The notes under the pieces: model-generated
Database searches by the model: none
Told to the model about the DNA's origin: nothing
The model's input: only the letters and a program-made list of their open reading frames with translations
Part shown: positions 1-64,000 of the stretch, piece after piece
Numbering within the stretch: position 1 is the first letter of the stretch
How the letters are laid out: each line of letters opens with the position of its first letter
Assembly (NCBI GenBank): GCA_963676565.1
Contig: OY781089.1
Location: 1,696,001-1,760,000 of the forward strand
Direction of reading: 5' to 3'
Source of the DNA: Halarcobacter sp.
GTDB taxonomy: Bacteria; Campylobacterota; Campylobacteria; Campylobacterales; Arcobacteraceae
Length of the DNA: 64,000 bases
Position numbers and translations under genes: made by a program

Positions 1-1
1 T

Positions 2-148
2 AAGGCACATGAGGCACTATCAAATTGGATTATAGACAGTGGTATTGAGCTTAGAAATGCGCCTGTTTTTCATAAGTATTTGGACTTAGACCCAAGGGAT
101 ATGAAACCTGAGAATTTGCAAACTGAGATTTATGTGCCTGTTTATTAA
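2..148 (+). CDS. 3' fragment of a GyrI-like effector-binding domain protein (5' end outside window)
   Basis: Frame 2 is open from the window edge: KAHEALSNWIIDSGIELRNAPVFHKYLDLDPRDMKPENLQTEIYVPVY*. The TEIYVPV ending is typical of GyrI-like domains. Confidence 0.7.
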   Translation, partial: KAHEALSNWIIDSGIELRNAPVFHKYLDLDPRDMKPENLQTEIYVPVY

Positions 149-159
149 GTGAGCAGATA

Positions 160-1038
160 ATGCAAAAAAAGAAAAATTCGCATACTGCATCTGTTCAAAA
201 TGTTTCCGATACTGCTTTTTGGGTAGCTTCTTTTAGAGCCGCTGAGAGCAAAAGAGAAGATGCGCTGTTTCAAGACCCTCTTGCTAAGATATTAGTTGCC
301 AATCACGGCGAAAAAATCTCTCATTCTATGCGCTCAGTGGCAAAATCTGCTTCATGGTCTGTGGTGATGCGTACACGATTAATAGATGAGATTATTTTAC
401 GTTATATTAAACAAGGATATACAACACTCATCAATCTTGGAGCGGGTTTAGATACCAGAGCGTATCGACTTGAATTGCCTGATGATTTTCACTGGATAGA
501 GATAGACTTTACTGAAGTTTTGGAGTTTAAAGAACAAAAGCTTAAAGGACAAAAACCAAAGTGTAAACTTCAACGCATAGCATGTGATCTCTCCAATCAC
601 GCTCAAAGAAAAGCACTCTTTAAAAAGCTCGACACTAGGATAAGTCCTGCTCTTGTTTTATGTGAGGGGGTAATCATGTATCTTGATGAAGAGGGTGTGG
701 GTGCTTTGTCAGAAGATATCAAAGAACAATCCAATTTCAAATTATGGATTGTGGATTATTATTCTACTGAGATTTACAAGATATACCAATCACCAAGATT
801 TAAAAATCTCTTGAGCAACGCTCCTTTTTTGTTTTATCCATCAGATTGGTTTTCTTTTTTTAAAGAGTATGGCTGGATACAAAAAGAAATTTTGTACCTT
901 TATGACATAGCTAAAGAACATAAGCGTTCTTTTCCTTTGCCATGGTGGGCAGTGCCTATAAAATTTATCCTTGGTGAAAAAAGGATGATGAAAAAGATAA
1001 AAAAATACACCGCCTTTGTTGTATTTGAAAAGGTGTAG
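160..1038 (+). CDS. Class I SAM-dependent methyltransferase, leucine carboxyl methyltransferase (LCM)-like
   Basis: Motifs VSDTAFWVASFRA, FQDPLA, RTRLID, INLGAGLDTRAYRL, EID and EGVIMYL. Confidence 0.9.
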   Translation: MQKKKNSHTASVQNVSDTAFWVASFRAAESKREDALFQDPLAKILVANHGEKISHSMRSVAKSASWSVVMRTRLIDEIILRYIKQGYTTLINLGAGLDTRAYRLELPDDFHWIEIDFTEVLEFKEQKLKGQKPKCKLQRIACDLSNHAQRKALFKKLDTRISPALVLCEGVIMYLDEEGVGALSEDIKEQSNFKLWIVDYYSTEIYKIYQSPRFKNLLSNAPFLFYPSDWFSFFKEYGWIQKEILYLYDIAKEHKRSFPLPWWAVPIKFILGEKRMMKKIKKYTAFVVFEKV

Positions 1039-1128
1039 ATGATTACTATCCAACTTATTTATACTGCAATAATGTACTATGTCTAAAAAATTTTAAAATG
1101 TATAATTTACCAAAAAGAAGGGTAAATT

Positions 1129-1713
1129 ATGAATATTGTATTTTTTCTACTATATTGTAGTTTGATGATAATAACACCAGGTCCCACTAATATTATGATT
1201 CTTACAACAGTGCACAATTATGGAGTCAAAAAAGCTTTTGAGTTTTCTGTTTGTGCATTATTTGCTTTTTTTGTATTATTAAGTATATCTGTTATTTTTA
1301 ATTCTATATTGATGAATTATTTGCCAAATATTATAGTTGTTTTACAGATAATTGGAGCTATTTATATGTTGTATTTAGCATATCAAATTTTTAAGATAAA
1401 TAATACTTCAAAAAAAGAAAATCAGTTTTCATCTTTTAAAACAGGTTTTTTTATGCAATTTGTTAATCCAAAACCAGTATTGTTTACATTGACTGTTTTT
1501 CCAAGTTTTATTTTGCCTTATTATACCTCTTTTTGGCATTTGACACTTTTTGTGTTATTGATTACAATTATTGCTTGTGTTGCTTTTTTATCATGGATTT
1601 TATTTGGAAAAGTGCTAAAATCTTTTTGGGATAGATATAATAAGCTAGTAAATAACATAATGGCAATATTTTTAATAATATGTGCTATTGCAATTTCAGG
1701 GATATTTAATTAA
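1129..1713 (+). CDS. LysE/RhtB family amino acid exporter
   Basis: ITPGPTN, GAIYMLYLA and FVNPK motifs; about 6 TM helices; TATAAT at 1101-1106. Confidence 0.9.
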   Translation: MNIVFFLLYCSLMIITPGPTNIMILTTVHNYGVKKAFEFSVCALFAFFVLLSISVIFNSILMNYLPNIIVVLQIIGAIYMLYLAYQIFKINNTSKKENQFSSFKTGFFMQFVNPKPVLFTLTVFPSFILPYYTSFWHLTLFVLLITIIACVAFLSWILFGKVLKSFWDRYNKLVNNIMAIFLIICAIAISGIFN

Positions 1714-1792
1714 ATGATTTATTATGAATAAAAGATAAAAGAGACATGTAGAATAAAATATTAAATTCAAGCAAGATATAATAAATCAATTA

Positions 1793-1823
1793 AAACAAAG
1801 GATAAAGGTGGAAACCTGATCCC
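1793..1823 (-). terminator. Probable intrinsic terminator of the 1831..2733 gene
   Basis: Minus strand reads GGGAT-C-AGGT-TTCC-ACCT-TT-ATCCT followed by TTGTTTT, just after the stop codon. Confidence 0.6.
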
Positions 1824-1830
1824 TATCTAA

Positions 1831-2733
1831 TTATTGATAATTTATATAATAAGGTTTTTCCCAGATTTTTCTACCAAAACTCTCTTCAAAACCTAAAATT
1901 TCTTTTGGGCTCATGATTTTTGTATCAGTTTCATAAAATATTTTAAATCCACTTTTTGCAATATCTTGTTCTTCTTGAGTATAAAGATTATTGTAGATTT
2001 TTATTTTTACAGCAGGGTTTCCATGTCCATCAATATTATAGATTAGATTCACGTTATCAAATTTTTTAACTTCATCTTTTTTTCTTAACATTCTTTGATG
2101 AAACATATGAACTATCAACTCTTTTTTATTTAAATTATTCTCTTCAATATAATCATTTACTAATTTTTGAACTTCATTTAAATCATGGGCAAATATATGA
2201 CCAACATACCTTCCTGGTGGGTATCTTCTATGCTTTGGGATTTTAAATTCTGGATCAAGTGCTAAGTGTACATTATCATACTTAAGATATTTTAATACAA
2301 TTTTTACAGCTTCACTTGGGGTATTTGTTCCCATTTGAAGATCAATAATTACTTTAAACTCTTCCATTTTTGCTCTATTGATAAAATTCATTAAACTTTT
2401 ATGAGATAGTCTTAACATATAATCATTTCTTTTACCTGCATCAGGAGTAGCTAATCCATAGATTATATGAAATGCCATTTGAACTTCAAAGTTATCACCT
2501 AACTCTTTTTCATAAAATGATTTTTTATCATGCATCTTTTTGACTAGTGCATCTAAATTACTTTGACCTAATACACCAAGAGATTTAGTGTTTGGTCTTC
2601 CATAAAAACCTATTAAGATTTTTTCTTTTTCTATAGTTGTTTTTATTGTATTATTTGCAAAAATATTGTCCACAAAAAATAATATAAAAAGTGCTAATAT
2701 TTTTATAATCTTCCCCATTATCATTTTCCCCAA
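1831..2733 (-). CDS. Conserved exported hypothetical protein
   Basis: N-terminal signal peptide; enzyme-like motifs IGFYGRP, IIDLQMG, HLALDPEF, IVHMF, IDGHG, GFKIFY. The true start may be a few codons into the ORF. Confidence 0.7.
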   Translation of the reverse strand: MGKMIMGKIIKILALFILFFVDNIFANNTIKTTIEKEKILIGFYGRPNTKSLGVLGQSNLDALVKKMHDKKSFYEKELGDNFEVQMAFHIIYGLATPDAGKRNDYMLRLSHKSLMNFINRAKMEEFKVIIDLQMGTNTPSEAVKIVLKYLKYDNVHLALDPEFKIPKHRRYPPGRYVGHIFAHDLNEVQKLVNDYIEENNLNKKELIVHMFHQRMLRKKDEVKKFDNVNLIYNIDGHGNPAVKIKIYNNLYTQEEQDIAKSGFKIFYETDTKIMSPKEILGFEESFGRKIWEKPYYINYQ

Positions 2734-2910
2734 AACATTTTAAAGTTGGAAGTATAATCTAATAGAATAAAATCTAATTTAATCAAGATTAATATTCTTG
2801 TTTTTTTGACAGATTTATTAAAATTAAAAAGTATAATACTAATTAATGGATATTACATAATAGCTTTGGTATGATGCAAATCCTTAATCTCTAAATATAT
2901 TAGGATACTA

Positions 2911-3594
2911 TTGAATTTAAAACAAATAAGCATGGCAATTTATGCCACATATCTAACAAATAGTTATGGATTTAAACTAAAAAAAGCAAAAACTTCAAAA
3001 GAAAGAATAAGTCTAAGGGAAGAGTATTCTAAAACACTTTTAAATAAGTTAAATATAAGTGTAGAAGTATTAAACGAAGAGGCAATACCTAAAGAGGGTA
3101 AATATCTTTTAATATCAAATCATAGAAGTATTATCGACCCATTGATTATCGAGTTAGCTTTAGAAAAAAGCGGTATCAATGGTTTTTGGGTTTCAAAAAA
3201 AGAACTATATGACTCTTTTTTCTTTGGCTCATTTGTTAAAAATGCTGGTTCTATTCTTTTAGATAGAGAAGCTTCAAATATGTCATCTTTTTTTAAAGAG
3301 ACTAAAGAGGTTGTAAAAGAAGGTCACTCAATTTATATCTTTCCTGAAGGTACAAGAAACAAAGAAAATACACCACTTAGTTCTTTTAAAGATGGTTCAA
3401 GAATTATTGCTTTAAAAAATAGGCTTGATATCTTACCTGTATATATAAAAACAAATGCAAATGAAGTATTAAAAGAAGCTATAAATAAAAGAACAAAAAA
3501 TTTAAAAATAAAAATCCAAATTGGAGAGATTATCTCTTATAAAGATAAAACACCCCTTGAAGAAAACTATAAAAATCAGTTTTCAATAATTTAA
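2911..3594 (+). CDS. plsC: 1-acyl-sn-glycerol-3-phosphate acyltransferase
   Basis: NHRSIID (HX4D) and IFPEGTR motifs; TTG start with AGGA Shine-Dalgarno (SD). Confidence 0.85.
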   Translation: MNLKQISMAIYATYLTNSYGFKLKKAKTSKERISLREEYSKTLLNKLNISVEVLNEEAIPKEGKYLLISNHRSIIDPLIIELALEKSGINGFWVSKKELYDSFFFGSFVKNAGSILLDREASNMSSFFKETKEVVKEGHSIYIFPEGTRNKENTPLSSFKDGSRIIALKNRLDILPVYIKTNANEVLKEAINKRTKNLKIKIQIGEIISYKDKTPLEENYKNQFSII

Positions 3595-3668
3595 TTTAAA
3601 AATATCACTTCACACAGAGTAAACATTTATGTGATATATTTCCATTATAAAGTTTTAAAGGATTTATT

Positions 3669-4847
3669 ATGATTGCAGAAATAGTATTTGCTGCAGGGTG
3701 TTTTTGGGGTGTTGAAAAACATTTTGAATCAATTCCTGGAGTAGTTGATGTAAAATCTGGATATGTTGGTGGTAATTATGAAAATCCAACATATAAAAAA
3801 GTATTAAAATATAGAATGTCAAATGATAAAACTATAGTAAACTATACTGAAGGTGTTCTTGTAAAGTTTGATAAAGAAAAGATTGATGCAAAGGCACTTA
3901 TAAAATCTTTTTGGGAAATTCATGATCCAACACAGTTAAACCGTCAAGGTAATGATATTGGAAACAATTATAGAAGTGCAATTTTTTATACAAACGATTA
4001 TCAAAAAGAAACTGCACTTAATACAAAAGTAAAATATCAAAAACTTCTAGAACAGGCTGATTATGGTAAGATAGTTACACAAATACAACCTTTAAAAAAG
4101 TTTTGGGAAGCTGAAAATTATCACCAAGACTATTTAAAAAATAACCCAAATGGCTATTGTCCAAATCATGCTACAGGGGTGAAATTTGAACCTGAAAAGA
4201 TAAGTTATCCTGATTTGATCCCTTTAGGAAATAAAGAGATTATTGTAGTTGAATCAGAAGGTTATTGCCCTTATTGTGAAAAATTTGAAAAAGATGTTTT
4301 ATCCTCTTATAAAGGGACACTTCCTATAAGAAAAGCAGTTTCAAAACAATTGGATAAATTTGAAATAAAAACAAAACTATATGCAACACCAACAATTTTA
4401 TTTATTGAAGATGGAAAAGAGGTATTCTCTCACAAAGGTTACTTAAGTAATAAAGAGTTTTATGAGGTCTTTGGAAAGTTCAAATTAGGTGAGGATACTG
4501 AAAGTTTCAACGTAGCTTTTAACAAAGGCACTGACAATAGGTTTTGTAAACAGTATGAAATTTTTAAAAATACTCCTGATGGAGTCTTTGTAGATAAATT
4601 GTCAGGTGAAATTTTATTTGATACAAAAGATAGATTTAATTCAGGTACTGGATGGTTAAGTTTTTACAAAGCAGTTGATGGTTCAACTATTGAAAAAACT
4701 GATTTAAGTTATGGAATGATTAGAACAGAAGTATTAGCTAAAAAAAGTGGAATTCATTTAGGTCATGTTTTTGATGAGATGGGGCATAGAAGATTTTGTA
4801 TCAATGCAACAGTTTTAGATTTTGTTCCAAGAGATGAGGTGCAATAG
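3669..4847 (+). CDS. msrAB: Peptide methionine sulfoxide reductase, MsrA-thioredoxin-MsrB fusion
   Basis: MsrA motifs GCFWG, HDPT, YRSAIF, AENYHQDY, GYC; a central CPYC/TPT thioredoxin fold; MsrB motifs SGTGWLSF, RTEV, HLGHVF, RFCIN. Confidence 0.92.
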   Translation: MIAEIVFAAGCFWGVEKHFESIPGVVDVKSGYVGGNYENPTYKKVLKYRMSNDKTIVNYTEGVLVKFDKEKIDAKALIKSFWEIHDPTQLNRQGNDIGNNYRSAIFYTNDYQKETALNTKVKYQKLLEQADYGKIVTQIQPLKKFWEAENYHQDYLKNNPNGYCPNHATGVKFEPEKISYPDLIPLGNKEIIVVESEGYCPYCEKFEKDVLSSYKGTLPIRKAVSKQLDKFEIKTKLYATPTILFIEDGKEVFSHKGYLSNKEFYEVFGKFKLGEDTESFNVAFNKGTDNRFCKQYEIFKNTPDGVFVDKLSGEILFDTKDRFNSGTGWLSFYKAVDGSTIEKTDLSYGMIRTEVLAKKSGIHLGHVFDEMGHRRFCINATVLDFVPRDEVQ

Positions 4848-5534
4848 TTGCCTGGACGTTTAGCTATTTTTGATGATAAAAAATTTAAAGAGGACTCAAA
4901 AGATTTAATAAAAAATGATATGGTTGGGGCTTTATTGCCAAAATATAATATAGCTCCAACTTTACCAATACCTACACTTTTAAACAATGGAAACTATTTA
5001 TATAGCCATTTTGGATATCTACCTTCATGGGCAAAAGATAAAAAAAGTATGAATATAAACGCAAGAAGTGAGTCTATCTTTGAAAAACTTACCTTTAGGG
5101 ATTCTTTTCGATATAGACGTTGTATTATCCCAATAAATGGCTTTTTTGAGTGGGAAGTAGAAGATAAACAGAAAACTCCATATTTTGTAAAAGATAGCAA
5201 AAATGATTATTTAGCAATTGCTGGGGTTTGGGATGAGTATTTTGATATTGATTTAAACATGAAAATAGTTACTGTCGCCTTAATTACTTGTGATGCAAAC
5301 GAAAAGTTAGGAAAGATTCATCACCGTATGCCAGTAGTATTAGAAAAAAAAGATTTTTCTAAATGGTTATATAGTGAAAATCTAAAAGAGATTAATTCAC
5401 TTTTTAATATATATCCAAGTGAAAATCTTGACCTTTACGAAGTTTCATCAAATGTAAATAAAGTTTTATTTGATGAACCCTCGTGTATTAAAAGCTTAGA
5501 AAAAGTAGAAATAGGGCAAAAAACTCTATTTTAG
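4848..5534 (+). CDS. SRAP (SOS response-associated peptidase; YedK/HMCES family) protein with N-terminal Pro instead of Cys
   Basis: YNIAPT, PSWAKD, INARSE, RRCIIPINGFFEW and IHHRMPV motifs. TTG start directly after the msrAB stop, with GAGGT SD at 4836-4840. Confidence 0.9.
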   Translation: MPGRLAIFDDKKFKEDSKDLIKNDMVGALLPKYNIAPTLPIPTLLNNGNYLYSHFGYLPSWAKDKKSMNINARSESIFEKLTFRDSFRYRRCIIPINGFFEWEVEDKQKTPYFVKDSKNDYLAIAGVWDEYFDIDLNMKIVTVALITCDANEKLGKIHHRMPVVLEKKDFSKWLYSENLKEINSLFNIYPSENLDLYEVSSNVNKVLFDEPSCIKSLEKVEIGQKTLF

Positions 5535-6071
5535 TAGTTCTACAATTTTTGCTTCAATCTCTTCAGGAGTGGTTATTGAACCATATCTTTCAACTATTTT
5601 TCCATTTTTATCAATTAGAAATTTTGTAAAATTCCATTTTATAGCTTCTGTCCCTGCAAAACCAGGTGCATTTTCTTTTAAGTAAACATATAGTGGGTCA
5701 GCATTCTCTCCATTTACATCAATTTTTGCAAACATATCAAATTTTACTCCAAAAGTTAGAGTACAAAACTCTTGAATTTGTTTATTTGTTCCTGGTTCTT
5801 GGTTAGCAAATTGATTTGATGGAAAACCTAAAACCATAAACTTTTTGTCTTTGTATTTATCAAAAAGTTTTTCCAATCCTTCATATTGATTTGTAAAACC
5901 ACATTTACTAGCAACATTTACAATAAGTAAAACCTTGTCTTTATACTTAGACAGTGAGATCTCTTTACCTTCTATATCTTTTACTTTAAAGTCATAAATA
6001 CTCATTTCCTTCCCTTTTGCTAATGAAAATGACAAACTTAATACAAGTGCCATTAATATTTTTAATATCAT
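5526..6071 (-). CDS. gpx: Glutathione/thioredoxin peroxidase (Cys type) with signal peptide
   Basis: VNVASKCG, GFPSNQF, QEPG and WNFTKFL motifs. Confidence 0.95.
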   Translation of the reverse strand: MILKILMALVLSLSFSLAKGKEMSIYDFKVKDIEGKEISLSKYKDKVLLIVNVASKCGFTNQYEGLEKLFDKYKDKKFMVLGFPSNQFANQEPGTNKQIQEFCTLTFGVKFDMFAKIDVNGENADPLYVYLKENAPGFAGTEAIKWNFTKFLIDKNGKIVERYGSITTPEEIEAKIVELLK

Positions 6072-6138
6072 TTTAAATCCTTTTTTGAATTTTATCCATA
6101 TTTAAAATCTTTTAGTATAGATTTTTGATTAGTTAATA

Positions 6139-6636
6139 CTAAAAAAAGATATTTTTACCCATGATAACATCATCATGGTCAACAAATCTATTACAATTTA
6201 TGCCCTCTAGTGCTATACAAATATTTTGCCATTGTTTAGAGTGTCCTCCATTTTCATCTGTAAAGTTTCCTTTTACAAACATTAATGCATGGGCATACTC
6301 ATGGGGTAATACATCATTTATCATATATTCAGAACTCTCTTTAAATCTTTTTTTATTTAGATATATTGATATTTGTCCATTATTCGAATAAGTTGCTGCA
6401 CCAAAAAGTTTTGAGGGCATTTTATCGGAGATAATTAAAGGAATCTTTTTATTTATTCCAAATTTTTGATAGCTTAGTTTTTCAAGATAATATTGTTTCT
6501 GTTTAACTTTTTGAACTATTTTTTCATCAAGGGGATTGTTTTTGAAGTTGTAAGTATTAATCCATGAGTAGATTAAAAAAATCGAACCTAAGATTGTAAC
6601 ACCTAAGAAAAAGTAGTTCAATTTTTTTAAAAACAT
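6139..6636 (-). CDS. SprT-like zinc metalloprotease with N-terminal membrane anchor
   Basis: VLPHEYAH...GGHSKQWQ motif; hydrophobic N-terminal helix. Confidence 0.8.
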   Translation of the reverse strand: MFLKKLNYFFLGVTILGSIFLIYSWINTYNFKNNPLDEKIVQKVKQKQYYLEKLSYQKFGINKKIPLIISDKMPSKLFGAATYSNNGQISIYLNKKRFKESSEYMINDVLPHEYAHALMFVKGNFTDENGGHSKQWQNICIALEGINCNRFVDHDDVIMGKNIFF

Positions 6637-6645
6637 CTTACTCTC

Positions 6646-7155
6646 CTAATTAGGAAATGCCTTTAAAAGTACATCTTTATAATGATTTAGTTTTTGCATT
6701 AATCCATCACCGTGATTATTGATATCAGGATGGTACTTTTTAGCTAACTCTTTATATCTTTTTTTTATTTCATCTCTTGTAGGATCACTAGTAAACCCGA
6801 AAAAATCTTTTGCTTCACTAAGTTCAGATAAAGAGTTAAAGCCTCCTTGTCCAAAATTACCTTGATTAAATCCACCTTGTCTAAATCTCTCTTCAAAGTC
6901 TCTAAAATCAAAACCACTATTGCTACTTGAATTTGAACTAAAATCTTGACCATTAAATGTGAATCTAAAACCTTGATTATGGACTTGTTCTTTAAACTTC
7001 TTTTTAAACTGATAAAAAGCGTAATAAGCAATTGCAATTAAAACAAAAATTATAATTAAAAATGTTCCAAAATTTGTAAAAATCAAATAAAGTATTCCAA
7101 AAAATATTCCCCATTTGATTAAACTGTTAATAATATATGCTAATTCTCTACCCAT
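6646..7155 (-). CDS. Membrane-anchored J-domain protein (TM, G/F-rich linker, C-terminal J domain)
   Basis: Two N-terminal TM helices, a QGGFNQGNFGQGGFN linker and IKKRYKELAKKYHPD. Confidence 0.85.
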   Translation of the reverse strand: MGRELAYIINSLIKWGIFFGILYLIFTNFGTFLIIIFVLIAIAYYAFYQFKKKFKEQVHNQGFRFTFNGQDFSSNSSSNSGFDFRDFEERFRQGGFNQGNFGQGGFNSLSELSEAKDFFGFTSDPTRDEIKKRYKELAKKYHPDINNHGDGLMQKLNHYKDVLLKAFPN

Positions 7156-7237
7156 ATGTTGTAAATAACCTTAAAATTTTTGAATTTGATTATACTATTT
7201 TTACCCTTTTAATGTGTTTCTTTTGTGTAGTTTTTTC

Positions 7238-7311
7238 TTGTCATATGATATTTGTGTGATAAAACTGTTGACATATGCTTAAAAGTTGTTTAAATAATAA
7301 ACATATGACAA
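7238..7311. promoter_or_regulatory. lctP promoter with three phased CATATG-core operator boxes
   Basis: CATATG at 7242, 7272 and 7302; TTGACA at 7268-7273; TGtTTAAAT at 7287-7295. Confidence 0.6.
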
Positions 7312-7372
7312 TTTATCATGCGTTTTTCATTTCCTTGATTTATCATTTTACTAACGAAAGAAGGAGAATGAG

Positions 7373-9064
7373 ATGGAAATAGGTACACAAGCCTTTTTTG
7401 CAGCATTACCAATTATTGTTGCTGCAATTCTTTTAGTTGGTTTTAGATTACCAGCTAAAAAAGCTATGCCAGTTGTATATTTAGTTACTACAGCTGTTGC
7501 ATTATATGTTTGGGAAGTTACATTCAACAGAGTATTAGCTTCTACTATTCAAGGGCTATTAATCACAATAGCAGTTTTATGGATTATCTTTGGTGCGATT
7601 TTATTGTTAAATACTTTAAAACACTCAGGTGCTATTAAAGTAATTAGACAAGGTTTTAACAATATCTCTCCAGATAGAAGAATTCAAGTTGTAATTATTG
7701 CATGGTTATTTGGTTCATTTATTGAAGGTGCTTCTGGATTTGGAACACCTGCTGCAATTGCCGCACCACTAATGGTTGCAATTGGATTCCCTGCAATGGC
7801 AGCAGTAATGGTTGGTATGATGATTCAATCAACTCCTGTATCATTTGGGGCAGTTGGTACTCCAATTTTAATTGGTGTAAATAAAGGTTTAGATTCTGAA
7901 GGTATTGGGGCAACACTACAAGGTTTAGGCTCTAATTGGGAAGCATATTTACAAATCATTACAAGTGAAGTTGCAATTGTACATGCTATTACAGGTACAT
8001 TGATTCCTTTATTTATGATAATGATGATGACAAGATTTTTTGGTAAAAATAAATCTTGGACAGAAGGTTTATCAGCAATTCCATTTGCTATTTTTGGTGG
8101 TTTAGCATTTACAATTCCTTATGCCTTAACAGGTGTATTCTTAGGAGCTGAATTCCCATCATTAATTGGTGCTTTAGTTGGACTTGCAATTGTTACAACA
8201 GCAGCTAAAAAAGGTTTCTTAGTTCCTAAAAACACTTGGGATTTTGCACCAAAAGAAGAGTGGCCAGTTCATTGGGTATCTAAATTAGAAATTAAAATGG
8301 ATGCAATGAATGAAAAAGTTGATATGTCTTTAACTAGAGCATGGATTCCTTATTTATTAGTTGCTGCAATTTTAGTTTTAACTAGAGTAAGTTCGGATGC
8401 TATGGCAATCGCAAAATCTTGGGTTATCCCATTTAAAGATATTTTAGGAGAAGGTTTAGGTTATTCTATTGTTCCATTATATCTTCCAGGTGGTATTTTA
8501 GTATTTGTTGTATTGGTTACTTACTTCTTACATAGAATGGAATTTAAAGAGATGAAAGAAGCATTAAGTGAATCTTCAAAGGTTATGCTAGGAGCTGGAT
8601 TTGTACTTATATTTACAATTCCTCTTGTTAGAATTTTAATTAACTCAGGTGTAAACGCAGCAGGATTTGATTCTATGCCTGTAGCAATGGCAAACTGGGT
8701 AGCAACATCAGTGGGTGATATTTATCCATTATTTGCACCAATGGTTGGGGCATTAGGAGCATTTATTGCTGGGTCTAATACTGTTTCAAACATGATGTTA
8801 TCTCAGTTCCAATTTGGAGTTGCTGATGCTTTAAGTATTTCAACTGCATTTATGGTTGCACTTCAAGCAGTCGGAGCAGCAGCAGGTAATATGATTGCTA
8901 TTCACAATGTTGTTGCAGCAAGTGCAACGGTTGGTTTACTTGACCAAGAGGGTGAAACATTGAGAAGAACAATTATCCCTACAATTTATTATTGTTTAGT
9001 AGCTGGTATTATAGGACTTATTGGTATGTATGTTCTAGGGCTTGCTGATCCATTAATGAAATAA
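7373..9064 (+). CDS. lctP: L-lactate permease
   Basis: [24 protein letters not shown] and GSNTVSN motifs; 563-aa polytopic membrane protein. Confidence 0.92.
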
Positions 9065-9097
9065 AAACTTAATCACTTACAAAAGTGTCCAAAAAGT

Positions 9098-9129
9098 AAA
9101 ATGAGGGTATAATTGCCCTCATTTTTTTT
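9098..9129 (+). terminator. lctP intrinsic terminator with a TATAAT box in its loop
   Basis: AAAATGAGGG-tataattg-CCCTCATTTT followed by further Ts. Confidence 0.8.
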
Positions 9130-9140
9130 AAAGGGACACT

Positions 9141-10409
9141 ATGACAAATATAGACAAAGAACATATCTGGCATCCTTACGCTTCTGTTTTAAATCCAAAA
9201 GATACAATCAAAATTAAAAGTGCAAATGAAGTATATTTAAATCTTGAAGATGGTACCTCTTTAATTGATGGAATGTCTTCATGGTGGTCAGTTATTCATG
9301 GATACAATAATAAAAAAATAAATTTAGCAATAAATGAGCAAACATCAAAAATGTCCCATGTGATGTTTGGTGGATTAACCCATGATCCTGCAATAGAATT
9401 AACTCAAAAACTACTAAATTTACTCGATGATAGATTAGAAAAAATATTTTATTGTGATTCTGGTTCTGTTTCAGTTGAGATTGCAATGAAAATGGCATTG
9501 CAATATCACTACAAAGAAAATAATAATACGAAGACTAGATTCTTAACAGTTAGACGAGGGTACCATGGTGATACTTTTGGAGCAATGTCTGTTTGTGACC
9601 CAGTTACAGGAATGCATACAATTTTTAGTGAATTTTTAACAAAAAACTATTTTGTAAGTGAACCTAAATCAAAGTTTGAAGAAGAGTTTGACCAAAGTGA
9701 TTTAGATGAAATGAAAAAAATTCTTGAAGAAAATCATGAGAATATAGCTGCCGTTATTATTGAACCAATAGTTCAAGGTGCTGGGGGTATGAGATTTTAT
9801 TCTCCAAAATACTTAGAAGGTTTAAGAGAACTTACTAAAAAACACAATGTTTTATTGATTTTTGATGAAATTGCTACAGGTTTTGGAAGAACTGGTAAAC
9901 TTTTTGCATATCAACATACAAATATTATTCCTGATATTATGACTATTGGAAAAGCTTTAACTGCTGGTTATATGACTATGGCTGCAACAATTACAACTAA
10001 AGAGGTTGCTCAAGGAATAGAAAAAGATGGAAATATCTTAATGCATGGCCCAACTTTTATGGGTAATCCTCTTGCTTGTAAAGTTGCCTCAACTAGCATT
10101 GATTTATTGGAAGAAAACAATTGGCAAGAAAATGTTTTAAGAATTGAAAAGTATTTAAAAGAGAATCTAACTATTTGTGAAAATCTTGATTTAGTTAAAG
10201 AGGTTAGAGTATTAGGTGCTATTGGAGTTGTTGAATTGCATGAAAATGTAGATATGGTAAAAGCCACAGAAGAGTTTGTTAAAAGAGGTGTTTGGATTAG
10301 ACCGTTTATGAAATTAATCTATATCATGCCTCCATTTATAACTACAAATGAGCAACTACAAAAATTAGTAGATGCTATATATGGTACTGTAGAAAAACTA
10401 CAAGATTAA
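9141..10409 (+). CDS. bioA: Adenosylmethionine-8-amino-7-oxononanoate aminotransferase
   Basis: IWHPY, DGMSSWW, DSGSVSVE, YHGDT, FDEIATGFGRTG, GKALTAG and HGPTFMGNP motifs. Confidence 0.96.
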   Translation: MTNIDKEHIWHPYASVLNPKDTIKIKSANEVYLNLEDGTSLIDGMSSWWSVIHGYNNKKINLAINEQTSKMSHVMFGGLTHDPAIELTQKLLNLLDDRLEKIFYCDSGSVSVEIAMKMALQYHYKENNNTKTRFLTVRRGYHGDTFGAMSVCDPVTGMHTIFSEFLTKNYFVSEPKSKFEEEFDQSDLDEMKKILEENHENIAAVIIEPIVQGAGGMRFYSPKYLEGLRELTKKHNVLLIFDEIATGFGRTGKLFAYQHTNIIPDIMTIGKALTAGYMTMAATITTKEVAQGIEKDGNILMHGPTFMGNPLACKVASTSIDLLEENNWQENVLRIEKYLKENLTICENLDLVKEVRVLGAIGVVELHENVDMVKATEEFVKRGVWIRPFMKLIYIMPPFITTNEQLQKLVDAIYGTVEKLQD

Positions 10410-10421
10410 TATCTTGTAGTT

Positions 10422-12638
10422 TTAACTATTCCATTTTTTCTTATTTAGTTCATCTTCAATTCTATTTGAGATTTTGTTCATTTCAATAGAAGCTTCATTT
10501 GTTTGTGCTGCAATTTGCGCATTTTCTTGGGTTTGTCTATCAAGTAAAGAGATTGAATCATTAATTTGAATCACTCTACTCTCTTGATCTTTACTTGATG
10601 ATTCTACTCGATTTATAAGTTCAATTGTTTGATTTAGTTTTTGAGTTAAATTATCATAACCAGATATCATTTCACCAGAAATATTTTTACCTTGATTTGC
10701 TTTTGTTGCTGCATTTTCTACTAATCTTTTTATTTCATTGGCTGCTTCTGCACTTCTACCAGCTAGGTTTCTAACCTCTTGTGCAACAACTGCAAAACCT
10801 TTTCCAGCTTCTCCTGCTGTTGCTGCTTCAACTGCTGCATTTAAAGATAAAATATTTGTTTGGAAAGCAATTTGGTCAATAAATGAAATAGCTTCATTGA
10901 TAGCTTGAACCTCAGAATTAATCTCATCCATAGAAGATGTAGTTTCGCGTGCTAGTTTTTGACCATTTTCTGAGACAACAAACAACTCTTTTGAGAATTC
11001 AGACATTTGGTGAACATCTCTAGTACTTTCTTTTATCGTTGTTGTAATTTCATTAATAGCAGCTGAAGTCTCCTCAATAGAAGCTGCCGCATGATTAGAA
11101 TTTGTATTTAATGAATCAACATTTCTCAATAGAATATCAGAGTTATTTCTTAAAATTTCACCTTGATTTTTATTTTCATTTAGCATCTCAACAATAGAAT
11201 CCCTTACAGAATTTATCCCTTCTACCAACTCTTTATATTGACCTGACATCTTTGAATCTAAGTGAATCTTTTCAGTATAGTCATACTGAACATATTTTTT
11301 TAATACAGATAATATATCATTGAACATTTTTTGTTGCTCCTCCATTGTTTTATTTACAATATTTACAAATGTTTGTACTTGTGGAGTTGAAGCTGGATTT
11401 TTAATTCTATAGTTTAAATTACCCTGTTGCATTTTATTTAGTGTTAAAATTGTCTCACCTGCACACAACATATCAAGCTCAGTTGATTCTGCTATATCTA
11501 TAACATTTTTATTAATAAGTTTTGAAAGTTCACAAAATTCATCTTTCCCTTCTAAATCTATAGGTATAAACTCATTTGATTTTCTTTCAATATAATTACA
11601 AAAACCTAGGAAACCTCCATAAACTTTATCAAGTGAATTTCTGATATTTCTATTTATCAAAGAAGAGATTAATCCAATTATTAAGAAAAACAGAATTAAA
11701 AGAAATATTTCTATATTCAATGAATTTGAAAAATCATCCATTTTATTTTTTGAAGTTTCAATAATATCCTTTGAAATTAAGTCATCAATTTTTTTAAGAA
11801 TATTAATTTTCCCTGTAATTTTTGCAAACCAATAAGTTGCTTCTGCTTCAAGTTTTTTATTTAAAATCTCTTTTTCAATTCTTTTAACTTCGTCAACATC
11901 ATCACCTTTTAATAGTGATTGATAAGTCTGTTTATACTCTTTTGTTGCAAATGTCAAAAACTGATTCATAAATGTTTCTTGAACTACAATAAGTGATAAA
12001 AACTTATTATAAAGGTCTAGTTTCTTTGAAGCAAGCATATTTGTTCCAACAGCTCTTTGAATTCCTGCTCTTTCTTTACTCATCAAAAAATTATAGTATG
12101 CAAGTACCTTTCTTGAGATTTTTTTATCTTTTACCACATTCATAGATGATGGAATTATACTTAGTAATACACCATTCATATTTGTGTAGTATGCTAAGGC
12201 ATCACCTATTTTTATATTTAATGCTGTAACATCATTTCTAGTTGAACTTAGTTTACTAAAATCATCATATACTTTGTCAAACTTAACTAAGGTTTCTTTT
12301 CTTAATATAGTTTTATCTAGGTTTTTATAAATTAGTTTAAACTCTTGAAGTCTATTGTCTGTTAATTTTCTTTGTTCTGGTAGTTTGTCTTTAAATTTTG
12401 CACCTTTACTACCAATATATCCAGCTGTCATACCCCTTTCTTTTTGGGTTTCATGAACTAAAAGAGATATTGATGTTGAAACTTTCATTATCTCATTTAA
12501 ATCACTATATTCAGACTTTTTTGTATAACTATTATAAATATAGTTTAATGAAAATGCTATTGCCAATAAAAAAGGGATAACAATTAATATAATTAATTTT
12601 GTTTTGATTTTTAGATTTGATAAAATAGAATTAAACAT
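10422..12638 (-). CDS. Methyl-accepting chemotaxis protein with periplasmic NIT (nitrate/nitrite-sensing) domain
   Basis: VHETQKERG and [12 protein letters not shown] motifs lie between two TM helices; signalling tip [30 protein letters not shown]. Confidence 0.85.
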
Positions 12639-12640
12639 GA

Positions 12641-13042
12641 CTATTCTCCCTTCTTCATTTCAGCATAAAGCATCGTATACTTATCAATTTCTTTTCTTGA
12701 AGCTTTTCTTCTACAGGAGATATAACCTTTTGATCCATCTGAGGAAGTAAATGGGAAAACCGTTGCAAATACCCAATAGAATTTTCCAGATTTTGTTTTG
12801 TTTTTTACAAAACCTTTCCATTTGTTTCCACTTTGTACAGTTTTCCATAAATCTTCAAAGGCAGCCTTTGGCATATCTTCATGTCTTACCATATTATGTG
12901 GATTTCCTACAAGCTCATTTAGACTATACTCAGCATATTCACAAAACTCATCATTTGCAAACTTGATAATGCCTTTTTCATCAGTTTCTGAAACTAAAAA
13001 AGATTTATCATCTAAAATTAATTCGTTATTTATTATTTCCAT
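12641..13042 (-). CDS. Stand-alone Aer/CetB-like PAS protein
   Basis: [26 protein letters not shown] and YWV motifs of the Aer FAD-binding PAS domain. Confidence 0.9.
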
Positions 13043-13340
13043 TCCCCACTCCTAATAAAAATAATTTTAACATATGAAATAGTGTTATTATTTAATTTAT
13101 CAAGAATAGCTTGTTTTAGCTATAAAGTTGTTAAAAAATGTAACAAAATAGTATTATTAAAATCAACAATTAGTTTATAAAAATAAGTTTTAGTTCAAAG
13201 AGTTTTATAAATAATTTTTAGTATTTTTACAAGTTATTAATTATACTTTAAAATACTCTTATTAAAGAGATTTTAATTTTTATAAAGTATTATGATTTCA
13301 CAGAGTTTACACATTTATAGAATAGATTAGGGAATAAAGT

Positions 13341-13604
13341 ATGGATTATGAAGATTTTGAAAAAGCAGTTGATTTATTTGGTATTTTAACAAAGACATCA
13401 AAGAAAGATTTGAAAAAAAAGTATTTAAAGCTTTCAAAGGAATTACATCCTGATATGCCAAATGGTAGTGATGAAAAATTTCAAGAATTGCAAGGGGCAT
13501 ATGATTTGTTAAACTCATATATGGATGGTTTTGCTTTTTCTTTTGATGAAGAGGAGTTTAAAACTCAATTTCCATCTTTTACAAACTATAAAAATTGGAG
13601 ATAA
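13341..13604 (+). CDS. Small J-domain protein
   Basis: LKKKYLKLSKELHPD...FQELQGAY. Confidence 0.85.
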   Translation: MDYEDFEKAVDLFGILTKTSKKDLKKKYLKLSKELHPDMPNGSDEKFQELQGAYDLLNSYMDGFAFSFDEEEFKTQFPSFTNYKNWR

Positions 13605-13605
13605 A

Positions 13606-15036
13606 ATGAAAAAATTACTTATTGTTTTGATGTTCACAACATCAATATTTGCAAATGTTGATATCAAAAGTTTAGATATGTATAAAAATCTAACTTTTGT
13701 AAAACAAAAATTGGATTTTAAGAAAAATACTCAGAAATTACTAGGGCAAGTTAAAATTGAGGATATAAGATTCTTAAAGGAAGATAACTGTTCAATTGGT
13801 GAGTATACCTTAATGAATGAAAAAGAAAATGATGAATTATCAAAATTAATTTCAGAAGCAAAAGATAAGATAGTTTATAAAGAAAATAGGATAAAAGCTT
13901 TAAAAAGTAACATTGCATTTTTAGAAAAAACTTCATTGACTTCAGTAAGTAATTCAAAAATGTTTCAAGAAAGCTCAAATTTTTTAAAAAAAGAGATTTT
14001 GGAAAGTTATAATAATATTTATGAAATAGAAGGTTATATTAAAGAAGATAAAAAAGAACTTGAAGAACTTCTAAAAAAAAGAACTAATGAAAATACTACT
14101 TATTTAAATTATGATTTAAAATGTGATAAAGATGTATTTGTTTACTACCCTCTAAATAATATTAAAAAAGATGGACTTTATGATATAAATTATAATTCAA
14201 ATAAAAAAGAATTAGAGATTAAAAACTCTTATTTCATTACCCAGTCAACTGGAGTAGATTTTAAAAATATCAATATAAATCTTTATTCTTTTTCATATGT
14301 TGATACTGTTCAGCCTAGAAAATTTTATCCACAATATTTAGATTTAGATATGCCTGTTGCATTAAGTTCTTCAAAAGTGATGATAAAAAAAGCAAAAGTT
14401 GAAAGATTTAATGATATGGCATCTGCACCTAGATATGAGTATAATGAAGATACAACTAGGTCATATTTTACTGCTTTAAATGTAGATTTACAAAGTGGCA
14501 AAAAACAGCAAGTATTATTTTCAAATGAAAAATATAAAGCAAACAATTCTATAGAAATTGATGGATATGCTTCTTCTAAGGCTTTTTATAAAGTTGATTT
14601 TAAAAGTGATAAATTATACGGCTTTATTAATTCAAGATTATATTTAAACGATTCATATATTGGAAAAATAAATATAGATGGTATAAAAAAAGACGAAGAC
14701 AATAGCTTGTACTTTTCAAATAATAGATTTATTGATGTTAAAAAAGAACTTATAAAAGATATGAAAGAGGAGCCATTCTTTAGTTTAAATAGATTAAAAA
14801 CTCAAAAAATTTGGAAATATGAAATTAAAAATAACAGTAACAAAGAAGAGTTTGTTTCTCTTATAGAAAGGGTTCCTGTATCTAAGCATGAGGATATTAA
14901 AATAGAGCTTATTGGTTCAACAAAAGTTACAAAGTTTGAAAAAAATGGTAAAATCACTTTTGATTTTAATCTAAAACCTAATGAAACAAAAACTATAGAA
15001 TTTGGGTATGAGATTTTAAAACCTAATAAAAATTAA
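13606..15036 (+). CDS. Exported DUF4140/DUF4139 (MuiA-like) protein
   Basis: Start re-placed at ATG 13606 (GGAG SD, signal peptide MKKLLIVL); coiled coil; ITQSTGVDF, ERVPVS and F.LKPNE motifs. Confidence 0.8.
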   Translation: MKKLLIVLMFTTSIFANVDIKSLDMYKNLTFVKQKLDFKKNTQKLLGQVKIEDIRFLKEDNCSIGEYTLMNEKENDELSKLISEAKDKIVYKENRIKALKSNIAFLEKTSLTSVSNSKMFQESSNFLKKEILESYNNIYEIEGYIKEDKKELEELLKKRTNENTTYLNYDLKCDKDVFVYYPLNNIKKDGLYDINYNSNKKELEIKNSYFITQSTGVDFKNININLYSFSYVDTVQPRKFYPQYLDLDMPVALSSSKVMIKKAKVERFNDMASAPRYEYNEDTTRSYFTALNVDLQSGKKQQVLFSNEKYKANNSIEIDGYASSKAFYKVDFKSDKLYGFINSRLYLNDSYIGKINIDGIKKDEDNSLYFSNNRFIDVKKELIKDMKEEPFFSLNRLKTQKIWKYEIKNNSNKEEFVSLIERVPVSKHEDIKIELIGSTKVTKFEKNGKITFDFNLKPNETKTIEFGYEILKPNKN

Positions 15037-15045
15037 GGGGATTAA

Positions 15046-15912
15046 ATGTTTGATAATAAAAAAGTAAAAGAGTTGGTTTTAAGTACACTTGTAGCAGATT
15101 CATACTCTTTGGCTACACATTGGATTTATGACGAAAAACAATTAAGTGAACTTGATATTAATTGGGAACTATTAAATGATGCAAAGGGTGTTTGGCATAG
15201 GGGTAAAGTTGCCGGTGATTTTACTCATTTTGGTGATCAAACATTTTGGTTATATCAATTTTTAGAAGATAAAAATCAATTTAATGTAGATGAATATGTG
15301 GATTATTGGAAAAGTAAAATAGATATATACAATGGATATATAGATGGTGCTACAAAAGGTACTTTAGAGAATATAAGCAAAGGAATAACTCCAACAGGAA
15401 GTTCCTCTACTGATTTATCAATCATAGGAAGAATTGCTCCATTGTTATTGGTTTCTAAAACAAAAGAAGAGTTTCTAGAAAATATTTCAAAGTTTGTATC
15501 TTGTACACACAACTCAAAAGAGGCTTTAGAAGCTTCAAGGTTTTTTGGTGAATTGTTTTTAAAGGTTTATGAAGGTGAAAATATTGAAGAGGCTATCCTT
15601 TCTTTAAAAGATAGTTTTGATACAAAATTACAATCATATATTTATAGTGGTATTGCTTCAAAAACTGATGAAACCTTTGATGCCATAAGAGGTTTTGGAC
15701 CAGCATGCGATATTGATGGAGCATTTCAAGGGGTAATTCATCTATTATGTAAATATGATGATTTTAAACAAATGTTAATAGAAAATGCAAAAGCTGGTGG
15801 AGATAATAGTGCTAGGGCTATGTTAGCTAGTTTTATTTATATGGCATCTCCAAATAAAAATTTAACAAAGATTCCAAACGATTGGTTAAATATTAAAGCC
15901 ACAATTATATAA
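15046..15912 (+). CDS. ADP-ribosylglycohydrolase-family protein (crystallin J1/SelJ-like branch)
   Basis: VADSYSLATHWIYD, GDFTHFGDQ, CTHNS and AGGDNSARA motifs. Confidence 0.8.
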   Translation: MFDNKKVKELVLSTLVADSYSLATHWIYDEKQLSELDINWELLNDAKGVWHRGKVAGDFTHFGDQTFWLYQFLEDKNQFNVDEYVDYWKSKIDIYNGYIDGATKGTLENISKGITPTGSSSTDLSIIGRIAPLLLVSKTKEEFLENISKFVSCTHNSKEALEASRFFGELFLKVYEGENIEEAILSLKDSFDTKLQSYIYSGIASKTDETFDAIRGFGPACDIDGAFQGVIHLLCKYDDFKQMLIENAKAGGDNSARAMLASFIYMASPNKNLTKIPNDWLNIKATII

Positions 15913-15923
15913 AGAGGAAATTT

Positions 15924-16358
15924 ATGATTAGAACATTAGTAAGCAAAAATAAATTTTATGTGGAGTTATCTTTAGCTTCAATAATTTTTGCAGTTGCATT
16001 ATTTATGGATAGATTGATGGATGCAATTATCTATATGCTTTATTTTGTAATTGTTTTAGAAATTACAAGAGCGGTTGTAAATTATATTAGAGAAGAAAGA
16101 GTGATTTTAACAACCCTAGTTGATGCATTTGTAATATTAGCTTTAAGGGAACTAATTGTAAATGTTGTAAAGATTAATGATAAACATATTGATTCTTGGG
16201 ATGCACTTTTTAGTTCTCCAATGAATTTTAATATTATGGTAATTTCAGGTGTAATTATTTTTTTAATATTAGTTAGATATTTAGTAGTAAAAACTTCTCA
16301 TAGATGTATCTTGGGGAAAAACAAACCTTGTGATATTGATGAAGAAAAAGATGATTAG
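15924..16358 (+). CDS. PsiE-family membrane protein
   Basis: About 4 TM helices; LEITRAV and DAFVILALRELI motifs. Confidence 0.7.
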   Translation: MIRTLVSKNKFYVELSLASIIFAVALFMDRLMDAIIYMLYFVIVLEITRAVVNYIREERVILTTLVDAFVILALRELIVNVVKINDKHIDSWDALFSSPMNFNIMVISGVIIFLILVRYLVVKTSHRCILGKNKPCDIDEEKDD

Positions 16359-16383
16359 AGAATAAATCTCTAATCATCTTTTT
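16345..16383. terminator. Bidirectional terminator between the convergent PsiE-like gene and xth
   Basis: 17-bp perfect stem AAAAAGATGATTAGAGA / TCTCTAATCATCTTTTT with a 5-nt loop. Confidence 0.85.
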
Positions 16384-17168
16384 TAAATCTCTATTTCAAG
16401 ACCAATTGGACAGTGGTCACTTCCAAATACATCATCTAAAATATAAGCATCTTTTACATAATCTTTTAAATCAGAACTCACATAAAAGTAATCAATTCTC
16501 CAGCCAACATTATTAGCCCTTGCATTTGCTCTATAAGACCACCATGAGTATTTATCTTTTATATCACCATTTATAAGTCTAAAAGTATCAATATATCCAT
16601 GGTCTAAAAATTTTGTAATCCAATCTCTTTCCATTGGTAAAAATCCTGAAGTCTTTTCATTTGCCTTAGGACGTGCAATATCTATTTCAGTGTGAGCAGT
16701 ATTTACATCTCCACAAACAATAATAGATTTTCCCTCTTTTTTAAGATTTTCGCAATGCTCTAAGAATCTATCGTAAAACTCCATTTTATAAACAAGTCTT
16801 TCCTCTTTTGATTGACCATTTGGAAAATATACATTAAAAAAAGCAATATCTTTATTGCCTAAAGTAAAATGAACTTCATTTATTCTTCCTTCATCAAGAA
16901 TATCAACACTTGGACAATTACAAGTAAAGGTAGGTTCTAAGTCTGTGAAAAGTGCTGTTCCACTTCTACCTTTTATAGCAGACTCAGAAGCAAATACTGT
17001 TTTATAATTTTTTTCAAATATTGAATCTGGAATTTGCTCTTTAGAGGATTTTGTTTCTTGAATACCAAGTAAATCAATATTTGCTTCATCAACCCATTTC
17101 AAAGCCTTTTTTTTATCAACTGCTCTAATACCATTTACATTCCACGAGATAAACTTATATCTACTCAT
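16383..17168 (-). CDS. xth: Exodeoxyribonuclease III (AP endonuclease)
   Basis: SWNVNGIRA, QETK, YFPNG, GDVNTAH, GWRIDY and SDHCP motifs. Confidence 0.96.
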   Translation of the reverse strand: MSRYKFISWNVNGIRAVDKKKALKWVDEANIDLLGIQETKSSKEQIPDSIFEKNYKTVFASESAIKGRSGTALFTDLEPTFTCNCPSVDILDEGRINEVHFTLGNKDIAFFNVYFPNGQSKEERLVYKMEFYDRFLEHCENLKKEGKSIIVCGDVNTAHTEIDIARPKANEKTSGFLPMERDWITKFLDHGYIDTFRLINGDIKDKYSWWSYRANARANNVGWRIDYFYVSSDLKDYVKDAYILDDVFGSDHCPIGLEIEI

Positions 17169-17406
17169 TCTTTTCCTTTAATTCTTTAATTTCTTCTATC
17201 TTGTCAACTTTTATAAATTTTTCATTGTTTGTATTTTCTTTATTCTCTTTTTTTTTGCTACCTAGTAAATTAAAGCTATTGGAAAACCCTTTATTTTGAA
17301 TCATTGAGTCACCTTTTCCACCATGCATATCTATCTGACCTTTTTCATAGGCAAAAGCAAAAGAGCTTAAGAAAACTATTAATGTTACAGTTTTAAACCT
17401 TTTCAT
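17161..17406 (-). CDS. Small exported hypothetical protein
   Basis: Start re-placed at 17406 (AAGGA SD); signal peptide ending AFA; GQIDMHGGKG motif; overlaps the xth start. Confidence 0.65.
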   Translation of the reverse strand: MKRFKTVTLIVFLSSFAFAYEKGQIDMHGGKGDSMIQNKGFSNSFNLLGSKKKENKENTNNEKFIKVDKIEEIKELKEKNE

Positions 17407-17502
17407 TATATATCCTTTAAATTTGTTTCGTATTATTACAAAAATTCTGCACACTAAGTCTAAATGTGCTATTTTACGAAAAAAATTTAATAAAGATATA
17501 AA

Positions 17503-18219
17503 ATGTCTACAGAAATATTATTAGGAATACTTACATTTTTCACATCAACAATTGCAGGAATAGTTGGTCTTGGTGGAGGAATGATTCTAATTGCAATTCT
17601 TCCAAGTTTCTTACCTGTAAATGCAATTGTTCCTGTTCATGGTCTAACTCAAATGGCAAGTAATGTAAGTCGTGCAATTTTTGGATGGAGTGATGTAAAG
17701 GTTGAAGTGATTCCAAAGTTTTTAATTGGCTCACTTTTAGGCGTTTCTTTTTTTGCAACAATTTTGTATTTTATCTCTTTAACCTACGTACCTTTGTTTA
17801 TTGGTTTATATATATTACTCTCTTTATGGAGTGATAAGTTTAATAAAAAAATAGAAAGATTTGAAAGCTATTATTTAATAGGTTTTGTACAAAGTGGACT
17901 TTCATTAATTGTTGGTGCCACAGGACCAATTGCTACTACCCTTTTGGTAAAAGATTATAATGATAAGCATGTAGTTGTATCAACTGCAGCTGCATTAAAA
18001 AGTATAACTCATACATTAAAAGTTATCACTTTTATATTTTTTGGTTTTGTATTTTTTGATTATTTAGGAATTTTAGTTGCTATGATAATTGGTGCAGTTA
18101 TTGGAAGTTGGGCTGGTACAAAATTAAGGGATAAAATTGATGGTAAAAAATTTATACTAGTTTTAAAGATTTTATTATCATTGATGGCAATAAAACTTAT
18201 AGTTAGTTTGTTTATATAA
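17503..18219 (+). CDS. TauE/SafE (TSUP) family transporter
   Basis: GIVGLGGGMI repeat, GATGP and GSWAG motifs. Confidence 0.88.
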   Translation: MSTEILLGILTFFTSTIAGIVGLGGGMILIAILPSFLPVNAIVPVHGLTQMASNVSRAIFGWSDVKVEVIPKFLIGSLLGVSFFATILYFISLTYVPLFIGLYILLSLWSDKFNKKIERFESYYLIGFVQSGLSLIVGATGPIATTLLVKDYNDKHVVVSTAAALKSITHTLKVITFIFFGFVFFDYLGILVAMIIGAVIGSWAGTKLRDKIDGKKFILVLKILLSLMAIKLIVSLFI

Positions 18220-18232
18220 TGCAAGTTTACAT

Positions 18233-19402
18233 ATGAATAGTTTATTTAAATCAAGGGTTGCTTTACTTTATGTAATGTCAATCTCAATGGTATTTTCTTT
18301 TTCTGCTTGGATGAGTTTACTAAATAACTTTGTTGTAGAGGTTGCTTCTTTTAATGGTAGTCAAATAGGGATATTACAAAGTCTTAGGGAGATTCCTGGA
18401 TTCTTGGCATTTACTGTTGTTTTAGCAATTATATTTATTGCTCAACAAAGGCTTGCTTTTTTGTCTATGATACTTTTAGGTATTGGTGTTTTCTCAACTG
18501 GGTTTTTCCCTACGCCTTTAGGTCTTTATATCACAACAGTAATAATGTCAATTGGTTTTCACTATCTTGAAACATTAAACCAATCCTTATCTTTACAATG
18601 GTTAAGTAAAGAGAAGGCTCCAATTATTCTTGGAAAAATTACAGCTGCTAAATCTTTTACCTCTTTAGTTGTTTTTGTTTTAATATATATCATGATGAAA
18701 TTTTATTCTGTAGAGTATAAATATGTTTATGCTTTTTTTGGAGCAGTTACCCTTGTAGTTGGTATTATCTCATGGATAATGTTTGAGCATTTTAAAGATG
18801 AGGTTGTTCAAGAAAAAAAATTACGTCTGAAAAAAGAGTATTGGTTGTTTTACTTTTTAACTTTTTTAGCAGGAGCTAGAAGGCAAATCTTTGTTGTATT
18901 TGCAGGGTTTTTGTTGGTTGAAAAATTTGGAGTAGATATTCATAATATGGTAAGTTTACTATTTGTAAATGCTATATTAAATATGTATTTTGCACCTGCG
19001 ATTGGAAGATTTACTACAAAATTTGGAGAAAGAACAACTTTACGATTTGAGTATATTGGACTAATTATAGTTTTTGTCTCTTATGCTTTTGTAGAAAATA
19101 TCTATGTGGCATACGGTTTATATGTTCTTGATCATCTTCTATTTTCTATGGCAATTGCTTTAAAAACTTATTTTCAAAAAATAGCAGATCCAAAAGATAT
19201 AGCAAGTGCAAGTGCAGTTTCTTTTACTATAAATCATATTGCTGCAGTTTTTTTACCAGTGTTGCTTGGACTTGTATGGTTATATTCAAATTCACTTGTT
19301 TTTATAATTGGGGCTTTAATTGCTTTTTTATCTTTTTCTTTGTCTTTTTTAATCCCAGAACATCCAAGCCAAGGTTTTGAAACTACATTGAAAAAAGTTT
19401 AA
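18233..19402 (+). CDS. MFS transporter
   Basis: About 12 TM helices; SLREIPGFL, GARRQIFVVF and FTINHIAAV motifs. Confidence 0.88.
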   Translation: MNSLFKSRVALLYVMSISMVFSFSAWMSLLNNFVVEVASFNGSQIGILQSLREIPGFLAFTVVLAIIFIAQQRLAFLSMILLGIGVFSTGFFPTPLGLYITTVIMSIGFHYLETLNQSLSLQWLSKEKAPIILGKITAAKSFTSLVVFVLIYIMMKFYSVEYKYVYAFFGAVTLVVGIISWIMFEHFKDEVVQEKKLRLKKEYWLFYFLTFLAGARRQIFVVFAGFLLVEKFGVDIHNMVSLLFVNAILNMYFAPAIGRFTTKFGERTTLRFEYIGLIIVFVSYAFVENIYVAYGLYVLDHLLFSMAIALKTYFQKIADPKDIASASAVSFTINHIAAVFLPVLLGLVWLYSNSLVFIIGALIAFLSFSLSFLIPEHPSQGFETTLKKV

Positions 19403-19453
19403 CGAAATAATTTTGAAACAATTTTGACTTTTTTGTTTTTTATATGATACTAT
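19401..19453 (+). promoter_or_regulatory. Sensor kinase promoter: TTTTGAAACAA-type repeat plus extended -10
   Basis: TTTTGAAACAA at 19411-19421 with degenerate flanking copies; TGaTACTAT at 19445-19453. Confidence 0.55.
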
Positions 19454-19459
19454 CTATTT

Positions 19460-22087
19460 ATGAGTTCAAAAAATAAAAAAGTCTACGATTTAGAATATAT
19501 TGAAAAAATATTTAAAGTAATACCCCTAACATTTATTTTAATACTCTCTATGGTCTCAATTTTTGTTACCTTTGTTATTTTAGAATCTAAACAAAATCGA
19601 GAAATCGACCTTTTAAAACAAAAAACACAATTACAAAATCAATTTGAAAAAAAAGAAGTTTTATTAGACTTTTCTAAAAATGTAGAAAATAGAGTAACAA
19701 ATGAATTAAATAAAATTAGTAAAATTTTACAAGAACATGCTCATAAAATAATTGGAAATCTTAACAATAAAGATGAATTGAAATTTGATTCAACAGTTCA
19801 TTTTTTAGAAGAATATGAAAGAAATCATGGTGTAGAAATAGTTTTATTTGAAAATAAGCCTTTGAATATAGTTTATGGTCATGATAAAATCGTATTTTTA
19901 TCAAAGCTTATTTTTGGAGACTATACAGAAGTTTATAAACAAATAGTTTTAAAATATATTAGTTCCCAAGGAAGATATAATCTGCAAGAGTGGAAAAATG
20001 ACCTTACAGGTGCTTTAAGACTAAGTTTTTTTGACACTTTTGAAATCAATAATAAAAAATACTATGTGGGGACTTTCTCAAAGCTTGAAAATATAAGATA
20101 TATCACAAAAAATTTAATTATTGATGAGATTGATTCAAGTAATAAAACAGATAAATATACTATTTGGTTTTATGATTTAATTACAAGATTAACATATAAC
20201 TATCAAAATAAAAAACTTTTTGACAATATAAATGTAGTTTTATCAAAAAAAGATTACAGTAAAAAATTTGAGATATTAAAATATTTTGATGACAATGAGC
20301 AAATGAATGAAAATTTTAGTAATTACATTTTATATAACAATAGATTCAAATATTTTATTGCCATTGATTATAACAAAGATGTAGAGATTAATGAGTTAGA
20401 GATTAGGGATAAATATAAAGCCTTATATTCTGAAATTACAACTTACATAGTTTTTATAGGATTATTACTAATAATATCATCTTTACTATTCTCAAATTTT
20501 ACAAAAAAGATTCTTGATCGATACAATAATATGTTAAATGAGAAAACTAAACTTTTAACTCACTGGAAAAATAGGTTTGAATTAGCAATTATTGCATCAA
20601 ATGATGGTTTATGGGATATTGATTTTAATACAAATGAGATATATTTTTCTGATAAGTGGCTGGAAATTTCAGGATACCAAAGGGGTGAAGTTAAGAAATT
20701 TTCCGATTGGTTTTCTTTAATTCATAACAAAGATAAAGATGCTGTTAAATACCTTTTTGATGAGATATTTGAAGAAAAAAGAGATAATTTTATTTGTGAA
20801 TATAGATTAAGAGTTAAAAGCGGAAATTTTAAGTGGATACTTGCAAGGGGAAAACTTTTTATAGATAAAGATACAGGGCATAAAAGAATGCTTATGATGT
20901 CTATGGATATTGATAAAAATAAAAGATTGAAAAAAGAACTTTTAGATGTTGAACTTCTTGTAGAAGATGGAAAAATAGTTATCTTTAAACTTTTTAATGA
21001 TGAAAACTTAAGTGTAAAATATATCTCAAATTCAATAAAAAATTATGGCTTTACTAAAAAAAGTTTTGAAACAAATGAGATGAATTTTTTAGACCTTTTT
21101 TATAAAAAAGATATCGATATTATAAAAGCTGCTATGAATGCAGCTATTAATAAAAATCTTTCAGATTTTACTTTTGAATGTAGAGTTTTAAATGCAGCAA
21201 ATCAAATTAGATGGGTTTCTTGTAGAGTAATTTTGTTAAAAGACCATAGTGGAAATTTAGCTAATTTCTATGGTTATATGAGTGATATCACTAAAATTAA
21301 ATTAAGTGAAGAGGAACTGAAAAATAAAATTAATGAAGAGCTTGATAAAAATAGAGAGAAAGATAGAATTTTAATTCAACAAAGTAAACTTGCAGCAATG
21401 GGTGAGATGCTTGGAAATATTGCCCATCAATGGAGACAACCATTAAATAATATCTCTTTATTTTTATCTTTCATAAAAGATGGTTATAAAAATGAGAAAA
21501 TTACTTTTGAAATGTTAGAAAAGTATTTTGATAAATCTTTTAATCAAATTGAATATATGTCTCAAACAATCGATGACTTTAGAAATTTTTATAAACCCTC
21601 AAAACAAAAAAATAGATTTGATATAAAACATGCAATTGATTCAACAATTGAGATAATTAAAGCACAAATAAAAGATGAAAATATAAATCTTAGACTAAAT
21701 GTCTCAGAAAATATTTTATATGGTTTTGAAAATGAATTGAAACAATCACTTTTAAATATATTTAATAATGCCCTTGATGCAATTAAATCAAAATCAAAGG
21801 AAAAAGATTTTGAAAAATATATAAAAGTAGATTCAAAAGAGGAAAAAGGGTTTATAAAAATCAAAATTGAAAATAATGGTGGAAAAATAAATGAAGAGAT
21901 AATCTCAAAAATATTTGAGCCATACTTTACAACTAAATTTGAAAGTCAAGGTACAGGAATAGGTCTATATATGACAAAATCAATAATAGAAACAAATATG
22001 AATGGAAAAATAGAAGTTGAAAATATTGAAGAAGGGGTAGTTTTTACAATTAAACTACCTATATTAGAAGGGAATGAAAATGAGTAA
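19460..22087 (+). CDS. Membrane sensor histidine kinase with two PAS domains
   Basis: Two TM helices, PAS_3-like domains, H-box GEMLGNIAHQWRQPL, NNALDA, and FEPYFTTK..GTGIGL. Confidence 0.93.
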   Translation: MSSKNKKVYDLEYIEKIFKVIPLTFILILSMVSIFVTFVILESKQNREIDLLKQKTQLQNQFEKKEVLLDFSKNVENRVTNELNKISKILQEHAHKIIGNLNNKDELKFDSTVHFLEEYERNHGVEIVLFENKPLNIVYGHDKIVFLSKLIFGDYTEVYKQIVLKYISSQGRYNLQEWKNDLTGALRLSFFDTFEINNKKYYVGTFSKLENIRYITKNLIIDEIDSSNKTDKYTIWFYDLITRLTYNYQNKKLFDNINVVLSKKDYSKKFEILKYFDDNEQMNENFSNYILYNNRFKYFIAIDYNKDVEINELEIRDKYKALYSEITTYIVFIGLLLIISSLLFSNFTKKILDRYNNMLNEKTKLLTHWKNRFELAIIASNDGLWDIDFNTNEIYFSDKWLEISGYQRGEVKKFSDWFSLIHNKDKDAVKYLFDEIFEEKRDNFICEYRLRVKSGNFKWILARGKLFIDKDTGHKRMLMMSMDIDKNKRLKKELLDVELLVEDGKIVIFKLFNDENLSVKYISNSIKNYGFTKKSFETNEMNFLDLFYKKDIDIIKAAMNAAINKNLSDFTFECRVLNAANQIRWVSCRVILLKDHSGNLANFYGYMSDITKIKLSEEELKNKINEELDKNREKDRILIQQSKLAAMGEMLGNIAHQWRQPLNNISLFLSFIKDGYKNEKITFEMLEKYFDKSFNQIEYMSQTIDDFRNFYKPSKQKNRFDIKHAIDSTIEIIKAQIKDENINLRLNVSENILYGFENELKQSLLNIFNNALDAIKSKSKEKDFEKYIKVDSKEEKGFIKIKIENNGGKINEEIISKIFEPYFTTKFESQGTGIGLYMTKSIIETNMNGKIEVENIEEGVVFTIKLPILEGNENE

Positions 22088-22787
22088 TTCAATTACTAGG
22101 GTTTTACTTGTAGAAGATGAAGATGATGCTAGAGAGATTTTAGAGTTTTATTTAGATACAGTTTTTGATGAGGTTGAAGTTGCATCAAATGGTTTAGAGG
22201 GGTTAAATATATTTAACGAAAATTTAGAAAATGGGAAACTTTTTGATGTAATTGTTACAGATATAAGAATGCCACAATTAGATGGACTTTCGATGCTTGA
22301 AAAAATCACACAAAAAAATGAAGACCAAAAGTTTATAATTGTTTCTGCATATAAAGATGAAGAGTATTTGTTTAGGTCAATAAATCTAAATGTAATAAGC
22401 TACTTTGTAAAACCACTAGTTGTGGAAAATATAATGCAAATCCTAAAAAAAGTAAAAAAATCTATTTTAGAAAAAAATGAAAAAATAGAAATAGTTGATA
22501 ATGATTTAACAAAAATAAATGAAACCTATTTTTATAGTAAAGATAAAAAACTTTTATATGATAAAGATGAATTGGTTAATCTCTCAAAAAAAGAGACACT
22601 TTTATTGGATGCAATGATTTGTAAAAAAGGTGAAATTATTACTAATGAATACTTGAAAAAATCTGTTTGGAATGATTCTAAAACTTCAGATGCAACACTA
22701 AGAACTGTTATCAAAAGAGTTAAAGATAAGGTATCAAAGGACGATTTTATAGTTTCAAAAAAAGGAATGGGTTATATTATAGAATAA
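22074..22787 (+). CDS. OmpR-family response regulator
   Basis: LLVEDE, TDIRMP and KP motifs; winged-helix LRTVIKRVKDK..GMGY. Confidence 0.93.
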   Translation: MKMSNSITRVLLVEDEDDAREILEFYLDTVFDEVEVASNGLEGLNIFNENLENGKLFDVIVTDIRMPQLDGLSMLEKITQKNEDQKFIIVSAYKDEEYLFRSINLNVISYFVKPLVVENIMQILKKVKKSILEKNEKIEIVDNDLTKINETYFYSKDKKLLYDKDELVNLSKKETLLLDAMICKKGEIITNEYLKKSVWNDSKTSDATLRTVIKRVKDKVSKDDFIVSKKGMGYIIE

Positions 22788-22829
22788 ATAAAACACCTTT
22801 TTATGGTGTGTCTAAAATAAATTTTTATA

Positions 22830-22874
22830 TTTTGAAACAATTTTGAAACAATTATGAAGTTTTTATGTTATACT
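22830..22874 (+). promoter_or_regulatory. TRAP operon promoter with 11-bp direct repeats
   Basis: TTTTGAAACAA twice (22830, 22841) plus TTATGAAG (22852); TGtTATACT at 22866-22874. Confidence 0.7.
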
Positions 22875-22901
22875 TTCATTGTAATAAAAAAAGGAGATTA
22901 C

Positions 22902-23915
22902 ATGAGAATGAATTTACTAAAAAAACTAGCAATTGGTTCTATGCTAACAGCAGCACTTATTACAAGTGCAAGTGCTAAAAAGGAAGAAAAATATGTAATT
23001 GCAACGGCAAGTACAGGTGGGACTTTTTATCCTGTTGGAGTTGGAATTGCAACAATAGCTTCACTTAAATTAGCAAAATCAAATAACATCACATTTTCTG
23101 CAATCACAAGTGCAGGTTCTGGTGAAAATGTAAGTATGATGGAAAATGGCGAAGTAAACTTTGGTATTTTACAAGGTTTATTTGGTTCAATGGCATGGCA
23201 AGGAAAAGCAAAATATGATGGGAAACCAAAAAAAGATTTAAGATCTGTAACAATGCTTTGGCAAAATGTTGAGCAGTTTACAATTAAATCAGATTTTGCG
23301 AAAACTGGAAATATAAAAGATTTAAAAAATCTTTATGGGGAAAGATTCTCAATTGGTGGAAGAAACTCTGGGTCAAGAGTATCTGCTGAAACAATTATGG
23401 ATTCACTTGGAATTGATTATAACAAAATGGATGTACAATATTTAGGTTATAGCCCAAGTTCAACAGCACTTCAAGATGGAAAAATTCAAGGTATGAATAC
23501 ACCATCGGGACCTCCAACATCTGCTGTTACTAATGCTTTTGCATCAATTGGAAATGATAATATCAGAGTATTAGATTTTGATGCTGATGATTTAGCAAAA
23601 ATCAATGCAAACTATCCTGTATGGACTCCATTTAATATTAAAGCAGGAACATATCCAGGACAAGAAAAAGATATCAATACAATTGCACAACCTAACCTTT
23701 TAGTTGTAACAAAAGATACACCAGAAGAGACTGTATATTTACTTACAAAAACAATTTATGAAAACTTACCTTTTTTAAATACAGTTCATAAAGCAACAAA
23801 AGCTATGTCTTTACAAAAAGCGATTGATGGTCTACCAATGCCATTACATCCAGGTGCAGCTAAATACTACAAAGAACAAGGTATCAACATACCTGATGCT
23901 TTAATTATCAAATAA
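22902..23915 (+). CDS. TAXI-family TRAP solute-binding protein
   Basis: Start re-placed at 22902 (AAGGAG SD); IATASTGGTFYP, SAGSGEN and PLHPGA motifs. Confidence 0.93.
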   Translation: MRMNLLKKLAIGSMLTAALITSASAKKEEKYVIATASTGGTFYPVGVGIATIASLKLAKSNNITFSAITSAGSGENVSMMENGEVNFGILQGLFGSMAWQGKAKYDGKPKKDLRSVTMLWQNVEQFTIKSDFAKTGNIKDLKNLYGERFSIGGRNSGSRVSAETIMDSLGIDYNKMDVQYLGYSPSSTALQDGKIQGMNTPSGPPTSAVTNAFASIGNDNIRVLDFDADDLAKINANYPVWTPFNIKAGTYPGQEKDINTIAQPNLLVVTKDTPEETVYLLTKTIYENLPFLNTVHKATKAMSLQKAIDGLPMPLHPGAAKYYKEQGINIPDALIIK

Positions 23916-23919
23916 AAAA

Positions 23920-23944
23920 CATAAAGAGGATTTTCCTCTTTATG
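23920..23944 (+). terminator. Intercistronic stem-loop after the TAXI gene
   Basis: CATAAAGAGG-atttt-CCTCTTTATG without a long U tract; could be a partial terminator or mRNA stabiliser. Confidence 0.65.
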
Positions 23945-24001
23945 AAAGTTACTATAAAAAATAGTGCCTTTGATAAATAGGAATCTTGAAAGGATTAATC
24001 A

Positions 24002-25969
24002 ATGATCAAAATTAAATATTTTAAAGAAATTACTTTTGTGTATGCAATTTTTATATCACTATTTCATTTTTATATAAATATCTTTGGGGGTATTAGTGAT
24101 TTATGGTTTAACTCTGCACACTTCTCACTTTTAGCTTCCCTTGGATTTTTAACGTATGAAGCAATTAAAAATGATTATGAACACAAAGATGAAGTTTCTT
24201 TGGCTAATATCATTTTTGCTGTTTTAGCATTGGTGACATTTTTTTACATGGCGTTTTTCGAAGAGTCATTATATGCTGAACATAATGGAGAAATGAGAGT
24301 AAGTGATATTATAGTTGCTTCCATGACAATTGGTCTTGCAATTGAGATGGTTAGGAAATCAACTGGATACATTATCCCTGCAATTATCACTTTTTGTATA
24401 GCATATCTATTATTTTTAGGTCAATATTTTGAAGGTGTTTTTGCCTTTGGTGGAATGACACCTGAAAGATTTTTATATAGAATGTACTACACAAGTGAGG
24501 GGATGTTTGGTTCTATTGCAACTATTTCATCAACATATGTTTTTATGTTTATTTTATTTGCCGCATTTTTACTAAAATCTGGGGCAGGGGACTTTATAGT
24601 TGACTTAGCAAAAGGGGTTACTTCAAAATATACAGGTGGAACTGGGCATGTTGCAGTATTCTCATCAGCACTTATGGGAACTATTTCAGGGTCTGCTGTT
24701 GCAAATACAGTTTCAACTGGGTCAATTACAATTCCTATGATGAAAAAATCAGGTTTTAAACCAACTTTTGCAGCTGCAGTTGAAACAGCTGCAAGTACTG
24801 GTGGACAAATTATGCCTCCAATTATGGGAGCGGGGGCTTTTATTATGGCTCAAATGACTCATATCCCTTTTGTAACAATTATTTCAGTTTCAGTTTTACC
24901 TGCAATTTTATATTTTGCTTCTATCTCTTTTTATATTCATATTCATGCAAAAGAACATAATATTAAAGGTGAAGCAGAAAATGTAGATATAAAAGCAATT
25001 TTAAGAGAGGGTGCACACTTTTTAATTCCACTTGTAACTTTAGTTGGACTTTTAATTTATGGATTTTCACCAACATATTCAGCAGGGATTTCAATTGTTG
25101 CAATTATTGCAGCTTCATATCTAACAAAAACAAAAAGAATGGGTTTAAAACAAATTTTAGAAGCTTTAGCTTTAGGTGCTCAAAATATGGTTGTAACAGG
25201 TGTTTTACTTGTAGCAGTTGGTATTATAGTTGGAGTTATTAACATTACTGGAGTTGGAATCACCTTTTCACAATTAATTATTGAATGGTCAAATAACTCA
25301 CTTATGATAGCATTGATATTAGTTGCATTAGCTTCTTTAATTTTAGGAATGGGTTTACCTGTAACAGCTTCATATGTTGTTTTATCAGTTTTATGCGCAC
25401 CAGCACTTGTGGGTCTTATGTTAACTCCAGAGATGGCTGCACTTGTAAATGCAGGTATTGAAATACCTGAAGTTGCTATGTATTTACTTGCAGCCCACTT
25501 GATAATCTTTTGGTTATCACAAGATTCAAATCTTACGCCACCTGTTTGTTTAGCAGCGTTTGCAGCAGCAGCTATTGCAAAAACACCACCAATGAAAACA
25601 GGTTTTATGTCATGGAAAGTTGGAAAAGGTATGTATATAGTTCCATTATTATTTGCCTTTACTCCACTTATAACAGGAACTTTATTTGAAAAACTTGAGG
25701 TATTTTTCTTTGGTTTATTTGGAATATTGGCTTTTGCGATTGCTATGGAAGGTTTTTGGGATAAAAAAACAAATATTATTGAAAGGATTATTTTCGCCTT
25801 TGCCTCATTAATGTTATTAAGTCCTGATACTATGATTGGTTATGAAACAGTTTTTGATATTGTTCAAAATAATCATATAATTGGAACAATTTTATTTATT
25901 TTAGCAATGATTTATCATAAAATTACCTATAAAGTTCAGAAAAAGGAATTACATGCAACAGCTACTTGA
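24002..25969 (+). CDS. TRAP transporter 4TM/12TM fused permease
   Basis: GTISGSAVAN, ASTGGQIMPPIMGAGAF, LGMGLP and TPPVCLAA motifs. Confidence 0.93.
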   Translation: MIKIKYFKEITFVYAIFISLFHFYINIFGGISDLWFNSAHFSLLASLGFLTYEAIKNDYEHKDEVSLANIIFAVLALVTFFYMAFFEESLYAEHNGEMRVSDIIVASMTIGLAIEMVRKSTGYIIPAIITFCIAYLLFLGQYFEGVFAFGGMTPERFLYRMYYTSEGMFGSIATISSTYVFMFILFAAFLLKSGAGDFIVDLAKGVTSKYTGGTGHVAVFSSALMGTISGSAVANTVSTGSITIPMMKKSGFKPTFAAAVETAASTGGQIMPPIMGAGAFIMAQMTHIPFVTIISVSVLPAILYFASISFYIHIHAKEHNIKGEAENVDIKAILREGAHFLIPLVTLVGLLIYGFSPTYSAGISIVAIIAASYLTKTKRMGLKQILEALALGAQNMVVTGVLLVAVGIIVGVINITGVGITFSQLIIEWSNNSLMIALILVALASLILGMGLPVTASYVVLSVLCAPALVGLMLTPEMAALVNAGIEIPEVAMYLLAAHLIIFWLSQDSNLTPPVCLAAFAAAAIAKTPPMKTGFMSWKVGKGMYIVPLLFAFTPLITGTLFEKLEVFFFGLFGILAFAIAMEGFWDKKTNIIERIIFAFASLMLLSPDTMIGYETVFDIVQNNHIIGTILFILAMIYHKITYKVQKKELHATAT

Positions 25970-26549
25970 TACACTAAAACAATGTGGATATGATCCACAT
26001 TTTGTTCAAACAAAGAAAGAAGCTTTAGAATTATCAAGAACTTTTATAAAAGATGGTATGAGTGTAGGTTTAGGTGGTTCTACTACCATTGCTGAAATAG
26101 GTTTACTTGATGAGATTGTAAATAATAAAAATATTACACTTTTTAATCAATATGAAAAAGGTATTTCTATGGAAGAAAATACCAAAAGAAGAAGAGAAGG
26201 GATGTTAACTGATCTTTACGTTACAGGGACAAATGCTTTAACAAAAGATGGCAAACTTGTAAATGCAGATGGAAGTGGAAATAGAGTAGCTGCATTAATC
26301 TTTGGACCTAAAAAAGTTCTGGTTGTTATTGGGGTGAATAAAATCGTTGAAAATGCTGATGAAGGTTTTAAAAGACTTATGGAAGTTGCAGCAGTTAAAA
26401 ATGTTGATAGAATGAATTCAAAATCAATTGAGATGGGAAAAGAACCTAGACACAACCTTGATAATATTGCAAATAAGTTTACTTATATAAAAGCTGATGT
26501 AAAAGACAGGATTTCAATAATTATTGTAAATGAGGAATTAGGATATTAA
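25953..26549 (+). CDS. LUD-domain (LutC/YkgG-like) protein
   Basis: GLGGSTT, TGTNALT.DG.LVNADGSGNRVA, GVNKIV and EELGY motifs; overlaps the permease stop. Confidence 0.85.
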   Translation: MQQLLDTLKQCGYDPHFVQTKKEALELSRTFIKDGMSVGLGGSTTIAEIGLLDEIVNNKNITLFNQYEKGISMEENTKRRREGMLTDLYVTGTNALTKDGKLVNADGSGNRVAALIFGPKKVLVVIGVNKIVENADEGFKRLMEVAAVKNVDRMNSKSIEMGKEPRHNLDNIANKFTYIKADVKDRISIIIVNEELGY

Positions 26550-26559
26550 ACATTTAGTT

Positions 26560-27642
26560 TTAGGTAACTTTTTTCTTAAAAAACCAAGTTGCGATGATTA
26601 AAGTTGCAAAACCAATAATAATCATCGGAACTATTTGGTTTAAAGCTAATTCCCACGAAATATCTTTTAAGTAAACACCCTTTATTAAAATCAAAAAATA
26701 TTTTAGTGAAATAAAATCTGTAAATGGTATAAGCCAATCTGGCATATTTTCAACAGGTGTTGCAAAGCCTGACATTAAAATTGATGGCACTAGAAGTACA
26801 AAAGCTCCCAAAATTCCTTGTTGTTGTGTTGATGAAATAGATGAGATAAAAAGACCAAAACCAACAATAGAAAAAACAAAAGCAAAAATAGAGGCTACTA
26901 AAATCCAAAATGAACCTATAAAAGGTACAGCAAAAAAGGTTATGGCACTAAGATAGATAACCATTGCTTCAATAATAGAAATAGCCATAGGTGGAATTGT
27001 TTTCCCCACAATCAAAATCATTGGACTTATAGGTGCAACTGATATTTGCTCAAAAGTTCCAAGTTCTCTCTCCCTTGCTACAGAAAGTGAAGTTAAAATA
27101 AGGGCAATAATCATAGTTAAACTTCCAACTAAATTTGGTAATATCCACCAAAAGTTGTCTAAATTTGGGTTATACCAATTTCTAGTAATAATCATCTCTT
27201 TTTTATTTATAAAAGTAGATTGAATAATTTGCTCAACATAAGCAATTGCTAGTTGGGAACTGTTTGATTTTCTACCATCTCCTATAATCCCAATAGTAGC
27301 TGTTTGTCCTTGATATAAGTTTTTTGAAAAATCTTGGGGAATCTTTATGGCTAAAACAATTTTTTGAGAATCTAATTTTTTCTCTAAATCTAAAACACCA
27401 TTTAAATATAAAACCTCTTCAAATCTATCGCTATATTTTAAACTTCTAACGAACTCTTTACTTTCCCTTGAACCATTTGAATCTAAAACACCTATTGAGA
27501 TATTTTTAACCTCCAAAGTTACTGCAAAGGCAAAAAGTACAAGTTGTAAAAGTGGAGGTACGATTATAACTATTCGTGAACGTTTATCACTCCATATTGC
27601 TAAAAATTCTTTTCTTATTAGGGCTAATAATTGATTAAACAT
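26560..27642 (-). CDS. ABC-2 permease, YbhR-like
   Basis: WYNPNL, SVARERELGTFEQ and SGFATPVENMP motifs. Confidence 0.9.
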   Translation of the reverse strand: MFNQLLALIRKEFLAIWSDKRSRIVIIVPPLLQLVLFAFAVTLEVKNISIGVLDSNGSRESKEFVRSLKYSDRFEEVLYLNGVLDLEKKLDSQKIVLAIKIPQDFSKNLYQGQTATIGIIGDGRKSNSSQLAIAYVEQIIQSTFINKKEMIITRNWYNPNLDNFWWILPNLVGSLTMIIALILTSLSVARERELGTFEQISVAPISPMILIVGKTIPPMAISIIEAMVIYLSAITFFAVPFIGSFWILVASIFAFVFSIVGFGLFISSISSTQQQGILGAFVLLVPSILMSGFATPVENMPDWLIPFTDFISLKYFLILIKGVYLKDISWELALNQIVPMIIIGFATLIIATWFFKKKVT

Positions 27643-28745
27643 TAGTTTATCTTCTTTTTTGTGATTAAAAATATGATGAAAAAAAGTATAAAACCTATTA
27701 TCAACATAAAAATAGAGTTAGGGATTATAATCTCATAAATATCACCTGTTAAAAATAGAGTTTGTAAAATAGGTATAAAATATGTTGCAGGAATACCATT
27801 TGTTAAAAACTGTAACCATTGGGGCATACTTGAAATTTGAAAAATAAAACCTGATAAAATCATAGCTGGTAAAAAGCCAACTATTAAAGCCATTTGTGCT
27901 GCAACAAATTGGTTTTTTGCAAGTGTTGAGATTAAAAGACCTAGACTAAGACTAGGAATTAAATAAATAGCTGAGGTTAAAAATAAAAGAAAATATGAAC
28001 CTCTAAATGGTATTTCAAACCAAAAAAGCGTGATTAAGACACAAATAGTAAGGGAAATTAAACCAAGGAAAAAATAGGGTAATAGTTTACTAATAAGTAG
28101 TTCTAAAATTGTCGTAGGAGTAGACATAATAGCTTCCATTGTACCTCTTTCCCACTCCCTTGCAACAACAAGGGCTGTTAAAAGTGTACCAATAAGAGTT
28201 AAAATTATTGCAATAGAACCAGGCAATAAAAAGTATTTACTAGAAAGAGGGGCATTAAACCAATATCTAGTTCTAACTTCAATGGTAGATGGAGGAGTTA
28301 AGTTTTCATATTGTAACCAAGATTTCCATAGTTCATTGGAGTATTTGTTTACATATCCTGCAATACTTGGTTCACTACCATCAGTTATAATCTCTATTTG
28401 TGGATTACCTTTTAAAATCTCTTTATCAAAATTTGAAGGTATTATTATCATAGCCCTTAAACTTCCCTCTTGGAGTTTAGAAATAAATTCTCTTCTATCG
28501 CGACCAATTTCAATTTTAAAGCTTTCACTACTCTCAAATGATTTGATTAAACTTGCAGTGTATTTTGAATTTTTTTCTAAAACTATTCCCACAGGTATTT
28601 TTTTTGCATCAAGTGAGATTGCATAACCCATCAAAAATAGAAGCATCAAAGGAAGTATTATAGCTATAATTAAAGCACTAGGATCCCTTAATATTTGGAT
28701 AGTTTCTTTTATAAATATTGCTTTTAATCTTTGAGTACTAATCAT
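27642..28745 (-). CDS. ABC-2 permease, YbhS-like
   Basis: KETIQILRDP, VAREWERGTME and SGFIFQISSMP motifs. Confidence 0.9.
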   Translation of the reverse strand: MISTQRLKAIFIKETIQILRDPSALIIAIILPLMLLFLMGYAISLDAKKIPVGIVLEKNSKYTASLIKSFESSESFKIEIGRDRREFISKLQEGSLRAMIIIPSNFDKEILKGNPQIEIITDGSEPSIAGYVNKYSNELWKSWLQYENLTPPSTIEVRTRYWFNAPLSSKYFLLPGSIAIILTLIGTLLTALVVAREWERGTMEAIMSTPTTILELLISKLLPYFFLGLISLTICVLITLFWFEIPFRGSYFLLFLTSAIYLIPSLSLGLLISTLAKNQFVAAQMALIVGFLPAMILSGFIFQISSMPQWLQFLTNGIPATYFIPILQTLFLTGDIYEIIIPNSIFMLIIGFILFFIIFLITKKKIN

Positions 28746-30435
28746 TGTCTTCTCTTTTAATTAGTTCAATAAACGCTTCTTCCATTGTTGCATCATTGGA
28801 AACTTCTTTTATAAGATTATGTGGAGTATCAAGGGCGATTGCTTTACCTTTATAAATCAAAGCAATTCTGTCACAATACTCTGCTTCATCCATAAAGTGA
28901 GTTGTAACCATAATAGTCATACCTTTTCTAACCATTGCATAGATATGATTCCAGAACTCACGTCTAGTTTGTGGGTCAATTCCTGATGTTGGTTCATCTA
29001 AAAATAAAACAACAGGGTCATGCATAACTGCACATGCTAGTGATAATCTTTGTTTATAACCTAAAGGTAAATCACCCGATGGCATTTTTCTATATTTTTT
29101 TAAATCAAAAATATCAATCATATTTTCGATTTTTTCTTTTCTTTTTTTCCCTTTTAAGCCATAAACTCCTGCAAAAAACTTTAGATTTTCATATACTGAG
29201 ATTCCTCCGTAAAGTGAAAACTTTTGAGACATATATCCTATTTTTGCCCTTGCTTTAAAAGATGATTTTTCTAAGTTCATATTTAAAACTTTTGCACTAC
29301 CACTTGTTGGAGTTATAAGACCACAAAGCATTTTAAAGGTTGTTGATTTTCCAGCACCATTTGGACCTAAAAAACCAAATATCTCGCCCCTTGGAATTTG
29401 AAAGCTTACATTATTGGTTGCTACAAATGAGCCAAATTTTTTACTTAAATTTTTAGCTTCAATTAAAAACTCTTCATCACTTTTTTCAAGCTCTCCCATT
29501 TGGGAAGCTAGAGGTGAATCTGCATTGAAGTTACCATTTAGGATATTCATAAATCCATCTTCAAAATTTGGAGCTATCTTTTCATACTTACAATTTTTTG
29601 CACCAATAGATTCTAAATTTGGAAGTAACTCTTTGCTCTCACAAATTAGTTTTATACTATTTCCTAAAATCACTCCATCTTTTACATTCTCATTTTTTAG
29701 TGCAGCTCTTAAAGTTTCTCTTTTATTCTCAATATCTCCTGTGATTTTAAAGACTTTGTTTTCCATAGTATTACTTAAATCTTTTGGAATACCATTAAAG
29801 ATTATTTCACCTTCATTTAATAAAATTACTTCATCACATAGTTCTGCTTCATCTAAATAAGCTGTACTCCAAACAACTCCAACTCCATCAGATATTAAAG
29901 ACTGAACTATTGCCCACAACTCTTTTCTTGAAATAGGATCAACTCCAACTCCAGGCTCATCTAAAAGTAGAAGTTTGGGTTTTTTAATTAAAGCACAAGC
30001 AAGACCAAGTTTTTGTTTCATTCCACCTGACAAATCCCTTGCTAAAAAAGTAGTAAAATCTTTAAGATTTATAAAATCAAGAAGCTCTTCTATTCTTTTC
30101 TTTTGTTCCTCTTTTTTTATTGATTGTAAATTTGCATAAAGTTTTAGGTTCTCTAAAACTGTTAAGTCTTCATAAAGTCCAAATTTTTGTGGCATATAAC
30201 CAATCTCTTCTTGAACTTTAAAAGCATCATTTGGTAAGTTATAGTTTAAAACTTTTAGTTCACCTTCTTCTGCGTCTAAAAGTCCTGTCATTAGTCTAAT
30301 AAGTGTAGTTTTACCAGCCCCATCTGGACCTACAAGTCCAGTAATTTTACCCTCTTTAATGTCTAAAGAGATATTGCATAGTGCTTTAGTTTTTCCAAAA
30401 TTTTTACTTAAACTTTTAACTTCAACCAATGACAT
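28738..30435 (-). CDS. Double-domain ABC ATPase, YbhF-like
   Basis: Two Walker A motifs (GPDGAGKT, GPNGAGKS), LSGGMKQ, and LDEP twice. Confidence 0.93.
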   Translation of the reverse strand: MSLVEVKSLSKNFGKTKALCNISLDIKEGKITGLVGPDGAGKTTLIRLMTGLLDAEEGELKVLNYNLPNDAFKVQEEIGYMPQKFGLYEDLTVLENLKLYANLQSIKKEEQKKRIEELLDFINLKDFTTFLARDLSGGMKQKLGLACALIKKPKLLLLDEPGVGVDPISRKELWAIVQSLISDGVGVVWSTAYLDEAELCDEVILLNEGEIIFNGIPKDLSNTMENKVFKITGDIENKRETLRAALKNENVKDGVILGNSIKLICESKELLPNLESIGAKNCKYEKIAPNFEDGFMNILNGNFNADSPLASQMGELEKSDEEFLIEAKNLSKKFGSFVATNNVSFQIPRGEIFGFLGPNGAGKSTTFKMLCGLITPTSGSAKVLNMNLEKSSFKARAKIGYMSQKFSLYGGISVYENLKFFAGVYGLKGKKRKEKIENMIDIFDLKKYRKMPSGDLPLGYKQRLSLACAVMHDPVVLFLDEPTSGIDPQTRREFWNHIYAMVRKGMTIMVTTHFMDEAEYCDRIALIYKGKAIALDTPHNLIKEVSNDATMEEAFIELIKREDND

Positions 30436-30443
30436 AAAATATC

Positions 30444-31406
30444 TTATTTTAAATCTTCAAACTCAATAGTTACAGGCATCCCTTGTCTAATATTATCATC
30501 GGGATTTTGTAAAATCAGTCTAATTCTATAAACTAATTGTGTTCTTAACTCTTCTGTTTGTACACTTTTTGGTGTAAACTCTGCTTGTGCAGATATAAAA
30601 CTAACTTTTGCTTTATATTTTTTATCTGTACTATCGGTTGTAACTATTGCAGTGCTGTTAGGTTTAATTAAGCCTAAATATTTTTCGTCAATATAAGATC
30701 TAACCCAATACTCATTTGTAATTGCTAAATCTATTATAGGAGTTCCTTTGTTAACTATAGCTCCTATTTCATAAGCTCTTGTTAAAACTATACCATCATT
30801 TGGTGCATATAGTTTTGTATCTTTTATATTTATTTTTGCAAGACTTTCTTGGGCTTTTAATGATTCAAGTTTCCCCTCTGCCATCATTATATCTTCAGTT
30901 TGGTATCCATTTTCAAGTTCATCTAAGGCACTTTTAGTGTATGTAACTTGTGCTTTTGAAACTTCATAAGCAAATTTATAGTCTTCAAAGGTTTGCTTTG
31001 AGATTGATTGACTATCATATAGTTTTTTGAATCTTTCATAATCTTTTTTACTCTTTTTAAGTTCAACTAGACTTTTTTCATAGGAAGCTTTTGCTTTTTG
31101 AATCTCTTCAATTCTATAACCTTTTTTTAGTTTTAAAATATTTGATTCTTGAACTTTGATTTGAGCTTGAATCTCTTTTAATGCTTCATTGTAAATATCA
31201 TCATCAAGTTCAACTATTAAATCATCTTTATTGACAAATTGCCCCTCATCAAAGTAGATATTTTTTATTTTACCTGATACTCTATGTCCTAAACTTACAG
31301 TTCGTAAATCTATATTTCCATAGAATTTTGTTTCTTCTTCTTTTTTTGAACATGCTAAAAAAATCATTGAGATTAAAATTGGGAGTAAAAGTAGTTTTAT
31401 TTTCAT
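30444..31406 (-). CDS. HlyD-family membrane fusion protein, YbhG-like (lipoprotein signal)
   Basis: FLAC lipobox, RVSGKI and AEFTPKSVQT motifs. Confidence 0.9.
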   Translation of the reverse strand: MKIKLLLLPILISMIFLACSKKEEETKFYGNIDLRTVSLGHRVSGKIKNIYFDEGQFVNKDDLIVELDDDIYNEALKEIQAQIKVQESNILKLKKGYRIEEIQKAKASYEKSLVELKKSKKDYERFKKLYDSQSISKQTFEDYKFAYEVSKAQVTYTKSALDELENGYQTEDIMMAEGKLESLKAQESLAKINIKDTKLYAPNDGIVLTRAYEIGAIVNKGTPIIDLAITNEYWVRSYIDEKYLGLIKPNSTAIVTTDSTDKKYKAKVSFISAQAEFTPKSVQTEELRTQLVYRIRLILQNPDDNIRQGMPVTIEFEDLK

Positions 31407-31506
31407 AATAAAGCCTTGTAGTCTGTTATAAAATTATTATAACCAATTGTGAGTTAATAGAAATTTACTTTTTTTTATTATTTTTCTAATTTATGGGGCA
31501 TTAATT

Positions 31507-32127
31507 TTATAAATGCCCAGTTTTTACAAAGATTATGGTCTCCTCTTTTACATAAGGATGATGTCTACTTAGATGAGGACTTCTAAGCCAAGTACCAATT
31601 TTATACTCACCATGTTCATCTATAAAAGTTCCTTTTAAAACAAGTATCTCTTCACCTCCCCAGTGTGTATGGGGAATAAAAATCTCATCCTTTGGCCATT
31701 TTACTAAAGCTGTTTGGTCTGATAAAGGCATCACTTGTAAATTACCTTGTCCTTGTAACCATTGAGTATTTGATGTATCAACGATTGAAGTTTCTATTGT
31801 ATTTTGAGAATAATTTATTTTTTTAAAAATTTCACAGTTATTAGAAGTAGTGATTTTTGATTCATCCTCTTTAGGAAGCTTTAGATAAGTTCCTTTTTCA
31901 AAATCTCCATACTCATTTGAATATGTACCAGCTAAGATAAATATCTCTACACTATTAATTCTTTTACTATTTTTAAAGCTTGAATCTTTGTCAAATTTAA
32001 TTAAAGAGGTCTCTTTATCCTCATCTAATGAGAATATTTTTTTATGGCAATTTAAAACATCATCATATTGCCATTTGATATTAGCTTCATCTAAAGATAT
32101 TGCTTTATCATATTCTATATTTATCAT
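31507..32127 (-). CDS. ChrR-like double cupin protein
   Basis: HTHWGGEEILVLKGTFIDEHG and WLRSPH.S.H.P...VKTGHL; the first cupin is degenerate. Confidence 0.85.
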   Translation of the reverse strand: MINIEYDKAISLDEANIKWQYDDVLNCHKKIFSLDEDKETSLIKFDKDSSFKNSKRINSVEIFILAGTYSNEYGDFEKGTYLKLPKEDESKITTSNNCEIFKKINYSQNTIETSIVDTSNTQWLQGQGNLQVMPLSDQTALVKWPKDEIFIPHTHWGGEEILVLKGTFIDEHGEYKIGTWLRSPHLSRHHPYVKEETIIFVKTGHL

Positions 32128-32138
32128 CTTTTTTCCTT

Positions 32139-32966
32139 TTAAAACTTCATATCGATTAAATAATGACTTATTTTTGGGATATAGTCTTTTCTACAAACTA
32201 AACATGTTGGTATATATGCAGTTTTTTTATCTAATTTTGTAATTTTAACATCATTTATAAAACCAAGTTTCTCTACTAGGTTTGTGGGAAGTAAAGTTTT
32301 GCCCATACCAGATTTTACACAAGCAAGTATTGTTTCTAAGCTACCAAAAGAGAGTGATTTTTCTATTTGTTCACCTTTTTGAATGTAATAGTTTTTTAAA
32401 AACTCATCATAGGCACAACCTTCTTTAAAGGATAAAATTACATTAGGAGTGTTTTCCTCTTTGGGTTCTAATATAGCAATCTCTTCTTCATATTTTTTTA
32501 AAACAATAAGTTCTTCATTTTTTGGTTCACCACTTACAAAGGCAATATCAACTTTATAATTTAGAATCATTTCAATCATATCTCTTGTTGTTCCAGTTAA
32601 AAGTTCCATTTGCATTGAAGGAAAATCTTTATGTAATTGCATTAAAAATGATGATATTCTAACTGCTGCATTACAATCTGTTGAACCTACTATTAATTTT
32701 TTTTGTTCTTTTATATTTTGCATATCTAAAATGGCATCTTCTACTTTTTTGACTATTTCAACTGCATGTTTATATAGTTTTTCACCTTCAAGGGTTAAAA
32801 CTACACCTTTTGGAACTCGATGAAAAAGTTTGCAATCAAGAGATTTTTCAAGTTGCTTTACTCTAGATGTGACATTTGATTGGGCAAAGCCAAGCTCATT
32901 TGCTCCTAAAGAGATACTTTTATTATTTGCAACTGCAACAAAAACTTTTAATAAATTTGAATCCAT
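32139..32966 (-). CDS. LysR-family regulator
   Basis: Start re-placed at MDSNLL (AAGGA SD); HTH AQSNVTSRVKQLE, LFHR. Confidence 0.92.
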   Translation of the reverse strand: MDSNLLKVFVAVANNKSISLGANELGFAQSNVTSRVKQLEKSLDCKLFHRVPKGVVLTLEGEKLYKHAVEIVKKVEDAILDMQNIKEQKKLIVGSTDCNAAVRISSFLMQLHKDFPSMQMELLTGTTRDMIEMILNYKVDIAFVSGEPKNEELIVLKKYEEEIAILEPKEENTPNVILSFKEGCAYDEFLKNYYIQKGEQIEKSLSFGSLETILACVKSGMGKTLLPTNLVEKLGFINDVKITKLDKKTAYIPTCLVCRKDYIPKISHYLIDMKF

Positions 32967-33003
32967 ATCACTTTTCCTTATATCACATATCATGATTTTA
33001 TAT

Positions 33004-33033
33004 TTGACACAATATCACATTTAGTGATAGTAT
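33004..33033. promoter_or_regulatory. Tautomerase/MFS promoter with a probable LysR box
   Basis: TTGACA at 33004-33009; palindrome TATCAC-N5-GTGATA at 33013-33029; TGaTAGTAT at 33025-33033. Confidence 0.65.
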
Positions 33034-33076
33034 ACTCAAAAAATATTTAACAACAATCTATTATAAAGGAGTGTTT

Positions 33077-33283
33077 ATGCCAATAATTAATGTAAAAATG
33101 ACCCATGAAGATGGAGGGGCTACAAAAGAACAAAAAGAGTTACTTGCAAAAAAACTTACAGATGCCTTTGTGGAGGTTTTTAATAGAGGCGCAAAAACTT
33201 GTGTTGTAACAATTGAAGAGATTTCTACAGATAATTATGCAATTGGTGGTAAAACCATTACAAATGTAAGAAAAGGTGATTAA
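33077..33283 (+). CDS. 4-oxalocrotonate tautomerase family protein
   Basis: Start re-placed at MPIINVK (AAGGAG SD), giving a catalytic Pro1; TKEQK and NYAIGG motifs. Confidence 0.9.
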   Translation: MPIINVKMTHEDGGATKEQKELLAKKLTDAFVEVFNRGAKTCVVTIEEISTDNYAIGGKTITNVRKGD

Positions 33284-34473
33284 TGACTCTAAATCTTTTA
33301 GATAGAAACAATAATTTATCTATATTAGTAGCTGGAATCATTTCGGTTATTATAGGTCTAGGAGTTGCAAGGTTTGCATTTACTTCCCTTTTGCCTCCTA
33401 TGCTTGAAGGGTTTTTAACGGTGACTTTTGCTGGTCTTTTAGCTGCTGTTAATTTTGCAGGATATTTAAGTGGTTCAATCTTTTCTATGTTTATAAAAGA
33501 TATAAACCAAAAAGTATTACTTTTTAGAATGGGTATTGTTTTATGTATATTAACTACCTTTATTTTAGGGCTTACTGAAAATGAGACAATTTGGTTTATA
33601 AGTAGAATTATCGCTGGTTTTGGAGCAGCTATGGCTTTTGTAGTTGGTTCTGCTATTGTAATGACAAAATTAAATTTTGAAAATAAAACAAAAGCAATGG
33701 GGATACATTTTAGTGGAATTGGTTTTTCGATTTTAACGACTGATTTAGTTAGTCGTGCTGTTTTAAGTAGTGGTCATGATTGGAAAAGTTCGTGGTTGAT
33801 TTTAAGTATTTTTGCTATTTTAGCATCAATATATGCTATGTATATTTTATGCTTTGATAAAAAAGTAAAAACACAAGTTGTAAAACACAAATTTGATTTT
33901 TCTTTATTTACTCCTTTCGTAATTTTAATTATCATTGCTTATTTTACAGAAGGGGTAGGGTTTGTTGTTCAAGCAACTTTTTTACCTGATATAATCAATA
34001 CCCTTGAAGGTCTTGAAGGGTATGGTAATTTAACATGGACTTTAGTTGGATTAGCAGGGATTCCCTCATGTATTATTTGGATGAATCTCGCATCAAGAAA
34101 GGGAAGTGTAAATATTATAATTATTGCTTTATTTGTTCAAATGATAGGAATTTTGATACCAACTTTTACAACAAATGTTTATATGAATCTACTTAGTGGT
34201 GTTTTATATGGTGGTACATTTGTGGGACTTGTTGGATTATTTATGAATTTAGGTGGTAAATTAGCTGGAAGTAATCCTGTTATTTTAATGGGAGCTGTTA
34301 CAACTTCTTATGGTTTAGGACAAGTAATAGCACCATTATATTCTGTCTATTTTATTGAAAAATATGGAAGTTATGATTACTCTTTATATTTAACAGCATT
34401 TATAGTATTTTTAGGAATTGTTCTTCTATTTTTTGCTAAAACAATAATGACAGATGAACAAAAGAGATTATAG
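33283..34473 (+). CDS. YbfB/YjiJ-family MFS transporter
   Basis: GVARFAFTSLLP, NFAGYLSG, ATFLP and YGLGQ motifs. Confidence 0.88.
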   Translation: MTLNLLDRNNNLSILVAGIISVIIGLGVARFAFTSLLPPMLEGFLTVTFAGLLAAVNFAGYLSGSIFSMFIKDINQKVLLFRMGIVLCILTTFILGLTENETIWFISRIIAGFGAAMAFVVGSAIVMTKLNFENKTKAMGIHFSGIGFSILTTDLVSRAVLSSGHDWKSSWLILSIFAILASIYAMYILCFDKKVKTQVVKHKFDFSLFTPFVILIIIAYFTEGVGFVVQATFLPDIINTLEGLEGYGNLTWTLVGLAGIPSCIIWMNLASRKGSVNIIIIALFVQMIGILIPTFTTNVYMNLLSGVLYGGTFVGLVGLFMNLGGKLAGSNPVILMGAVTTSYGLGQVIAPLYSVYFIEKYGSYDYSLYLTAFIVFLGIVLLFFAKTIMTDEQKRL

Positions 34474-34474
34474 T

Positions 34475-36415
34475 TTAGGCTAAAATCTCTTTTACAGTCT
34501 CACTTGCTAGATTGTTATCAAAGGGTTTTTGTAAAATTCCCTTTGATTTCTCTTTTATATTTTCATTAATTTGTTCACTATCTTTTGTTGCAATAAGATA
34601 GTTTATATCTAGGTTTAAAATCTTTTCTATATTTGATTCTTCTAGAGACTCATTATCAATAATAAGTAAATCAAAATTTTCCTCTTTTAATTTTTTGAAC
34701 ATATCAATGGTGTTGTTTATTTGTTGAGTTTGGAAGCTTTTATTAAATTCAATTATTAAACTCATATAACTAATTGGATCACTATTTAATACTAAGATTT
34801 TAGATTTAGTTTTATTTTGAACATCTTCTTTTTCTTCTTCCATATCAAATAAAAATTCATGGTCTAAATCTTCAAGTTTATTTGGTTTATCTGTTTTTTT
34901 AGCTACTTGTTCATTATTAGATACTCTATCCAGATTTTTTGGTATCTCTATTGTTATTGTAGTTCCTACATTAACTTTACTTTCTATATTTATTGAACCA
35001 TTAAATAAACTAATTAAGTCTTTACAAATTGCTAAACCTAAACCAGTCCCACCATATTTCCTTGTTGTACTTCCATCCGCTTGCTTAAACCTATCAAATA
35101 TATGTTCTAACTTATCTTCAGAAATTCCAATTCCATCATCACTTACTATAATTTCTATACTTTCTTCTTTTTCTTGTACAGTTAATCTAATCTCACCTTT
35201 ATGTACAAATTTAATAGAATTTCCAATTAAATTTTTAAGTACTTGATTTAATCTTGATTCATCTGTATAAATATTTTTTAAAGACTTATCAATTTTAGTT
35301 ATAAGCTTAATCCCTTTTTCTTTTGCTTGGGGATGAAACATATCATTGATTTTTTGAATAAAAGATTCTATATCTATTAACTCATAATTTAGTTTCATTT
35401 TCCCAGCTTCCAATTTTGAAAGGTCTAAAATATCATTTATTAAGAAAAGCAAATCATTTCCACAGTTGTTTATAATTTTTAAGTTTTTAATATCTTTTTC
35501 ATCAAATTTATCAGATTTATTTTTCATCATTATAGAACTAATAAGGTTGATAGAATTTAAAGGAGTCTTTAACTCATGACTCATATTTGCTAAGAAATCA
35601 TCTTTTGTTTTATTAGCCTCTTCTAAAGCTTTTTTCTGTTGGTTTTGAATCATAGTTAACTGTTTTAAGTTGATAATATCTTCACTGATTTTACTTGACA
35701 TTTTATTAAAAGATTTTGCTAATATTGTTAATTCTCTCATGTTTTTTAAATCTAATTTAATAGCAACTTTTTCATCATCATGGGATTCAAAACTTTTAAT
35801 TCCATCAATTAATTCTTTTAAAGGCATTGTAAGATACTTATGGGTTGCATAAACTGTTAATCCCCAAAATAGTAAAATACTTAAAATGATATTGAAAAGA
35901 ATTAAGAAAATTGTCTCTTTTGTATAATCAAAGACCATCTGTTTTGTAGTATAAAAAGTTAAAGTTCCTATCTCTTCACCATTATTATCAATAAAATTAT
36001 ATATCTTATGATTAAAACTAATTAAAGGGGATACTGAATATACAAAATTTTTATCACTCTCTTTCCAATTGTATTTCTCTTTTAATTTTTTGTCAACAAT
36101 CCCTCGCAAAATGATTATTTTATTTTTTGAAACTAAAGAGATTCCTTTTATATCATCTTGTTCTAGCATCATTTCATTTAGGATAGTATTTAAATTATCT
36201 TTATCATTAAACCACACTCCATAAGATAATTTTTTATTAAAATGTTTGAATACCTGATTAAAATCTTTTCCCATTCTATTGACTGAGGTGTTAAGTTCTG
36301 AGTATATTTGATATGAGGTTAATAATGAAGCAAAAATAATATATGAGATTAAAATCTTTTTAAATATCAAATATCCAATGGTATTATTAAAATTTCTAAA
36401 AATATGTTTATCCAA
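34475..36415 (-). CDS. Hybrid sensor histidine kinase (HAMP-HisKA-HATPase plus degenerate receiver)
   Basis: FLANMSHELKTPL, NLIGNSIKF and YGGTGLGL motifs; C-terminal DLLIID..KPF. Confidence 0.9.
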   Translation of the reverse strand: MDKHIFRNFNNTIGYLIFKKILISYIIFASLLTSYQIYSELNTSVNRMGKDFNQVFKHFNKKLSYGVWFNDKDNLNTILNEMMLEQDDIKGISLVSKNKIIILRGIVDKKLKEKYNWKESDKNFVYSVSPLISFNHKIYNFIDNNGEEIGTLTFYTTKQMVFDYTKETIFLILFNIILSILLFWGLTVYATHKYLTMPLKELIDGIKSFESHDDEKVAIKLDLKNMRELTILAKSFNKMSSKISEDIINLKQLTMIQNQQKKALEEANKTKDDFLANMSHELKTPLNSINLISSIMMKNKSDKFDEKDIKNLKIINNCGNDLLFLINDILDLSKLEAGKMKLNYELIDIESFIQKINDMFHPQAKEKGIKLITKIDKSLKNIYTDESRLNQVLKNLIGNSIKFVHKGEIRLTVQEKEESIEIIVSDDGIGISEDKLEHIFDRFKQADGSTTRKYGGTGLGLAICKDLISLFNGSINIESKVNVGTTITIEIPKNLDRVSNNEQVAKKTDKPNKLEDLDHEFLFDMEEEKEDVQNKTKSKILVLNSDPISYMSLIIEFNKSFQTQQINNTIDMFKKLKEENFDLLIIDNESLEESNIEKILNLDINYLIATKDSEQINENIKEKSKGILQKPFDNNLASETVKEILA

Positions 36416-36546
36416 AATATACTCCTTAACCCTTTTGAAATAATTATAACTTTTAAAGGTATCATAATAGTATTAGAATAGAAATAATTTTATAAAATAA
36501 TGAAAATTTAAAAAGATTGTAAAAAATAAGTTTTTATATAAGAGTC

Positions 36547-36571
36547 AAGTAAGAGGTGTTTCCTCTTACTT
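36547..36571. terminator. Stem-loop 3' of the ferritin gene
   Basis: AAGTAAGAGG-tgttt-CCTCTTACTT. Confidence 0.6.
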
Positions 36572-36575
36572 AAAT

Positions 36576-37088
36576 TTAGTTTGCAGAAGTTGGATCTATA
36601 AAAGTTCTACCAGCTAAATCTTTATCAATTGTAAATAATCCATAACCATTATCTCCAACAAGTTTTATATGGTCAATTATTTCACATAGAGTTGCTTCCT
36701 CTTCTACTTGTTCTGTAACATACCATTGTAATAAGTTATATGTTGCATGGTCTTTCTCTTTCATTGCCAAATCAGAAAGATTATTTAAATTTTTTGACAT
36801 ACCTTGTTCATGTAGGAGTGCTTTTATAAATACATCTAAAAGTGATTTATATTCTACTTTTGAACTTTTAATCTCTGGAAGTTCAATATCTGAATCTTGA
36901 TCTTCTAAATATTTAAAAAATTTCATTCCATGGGAAACTTCTTCTTGATATTGTACTAAAAACCAAGATGCAGCTCCATTGAAACCCTTCTTTGAACAAT
37001 ATGCACTCATACCTAAATATAGATATGCTGAATGAAATTCTTTATTAAGTTGTTTCACTAATGCTTTCTCTAAATTTTTGTTTATCAT
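36576..37088 (-). CDS. ftn: Non-heme ferritin
   Basis: QLNKEFHSAYLY, QEEVSHG and WYVTEQVEEE ferroxidase motifs. Confidence 0.95.
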   Translation of the reverse strand: MINKNLEKALVKQLNKEFHSAYLYLGMSAYCSKKGFNGAASWFLVQYQEEVSHGMKFFKYLEDQDSDIELPEIKSSKVEYKSLLDVFIKALLHEQGMSKNLNNLSDLAMKEKDHATYNLLQWYVTEQVEEEATLCEIIDHIKLVGDNGYGLFTIDKDLAGRTFIDPTSAN

Positions 37089-37229
37089 AATTTCTCCTTT
37101 TTTGTTATTCTAACTTTTTCAATTGAAATAATTCTATTTAATCTATTGTACATTTAAGACTTAAAATAATCCTAAAAGAGATTTGGATAGAATCACGCAA
37201 AAATAAGAAAGACAATAAGGATATATTTT

Positions 37230-38150
37230 ATGGCAATTTATACATGTGGACATACAACTCCTGATTCAGATTCAATTTGTTCAGCAATCTCTTTAGGATA
37301 CCTTTTAAATAAAATTGGACGTGAAGCAATTCCAGCTAGACAGGGAGCTGTTTCTCCTGAAACTCAATTTATCCTAGACAGATTTGGTTTTGAAGCTCCT
37401 ATGCTTAAAACAGAGTTTGCTGGTGAAGAGATTTTTATTACTGATTATTCTGATAGAGGACAAGCTCCAAAAGATATTGATGAAGCAACTATAGTTGGTA
37501 TTGTTGACCACCATAAATTAGGAGATTTAACAACTTCAACTCCATTAGAGTGTTGGATTAGACCTGTAGGTTGTACAAATACAATTGTAAAAGAGATGTA
37601 TGATTATCATAAAGTTGAAATTCCTGCAAATATTGCTGGTGTTATGTTATGTGCTATTTTATCTGATACCGTAATTTTTAAATCACCAACATGTACACCA
37701 AAAGATATTGAAGTAGTTAGAGAATTAGCAGAGATTGCTGGTGTAGATGATTTTGGTGCACTTGGTATGGAGATGTTTAAAGTTAAATCAGCTGTTGAGG
37801 GAACTCCTGTTAGAGATTTAATTTTAAGAGATTATAAACCATTTGATATGCATGGAAACGATGTTGGTATTGGGCAATTAGAAGTTATTGATTTAGCAAT
37901 TTTTGATTCAATTAAAGATGAATTACAAGCTGATTTAGACAAATTAAGAGAAGAGAACAATCTTCACACTGCGTGTTTATTATTAACTGATATTATGAAA
38001 GAGGGATCTGAAGTATTAGTTTCATCTGAAGATGCTTCTATTTTTGAAAAAGCATTTGATGTAAAATTAGAAAATGGAAAAGTTTGGTTAGATGGTTGTC
38101 TATCTAGAAAAAAACAAGTTATTCCTTTCTTACAACCTGCATTTGCATAA
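37230..38150 (+). CDS. ppaC: Mn-dependent (family II) inorganic pyrophosphatase
   Basis: GHTTPDSD, VDHH, ILSDT, DYK and SRKKQ motifs. Confidence 0.96.
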   Translation: MAIYTCGHTTPDSDSICSAISLGYLLNKIGREAIPARQGAVSPETQFILDRFGFEAPMLKTEFAGEEIFITDYSDRGQAPKDIDEATIVGIVDHHKLGDLTTSTPLECWIRPVGCTNTIVKEMYDYHKVEIPANIAGVMLCAILSDTVIFKSPTCTPKDIEVVRELAEIAGVDDFGALGMEMFKVKSAVEGTPVRDLILRDYKPFDMHGNDVGIGQLEVIDLAIFDSIKDELQADLDKLREENNLHTACLLLTDIMKEGSEVLVSSEDASIFEKAFDVKLENGKVWLDGCLSRKKQVIPFLQPAFA

Positions 38151-38174
38151 TTCTTAAACACAAAACATATTCAA

Positions 38175-38210
38175 AAGAGTAGCTTTTTAGCTACTCTTAT
38201 TTTATTTTTA
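38175..38210 (+). terminator. ppaC terminator
   Basis: AAGAGTAGCT-tttt-AGCTACTCTT followed by a T-rich tail. Confidence 0.75.
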
Positions 38211-38222
38211 TTAGGATTCCAT

Positions 38223-38990
38223 ATGGAACTTTTTGCTGATATTACTCCTTATTGGGTAATAGGTTTTGTTATTGCTGGTTTTTTAGCAGGGTACATAGAC
38301 TCAATAGCTGGTGGTGGTGGAATGGTTCAAGTTCCAGTATTGCTCCTAAGTGGTTTATCCCCTATTCATGTTTTAGCTTCAAATAAAATGGCTGGCTTAG
38401 TTGGTGTTTTAATGGCAACAATTAAATATGCACTTAGTAAAAAGATATCTTGGAAAGTTGTAAGTATTGCAATTATCCCTTGTCTTCTTGCTTCTTATAT
38501 TGGAAGTAGATTAATAATGTTTGTATCTGATGAGATAATTACTTGGGCTATCATTTTAGCTATTCCTGTTGCTATGGTTTTTTTATTTAAAAAAAGTAAA
38601 AAAATAGTAGAAGAAAAAACAAAACTAAATAATAAAAATATTATTCTCGCAACTGCTCCAATTGGATTTTATGATGGTTTATTAGGTCCTGGAACAGGAA
38701 CTTATATGACTATTTCTATGAAAAAGTTTTTACATCTTGATTATTTGATTTCAACAGCATCAACTAAGCCTTTAAATTTTGCTACAAATGTAGGTTCTGC
38801 TATTGCCTTTATTTTTGCGGGAAAAGTGTTATGGGGAGTTGCTATTGTTTTGGGATTAGCAAATATAGCTGGTTCATATGTTGGAAGTCATTATGCTATC
38901 AAAGGTGGAGAAGAGTTTATAAAAAAAGTACTTGTCTTTGTACTTGTTTTTATGTTAGTTGGAAATATTATAAAAATTGTTGTGAGTTAA
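38223..38990 (+). CDS. TauE/SafE (YfcA-like) transporter
   Basis: IDSIAGGGG and GFYDGLLGPGTG motifs. Confidence 0.9.
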   Translation: MELFADITPYWVIGFVIAGFLAGYIDSIAGGGGMVQVPVLLLSGLSPIHVLASNKMAGLVGVLMATIKYALSKKISWKVVSIAIIPCLLASYIGSRLIMFVSDEIITWAIILAIPVAMVFLFKKSKKIVEEKTKLNNKNIILATAPIGFYDGLLGPGTGTYMTISMKKFLHLDYLISTASTKPLNFATNVGSAIAFIFAGKVLWGVAIVLGLANIAGSYVGSHYAIKGGEEFIKKVLVFVLVFMLVGNIIKIVVS

Positions 38991-39763
38991 TGAAAACAAA
39001 AGTTTTCAAAAATAAAAAATTAGATTTTTTGGAATTGAGATATATTGAAAATATTACTCAATGTGAAAAAATGCATTTGCATGAAGAACTTACAATTACA
39101 GCACTTAAAGAGGGCTCATTAAATATAAGTTTTAATGACTCTTCTAAAATATTAAACCCCAATGAAATAGCAATAATGAACTCAAATATAATCCATAATG
39201 CAACACTAAATAGTAAAAGTGTCAAAGATGGATATGTATTATATATAGATAAAAACTACTTAGAAAGTTTGAATTTAGGCATATCTTTAGATTATGTTTT
39301 TTTAAAAGATGGGAAAAATAGTTTTATAAATCTATGTGAAGTATTATTGGCTGAGGATGTCTCTTTATTGGAAAAAGAAGAGCTATTTATTGAGTTTTGT
39401 TTAAATACTTTTTCTTTAAAAGAAGAGATTGAAAAAGTAGAAAAAAATTCTTTATCTATAAAAATAAAAAACTATCTAGATGAAAACTTTTTGGAAGATA
39501 TTATTTTAGAAGATATCTCAAAAGAGTTTAATATAACTGTCGTACATCTAATAAGAGTTTTTAAAAAAGAGTTTGGCTTAGCTATTCATTCATATATAAT
39601 TAATAAAAAAGTTCATAGGGCAAAAGAACTTTTAAACTCAAAGTTACCAATTATAGAAGTTGCCTTACAAAGCGGTTTTTTTGACCAAAGCCATTTAAAT
39701 AGAAGTTTTAAACGAGTATTTCAACTAACCCCTAAAGAGTTTCAAAAAAATATACTTTCGTAA
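38990..39763 (+). CDS. AraC-family regulator (cupin plus HTH)
   Basis: Start re-placed at the TAATG overlap (38990); HLHEE, HLIRVFKKEFG and GFFDQSHLNRSFKR motifs. Confidence 0.9.
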   Translation: MKTKVFKNKKLDFLELRYIENITQCEKMHLHEELTITALKEGSLNISFNDSSKILNPNEIAIMNSNIIHNATLNSKSVKDGYVLYIDKNYLESLNLGISLDYVFLKDGKNSFINLCEVLLAEDVSLLEKEELFIEFCLNTFSLKEEIEKVEKNSLSIKIKNYLDENFLEDIILEDISKEFNITVVHLIRVFKKEFGLAIHSYIINKKVHRAKELLNSKLPIIEVALQSGFFDQSHLNRSFKRVFQLTPKEFQKNILS

Positions 39764-39829
39764 ATGTTAATTTTGTACAAGATTTAAATTTTTTTATTTT
39801 ATATACTTATTTAAATAAAAGGAGAAACT

Positions 39830-39901
39830 ATGAATAGTATAAAACAATATAATCATATTCAAACAAATAATCTACTCTCAATCCTCTTACTCTCAAAATA
39901 A
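39830..39901 (+). CDS. Putative leucine-rich leader peptide (23 aa, MNSIKQYNHIQTNNLLSILLLSK); not in the ORF track
   Basis: AAGGAG SD at 39819-39824; TATACT at 39802-39807; five Leu codons (CTA CTC, CTC TTA CTC) within 7 codons; directly upstream of leuA. Confidence 0.75.
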   Translation: MNSIKQYNHIQTNNLLSILLLSK

Positions 39902-39970
39902 TTTTCAAACCAACCCTTATCAATTTTAGTCGCAAATATTTGCAAAATATATAAAATCATGGAGAATAAA

Positions 39971-41278
39971 ATGACATATAAAAAATATAGACAATATCCT
40001 ATTGTCAAAAATTTCGTACGAACTTGGCCAAATAATCAAATCACAAAAGCCCCTATTTATGGAAGTGTAGATTTAAGAGATGGAAACCAAGCTTTGGTAA
40101 ATCCTTTAAATATAGAACAAAAGTTGGAGTATTTTAATACTTTAGTAAAGATGGGATTTAAACAAATAGAAGTTTCTTATCCAAGTGCTAGTGATACGGA
40201 TTTTAACTTTACAAGAAAATTAATCGAAGAGAAGCTAATCCCTGATGATGTTGCTATTCAAGTATTAATTCCAGCAAAAAAAGAGTGGATAAAAAGAAGT
40301 GTTGAAGCTATGAGGGGAGTTAAAAATGGGATTTTCCATTTATACAATCCAACAAATGAGTTCCAAAGAAGAGTAGTATTTAAAAAAAGCGATGAAGAGA
40401 TAATCTCTATGGCAGTTGAGTCTATGAAATACTTAGTGGAACTTACAAAAGATTTTGAGGGCAATGTTATCTATGATTATTCCCCAGAGAGTTTTTCCCA
40501 AACCAATTTAGAATTTGCCGTAAAAATATGTAATAAAGTAATTGATGTAGTAAAACCAACTATACAAAATAAGATGATAATAAACTTACCAAATACTCTA
40601 GAAGCCTGTACTGCAAATATTTATGCAGATAGAATAGAGTGGATGTGCAATAATTTGAACAACAGAGAGTCACTTATAATAAGTGTTCATCCTCACAATG
40701 ACAGAGGAACATCAGTAGCCTCAGCAGAACTTGCAGTTTTAGCAGGAGCAAATAGAGTTGAAGGAACACTATTTGGAAATGGTGAAAGAGCAGGGAACTT
40801 AGATTTAGTAAATTTTGCTTTTAATTTACATTCACAAGGTATTGATTCTACACTTGATCTATCAATTGTGGATGAGGTAAAAAAGATGTATGAGAATTTA
40901 ACAAAGTTAAATATAAATCCAAGACATCCCTATGTGGGCGATATGATTTTCACAGCCTTTAGTGGTGGACATCAAGATGCCATAAAAAAAGGAATAGACT
41001 TTTACAGAAAAGAGAATTGCCAAGAATGGAATGTGCCTTATTTACCAATAGATCCAAAAGATATAAAAAGGGGATATGAAGATGTTATTAGAGTAAATTC
41101 ACAATCAGGAAAAGGGGGAGTTACTTTTATAATAAGTGATTTTTTTGGAGAAAATCTAACTAAAGAAGAGTCTATAAAATTTGGTATTTTAGTAAAAGAG
41201 CAAAGTGATAAACTACAAAGGGAATTGAGTAAAGAGGAGATTATAGAGTTATATAAATCTTTTAAAATAGAGTCCTAG
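39971..41278 (+). CDS. leuA: 2-isopropylmalate synthase (LEU4/actinobacterial type) lacking the C-terminal regulatory domain
   Basis: SVDLRDGNQAL, YSPESF, HPHNDRG, GNGERAGN, FSGGHQDAI, VPYLPIDP and RVNSQSGKGG motifs; ends at about 435 aa; GGAG SD before ATG 39971. Confidence 0.9.
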   Translation: MTYKKYRQYPIVKNFVRTWPNNQITKAPIYGSVDLRDGNQALVNPLNIEQKLEYFNTLVKMGFKQIEVSYPSASDTDFNFTRKLIEEKLIPDDVAIQVLIPAKKEWIKRSVEAMRGVKNGIFHLYNPTNEFQRRVVFKKSDEEIISMAVESMKYLVELTKDFEGNVIYDYSPESFSQTNLEFAVKICNKVIDVVKPTIQNKMIINLPNTLEACTANIYADRIEWMCNNLNNRESLIISVHPHNDRGTSVASAELAVLAGANRVEGTLFGNGERAGNLDLVNFAFNLHSQGIDSTLDLSIVDEVKKMYENLTKLNINPRHPYVGDMIFTAFSGGHQDAIKKGIDFYRKENCQEWNVPYLPIDPKDIKRGYEDVIRVNSQSGKGGVTFIISDFFGENLTKEESIKFGILVKEQSDKLQRELSKEEIIELYKSFKIES

Positions 41279-41296
41279 TCATGTAATTGCTAGGAC
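41272..41296. terminator. Stem-loop between the convergent leuA and MmcQ genes
   Basis: GTCCTAG-N11-CTAGGAC. Confidence 0.55.
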
Positions 41297-41351
41297 AAAA
41301 AGATATATATGGATATCTAACTTTAAAGATGAATTTTAATCTTTGATAATA

Positions 41352-41708
41352 TTAAATTTTTTGAAGAAGTTGTTTTTCTTTTTTTGTCAGTTTTGAAACA
41401 ACAAGATCGTAAGACTCGTTAATCATGCTGACAAGAACATCATCATTCATACTTCCATCCATAGTAATGGTGTTCCAATGTTTTTTATTCATGTGGTAAC
41501 CCTCTTTGACACAATCATATAATTCTCGATATCCAATAGCATCTTCAGGAAGTGATTTAAGTGTTATTCTCATCGGTTTTTCCTGCCACCCTATTAAAGC
41601 AAACATTTTGTTCATCACTTTAAATACCATGGCGTCTTCTCCAAAAGGGAACTCTTTGACTGCGCCTGCTTTTGACAAAAGGAGATTTTCTAATTTTTTT
41701 AATTCCAT
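41352..41708 (-). CDS. MmcQ/YjbR-family DNA-binding protein
   Basis: FPFG..VFKV..KMFAL, GYHMNKKHWNT and SYDLV motifs. Confidence 0.92.
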   Translation of the reverse strand: MELKKLENLLLSKAGAVKEFPFGEDAMVFKVMNKMFALIGWQEKPMRITLKSLPEDAIGYRELYDCVKEGYHMNKKHWNTITMDGSMNDDVLVSMINESYDLVVSKLTKKEKQLLQKI

Positions 41709-41717
41709 ATCAACTGC

Positions 41718-42113
41718 TTATTTAAAGTATTGTTTGAACTCTTCAGAAGGTTCTTTGTTTGAATAGATATAAAGCATAATACCGTTGGGGTCTAAAATGG
41801 CAAAGCCTCTATCTCCCCATGGATGATCTCCAAGAGGCATCACGGCTACATTCCCAAGCTGAGTTAATCTCCCATATTCTGCATCCACATCATCTACTTC
41901 AAAGTTATATGTGAGACCATTACCATTAAATACAGCTTGTTCAGGTTTTTGTGGTGTCATAAATTGTAATGTCGCCTTGTCGTTTCCAAATTCCATGTTT
42001 AAGTACCATCCGCAGTCAAATGTGATTTTTGCGTCAAAATTTTTTGTATAGAAGGTTCTGCTCTCGTCCACTTTTTCTGTAACGATGCAAGCAGAAAGGT
42101 TATTTACTTTCAT
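41718..42113 (-). CDS. VOC/glyoxalase/bleomycin-resistance family protein
   Basis: FEVDDVDA and PWGDRGFAILDPNG motifs. Confidence 0.9.
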   Translation of the reverse strand: MKVNNLSACIVTEKVDESRTFYTKNFDAKITFDCGWYLNMEFGNDKATLQFMTPQKPEQAVFNGNGLTYNFEVDDVDAEYGRLTQLGNVAVMPLGDHPWGDRGFAILDPNGIMLYIYSNKEPSEEFKQYFK

Positions 42114-42334
42114 CTTTTTCCACTTGTAATAACTATTTATTAATAATACATTCTATATAAAATAGCCTTAAACAGGTGATGATTTATAACATAATTAATA
42201 ATTTTTTGCTTTGTTGTTTAATTGTTAGAAAAAAGTATTAAATGTATATTTGATATGTTTAGTTTTAAGAAATCACAATTATGGTATACTCTCAACCATA
42301 TTATATTTAGTTAGTATATGGAGTTATACTATAT

Positions 42335-43300
42335 ATGTTAAATTCATTAATTGATAAAGAATTTCAAAAAATTATTTTAAATAATACTGCTATGTGGTTA
42401 AATATGCTTGATAATGATGCCAATGTACTCATGTGGAATAAAGCAGCAGAAAGAATAAGTGGTTACACTAAAGAAGAAGTCCTTGGCAATAGCAATATAT
42501 GGGAACTACTTTATCCAGATGTAGAATATCGCACTTCAATTCACAATAAAGCACTTGAAATTATCAATAAGGGAGAAGAAATTATAGATTTTGAAACAAC
42601 TATAATTTCTAAAGATGGTACTAAAAAAATCTTATCTTGGAACACACATAATATGAAAAATGAAGATAATAATATTATTGGTTCTATTGCGATAGCAAGA
42701 GATGTTACAAAAATTAGAGCTAATGAAAAATCCCTTCAATTATTGACATTTGAATTAGAAGAATCAAATAAAAAACTACTTGAATTAAGTTATGTTGATC
42801 AATTAACAAATATACCAAATAGAAGAGCATATGACGAAAGACTTGCCTCGGAGTTACAAGCCACTAAAAGATCAGGGATAGAGTTTTCTTTCTTATTAAT
42901 TGATATTGATAATTTTAAAGAATACAATGATATATATGGACATGTAAATGGTGATGTTGTTTTATTTAGAGTCACTAATCAAATAAAAAATCTATTATCA
43001 AGAAAAACTGATTTTGTTGCACGCTATGGTGGTGAAGAGATTGTAGTAATACTACCTTATACACCTCTAGAAAAAGCACAAATTGTTGCAAAAAAAATTC
43101 TTCAATCTACACTTGATTTAAATATTGAACATTCATATTCAAAGTTTAATCAAGTATTAACTGTTAGTATAGGTATTACTTCTACAAAAATTAGTATTGA
43201 AAATTTAATGGACAATGCAGATAAAGCACTTTATAAAGCCAAGAATTATGGCCGTAATAGGTTTGAAGTTTACTCTAATAACTCTTCTTCATCAAAATAG
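42335..43300 (+). CDS. PAS-GGDEF diguanylate cyclase
   Basis: PAS WNKAAERISGY; DQLT.IPNRR, DIDNFK.YND.YGH, RKTD I-site and GGEEI A-site. Confidence 0.92.
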   Translation: MLNSLIDKEFQKIILNNTAMWLNMLDNDANVLMWNKAAERISGYTKEEVLGNSNIWELLYPDVEYRTSIHNKALEIINKGEEIIDFETTIISKDGTKKILSWNTHNMKNEDNNIIGSIAIARDVTKIRANEKSLQLLTFELEESNKKLLELSYVDQLTNIPNRRAYDERLASELQATKRSGIEFSFLLIDIDNFKEYNDIYGHVNGDVVLFRVTNQIKNLLSRKTDFVARYGGEEIVVILPYTPLEKAQIVAKKILQSTLDLNIEHSYSKFNQVLTVSIGITSTKISIENLMDNADKALYKAKNYGRNRFEVYSNNSSSSK

Positions 43301-43334
43301 AGATTATTCTACCCTTCTTCACCTATTATATTCT

Positions 43335-44399
43335 TTATTTATATGATATTTTATTTTGACTTGCAAGTAAAGCTGAACATAGTTGATATAAAACCCTTGC
43401 TCCAACATTCTCGTCCCAGTCATTTTCACTACTTCCTACTTCACATAAGTCAAATCCTATTATATTTTTACCACTTTTTACAACCATAAAAATTAGATAT
43501 TCTAATTCAGAATATCTCAAACCACCAGGAACTGGTGTTCCAGTATTTGGACAGTTTAGAGGTTCTAATCCATCAATATCAATAGAAAGATATACATTTT
43601 TAGGAAGTTTTTCTATATAAGTAGAAAAAATCTCTTCTAAGGCTTTTCCTGAAGCTATTTGTGCTTGCATATTACTGTCATATAAACATGCACCTTTTTG
43701 TCCATAGTTTTTCATTCGTAAAGACTCTTCACTACTATAATCTCTTATTCCAACTTGAACAAGTTTGCTAACCTTTTCACACTCTTTCATAGTATTATAA
43801 AAAATAGATGCATGGGAATAAGTAAACCCTTCATATGCTTCTCTTAAATCATGGTGAGCATCAACATGTAAAATCCCAAACTCTTCAGTTTGAGTATCAT
43901 TTAATGCTTTTAAAAGACCTAAAGGTGAAGAGTGATCACCTCCTACAACACCTACAAATTTACCTTTTTTTAATTGTTTTAGTGATTTTTTATAAACAGA
44001 GTCATTTAGTATATTTGATGCTTTATTTACAAAATCTAATGCCTTTTGATCTGTTGAGTTACTTTCTAATGCTTCAATAACTTTAATAGCTTTTTTTCTT
44101 GCTTTATTGCTTAACTTTAAAAGTTTTTTATCTGTTTTAAGCATCGCAATGCCAGCAGTATAAGGCTTTTCATAATGGAAAGTTTCTAAATCAAGTTGAT
44201 GACTTGATATTTTAATTTTATCAGGAGCATTTGCTGTTCCTTCTCCAAATGAAACAGTTGCTTCCCATGGAACTGGTATTAAAACTAAACTTGCTTCATT
44301 TGGATCTAATTTTCCTCCAATAAAACCATCGTCTTCTTGAGGGGGAAGACCAAGTTCAAGTATTCTTATCTCTTCTTCTAAAGTTCTATATGACATCAA
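43335..44399 (-). CDS. speB: Agmatinase (ureohydrolase family)
   Basis: GGDHS, DAHHD, SIDIDGL, TGTPVPGG and DLCE motifs. Confidence 0.85.
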   Translation of the reverse strand: MMSYRTLEEEIRILELGLPPQEDDGFIGGKLDPNEASLVLIPVPWEATVSFGEGTANAPDKIKISSHQLDLETFHYEKPYTAGIAMLKTDKKLLKLSNKARKKAIKVIEALESNSTDQKALDFVNKASNILNDSVYKKSLKQLKKGKFVGVVGGDHSSPLGLLKALNDTQTEEFGILHVDAHHDLREAYEGFTYSHASIFYNTMKECEKVSKLVQVGIRDYSSEESLRMKNYGQKGACLYDSNMQAQIASGKALEEIFSTYIEKLPKNVYLSIDIDGLEPLNCPNTGTPVPGGLRYSELEYLIFMVVKSGKNIIGFDLCEVGSSENDWDENVGARVLYQLCSALLASQNKISYK

Positions 44400-44489
44400 T
44401 TTTCCTGAATTTAATAAAATTTCTTGAATTATAGAATAAATATCTGAATTGTATAGTTAATTTTTAATTTAATTTATATAAAATCTCAT

Positions 44490-45575
44490 ATGGCAGAACA
44501 ATTAAAGAATATTTATACCCAAAAGTATATATCAAACTTAGCTAATAAAATAAAAATAAACTATGATAATTTTGACAAAGAGAGTTTTATAAACTCTATT
44601 TTTAATAAATCATGGGATGAGCTTGAATTAAAAGCACGTATGAGACATATCGTAATTTGTTTAAATCAATATTTACCAATATCTTATGAAAATCAATTAG
44701 AGATTTTGAAAGAAACTTCAAAGGATTTTTCATCTTATGAAGCTATGTTTTTTCAAGATTTTGTTGAGGTTTATGGTTTAGATGATTTTGAAAATTCAAT
44801 AAAAGCATTGGAAGTTTTTACCATTGATTCAAGTAGTGAGTTTGCAATTAGACAATTTATTTTAAAATATGAAGATAAAACAATGGCTCAAATGAAAGTT
44901 TGGGCAAAAAGTAAAAATGAACATATTAGAAGATTATCCTGTGAAGGTTGCAGACCTAGACTTCCTTGGGCAATTGCTCTTCCTGAGTTTAAACAAAATC
45001 CTTCAAAAGTTTTAGAAATAATTGAACTCCTTAAACATGATAAATCAAAATATGTTCAAAAAAGTGTTGCTAATAATTTAAATGATATCTCAAAGGATAA
45101 TCCACATTTAGTAATAGATTTTGTAAGAAAAAATTTAGGAATTTCAAAAGAACTTGATTGGATTTGTAAACATGGAAGTAGAACATTATTAAAAAAATCA
45201 AATGAAGAGATTTTAGAATTGTTTAATTTGGGAAAATCAAATCATGTTAATATTACTAATTTTGATTATGATAAAGAGGTAAAGTTAAATGATAGTTTAA
45301 GTTTCTCTTTTGAACTAGTTTCACAAGAGGTTTTAGGACAGTTAAGAATAGAATATGAAATAGATTATTTAAAATCAAATGGAAGTCATAATAAAAAAAG
45401 ATTTATGGTTTCACAAAATTATATTAATAGTAAAACTAAAACTTTTTTTAAAAAACAACAATTTAAAAACTTAACTACTAGAAAACATTATTTGGGTAAA
45501 CACTATTTAACAATAATTATAAATGGAAAAGAGTTTATAAAAAAGGAATTTATATTAAATGACACCAGCAATTAA
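44490..45575 (+). CDS. DNA alkylation repair protein (AlkC/AlkD-like HEAT-repeat family)
   Basis: LELKARM, SSEFAIR, RRLSCEGCRPRLPW, SVANNLNDISKD and TTRKHY motifs. Confidence 0.88.
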   Translation: MAEQLKNIYTQKYISNLANKIKINYDNFDKESFINSIFNKSWDELELKARMRHIVICLNQYLPISYENQLEILKETSKDFSSYEAMFFQDFVEVYGLDDFENSIKALEVFTIDSSSEFAIRQFILKYEDKTMAQMKVWAKSKNEHIRRLSCEGCRPRLPWAIALPEFKQNPSKVLEIIELLKHDKSKYVQKSVANNLNDISKDNPHLVIDFVRKNLGISKELDWICKHGSRTLLKKSNEEILELFNLGKSNHVNITNFDYDKEVKLNDSLSFSFELVSQEVLGQLRIEYEIDYLKSNGSHNKKRFMVSQNYINSKTKTFFKKQQFKNLTTRKHYLGKHYLTIIINGKEFIKKEFILNDTSN

Positions 45576-46026
45576 TTTACTTAAAAAAAATAAAATAAAA
45601 TTTGAAATCCATAAATATGATCATGATCCTTTATGTACTGATTTTGGAAATGAAGCAGTTGAAAAACTTGGACTTGATAAAAATCAAGTTTTTAAAACAC
45701 TATTGGTTGAGTTAAGTCCAAAAGAGCTTGCAGTAGGGGTTGTACCAGTTTCTTCTATGTTAAGTTTAAAAGAAATAGCAATTGCTCTAAAGGCAAAAAA
45801 AGCAGTGATGGCAGATAAACAAGAAGCACAAAAAGTAACAGGATATCTATTAGGAGGTATCTCTCCTTTAGGTCAAAAGAAAAAACTAAAAACAGTGATT
45901 GATGAAAGTGCATTTAATTTTAAAACAATATTTATAAGTGGAGGGAAAAGAGGTTTAGATATAGAACTTGACCCAACTGATATAAAGAAATTATTAAATG
46001 CTGTTACTTATAACATATCCACTTAG
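45559..46026 (+). CDS. ybaK: Cys-tRNA(Pro) deacylase
   Basis: MTPAI, VFKTL, TGYLLGGISPLGQKK and SGGKRG motifs. Confidence 0.95.
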   Translation: MTPAINLLKKNKIKFEIHKYDHDPLCTDFGNEAVEKLGLDKNQVFKTLLVELSPKELAVGVVPVSSMLSLKEIAIALKAKKAVMADKQEAQKVTGYLLGGISPLGQKKKLKTVIDESAFNFKTIFISGGKRGLDIELDPTDIKKLLNAVTYNIST

Positions 46027-46115
46027 ATATAATTTATACAATTAATTATTTTTTTAACATTTTCTTAATATTTTAAGAGTACCATATCATAAGACTAGTT
46101 TACAAAGGATATAAT

Positions 46116-49100
46116 ATGGCTAAAAACTCTTCAGACTTGAATGCTATTTGTTCTCAGTTATTAACTCCAAAAGATTTAAAAATATCAGAACAGTTATTTA
46201 ACGAGGTTAAAGAAGAAACTATTGTAACTCAAATTGTTGATAATGATAATGGTGATTCTAAAAGTATAAAAATATATTCAACCTATCAATTGTTTTTATC
46301 CTCAATAACTCCAATCTTACATGATATTGGTTTCATGATTATTGATGAGGTTACTTATAATATTAGAAATGGTAAAGATTTAATTTATGTTTCTAGATTT
46401 AATCTTAATATCTCTTCCCCAGGCGATTTAAATAGAATCGAAAATGCTAAAGAGAATCTAGAAAAGATAATAGTAAGCTGTATAAAAGACAAATCATTAA
46501 AACATACAAAGGCATTTTCTCTTGTTTTAAATCAAAATTTTGATTTAAAAAAGATTTTTTTAGTAAATGCTTTTATTGAATATATTGATCAGTCTGTATT
46601 AACAATTAATAGTGCAACTATTTTAAAGACACTAATAAATCATCATACTATTACAAATTTGTTTGTGGATTATTTTACAACAAAATTTGATCCAAAAATA
46701 AAAGCTAAAAAACAAAAACTTGATAAGATAGAAGAAAGTATTGAAAACCTAGTAAAGGTTATTCCTCAAATTATTGATGATAGGATATTAAAATTAACAC
46801 TATCATTTTTACATTCACTTTTAAGAACAAACTATTTTTTAAATAAAGAAACAATTTCATTTAAAATTGATGCTAAAAAATTTGGTGAAAACCTAAAAGG
46901 CTTACAACCAAATTTCGAAAACTTTATTTATCATCCAGATTTTTATGGAGTTCATTTAAGAATGAGTAAAATTAGTAGAGGTGGGCTTAGATGGTCTGAT
47001 AGACATGATGATTATAGACAAGAAGTAAAATCTCTTATGATTACTCAAGAGGGTAAAAACTCAATTATTATTCCCGATGGTTCAAAAGGTGGTTTTGTAA
47101 TAAATAAAAACAACTCTTCAATTACAAAAGAGTATTTTCAAGAAATTTACTCAATGTATATAAATGCAAATCTTGATTTAGTTGATAATATGGTAAATGG
47201 AGAAGTTGTAAAAGATGCAAATATTGTTGCTTACGATGATGATGATCCATATTTTGTTGTTGCAGCTGATAAAGGAACTGCAGCGATGAGTGATGTAGCT
47301 AATAACATTGCAATTGAGAGGGGTTATTGGTTAGGTGATGCCTTTGCAAGTGGTGGATCAAATGGATATGGTCATAAAGATTTAGGTATCACTGCACGTG
47401 GTGCTTTAATGTCAACAAAAAGATTTTTTATTGAAGAGGGAATTGATATTTATAAAGACAGTATTACTGTTATGGGTATTGGTTCTATGAGTGGAGATGT
47501 TTTTGGTAATGGTATGATTGAATCTGACAAGTTTAAACTTCTTGCTGCAATTGGACACAAAGAGATATTTATTGACCCAAATCCAGATCCTAAAAAGAGT
47601 TTTGATGAAAGAAAAAGACTTTTTGAAGATAAAAATTCTGGATGGGGCTTCTATGATGAAAAAGCAATTTCAAAAGGTGGAGGAGTATTTTTAAGAAGTG
47701 AAAAAGAGATAAGTTTAACTCCTGAAATTCAAAAGTTAGTGAAAACCACAAGAAAAGTTGTAAGTGGTGAAGAGTTATGTAAAATGTTGCTTTGTATGGA
47801 AGTTGATATGTTCTTTAACGGTGGAGTTGGAACATATGTAAAAGCTAGCGATGAAAACTCAATTGATATTGGGGATAAACAAAACGAAGCAGTAAGAATA
47901 GATGCTACTGAAATGAAAGCGAGAGTTGTTTGTGAAGGTGGAAATCTAGGATTTACACAAAAAGCTAGAATTGAATATGCTTTAAATGGTGGTAGAATAA
48001 ATATTGATGGTATTGATAATGCAGGTGGTGTTGATACTTCAGACCATGAGGTTAATTTAAAAATCTTATTAAATACAATTAAAACTAGTGGAAATATTTG
48101 TGATGATGAGAGTAGAACTATGCTTCACTCATTAACAGATCAGGTTGTAAATTTAGTTTTACAAAGTAATTATAACCAATCATTAGCAATCTCTTCAGAT
48201 GAAAGATTTTCAAGAAGATATAGAAATGATTTTTTAAAGACAATTCACATTTTAGAAAATTATGTAGAGGCTTTTAGTAGAACATCATTTTTTATTCCAA
48301 AAGATGAAAATATTCATGAGGTAATTGATATTAATGGTTCAATTGTAAGACCTGTATTGTGTTCATTACTTTCTTATTCAAAAATCTTTATCAAGAAAAT
48401 ATTATTAGAATCAACTTTAGTAGATGAGCAGTTTGCCCTTGATTATTTAAATAGATATTTCCCTAAATCATTTGTTGGAATGTATGAACATGAGTTATTA
48501 AATCATCCATTAAAAAGGGAAATTATCGCTACAAAAATGGCAGATATTTTAATCAATTCTCAAGGGTGTACTTTTGTTAGTGATTATGAAAAACTTGGCA
48601 ATGAAAGATTTTTATTAAAAATAAAATCTTACTTAGTAGCAAAAAAACTATTTGGTACAAAAGAGATTAGAGAAAAAATATATTCTCAAGACTATATAAT
48701 GGATATAGAAGAACAATATAGATTATTATCAAAACTTGAGTATACCTTGTATGTAAGTACAAGATGGATGGTTAAATATCTAAAGAAAAATCAATTAGAT
48801 GCTACACATATTTTAGATCACAGAGAAGAACTTTTTAATCACTTATCAGAAGTTCATGAGGGTGGGTTAAAAGAATACATAAAAGATGATGTAGAATTTA
48901 ATCAGTTCTTTAGTGTTATTGATTATTTAAGATTTGCAGTCCCTGCAATTGTAATTAAAACAAATACAAGTCATACATTTAAAGATGTATTAGTATTATT
49001 CTATTTATTAATTCATGAGTTTAATATTCTAGATATTTTAACGGCATTAAATAAAATAGAATTAAAATCAAGAAATGATATGGTACTAAGAGGTCAAGTT

Positions 49101-49322
49101 TTACAATTTATAGAACATATTGTTGTTCACTATACAAGGAAAATATTAGATTTTAAAAGAGTAGATGAACAGCCAGAAGATGCTTTTAAAAGCTATGTTA
49201 AAAATGAACATGATGTTTTTTATAAAGTAAGAGATAATCTTGATACATTTATGACAAAAGATAACAAGGATATAAAAGAGATAGCAGTAACAGTAAATCA
49301 AATAATGGTTTCTTCACTATAA
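46116..49322 (+). CDS. gdh: NAD-specific glutamate dehydrogenase, large-type family, N-terminally short
   Basis: RTNYF, RGGLRWSDR, KGGF, VVAADKGTA, DAFASGGS, MSGDVFGNGM, EGGNLG and DNAGGVDTSDHEVN motifs. Confidence 0.93.
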   Translation: MAKNSSDLNAICSQLLTPKDLKISEQLFNEVKEETIVTQIVDNDNGDSKSIKIYSTYQLFLSSITPILHDIGFMIIDEVTYNIRNGKDLIYVSRFNLNISSPGDLNRIENAKENLEKIIVSCIKDKSLKHTKAFSLVLNQNFDLKKIFLVNAFIEYIDQSVLTINSATILKTLINHHTITNLFVDYFTTKFDPKIKAKKQKLDKIEESIENLVKVIPQIIDDRILKLTLSFLHSLLRTNYFLNKETISFKIDAKKFGENLKGLQPNFENFIYHPDFYGVHLRMSKISRGGLRWSDRHDDYRQEVKSLMITQEGKNSIIIPDGSKGGFVINKNNSSITKEYFQEIYSMYINANLDLVDNMVNGEVVKDANIVAYDDDDPYFVVAADKGTAAMSDVANNIAIERGYWLGDAFASGGSNGYGHKDLGITARGALMSTKRFFIEEGIDIYKDSITVMGIGSMSGDVFGNGMIESDKFKLLAAIGHKEIFIDPNPDPKKSFDERKRLFEDKNSGWGFYDEKAISKGGGVFLRSEKEISLTPEIQKLVKTTRKVVSGEELCKMLLCMEVDMFFNGGVGTYVKASDENSIDIGDKQNEAVRIDATEMKARVVCEGGNLGFTQKARIEYALNGGRINIDGIDNAGGVDTSDHEVNLKILLNTIKTSGNICDDESRTMLHSLTDQVVNLVLQSNYNQSLAISSDERFSRRYRNDFLKTIHILENYVEAFSRTSFFIPKDENIHEVIDINGSIVRPVLCSLLSYSKIFIKKILLESTLVDEQFALDYLNRYFPKSFVGMYEHELLNHPLKREIIATKMADILINSQGCTFVSDYEKLGNERFLLKIKSYLVAKKLFGTKEIREKIYSQDYIMDIEEQYRLLSKLEYTLYVSTRWMVKYLKKNQLDATHILDHREELFNHLSEVHEGGLKEYIKDDVEFNQFFSVIDYLRFAVPAIVIKTNTSHTFKDVLVLFYLLIHEFNILDILTALNKIELKSRNDMVLRGQVLQFIEHIVVHYTRKILDFKRVDEQPEDAFKSYVKNEHDVFYKVRDNLDTFMTKDNKDIKEIAVTVNQIMVSSL

Positions 49323-49436
49323 GAATTTTTTATTATTCTATAATAAATTAAACTAATATTAAAAAATAGTATAACTTGAACTTATGACATTTATTTTAAG
49401 TTCTAATGTGTTATTGTTCAAAAAAAGGAGTTAGTC

Positions 49437-49646
49437 ATGAAAAGTAATATGGACGATGAATTAAGCCTTGATAAAATTGATGATTATAACGGTAATGAGT
49501 CAAAAGAAAAAAGAAATACTGTAAGACTTGTAGTTATTGGTATTTTACTAGTTGGAGCAGTTTTTGCATATTTGAGATACAACAGTAGTTTTGACGATTA
49601 TGTGGGGACTGAAGAGGCTCCAGGAATTGTTACAAATAAAAAATAA
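49437..49646 (+). CDS. Small single-pass membrane protein
   Basis: AAGGAG SD, one TM helix, LDKIDDYNG motif. Confidence 0.75.
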   Translation: MKSNMDDELSLDKIDDYNGNESKEKRNTVRLVVIGILLVGAVFAYLRYNSSFDDYVGTEEAPGIVTNKK

Positions 49647-49657
49647 AAGGATTAAGA

Positions 49658-50941
49658 GTGTCAGAATTCTATGATTATTTTAAATATCATATGAATACTA
49701 AACACTCTTACTTCTCTATTAGAAACAATCCAAATAGACTTGATTGGAATAACCAACCAAGTGTATTTAAATCTTACCCTAATACTTACAAAAAAATCCC
49801 TTTAGATACAAAAAAAGACAATCATGAATTTATTTATTTAATTGCAGGAATAAACGCAAAAAAAACTTATCCTGGAGTTGAATACTATTTAAGAATAAAT
49901 CCAAGTGCAGGGGCTTTATATCCAAATGAAATTTATTTTCAAAGTAGAGGAAATAAAGAACTTGAAGATGGAATTTATCATTTTGATATTAAAAGTTCAA
50001 GCATTACCTTTCTGAAAAAAATCGATGATAGTGGACTTGAGCCATATTTTGATTTAGATACAAAACAAGAAGGTTTTATTTTTTTAATTTCTTCAGTTTA
50101 TTATAGAAGTTCTTGGAAATATAAAAATAGAGCTTTTAGATACTGTTTACTTGATGCCGGACATGTTCTAGGCTCAATTGAAGCTTCCGCTTATTTACAT
50201 AATAAAAACTTCAAAATTGTAAATGATTTTGATAAAAAGCAAATGAATGAACTTTTTAATTTTGATGAAAAAGAATTTTTTACGTCAGCAGTTTTTTTGA
50301 CAAAAAATACAAATGAAAATGTTAAAAAAGTGAATCTTGAGTTAGAAAATATTGATGGAACTTTAGTATTTGAAAAAAATGAGATGATTGAAACTGCTTA
50401 TTGTGATTCTTTAAAAATAGAAAATAAAAAACCACAATTGCAAGAGGCCAACTTTAGTTTTAAAAAAAGCTATTTTAAAGAAGTGATATTAAAAAGAAGA
50501 TCAATAAGAGAATTTAATCAAGAAAGTATCACAAAATTAGAATTTGACTCTATAATGGGAAATTTGAATAAAGTAGTTAGTTCAGATTGTGATGAAGATA
50601 TTGATATTTACTATGTCATTAATAGAGTTCAAAGTATGAAATTAGGACTTATGAAAAATGGTGAATATATAAAAGAGGGTGATTTTTTATCAAAAGCAGG
50701 CTATTTATGTTTAGAACAAAAATTAGGTAGTCAATCAGCAGTAACATTTTTCTTCTGCTCAAAATCAAAAAATTATCAAGCAATGTATCAAAAGGCTGGT
50801 TTATTAGGACATAGGCTTTATTTAGCTTCAAACTATTTAGGGATTGGATGTTCTGGTATTGGAGCTTATTATGATGATGAAGTTTGTGAATTTATTGGTG
50901 ATTATACGCAGGTTTTATATGCCTTTGCAATTGGCAAATAA
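49658..50941 (+). CDS. Tandem nitroreductase (SagB/ThcOx-like) protein
   Basis: LRINPSAGALYP, WKY..RAFRYCLLDAGH, RRSIR and CSGIGAYYDD motifs. Confidence 0.88.
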   Translation: MSEFYDYFKYHMNTKHSYFSIRNNPNRLDWNNQPSVFKSYPNTYKKIPLDTKKDNHEFIYLIAGINAKKTYPGVEYYLRINPSAGALYPNEIYFQSRGNKELEDGIYHFDIKSSSITFLKKIDDSGLEPYFDLDTKQEGFIFLISSVYYRSSWKYKNRAFRYCLLDAGHVLGSIEASAYLHNKNFKIVNDFDKKQMNELFNFDEKEFFTSAVFLTKNTNENVKKVNLELENIDGTLVFEKNEMIETAYCDSLKIENKKPQLQEANFSFKKSYFKEVILKRRSIREFNQESITKLEFDSIMGNLNKVVSSDCDEDIDIYYVINRVQSMKLGLMKNGEYIKEGDFLSKAGYLCLEQKLGSQSAVTFFFCSKSKNYQAMYQKAGLLGHRLYLASNYLGIGCSGIGAYYDDEVCEFIGDYTQVLYAFAIGK

Positions 50942-50954
50942 GAGGGGAATCCTC

Positions 50955-52832
50955 TTATTTTAAATAGTTTTCTTTTTTATCTGATGTATCTAATTCTTGA
51001 CCAATCTCTTGGTATCTTTTAAAATAATATTTAACAAATGATTTGATTTTTTCATTTGTTGGCATAAAATATTTATCTTTTTTTTCTGCAAAGTTATTTA
51101 AGAAGATTGTGGCATCTTTTTTATCTAAATAATGAATTGCTAAAGTAGTATAAGTATTTATATACCATTGTTTTAGTTTATCATACTTAGTTGAACTCAT
51201 ATCAATAATTAATTCTTCATCTTCAAAGTTTAGAATTTTAGTTTCAAAAAGAGCAGTTAGATGAATAAGTCCTTCACAATAATATGGTTGCACTTCATCA
51301 ACTTCCATCCATCCAATAAGACTAACGGCTCTTTTTATAGTATCCATTAAAACTTGTTTTTCTAAATCTTTTTCTTCATTACTTTCATCTAAAAAGAAAG
51401 AAACTAAACCACCAGTTGTTGCTTTAAACTCTTCAATATTTTTGAAGTTTCCAGTTTTATTCATAACTGTTTCAGTCTCTTCATCGCACCAAAGAATATG
51501 TCCGAACTCATGTCCAATTGTTGAGATGTCATAAACTTGATGCCAAGCTTCTGTTTCATTAAAAAGAAAAATTCTATCTTCACTTAAAAACTTTTGTCCA
51601 AAAATCTCTTGTGAAAGTTTTAAGAATGGTTTAGCTCGACTTGTTTGCAAAATCTCATCAGAAAATGCAAATATCTTTTTACCTTCTTCTTTTGAAACAA
51701 TTTCATCATTTGGTACAACTTGAGCAGAAAATAAACCATTGAATTCAGCTCCAAAGAATAGGGCAGGTCTTCCAACATACAGTTGAACTTTATCAAGTGA
51801 TTTTAGTGAGAAATCATATATCTTTTGATATTCACTTGTTTTTTCCGTTTTTTCATATATCTTTTTAAAAGCAGATTTAATTTTTTCTACTCTATTATCA
51901 TTTTGAGCAAATTGTGGATTTGTAAGTCGTATATCCCATTCTAAAGCAACGGATTTTCTGTAATGGTCTTCATAATACTCTAAAGGATGTCCAATTTGAA
52001 TTGGAGTTTTTATTTTCATCCAAGCTCTATCAACATCTGCCCATCTTTCAACTAAAAGGTGAGTTTTATTTTCAGCAAAGGCTTTAATTAATGATTGAAT
52101 ATAAAGGATGTAATCCCATTTTTGTTCATAAACTTCATCTTCTAACTCAATTAATACCTCTTCAAAGTCTTCTAATGCATCTATAACTTCAGTAGTTTGT
52201 TTCTTAAAGGCATCAATATATGCTTTTGAGTGGTATTGCTCTTTATCTTTTACAAGTGCAGAGTATGATCTATCAGCAAAGATATTATTATGTCCTAAAT
52301 CAAATAAATGATTTTTTTCTAAGTAGTCCATAACCTTTGCATCATCACCATCAAACATATTTGATAACTCTTTATTTATTCCATTTATTATATGTGCAGT
52401 CCAAGAACTTTGCCATGAAGACATTTTAAGTCCAACATTGTATACACCTTGGAAAATCTCTTGGTAAAATGGAGTTAAAAGATTATTGTGTTTAATATAT
52501 TCTATAAAATGTTTATGTTTTTCTTGCCAATAATCTCTTACAAAACAATATGCTTTTTCTTGTAATTCTATTATCTCTTCTTCATTTTTCTCAAGTTTTT
52601 TTAGAACTTGAACCAATGAATCATCTCTTAAATTAACTAATCTTGTTGTTAAGGCAACTCTTAAATTTTCGTTCATCTCTAAGTCTAAAAACTTTGCAAA
52701 CTCATCAATAAGTTCTAGTTTTTCAAACTCATTATTTTCTAAAAAAGATAAAAGCTTATTAGTTGAGCTTTTTTGAAAATCTAAGTATTCATAAATGTCA
52801 TTTAAATCTTCTATAAATTTTTCTTTAGTCAT
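50955..52832 (-). CDS. ciaB: Campylobacter invasion antigen B homologue
   Basis: QIGHPLEYYED, GAEFNGLFSAQVVPNDE, TIGHEFGH, NIEEFKATTGG and PYYCEG motifs. Confidence 0.9.
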   Translation of the reverse strand: MTKEKFIEDLNDIYEYLDFQKSSTNKLLSFLENNEFEKLELIDEFAKFLDLEMNENLRVALTTRLVNLRDDSLVQVLKKLEKNEEEIIELQEKAYCFVRDYWQEKHKHFIEYIKHNNLLTPFYQEIFQGVYNVGLKMSSWQSSWTAHIINGINKELSNMFDGDDAKVMDYLEKNHLFDLGHNNIFADRSYSALVKDKEQYHSKAYIDAFKKQTTEVIDALEDFEEVLIELEDEVYEQKWDYILYIQSLIKAFAENKTHLLVERWADVDRAWMKIKTPIQIGHPLEYYEDHYRKSVALEWDIRLTNPQFAQNDNRVEKIKSAFKKIYEKTEKTSEYQKIYDFSLKSLDKVQLYVGRPALFFGAEFNGLFSAQVVPNDEIVSKEEGKKIFAFSDEILQTSRAKPFLKLSQEIFGQKFLSEDRIFLFNETEAWHQVYDISTIGHEFGHILWCDEETETVMNKTGNFKNIEEFKATTGGLVSFFLDESNEEKDLEKQVLMDTIKRAVSLIGWMEVDEVQPYYCEGLIHLTALFETKILNFEDEELIIDMSSTKYDKLKQWYINTYTTLAIHYLDKKDATIFLNNFAEKKDKYFMPTNEKIKSFVKYYFKRYQEIGQELDTSDKKENYLK

Positions 52833-52873
52833 GTTAGTCCTTTGTCTGATAATTTTACAATTTTTTGCTTAAA

Positions 52874-52900
52874 TTAGCACTTAAAACTAAAAAGTGCTAA
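52874..52900. promoter_or_regulatory. CIRCE-like HrcA operator upstream of htpG
   Basis: TTAGCACTT-N9-AAGTGCTAA (consensus TTAGCACTC-N9-GAGTGCTAA); TGtTAAAAT at about 52937-52945. Confidence 0.85.
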
Positions 52901-52982
52901 AAAATGCTAAAACTTTAGCTTCCTTTTATAAAGTTGTGTTAAAATTTCATTACAAAAATAAAAAATTATAGGAGAAATTAGA

Positions 52983-54896
52983 ATGGCAAAACATCAATTT
53001 CAAACAGAAGTAGGACAATTATTACATTTAATGACACACTCTTTATACTCAAATAAAGAGATTTTTATTAGAGAACTTGTATCAAATGCAAGTGATGCAA
53101 TTGATAAATTAAATTATTTAAAATTAACTGATGACAAAATTAAAGCTGCACTTCCAGAAGATTGGGCAGGACAAATTACAGTTAAAATTGATGAAGAAGA
53201 TAAATCAATTACAATTGTAGATAATGGTATTGGTATGAATGAAGAGGATTTAATCGCTTCAATTGGTACTATTGCTAAATCTGGAACTAAATCATTTGTT
53301 GAAAACTTAACAGGAGATGCAAAAAAAGATTCAAACCTAATTGGACAATTTGGTGTTGGTTTTTATTCAGTATTTATGGTTGCTGATAAAGTTGATGTAA
53401 TCTCTAAAAAAGCTGGTGAAGAGCAAGCTTATAAATGGTCATCAACAGGAACAGGTGAGTTTGATTTAAGTCCTTGTACAAAAGATTCTTCAGGTACTGT
53501 AATCTATATTAAACTTAAAGATGAAGAAGTTGAAGATTATACTTCAAAATATAGAGTTGAAACTGTAATTAAAAAATACTCTAATCACATAGCATATCCA
53601 ATTAACTTAGCATACACAGAAGAAGTAACTGAGCAGTTAAGTGAAGAGGATAAAAAAGCTGGAAAAGAAGCTAAAAAAACAAAAGAAAATAGAAATGAAA
53701 AAATTAATGAAGCAACTGCTTTATGGATGCAACCAAAATCAAAAATAAAACAAGAAGAGTATAACGATTTTTATAAATCTATTTCACATGATTCACAAGA
53801 TCCAATGCTTACAATTCATACAAAAGCAGAGGGTGTAAATGAGTATACTACACTATTTTATATCCCATCAATAGCTCCTATGGATATGTATAGAGCTGAC
53901 TACCAACCTGGTGTTAAACTTTATGTAAAAAGAGTATTTATTACTGATGATGAAAAAGAGTTATTACCAACATACTTAAGATTTGTTAGAGGTATTATTG
54001 ATTCTGAAGATTTACCATTAAATGTTTCAAGGGAAATTTTACAAGAAAACAGAGTAATGGCAAATATCAAACAAAGTTCTGTTAAAAAGATTCTTGGTGA
54101 AATCAAAAAACTTTCAAAAGATGAAGAGAAATATGCACCATTTATTGAACAATATAACAGACCATTAAAAGAGGGTGCTTACCAAGACTTTACAAACAAA
54201 GAAGCACTTTTAGAATTATTAAGATTTAAATCAACAAAAACAGAAAATGCTAAAATGACTTCATTATCAGCATATAAAGAAGCAGCTGATTCTGAACAAA
54301 AAGCTATTTATTATATTGTTGGTGAAAATGAAAAAGTATTAAGAAACTCTCCATTATTAGAAAGTTATAAGAAAAATGATATTGAAGTATTAATTTTAGA
54401 TGATAAAGAAATCGATGAAATTGTAACTCCAATGTATGGTGCTTATAAAGAGTGGGAATTTAAAGATATTACTTCTTGTGAAGCTCCAAAAGTTGAGCAA
54501 AGTGAAGAAGAGAAAAAAGAAGTTGAAGAAAAATATAAAGATATAACTGAAAAAATTAAAGAGGTTTTAGGGGAAGCAGTAAAAGAAGTTAGAGTAACTA
54601 ATAGACTATCTGAATCGCCATCTTGTGTTGTTAAAGATGCAGAGGATGCACAAATGGCTCAAATGATGCAAATGATGAGAGCAATGGGACAAGAGATGCC
54701 AGCATCTGCTCCTGTTCTTGAAATCAACCCTGACCATGAGATTGTTTCAAAATTAAAAGATCTAAAGGATGATGGTTTAGTAGCTGATGTATCATGGGTA
54801 CTTCTAGACCAAGCTAAGTTAAGTGAGGGAATGGAAATTACTGATACAGTGGCATTTGCACAAAGACTATCAAGAATCACAGCAAAAGCTCTTTAA
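52983..54896 (+). CDS. htpG: Hsp90 chaperone
   Basis: LYSNKEIFIRELVSNASDA, DNGIGM, IGQFGVGFYS and LPLNVSRE motifs. Confidence 0.98.
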   Translation: MAKHQFQTEVGQLLHLMTHSLYSNKEIFIRELVSNASDAIDKLNYLKLTDDKIKAALPEDWAGQITVKIDEEDKSITIVDNGIGMNEEDLIASIGTIAKSGTKSFVENLTGDAKKDSNLIGQFGVGFYSVFMVADKVDVISKKAGEEQAYKWSSTGTGEFDLSPCTKDSSGTVIYIKLKDEEVEDYTSKYRVETVIKKYSNHIAYPINLAYTEEVTEQLSEEDKKAGKEAKKTKENRNEKINEATALWMQPKSKIKQEEYNDFYKSISHDSQDPMLTIHTKAEGVNEYTTLFYIPSIAPMDMYRADYQPGVKLYVKRVFITDDEKELLPTYLRFVRGIIDSEDLPLNVSREILQENRVMANIKQSSVKKILGEIKKLSKDEEKYAPFIEQYNRPLKEGAYQDFTNKEALLELLRFKSTKTENAKMTSLSAYKEAADSEQKAIYYIVGENEKVLRNSPLLESYKKNDIEVLILDDKEIDEIVTPMYGAYKEWEFKDITSCEAPKVEQSEEEKKEVEEKYKDITEKIKEVLGEAVKEVRVTNRLSESPSCVVKDAEDAQMAQMMQMMRAMGQEMPASAPVLEINPDHEIVSKLKDLKDDGLVADVSWVLLDQAKLSEGMEITDTVAFAQRLSRITAKAL

Positions 54897-55020
54897 AAGA
54901 GCTATTTGCATAAATCTTCTGCGTTGAAGTAGATTTTTGGCTCAATCACATACTTTAGTATGCTCAATCGCCAAAAATTCACTTCGTCTTGAATCTTCAT
55001 ACAACTAGCTCTTTTAAAGA
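54890..55020. repeat. ERIC-like/MITE-like palindromic element, about 130 bp
   Basis: 15-bp perfect terminal inverted repeat (TCTTTAAAAGAGCTA), nested imperfect arms and a central CATAC-ttta-GTATG hairpin. Confidence 0.8.
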
Positions 55021-55110
55021 TAAAATCTAGTTTATTAAAAAATAATTTTATCTAACCAAACATATATCCTTTTTATAATAAAATAGAATACTTTAATTTT
55101 AGGGATATTT

Positions 55111-56448
55111 ATGAAAAACATCTTCAATTCTATTTTAATAACAATTTTTTTATCAACTTTACTATCAGCAAAAAATGATGAGACTATTCAGTCAGAATTA
55201 ATTCAATTAAAAACATCACAAGAATATGCAGAAAAATTAACAAATGAAAAAATCACTCTTATTATGGGTCAAATTATTCAAAAAGAAGATGAACTTAAAG
55301 AATTACGAAATAAGTTAGAAGAATCCAAGTTGGAAAAAGAGAAGATTAAAAAAGATTTTGAAAATTATAATGAAAAAATTGAATGGCAGAATAAAAGAAT
55401 TGAGGATTTAAATCTTTATTTAACATTATATGGTTTCTTAATTACTGCATTACTTTTTATTGCTTCATATCTTTCTTATAGATTCACTTCAAGTAATGCG
55501 AATAAAATTGTAAATAACTGGATTAAAGAAAATAAAGAACAGATACTTGCACCAATAAAAGAAGAGGCAAAAGAATTCCAACAAAATATTGAAAATGAAG
55601 CATTAAAGTTTTATCAGGAACAATTAAAAGAATTTAAAATTGATGACAAATTAGATACAAGTCTGCAATTAAGTCAAAGAGAAATTCTTCAAAAGGTAAA
55701 TGATATTTTAGATAAAAGGGAAAAAGAAGAATATACTTTTGATGACTGGTTTTCTAAATATCTAACATTTAGATTTAAAGATAATAAAAAAGCATTGATT
55801 TTTATAAATAAAGCAATTAAACATTCAACATCAGATAAAGAAAGAATTTCTGCAATGTTTTCTAAAGCAAAATTTTTAACAGACATAGATGATAAGAGTA
55901 AAATTCTTGAAGGAATAAAAGTTTATGATGAAATTTCTAAAAAATTTAAAAATAGTAATGATGATGGAATTGAGAATGACAGATTAATCTCAATGTATAA
56001 TAGAGGAATTGCATATTTAAAATTAGAGGATAGAGAAAAAGAAATTGAATCTTATGATAGTTTTTTAAATGATTGTGATGATTATGCTGGGAAAAATAAT
56101 CTAGCTAGTACGATACTTAATGCTTTGTTGAATAAAATTGAATCTAAAATAATTGTAGGGAAAGATATTCAGAATGATTTGTATTTAGTAAAAAAGTTTG
56201 ACTTAAATAATGAATCAAATCTAATTATAACAATACTTGAGTTAATAGAAAAGGCTAAAAATGAGTCTCAAGATACAGAAATAGAAAAAGTTCAATTAGA
56301 GTATAAAAATGTAAAAATTAGAAAAAATTGGTCTTTTAATGAATTAAAAACTTGGGCAAATAGTTTTGAAGATGAAAAAGTAAAAGAAAGACTTTTAAAA
56401 TATCTTAATATATTTGAAAACCACAATAAAAATATAAAAGAGGATTAA
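55111..56448 (+). CDS. Hypothetical protein: signal peptide, coiled coil, TM helix, cytoplasmic TPR-like repeats
   Basis: N-terminal signal, E/K-rich coil, hydrophobic LYLTLYGFLITALLFIASY and a 43-aa TPR-like unit. Confidence 0.75.
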   Translation: MKNIFNSILITIFLSTLLSAKNDETIQSELIQLKTSQEYAEKLTNEKITLIMGQIIQKEDELKELRNKLEESKLEKEKIKKDFENYNEKIEWQNKRIEDLNLYLTLYGFLITALLFIASYLSYRFTSSNANKIVNNWIKENKEQILAPIKEEAKEFQQNIENEALKFYQEQLKEFKIDDKLDTSLQLSQREILQKVNDILDKREKEEYTFDDWFSKYLTFRFKDNKKALIFINKAIKHSTSDKERISAMFSKAKFLTDIDDKSKILEGIKVYDEISKKFKNSNDDGIENDRLISMYNRGIAYLKLEDREKEIESYDSFLNDCDDYAGKNNLASTILNALLNKIESKIIVGKDIQNDLYLVKKFDLNNESNLIITILELIEKAKNESQDTEIEKVQLEYKNVKIRKNWSFNELKTWANSFEDEKVKERLLKYLNIFENHNKNIKED

Positions 56449-56789
56449 TCCACTTTTATATCATCTTCTGACAATTCAGAAATATTTTCCATATCCTCAA
56501 TATCAAGTTTTTTTGTTCTCTGTTCTGCTCTTGTTTCTATTTCTAGGTAAAATGTTTTACTGTTGGCTTCAACTGCTTCATTTACAAATCTTATAATATC
56601 CGAAAATGGTATCTCTTCTGGTGTTTCTTCATCTTTAGCAAATTTACAATCAAAAAACCAAAAGTCCTTACCTTCAGGAAGCGCTTTTCTTTGTTCTCTT
56701 TTTATATATTTTCTAATCTCATTTTTAATTGATTCTACAACTCTGTCTTGGTTTTTATTTTCTGCTTGAAGTTTAAAACTTTTTTTCAA
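56445..56789 (-). CDS. DUF6172-like hypothetical protein
   Basis: Start re-placed at TTG 56789 (AAGGA SD, TACAAT upstream); IKNEIRKYIKRE..LPEG.DFW.FDCKF. Confidence 0.7.
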   Translation of the reverse strand: MKKSFKLQAENKNQDRVVESIKNEIRKYIKREQRKALPEGKDFWFFDCKFAKDEETPEEIPFSDIIRFVNEAVEANSKTFYLEIETRAEQRTKKLDIEDMENISELSEDDIKVD

Positions 56790-56944
56790 AAATTTCCTTT
56801 TTTGCAATTGTACCCAAGTCTTTACATTTTTGTTGTAGATTTAATGAAAAATCAAAATTTCTTTTTAGATTTGTAAAGAGATATTAATTGATAGTTAATT
56901 TTTCTTTGATATATTTCTAGAAATTAAATTTTATAGGATTTAAA

Positions 56945-57424
56945 ATGTCAATAACAATTAGAGATGCTGTTGCATCAGATGCTCAAACAATTTATAATTT
57001 TATTATGGAATTAGCAATTTATGAAAAAGAACCAGATGCAGTTGTTACAACAGTAGAAGAAACAAAAGAAAGAATTTTTAATGAAAACTCAAGTGTAAAA
57101 GCTCTGATTTGTGAAGAGAATGGCAAAGCAATAGGTCTTGCTGTATATTTTTACAACTATTCAACATGGCTTGGTAAATATGGTATTTATTTAGAAGATT
57201 TATATGTGACTCAATCAAAAAGAGGTTTAGGTGCGGGAAAACTTATGCTTAAACATTTAGCAAAGAAAGCTTTAGAAGAAGATTGTGGAAGATTTGAATG
57301 GTCTTGTTTAGATTGGAATAAACCTTCAAGGGATTTTTATGAATCAATTGGTGCCAAATCTCAAGAGGAATGGATAGGGTATAGATTAGAAGGAGAGTCT
57401 TTAACTAATTTTGCCAATAGTTAA
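56945..57424 (+). CDS. GNAT acetyltransferase (spermidine/spermine acetyltransferase-like)
   Basis: ELAIYEK, YSTWLG, YLEDLYV, RGLGAG and LDWN..S..FY motifs. Confidence 0.92.
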   Translation: MSITIRDAVASDAQTIYNFIMELAIYEKEPDAVVTTVEETKERIFNENSSVKALICEENGKAIGLAVYFYNYSTWLGKYGIYLEDLYVTQSKRGLGAGKLMLKHLAKKALEEDCGRFEWSCLDWNKPSRDFYESIGAKSQEEWIGYRLEGESLTNFANS

Positions 57425-57516
57425 TTTTCATTTATTTTAATATTAGTTCTGATATAATCTTTAGTAATGCCTTTTGGTATTACTAATAATTATATGTGAT
57501 ATTAAAGGTTTTAATA

Positions 57517-58260
57517 ATGGAAATGAATTTTATTCTACTTCTTGCCATAATTGTATTATGGGCTTCTGTTGTACATGGTGCAATAGGTTTTGGTTTTGGT
57601 ATGATATCAACACCGCTAGTTGCATTAATGGCAGATATACAAACAACAATCATATTTATGCTTTTACCAACAATGGCTGTAAATATTTTAAGTATAGTTA
57701 GTGAAGGTAATTTTTTTGAAGCCTTAAAAAAGTTTTGGTTTATAATCTTACTTATGGTTTTAGGTAGTGCCTTAGGTACAGTACTTCTTGTTTACTCTAA
57801 TTCAGAGTTTTTTAAACTCTTACTTGCTGGAATTATATTTTTATATCTATTACAAGGACTTGTAAAAATAGAGGCAACATTTGTTTCTAAATATCCTAAG
57901 TCTTCAACTTATGGATTAGGTTTATTTGGTGGGCTTATCTCTGGTCTTACGAATGTAGTTGCTCCACTTATGATAATGTATACCTTAGAGATGAAATACT
58001 CTAGAAAGGATACAATTCAATTATCAAATTTATGTTTTTTATTTACAAAAATAGGGCAGATTGCAGTATTTATTTTTTATGGGACCTTTACCTTTGAAAC
58101 TTTAGGTATTTCAATTTTTACAGTATTAGTAGTTTGTATTGGTATGTTTTTTGGAATAAAAATTAAAAAAAGAATTGATGTAAAATACTATACAAAGATA
58201 TTAAAAGGCTTATTGTTTGTAATAGCTTTATTCTTAGTAATCAATACAATATTTAATTAA
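57517..58260 (+). CDS. TauE/SafE family transporter
   Basis: HGAIGFGFG and GLISGLTN motifs; about 8 TM helices; start re-placed at ATG 57517. Confidence 0.85.
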   Translation: MEMNFILLLAIIVLWASVVHGAIGFGFGMISTPLVALMADIQTTIIFMLLPTMAVNILSIVSEGNFFEALKKFWFIILLMVLGSALGTVLLVYSNSEFFKLLLAGIIFLYLLQGLVKIEATFVSKYPKSSTYGLGLFGGLISGLTNVVAPLMIMYTLEMKYSRKDTIQLSNLCFLFTKIGQIAVFIFYGTFTFETLGISIFTVLVVCIGMFFGIKIKKRIDVKYYTKILKGLLFVIALFLVINTIFN

Positions 58261-58270
58261 AGAGTAGTAT

Positions 58271-59089
58271 ATGGATTCAAATTTATTAAAAGTATTTATT
58301 AGTGTATCAAATACAAAAAGTATTTCAAAGGCTGCTAAGGATTTAGGTTTTACCCAATCAAATGTAACCCTTAGGATAAAGCAGCTTGAAAAAACTATTG
58401 GATGTGAACTTTTTCATAGAACAAATAGAGGTGTTGTTTTAACAAATGAAGGGGAAAGTTTTTTACCCTTTGCTGTTGAAATAGTCAAAAAAGTTGAAGA
58501 ATCATATTTGAAAATGAGAAATATAAATCATCAAGAGTTACTTAAAATTGGCTCAACTCAAACAAATGCAACAATAAGATTAATTCCTATACTTGAGATG
58601 TTAAATAAAGATTTTAAAGATATGAAAATAGAGTTTACAATTGATAGTAGTAAAACTTTAGTTGATATGATACTTAACTATGAAGTGGATATAGCTTTTA
58701 TAAATGGTGACCCAAACAATAAAGATATAGAAGTTTTAAACACCTTTGAAGATGAAGTTTTTTTTATAGAACCCAAAGACAAAGTAGCACAAAACTGTGC
58801 CTTATCTTTTAAAGAAAATTGTGCTTATTGTTTATTTTTAGAAGAGTATGTTAAAAAAACAAAAAAAGAAAAATACAAAACGATAGCATTAAAAAATTAT
58901 GAATTGATATTAGGATGTGTAAAAGCTGGTTTAGGGGTATCTTTACTTTCAAAACAGATTATAGAAAAGTTTGGATATGGAAAAAGTTTAAAGTTAACTC
59001 CCGTTGATTCCAATCTAAATTCCCATCTTATTTGCAGAAAAGATTATCTTCCTATGATTGAAAAATATTTAAGGGATATAAAAATTTAA
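58271..59089 (+). CDS. LysR-family regulator (paralog of 32139..32966)
   Basis: MDSNLLKVF, TQSNVTLRIKQLE and CRKDY motifs are shared with the other LysR. Confidence 0.92.
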   Translation: MDSNLLKVFISVSNTKSISKAAKDLGFTQSNVTLRIKQLEKTIGCELFHRTNRGVVLTNEGESFLPFAVEIVKKVEESYLKMRNINHQELLKIGSTQTNATIRLIPILEMLNKDFKDMKIEFTIDSSKTLVDMILNYEVDIAFINGDPNNKDIEVLNTFEDEVFFIEPKDKVAQNCALSFKENCAYCLFLEEYVKKTKKEKYKTIALKNYELILGCVKAGLGVSLLSKQIIEKFGYGKSLKLTPVDSNLNSHLICRKDYLPMIEKYLRDIKI

Positions 59090-59173
59090 TATTTTTCATT
59101 AAATTACTCTTTAAAGTGCCTCATAGTAATAAAATATTACAATTCCATAAATAAGACATAAAGAAGGTGCATT

Positions 59174-60115
59174 TTGAATTTTGAGTTACTTTATGATGAA
59201 TTTAATGAAAAAATCGCAAAAAAAGAATTCGAGGACTCATTAAATTTAATTCCAAAACTTATTGAGTCTGCAACTAATGATTTAGATGTATTTTATGCTT
59301 TAATGGGGAAAGCTAGTGTACTTACAAATCTTAATGAAACAGATGAAGTTATTGAAACCTATGATGAAATAATTGATAAGTTTGAAGATTCTAAAGATTC
59401 AATTATCTTAAAATATTTAGCTTATGCTTATTATAACAAGGCATTGGTTTTTGCAAAGCTTAATAAGTATGAAGAGGAATTAAAAGTTTATAGTATTCTT
59501 TTAGAAAAGTTTATTGAAGATACATCTGAAGACTTGGAAATAGTATTAGCAAAAGCATACGTAAACAAAGCTATTTGTTTAGGTGAATTAAATAAATTAG
59601 AAGATTCTATCAAAGTTTATAAAGAGTTGATTTTAAACTTTAAAAATACAACTGACGCAACAGTTCTTAATACTTTAGTTAGCTCTTACTACAATATTGC
59701 ATTAACTTTTGCGAAATTAGATGATAGTGAAAAAGCAATTCAAACTTATGATGAATTAATTGAAAAATTCTCTAATTCTACAAATGAAAATATCTTAGAG
59801 TATGTAGCAAAATCTTTAGTAAATAAAGCTAGTAGACTAAAAGAGTTAAATAAAAATCTAAAAGCAATAGAAACCTATGATGAAGTTATAAAAAGATTTG
59901 ATTCTTATGATGGAAAAATTATCTCTCAAGTGGCAATTGCCTTACATAATAAAACAGTAATTCTTGGGGAACTTCAAAAAGAAGATGAACTTTTAAACAC
60001 TTGTGATTATATTATTGAAAAATTTTCAAATGTAAACAATGAATTGATTATGAATATTGTCTCAACTGCACAAGTGATAAAAGATAAAGATAGATTTAAT
60101 AACAATACTTACTAA
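59174..60115 (+). CDS. TPR-like repeat protein (43-aa repeats)
   Basis: Repeating YDE.I.KF...A.A..NKA..L..L units. Confidence 0.85.
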   Translation: MNFELLYDEFNEKIAKKEFEDSLNLIPKLIESATNDLDVFYALMGKASVLTNLNETDEVIETYDEIIDKFEDSKDSIILKYLAYAYYNKALVFAKLNKYEEELKVYSILLEKFIEDTSEDLEIVLAKAYVNKAICLGELNKLEDSIKVYKELILNFKNTTDATVLNTLVSSYYNIALTFAKLDDSEKAIQTYDELIEKFSNSTNENILEYVAKSLVNKASRLKELNKNLKAIETYDEVIKRFDSYDGKIISQVAIALHNKTVILGELQKEDELLNTCDYIIEKFSNVNNELIMNIVSTAQVIKDKDRFNNNTY

Positions 60116-60143
60116 TAAGTATTATTACTTTAAGGATTATCTT

Positions 60144-60536
60144 CTAAGCAAACTTAGAAGATAACTCTTTTAATATATTTTTAGTTTCAAATGAATCACC
60201 ATTATATTTAACTAATTTAATCCCTTGTGAAGTGAAAGATTTAGCTGTATTTTTACAAGCTTTTTTTACAACGACAAAATCACAATCTGTTAACACTCTA
60301 CCCATCTTATTGTGTTGTTCAATGTGTTCTGCATCATCATGGTCATGATGACACTCATGCTCCTCTTCAGGCTCATCATGGTCAATATCTGTTCTTGGAT
60401 TATTTTTAATTTCATTTAACTCAAATGATCTAAACATACCTGTACCATTCATAGTAAACACTGCAAACTTAGGAGTGTGTCCTGCATTTGGAAAAAACAT
60501 TAGATTTTCATCTTTAACTGGCACTGCAATTTTCAT
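60144..60536 (-). CDS. NifB/NifX-like (FeMo-cofactor-binding fold) protein with His-rich loop
   Basis: MKIAVPV, GHTPKFAVF, NP, a His/Asp/Glu-rich insert and L.DCDFVV. Confidence 0.75.
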   Translation of the reverse strand: MKIAVPVKDENLMFFPNAGHTPKFAVFTMNGTGMFRSFELNEIKNNPRTDIDHDEPEEEHECHHDHDDAEHIEQHNKMGRVLTDCDFVVVKKACKNTAKSFTSQGIKLVKYNGDSFETKNILKELSSKFA

Positions 60537-60684
60537 AATATATCCTTCAAATTTTTTTTTATATTACATCTTAATTATTAAACTATGCAATAACTAATCC
60601 ATAAATAAAATTTTTTAAGTAAATTGTAAAATTAGCTTTTAATAAAAACTTTTATGATAGAGTATCTAAAAATAGGAAAATAAT

Positions 60685-61248
60685 ATGGGGTTTTTTAAAA
60701 ATATTGTAAATTTAATTGCTAAAGCGTCAATTCCAACTTATAAATTTGAAGAAAATAGCTTGATTTTTAAATTAAATAACGATCAATTCTTTACATATGA
60801 TTTGGGTGAATATGAGATTAAAACCAGACACGATTCTTATGTTTTAGAAGCTTATACTTTAAAAAATGATGATATCTTTTTAGAATATATAAGAACCCAT
60901 AATAATGCTTCATGGAATGGACAACCATTATCTTTATTTGAAGGTTTTTTTAAAATTAAACTAAATATTAAATCATTTAAACTTTTAGAAGAAAAAGAGA
61001 TAAATAAATACACATTTAAAGTGTTTAAAGTTGATGATTCTTTTGTTTTACATATTATTTATATTTATACGGCGGTTTCTGATATTATCATTGTTGATAT
61101 GAAAGGTGAACTTTATAAAAATTTACTTACAAGGCTAGATGAATCTTATAAATATAAGTTTAATGATGAAGAGAAAGGCTTTGTTAATTTCAATATCTCA
61201 ATGATAAAAGAAAACTATATTCAAAACTTTATAGAAGGTGAAAAATGA
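60685..61248 (+). CDS. Hypothetical protein (paralog of the next gene)
   Basis: IFLE..WNG.P..LNI..FK..KV.D..IYIY..D..G.LY..LL pattern shared with 61245..61871. Confidence 0.75.
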   Translation: MGFFKNIVNLIAKASIPTYKFEENSLIFKLNNDQFFTYDLGEYEIKTRHDSYVLEAYTLKNDDIFLEYIRTHNNASWNGQPLSLFEGFFKIKLNIKSFKLLEEKEINKYTFKVFKVDDSFVLHIIYIYTAVSDIIIVDMKGELYKNLLTRLDESYKYKFNDEEKGFVNFNISMIKENYIQNFIEGEK

Positions 61249-61871
61249 AAATAAAAAACTATTTACTTATGGCTTTATTAACTTTTTTCTTGATTGGATG
61301 TGCATCCACTACAAGATATCAGTTTAATACAAATAAACTAGTTTTAGGAAAAGAGAATAGTTTAGTTAATTTAAACTTTACTAATCCAAAGTTTCAAAGG
61401 CAAGGTTCTTTTTGTACCACAGAATCATTCACATTAAGTGATGAAAATAAAGACTATGGATACATTTTTTTAGAATCAATAGAGCTTAGCAATAATTGTT
61501 ATTGGAATGGATTACCAAGTTCTTTTTTACAAAACAATATAAAAGAGCAATTAAACATAACTTCGCTAAAAACAGTTGAAGATTATGATATTGACGGATA
61601 TAATTTTAAGACTTTAAAAGTAAATGATGATTCTTATCTCAATTTGATTTATATTTATAGTGGAAATAAAAACAGATTTATCATTGATTCCAATGGAAAA
61701 TTATATGATAAATTACTAAAAAGTTTTAAACCAGACTATGAAAATAAATATCTGGGTAAGAAGAGATTTCTTGGAAAATATAACGATAGTTTAGTTAGAA
61801 AAAATATAATTAATCGATATTTTGAAGCTGAGAAGATTGAGCTAACTTCTCAACTTATTTTATCCCTTTAA
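61245..61871 (+). CDS. Hypothetical lipoprotein
   Basis: LIGC lipobox; ATGA overlap with the upstream gene. Confidence 0.78.
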   Translation: MKIKNYLLMALLTFFLIGCASTTRYQFNTNKLVLGKENSLVNLNFTNPKFQRQGSFCTTESFTLSDENKDYGYIFLESIELSNNCYWNGLPSSFLQNNIKEQLNITSLKTVEDYDIDGYNFKTLKVNDDSYLNLIYIYSGNKNRFIIDSNGKLYDKLLKSFKPDYENKYLGKKRFLGKYNDSLVRKNIINRYFEAEKIELTSQLILSL

Positions 61872-62680
61872 TTTCCAAAAACTTTTTTAAGTAAAGAGGT
61901 AGTTTGCTCAACGGGATTAGTTCTAATAAGAGCTTCTTTTTGGGCAATCATCTCAAATAATCCATCAATAGCTTTATTTGTTACATAATCATCTAAGTTT
62001 TCATCACTTGCACTTGGGATATAAGAATCAACCCCAAACCCTTTTGCTAAATTCATAACAGAACTATTTTCAACAACACCCTTACCATATTGTTTATAAT
62101 ATGAATTAAAAGAATCATAGTATTTAGCTACACTATTTTGAGCCATTGTTTCTTGAACAATAGGTTTTATCATATCTCTCAATGATTTAGTTGTGTTATC
62201 CTTAAAATAGTTTGTTGCTGCATTTTTATCACCATTTAAAATCTTTTTTGCATCATCTAAGGTCATCTTATCAATTGCATTTACAAATATCTCTGCAGTT
62301 TTAGGAGCAGCTTTTGTTGCTGCACTATTCATCGATTTTATTAAATCATCTGCAACTTTATCTCCACCCACTTTTCTAATTAGTGTTTCTGCTTTTTGTA
62401 AGTTTTCAGGTAGTGGAATTTTTACAAGTGAATTATTTAAATATCCATTTTGTGCACCAAGTGTATTAACTGCATAATCAACACCAACTTTTAATGCTTC
62501 TTTTAAACCACTAGAAACAGTTGAGTTTGTTAAACTAGAATTTGTTGTTGCGCTTGTTGAACTGCTAGATTTTGTTACACTATCTGTAACTGCTTTAGTG
62601 ATACTTCCTAAGTCAAAGGCAAAACTTATAGTTGAACATAAAAGTAAAGATGCAACGATTGATGTTTTTTTATTTATCAT
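61868..62680 (-). CDS. DUF4197 family exported protein
   Basis: GLKEALKVG, VKIPLP, MNSAA, AATNYF and AIDGLF.IA.KE..IR.NP motifs. Confidence 0.88.
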   Translation of the reverse strand: MINKKTSIVASLLLCSTISFAFDLGSITKAVTDSVTKSSSSTSATTNSSLTNSTVSSGLKEALKVGVDYAVNTLGAQNGYLNNSLVKIPLPENLQKAETLIRKVGGDKVADDLIKSMNSAATKAAPKTAEIFVNAIDKMTLDDAKKILNGDKNAATNYFKDNTTKSLRDMIKPIVQETMAQNSVAKYYDSFNSYYKQYGKGVVENSSVMNLAKGFGVDSYIPSASDENLDDYVTNKAIDGLFEMIAQKEALIRTNPVEQTTSLLKKVFGN

Positions 62681-62782
62681 GATATATCCTAATTGATTTT
62701 TTTATTATTATATGTTAATTTCCATAAAATATGATTATTTTATTTATTTACTATATAATAATTGTGTAAATAAGGAGTAATA

Positions 62783-63214
62783 GTGATTAATAAGATTTCA
62801 AAATTTTTACATAGTTTTAAAAACAAAACATTAGAAACACACGAAATAGTTGAGTTAAAAGAGAAAATATACAAGTTTGCCAATGATATAAAAGAACAAT
62901 CTTTTGATAAAGAGTATGAAGAGAATTTTTTAACTATATTAGGCTACAGCTATAGATTAAATGACTTATCTCAAAGAATTTTTTATACTTTTCAAGAGGC
63001 AGTTTATGCAATAGATTTAGATATATTGATGAAAAATGAGGATTCAAAAAAATTAAACTCTATTGTTTATATTTTAGTTTTAGAGCAATTAATTAAATAT
63101 TACGAATCAAATAATGAAGATGAAGAATTAAAACAAAAAGCTCTTGAAACGTATAAAATTATAGAAGATAGAAAAGCAAAAGAGAATAAAAAGTATCATA
63201 TGTATCAGTATTAA
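62783..63214 (+). CDS. Hypothetical protein
   Basis: AAGGAG SD, GTG start, TATAAT upstream; 143-aa helical protein. Confidence 0.7.
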   Translation: MINKISKFLHSFKNKTLETHEIVELKEKIYKFANDIKEQSFDKEYEENFLTILGYSYRLNDLSQRIFYTFQEAVYAIDLDILMKNEDSKKLNSIVYILVLEQLIKYYESNNEDEELKQKALETYKIIEDRKAKENKKYHMYQY

Positions 63215-63270
63215 ATTGTGATGAGTTGTGAAATAATGTTAGAATATGTTAGCAATTAAAGAGGTTTAGT

Positions 63271-64000
63271 GTGGCAATTTTTAAAAAAAATGTATGGATG
63301 ATTTTTTATATTATTTTTCTAATCAGTTTAATCATCTTTTTATTTTTAATATATAAAGTTGATAAAAGTGAATATAATGAATTTACTGAAAAACAAGAAA
63401 ATCTAACCAAAATCACAGCAAACTCAATCAATTCTATTTTTTTACAATATGAAATGGTTTTAGATATTTTAGGATCTCAATTAATTAAAAATAAACTTTA
63501 TAAAGATTTTGAATCCTCAAGAAAACTTTTAGATAATTTATTAACTGTTAATACAGATCTTCTTGCTTTTGCTTTAGTTAAAGAAAATGGACAAATATAT
63601 GCAACTAGCACCAATCTTTCTAAAATAAAGAATCTTCCAAATCTGTTGGATCTTGAAGAGACTAGAGATACTTTTTTAAAGTCATTAAATTCAAAAGAGA
63701 TGGTAATTGGTAGAACTTATTATAGTAATGAATTAAAGGATATAGTTATACCCATTAGAAAAGCTATTAGAGATAAAAGCGGAAATGTTATAGCTGTTAT
63801 TATAACAGGAATTAAAGTAGATAAAAATTTTAAACTATTGAGCGATACTCAAAGTAAAACTGTTTTGATTAGAGGGGATGATAGGTATATACAACTTTTG
63901 GATTATAGTAAAAGCAATCATTTAAAAAAATTTTATAAAATTCAAGTTCCTTTAGTGCATCTTGAAGACAATATAAGAAAAATTGAAACAAAATATAATC
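63271..64000 (+). CDS. 5' part of a membrane sensor with a dCache-like domain (runs off the window; not in the ORF track)
   Basis: GAGG SD, GTG at 63271, an N-terminal TM helix, then EMVIGRTYYS..VIPIRKAIRDKSGNVIAVI; open to the window end. Confidence 0.75.
   Translation, partial: MAIFKKNVWMIFYIIFLISLIIFLFLIYKVDKSEYNEFTEKQENLTKITANSINSIFLQYEMVLDILGSQLIKNKLYKDFESSRKLLDNLLTVNTDLLAFALVKENGQIYATSTNLSKIKNLPNLLDLEETRDTFLKSLNSKEMVIGRTYYSNELKDIVIPIRKAIRDKSGNVIAVIITGIKVDKNFKLLSDTQSKTVLIRGDDRYIQLLDYSKSNHLKKFYKIQVPLVHLEDNIRKIETKYN

Follow-up and report, generated by a model that had tools for sequence, protein, structure and literature searches.

The window, a stretch of 64,000 nucleotides from Halarcobacter sp. 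(contig OY781089.1 of assembly GCA_963676565.1), contains a full-length gene of the SRAP/YedK family in which the second codon specifies proline instead of the cysteine that is typical of the family (Table 1). The N-terminus is read as TTG-CCT-GGA-CGT, or M-P-G-R, with the TTG start codon at 4848-4850, the Pro2 codon CCT at 4851-4853, and the stop codon TAG at 5532-5534. Both this N-terminus and the GAGGT element on its 5′ side, which had been pointed out in a preliminary description of the locus, are directly present in the sequence. The gene follows an open reading frame for a methionine sulfoxide reductase fusion and faces a glutathione peroxidase gene on the opposite strand.

Table 1. Coordinates of the SRAP gene, its sequence features, and its immediate neighbours in the window.
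Feature	Position	Strand	Basis and remarks
msrA-thioredoxin-msrB fusion	3669..4847	+	Pfam PMSR, Thioredoxin_2, SelR; stop abuts SRAP start in frame
GAGGT, Shine-Dalgarno-like	4836..4840	+	Read from sequence; 7 nt 5′ of start, within the msrAB 3′ end
SRAP/YedK-family gene, Pro at position 2	4848..5534	+	ORF listing; 228 aa, full-length
TTG start and CCT Pro2 codons, in place of the family's Cys2	4848..4853	+	Sequence and ORF listing
F55	5010..5012	+	Column contrast; most SRAPs have Trp here (YedK Trp61)
NARSE motif, N71-E75	5058..5072	+	Profile alignment to YedK chains
GFFEW motif, G98-W102	5139..5153	+	Invariant in alignments A1 and A2
IHHRMP motif, I157-P162	5316..5333	+	Invariant in alignments A1 and A2
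C-terminal tail, G-Q-K-T-L-F (GQLSLF in the clade consensus)	5514..5531	+	Resembles the beta sliding-clamp-binding motif
Glutathione peroxidase (gpx)	5526..6071	-	Pfam GSHPx, E 7e-44; overlaps SRAP 3′ end by 9 bp

The stop codon of the msrA-thioredoxin-msrB fusion (TAG, 4845-4847) is in frame with the SRAP gene and immediately precedes its TTG codon, which rules out an upstream start in the same frame. Together with the comparison of related loci, this fixes the start at the position originally proposed. Contigs from three DNA sequencing runs, each from a different study, span the SRAP gene and show zero differences at 4845-4859, and a start codon followed by P-G-R-L is found in all 20 homologous loci of related genomes. 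These data bear out the earlier view that a miscall of Pro2 is unlikely, and the contrary possibility raised at the same time, that close orthologues might all carry cysteine, does not hold because every one of the 20 carries proline. From the sequence data it can be concluded that Pro2 is neither a sequencing error nor the oddity of a single strain. A search with PF02586 finds this one SRAP gene in the genome.

No promoter-like site was found between msrAB and the SRAP gene, and co-transcription with translational coupling is probable for the pair in this genome alone. No RNA data set was listed as covering the stretch, and a single oligo-dT run carrying the label of another organism returned 0 reads, a result with no bearing on expression. 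Among the loci compared, the junction is restricted to this genome and three others (L003, L004, and L023), the slot being occupied elsewhere by uvrC, unrelated genes, or intergenic DNA. The coupling to msrAB had been used as an argument for a thiol-free active site, and with the junction confined to four close genomes the argument is not supported as it was put. The accompanying remark on gpx is right in part: gpx is a frequent neighbour, lying downstream in 15 of 23 Pro2 loci, but it is convergent and thus not co-transcribed with SRAP. Two of the 23 loci have msrA as a neighbour and two have a DJ-1/PfpI gene, and the idea of an "oxidation-proof active site" is speculation. In 18 of the 23 loci, uvrC is found on the upstream side in opposite orientation, directly adjacent in six of them. 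The ancestral neighbours of the SRAP gene are uvrC, transcribed divergently, and gpx, transcribed convergently. A linkage to the SOS response was considered and rejected; the one Y-family polymerase and the two S24 peptidases of the genome are all distant from the SRAP gene, and inspection by eye of six uvrC-SRAP intergenic regions revealed no obvious shared SOS operator.

The encoded protein belongs to the SRAP superfamily by full-length homology and fold. Its match to Pfam SRAP (PF02586) has an E-value of 8.4e-54 and a score of 182.8 bits (cut-off 27.1), with residues 1-206 of the protein aligned to positions 1-214 of the 214-position profile. The functional motifs other than the N-terminus, which had been described as intact, are all found. 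In the NARSE motif, N71, R73, and E75 correspond to Asn75, Arg77, and Glu79 of YedK by profile alignment and are 100% conserved within the Pro clade; in GFFEW, E101 corresponds to the catalytic acid/base Glu105 and W102 to Trp106; in IHHRMP, H158 and R160 correspond to His160 and Arg162. N71, E101, and H158 are invariant in both alignments, A1 and A2. In YedK, single-stranded DNA is contacted by Arg4, Pro40, Trp67, Arg77, Thr149, and Arg162, as described in PMC6821365, and the equivalent set R4, P37, W61, R73, T147, and R160 is 99-100% conserved in the Pro clade. Columns that are at least 85% conserved in 136 Cys2 relatives, including those of N71, R73, E75, E101, W102, T147, H158, and R160, are kept by the Pro clade except for C2P, W55F, I145L, and the A36 column, in which Pro accounts for 54% and Ala for 43%. 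What is absent is the hallmark of the canonical crosslinkers, Cys2.

An AlphaFold2 model of the protein has a mean pLDDT of 94.1 and a pTM of 0.89. In a Foldseek search with this model, the 18 highest-ranking matches listed are without exception SRAP structures (TM 0.63-0.84), with BT_1218, HMCES, and YedK chains listed at ranks 1-13 (TM 0.74-0.84), and there is no non-SRAP structure among the matches listed at E ≤0.001. The closest solved structure by both sequence and fold is BT_1218 of Bacteroides thetaiotaomicron (PDB 2F20; TM 0.84; E 8.5e-27 by sequence and 6.7e-52 with a profile), an entry from structural genomics to which no function is assigned; the sequence alignments begin at chain residue 45-47, leaving the N-terminus outside them. 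YedK and HMCES resemble the Pro2 protein in full-length homology and fold (TM 0.74-0.79 for the chains listed within ranks 3-13), in the Asn/Glu/His active site, and in the Arg, Trp, and Thr residues contacting single-stranded DNA. They would also be alike in using the residue exposed at the N-terminus as a nucleophile, which for the Pro2 protein is a proposal. The differences are Cys in place of Pro at residue 2, Trp61 of YedK in place of F55, and the C-terminal GQxxLF tail, which YedK does not have.

Proline at residue 2 is a property of a conserved lineage. PGR[LV] is present in 117 of 120 homologues, these being the best 120 of 663 matches; among species-representative loci, Pro is found in 23 of 23 at ≥53% identity and Cys in 56 of 56 at ≤41%, and the full-length relatives examined are all Pro2 at ≥43% identity and all Cys2 at ≤41%. 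Across 39 distinct orthologous coding sequences, codon 2 is CCT in 21, CCA in 15, and CCC in three, while the start codon is ATG in 26, TTG in 11, and GTG in two. Over codons 2-24, related loci show synonymous changes while the protein sequence is conserved, and the median dN/dS is 0.17 (range 0.07-0.31; 105 pairs from 15 orthologues). The conserved MPGR clade under purifying selection that the preliminary description had suggested looking for thus exists. On these comparisons, Pro2 defines one clade comprising the SRAPs of Arcobacteraceae and related Campylobacterales, down to 43% identity. In an IQ-TREE phylogeny with residue 2 masked, all 15 Pro rows fall on one side of a single branch with an SH-aLRT of 100, and the 22 Pro rows of a FastTree phylogeny are likewise set apart by one branch (support 98); the switch from Cys to Pro has a single evolutionary origin. 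Among the closest Cys2 sisters are locus L103, which comes from the same order, and a cluster that bears the name Thiovulaceae/Sulfurimonadaceae.

Apart from C2P, the only strongly conserved changes of the Pro clade are W55F and I145L. The former could have been read as a co-adaptation to proline, as part of a rebuilt pocket, but this is rejected because the Cys2 sisters P0124, P0125, and P0156 share F55, indicating that the change is older than the Pro switch; L103, which lies outside that alignment, also reads HFG by eye at the matching position. Cys148 is found in 99% of the core Pro clade, whereas Thr occupies the position in 67% of the Cys2 set. As a necessary substitute thiol it is likewise rejected, since Thr takes its place in P0121, L021, and L108, which are deep members of the Pro2 group. 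A phage or mobile origin was also rejected: 16 relatives from viral contigs are all at ≤36% identity and have Cys wherever the N-terminus is visible.

The distribution of the gene is patchy, with copies in 19 of 36 same-family genomes of one set and 11 of 39 of another. The copy in G005 is degraded by stop codons and that in G401 by an internal deletion that takes out the H-x-R motif, from which the gene can be regarded as dispensable. No second SRAP gene was matched in any searched Arcobacteraceae genome, the double matches in G005 and G401 being fragments of one broken gene each, and it seems that the Pro2 SRAP replaced the canonical protein rather than being added to it.

A further character of the Pro clade is its C-terminus. 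A Q-x-x-[LFMI]-F ending occurs in 113 of 119 Pro-clade proteins compared with 18 of 136 Cys2 relatives, and in only six of the 2938 open reading frames of ≥100 aa in this genome. The clade's GQxxLF tail resembles the clamp-binding consensus, QL[SD]LF, and the GQKTLF tail of this protein ends in a pentapeptide of the type expected of beta-clamp binders. Judged from the motif, the protein is probably held at the beta sliding clamp by this tail. A predicted complex of the genome's own DnaN (L114:1501-2568) with SRAP residues 181-228 scored 0.30 relative to a mark of 0.32, controls not having been folded, and weighs neither for nor against binding. HMCES is reported to use a PCNA-binding tail, to whose recruitment function the putative beta-clamp tail would be a parallel; no link between a bacterial SRAP and the clamp was found in the literature consulted.

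The published chemistry of the family defines what can be expected of such a protein. The second residue has been described as "absolutely conserved" cysteine (PMC3765255), and "invariant cysteine" is the literature's term for the N-terminal Cys of SRAP proteins. The published text consulted describes no natural SRAP with Pro2; the full family alignment of PMC3765255 may nevertheless include some. As reported in PMC9436759, YedK without the Cys2 thiol does not form a stable crosslink; its N-terminal amine instead gives a Schiff base that borohydride can trap, and the protein, acting as an AP lyase, cleaves AP-DNA with the help of Glu105. According to the same report, the preference for the thiazolidine over the Schiff base in YedK amounts to five orders of magnitude, and the lyase activity of the C2A mutant is slow, with a rate constant of 0.05 compared to 1.7 for Schiff-base trapping. 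The loss of Cys alone yields no good enzyme. The C2A and C2S mutants share with the Pro2 protein a thiol-free position 2 and an unchanged fold (PMC9436759), and the Schiff-base complex of C2A (PDB 8D2M) is among the Foldseek matches. In these mutants, however, the amine is primary, the product of engineering, and slow as a lyase, whereas Pro2 is a natural and selected secondary amine that would give a charged iminium and may react faster or differently.

A second precedent is provided by unrelated enzymes. The nucleophile of Fpg is an N-terminal proline (reference cited in PMC9436759), and mycobacterial Nei2 is described as an AP beta-lyase with an N-terminal proline acting on single-stranded DNA (PMC11323726). 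The Met-Pro N-terminus of Fpg/MutM, Nei, and Nei2 is present and conserved in the Pro clade, and the proline would in both cases be the C1′ Schiff-base nucleophile leading to AP-lyase activity. In contrast, the fold and ancestry of Fpg/Nei are unrelated, and the Pro2 protein has neither Glu3, nor an H2TH motif, nor a zinc finger. SRAP is its sole Pfam match at E ≤0.001, so that no Fpg/Nei domain is found in it, and nothing in the protein suggests a base-excision (glycosylase) activity. The genome itself, which is 99.97% complete, has no match to Fpg/Nei PF01149.

We propose that the protein is a functional, replisome-oriented SRAP whose nucleophile is the N-terminal proline instead of cysteine, a proposal to which we would give an even chance. 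Because proline is permitted as the second residue, methionine aminopeptidase would take off the initiator Met and expose the secondary amine of Pro. The retained surface of R4, P37, W61, R73, T147, and R160 would bind single-stranded DNA at an abasic site, E101 and H158, the counterparts of Glu105 and His160, would open the sugar ring, and the Pro amine would attack C1′ to form an iminium. Formation of a thiazolidine needs the 1,2-aminothiol of an N-terminal Cys, so that the Pro2 protein should be unable to close the ring and the adduct could not collapse to a stable crosslink. It might instead undergo beta-elimination, so that the strand is cut by AP-lyase activity as happens with Fpg/Nei and YedK C2A, or hydrolyse back and thereby act as a short-lived, reversible shield, while the GQxxLF tail would hold the protein at the beta sliding clamp. 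That the processed proline attacks abasic sites with either of these outcomes, in place of a thiazolidine crosslink, seems to us evenly balanced between right and wrong. Lyase or transient-binding chemistry is plausible by analogy, since YedK without its thiol is an AP lyase and an N-terminal Pro could not close a thiazolidine. Canonical SRAPs are thought to prevent double-strand breaks arising from the cutting of abasic sites at forks. Cutting of single-stranded abasic sites at a fork would lead to such breaks, so that some physiological reason would be required for a lyase role.

A different reading, unlikely in our view but deserving serious consideration, is that the protein binds abasic sites or single-stranded DNA non-covalently, with an unreactive Pro ring mimicking the thiazolidine product, and shields or marks lesions, possibly in association with the clamp. 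Since thiazolidine-4-carboxylate is an analogue of proline, Pro could be accommodated in an unaltered pocket, in agreement with the absence of clade-specific pocket changes; the ring, isosteric with the thiazolidine, may also fill the space at C1′ and hinder attack. All DNA-binding residues are retained, and YedK C2A still binds single-stranded DNA, with a Kd of 7.9 compared to 2.2 μM (PMC6821365). However, the clade shows no variation at E101 and H158, although the E105A and H160A mutants of YedK have a higher affinity for DNA than the wild-type protein, as described in PMC6821365, and selection for binding alone would not hold the Glu and His. In addition, Pro is 100% conserved despite the synonymous codon turnover, and a mere space-filler could vary more easily.

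It is quite improbable, although chemically conceivable, that the SRAP scaffold serves another substrate or chemistry here, such as the 3′-unsaturated-aldehyde or 5′-deoxyribose-phosphate ends that other lyases leave behind, or a proline general base like that of the tautomerase superfamily. YedK also reacts with the 3′-PUA ends made by lyases, as described in PMC9436759, and the genome encodes two HhH-GPD proteins and an Xth-like nuclease that would produce or process such ends; the oxidative-stress genes that recur near the Pro2 loci (gpx, msrA, and DJ-1/PfpI) would also agree with such a role. These neighbours are, however, convergent or divergent and syntenic rather than operon partners, the conservation of the whole apparatus for single-stranded DNA binding and ring opening points to internal abasic sites, and the listed Foldseek matches are confined to SRAP structures. 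An inactive relic or an artefact, whether a decaying gene, an assembly error, a mis-called start, or a read-through fusion with msrAB in which the Pro is internal, is hardly credible and, on the sequence comparisons, already contradicted. The two broken copies in relatives and the in-frame position of SRAP behind msrAB across a single TAG in this genome would favour it. On the other side stand the low dN/dS and the invariant active-site residues, the agreement of the sequencing runs at the junction, the protein-level conservation of codons 2-24, the presence of a stop codon directly before the start in six of 23 loci, and the restriction of the msrAB junction to four genomes.

The N-terminal cysteine is the basis of the whole accepted function of SRAP proteins, which is to shield abasic sites at replication forks by means of a stable thiazolidine crosslink. 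The Pro2 clade is a natural, selected lineage that retains everything but this defining residue, which suggests that the SRAP scaffold may support a second mode of action. It can be regarded as the natural counterpart of YedK C2A, in which it could be seen what the Glu/His machinery does alone, and it bears on convergent N-terminal proline chemistry on a fold unrelated to Fpg/Nei. Somewhat more tentatively than the mechanism itself, Pro2-SRAPs could be viewed as a natural class of clamp-tethered enzymes, one catalytic residue swapped from the abasic-site crosslinkers, that incise abasic sites in single-stranded DNA or reversibly cap them through Fpg-like proline iminium chemistry. A Pro2 SRAP that proved to be an AP lyase specific for single-stranded DNA could also serve as a useful reagent. 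The clade further bears on how abasic sites in single-stranded DNA are handled in Campylobacterales without Fpg/Nei; if the proposal is true, bacteria with neither Fpg/Nei nor a canonical SRAP would have swapped "lock and shield" for "cut or release".

The SRAP gene of the window opens with the codons TTG-CCT-GGA-CGT, read as M-P-G-R, and Pfam SRAP (PF02586) covers the encoded protein end to end (E 8.4e-54). The TAG of an msrA-thioredoxin-msrB fusion gene (msrAB, 3669..4847) lies immediately 5′ of the TTG in the same frame, so that the SRAP frame has no possible start further upstream, and GAGGT is located 7 nt 5′ of the start. Three DNA runs, each from a different study, gave contigs that span the gene; they show 13-21 scattered differences, none of them within positions 4845-4859. 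The protein also carries the motifs N71-A-R73-S-E75, G-F-F-E101-W102, and I-H158-H-R160-M-P. The preliminary description had read an M-P-G-R N-terminus, a start preceded by a GAGGT Shine-Dalgarno sequence, and otherwise intact SRAP motifs, and all three are borne out by these data. A single read-through event at the TAG (4845-4847) would join msrAB and SRAP into a fusion protein.

Coordinates of the SRAP gene and of selected features in the window
Feature	Position	Strand	Description
SRAP ORF	4848..5534	+	228 aa
SRAP tail G-Q-K-T-L-F	5514-5531		clade consensus GQLSLF
SprT-like protein	6139-6636	-	PF10263, E 2.6e-13; HEYAH zinc-protease motif; hydrophobic N-terminus
DnaJ-domain protein	6646-7155	-	next after SprT-like gene; both accompany gpx
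300-aa protein	1831-2733	-	no Pfam match; homologues immediately upstream of SRAP in 7/23 Pro2 loci
Exonuclease III-like (Exo_endo_phos) gene	~16413-17150	-	Xth-like; 11 kb from SRAP

The Pro following the initiator Met (Pro2) is shared by close relatives. A search of 60 related genomes and the window's own gave SRAP matches in 20, own genome included, and all 20 loci inspected read start codon-P-G-R-L, the start being ATG, TTG, or GTG. Among the best 120 of 663 hits in a set of 5.8 billion proteins, 114 carry PGR[LV] as residues 2-5; in three others the motif comes after an over-long gene call, and the remaining three calls are truncated at the N-terminus. Their source names, where given, are Arcobacter, Poseidonibacter, Arcobacteraceae, and Campylobacteraceae. 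In a species-representative genome collection, Pro2 is present in 23/23 loci at identities of at least 53% (Halarcobacter, Arcobacter, Poseidonibacter, Campylobacterales MAGs, and one Helicobacter-labelled MAG; one further locus, cut by a contig end, is outside this count), and Cys2 in 56/56 loci at 41% identity or below. The best 150 representatives of 50%-identity clusters comprise two with Pro2 (43% and 45% identical), 129 with Cys2, and 19 extended or truncated calls; one of these 19, P0267, starts M-V-A-R and may be a further variant without Cys or a call with the wrong start. Codon 2 is CCT in 21, CCA in 15, and CCC in 3 of 39 distinct coding sequences, and the median pairwise dN/dS is 0.17 (range 0.07-0.31; NG86, 105 pairs from 15 equal-length orthologues). 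The conserved MPGR clade under purifying selection that had been proposed as a check is thus found, and Pro2 is not a strain-specific oddity. Degraded Pro2 gene copies occur in G005 (loci L020/L022, with in-frame stops) and in G401 (L112, in which an internal deletion has removed the H-x-R motif).

In a FastTree phylogeny of 22 Pro and 136 Cys proteins, every Pro sequence falls on one side of a branch with a support of 98, and an IQ-TREE analysis of 15 Pro and 56 Cys sequences with residue 2 masked separates them again (SH-aLRT 100). The closest Cys2 relatives are the cluster representatives P0124, P0125, and P0156, and the P0125 cluster bears the names Thiovulaceae and Sulfurimonadaceae. Across the order, 20 of 401 genomes (400 and the window's own) have a SRAP match. 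Twelve of these belong to the window's family, namely its own genome and 11 of the 39 others searched, and all those inspected are Pro2; five full-length matches from other families are all Cys2, and three more are fragmentary. Because the trees group all Pro sequences and the full-length matches of other families are Cys2, the switch from Cys to Pro took place once in this part of the tree, inside Campylobacterales.

The window protein belongs to the SRAP superfamily by homology and fold. Its AlphaFold2 model (pLDDT 94.1) has only SRAP entries among the top 18 structural matches listed; these include BT_1218 (2F20), with a TM of 0.84, as well as HMCES and YedK structures, among them 8D2M, the Schiff-base complex of C2A. 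All columns at least 85% conserved in the 136 Cys2 relatives are kept in the Pro clade, with the exception of C2P, W55F, and I145L; at A36, the clade has Pro in 54% and Ala in 43%. By profile alignment, N71, R73, E101, W102, T147, H158, R160, and W61 are equivalent to Asn75, Arg77, Glu105, Trp106, Thr149, His160, Arg162, and Trp67 of YedK, respectively. W55F was considered as an adaptation to Pro2 and rejected, since F55 is already found in the Cys2 sisters P0124, P0125, and P0156 and hence predates the switch; the translation of locus L103, compared by eye, shows HFG in the corresponding position. Cys148 (5289-5291), adjoining the DNA-contacting T147, is present in 99% of the core Pro clade, a position mostly occupied by Thr (67%) in Cys2 relatives, and the deepest Pro2 members (P0121, L021, and L108) keep Thr there. 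A rebuilt active-site pocket in the Pro2 clade is not supported by these comparisons.

Initiator Met is removed before Pro by the known specificity of methionine aminopeptidase. In the mechanism that we infer for the Pro2 SRAP, Met would be cleaved off to expose an N-terminal Pro, whose secondary amine would give a charged iminium with the abasic site, as in Fpg/Nei, and the iminium would then resolve by elimination, which cuts the strand, or by hydrolysis, which frees the protein. According to a YedK study (PMC9436759), the α-amine is the first to attack C1′, with Glu105 driving both the opening of the ring and the formation of the Schiff base. The thiol of Cys2 subsequently closes the ring to a thiazolidine, ~100,000-fold favoured relative to the Schiff base. 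The same study describes that C2A or C2S, having no thiol, lack the stable crosslink, and that the Schiff base can then be trapped by borohydride and the DNA is cut by Glu105-dependent β-elimination.

Alternatively, the Pro2 SRAP may bind without a covalent bond. The main argument for non-covalent binding is the likeness of the Pro ring to the thiazolidine ring that the normal reaction yields: it is the carbon analogue of that ring and may fill the place of C1′. However, E101 and H158 are invariant in the Pro clade, and DNA binding alone would not hold them; E105A and H160A of YedK are reported to bind DNA more tightly than the wild type (PMC6821365). Since selection for binding alone would not keep the two residues, we favour a mechanism in which acid-base catalysis has been retained and serves an amine nucleophile at the N-terminus.

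The own genome contains one SRAP, two HhH-GPD proteins, one Y-family polymerase, and two S24 peptidases, and no Fpg/Nei domain was found in it. The SRAP C-terminus has the form Q-x-x-[LFMI]-F in 113/119 Pro-clade members (GQLSLF in 64 and the window form GQKTLF in 14), including the deepest Pro2 members and the Helicobacter-labelled MAG, as compared to 18/136 Cys2 relatives and 6/2938 own-genome ORFs of at least 100 aa. It fits the bacterial β-clamp-binding consensus and looks like a putative β sliding-clamp-binding motif; in the literature searched, no paper connected bacterial SRAPs with the clamp.

The coupling to msrAB suggested in the preliminary description holds for the window's genome and three close relatives (L003, L004, and L023), the only loci with this junction, and not as a general Pro2 feature. 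Co-transcription in the window's genome is likely, but recent, because no promoter-like site was found between the two genes. The 23 Pro2 loci were surveyed mostly with 6 kb on each side, some being cut by a contig end, and the SRAP start abuts a stop codon in six of them. The recurring layout has alr-uvrC upstream on the opposite strand and, downstream and convergent, gpx (glutathione peroxidase), then the SprT-like and DnaJ-domain genes. A convergent gpx is present in 15/23 loci; SprT-like genes occur in 11/23, DnaJ-domain genes in 10/23, and uvrC in 18/23. In the own genome, uvrC lies ~8.5 kb upstream, and the part of this interval that falls inside the window contains five genes, msrAB among them. 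Six loci (L025, L026, L027, L032, L034, and L035) have uvrC directly adjacent and divergent across an AT-rich spacer of ~21-100 bp, which suggests a shared control region; no operator was obvious by eye in these six spacers. The loci come from related genomes, so that their common gene order argues only weakly for a common function. SPRTN, the eukaryotic SprT relative, degrades HMCES crosslinks, which makes this neighbourhood suggestive, although plain synteny may account for it.

The second-residue Cys is called "absolutely conserved" in the family-defining paper (PMC3765255), whereas this defining residue of the canonical crosslinkers is replaced by Pro in the window protein; a natural Pro2 SRAP was not described in the literature searched, outside of which lay the supplementary family alignment of that paper. 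With its Pfam match to SRAP and no Fpg/Nei domain in its genome, the protein is not a member of the Fpg/Nei family. Its mode of action probably resembles that of the YedK C2A mutant and, through convergence, that of Fpg/Nei or of the ssDNA AP lyase Nei2 (PMC11323726). The Pro2 SRAP is a real and conserved variant of a known family, maintained by selection, in which a catalytic residue has been altered.
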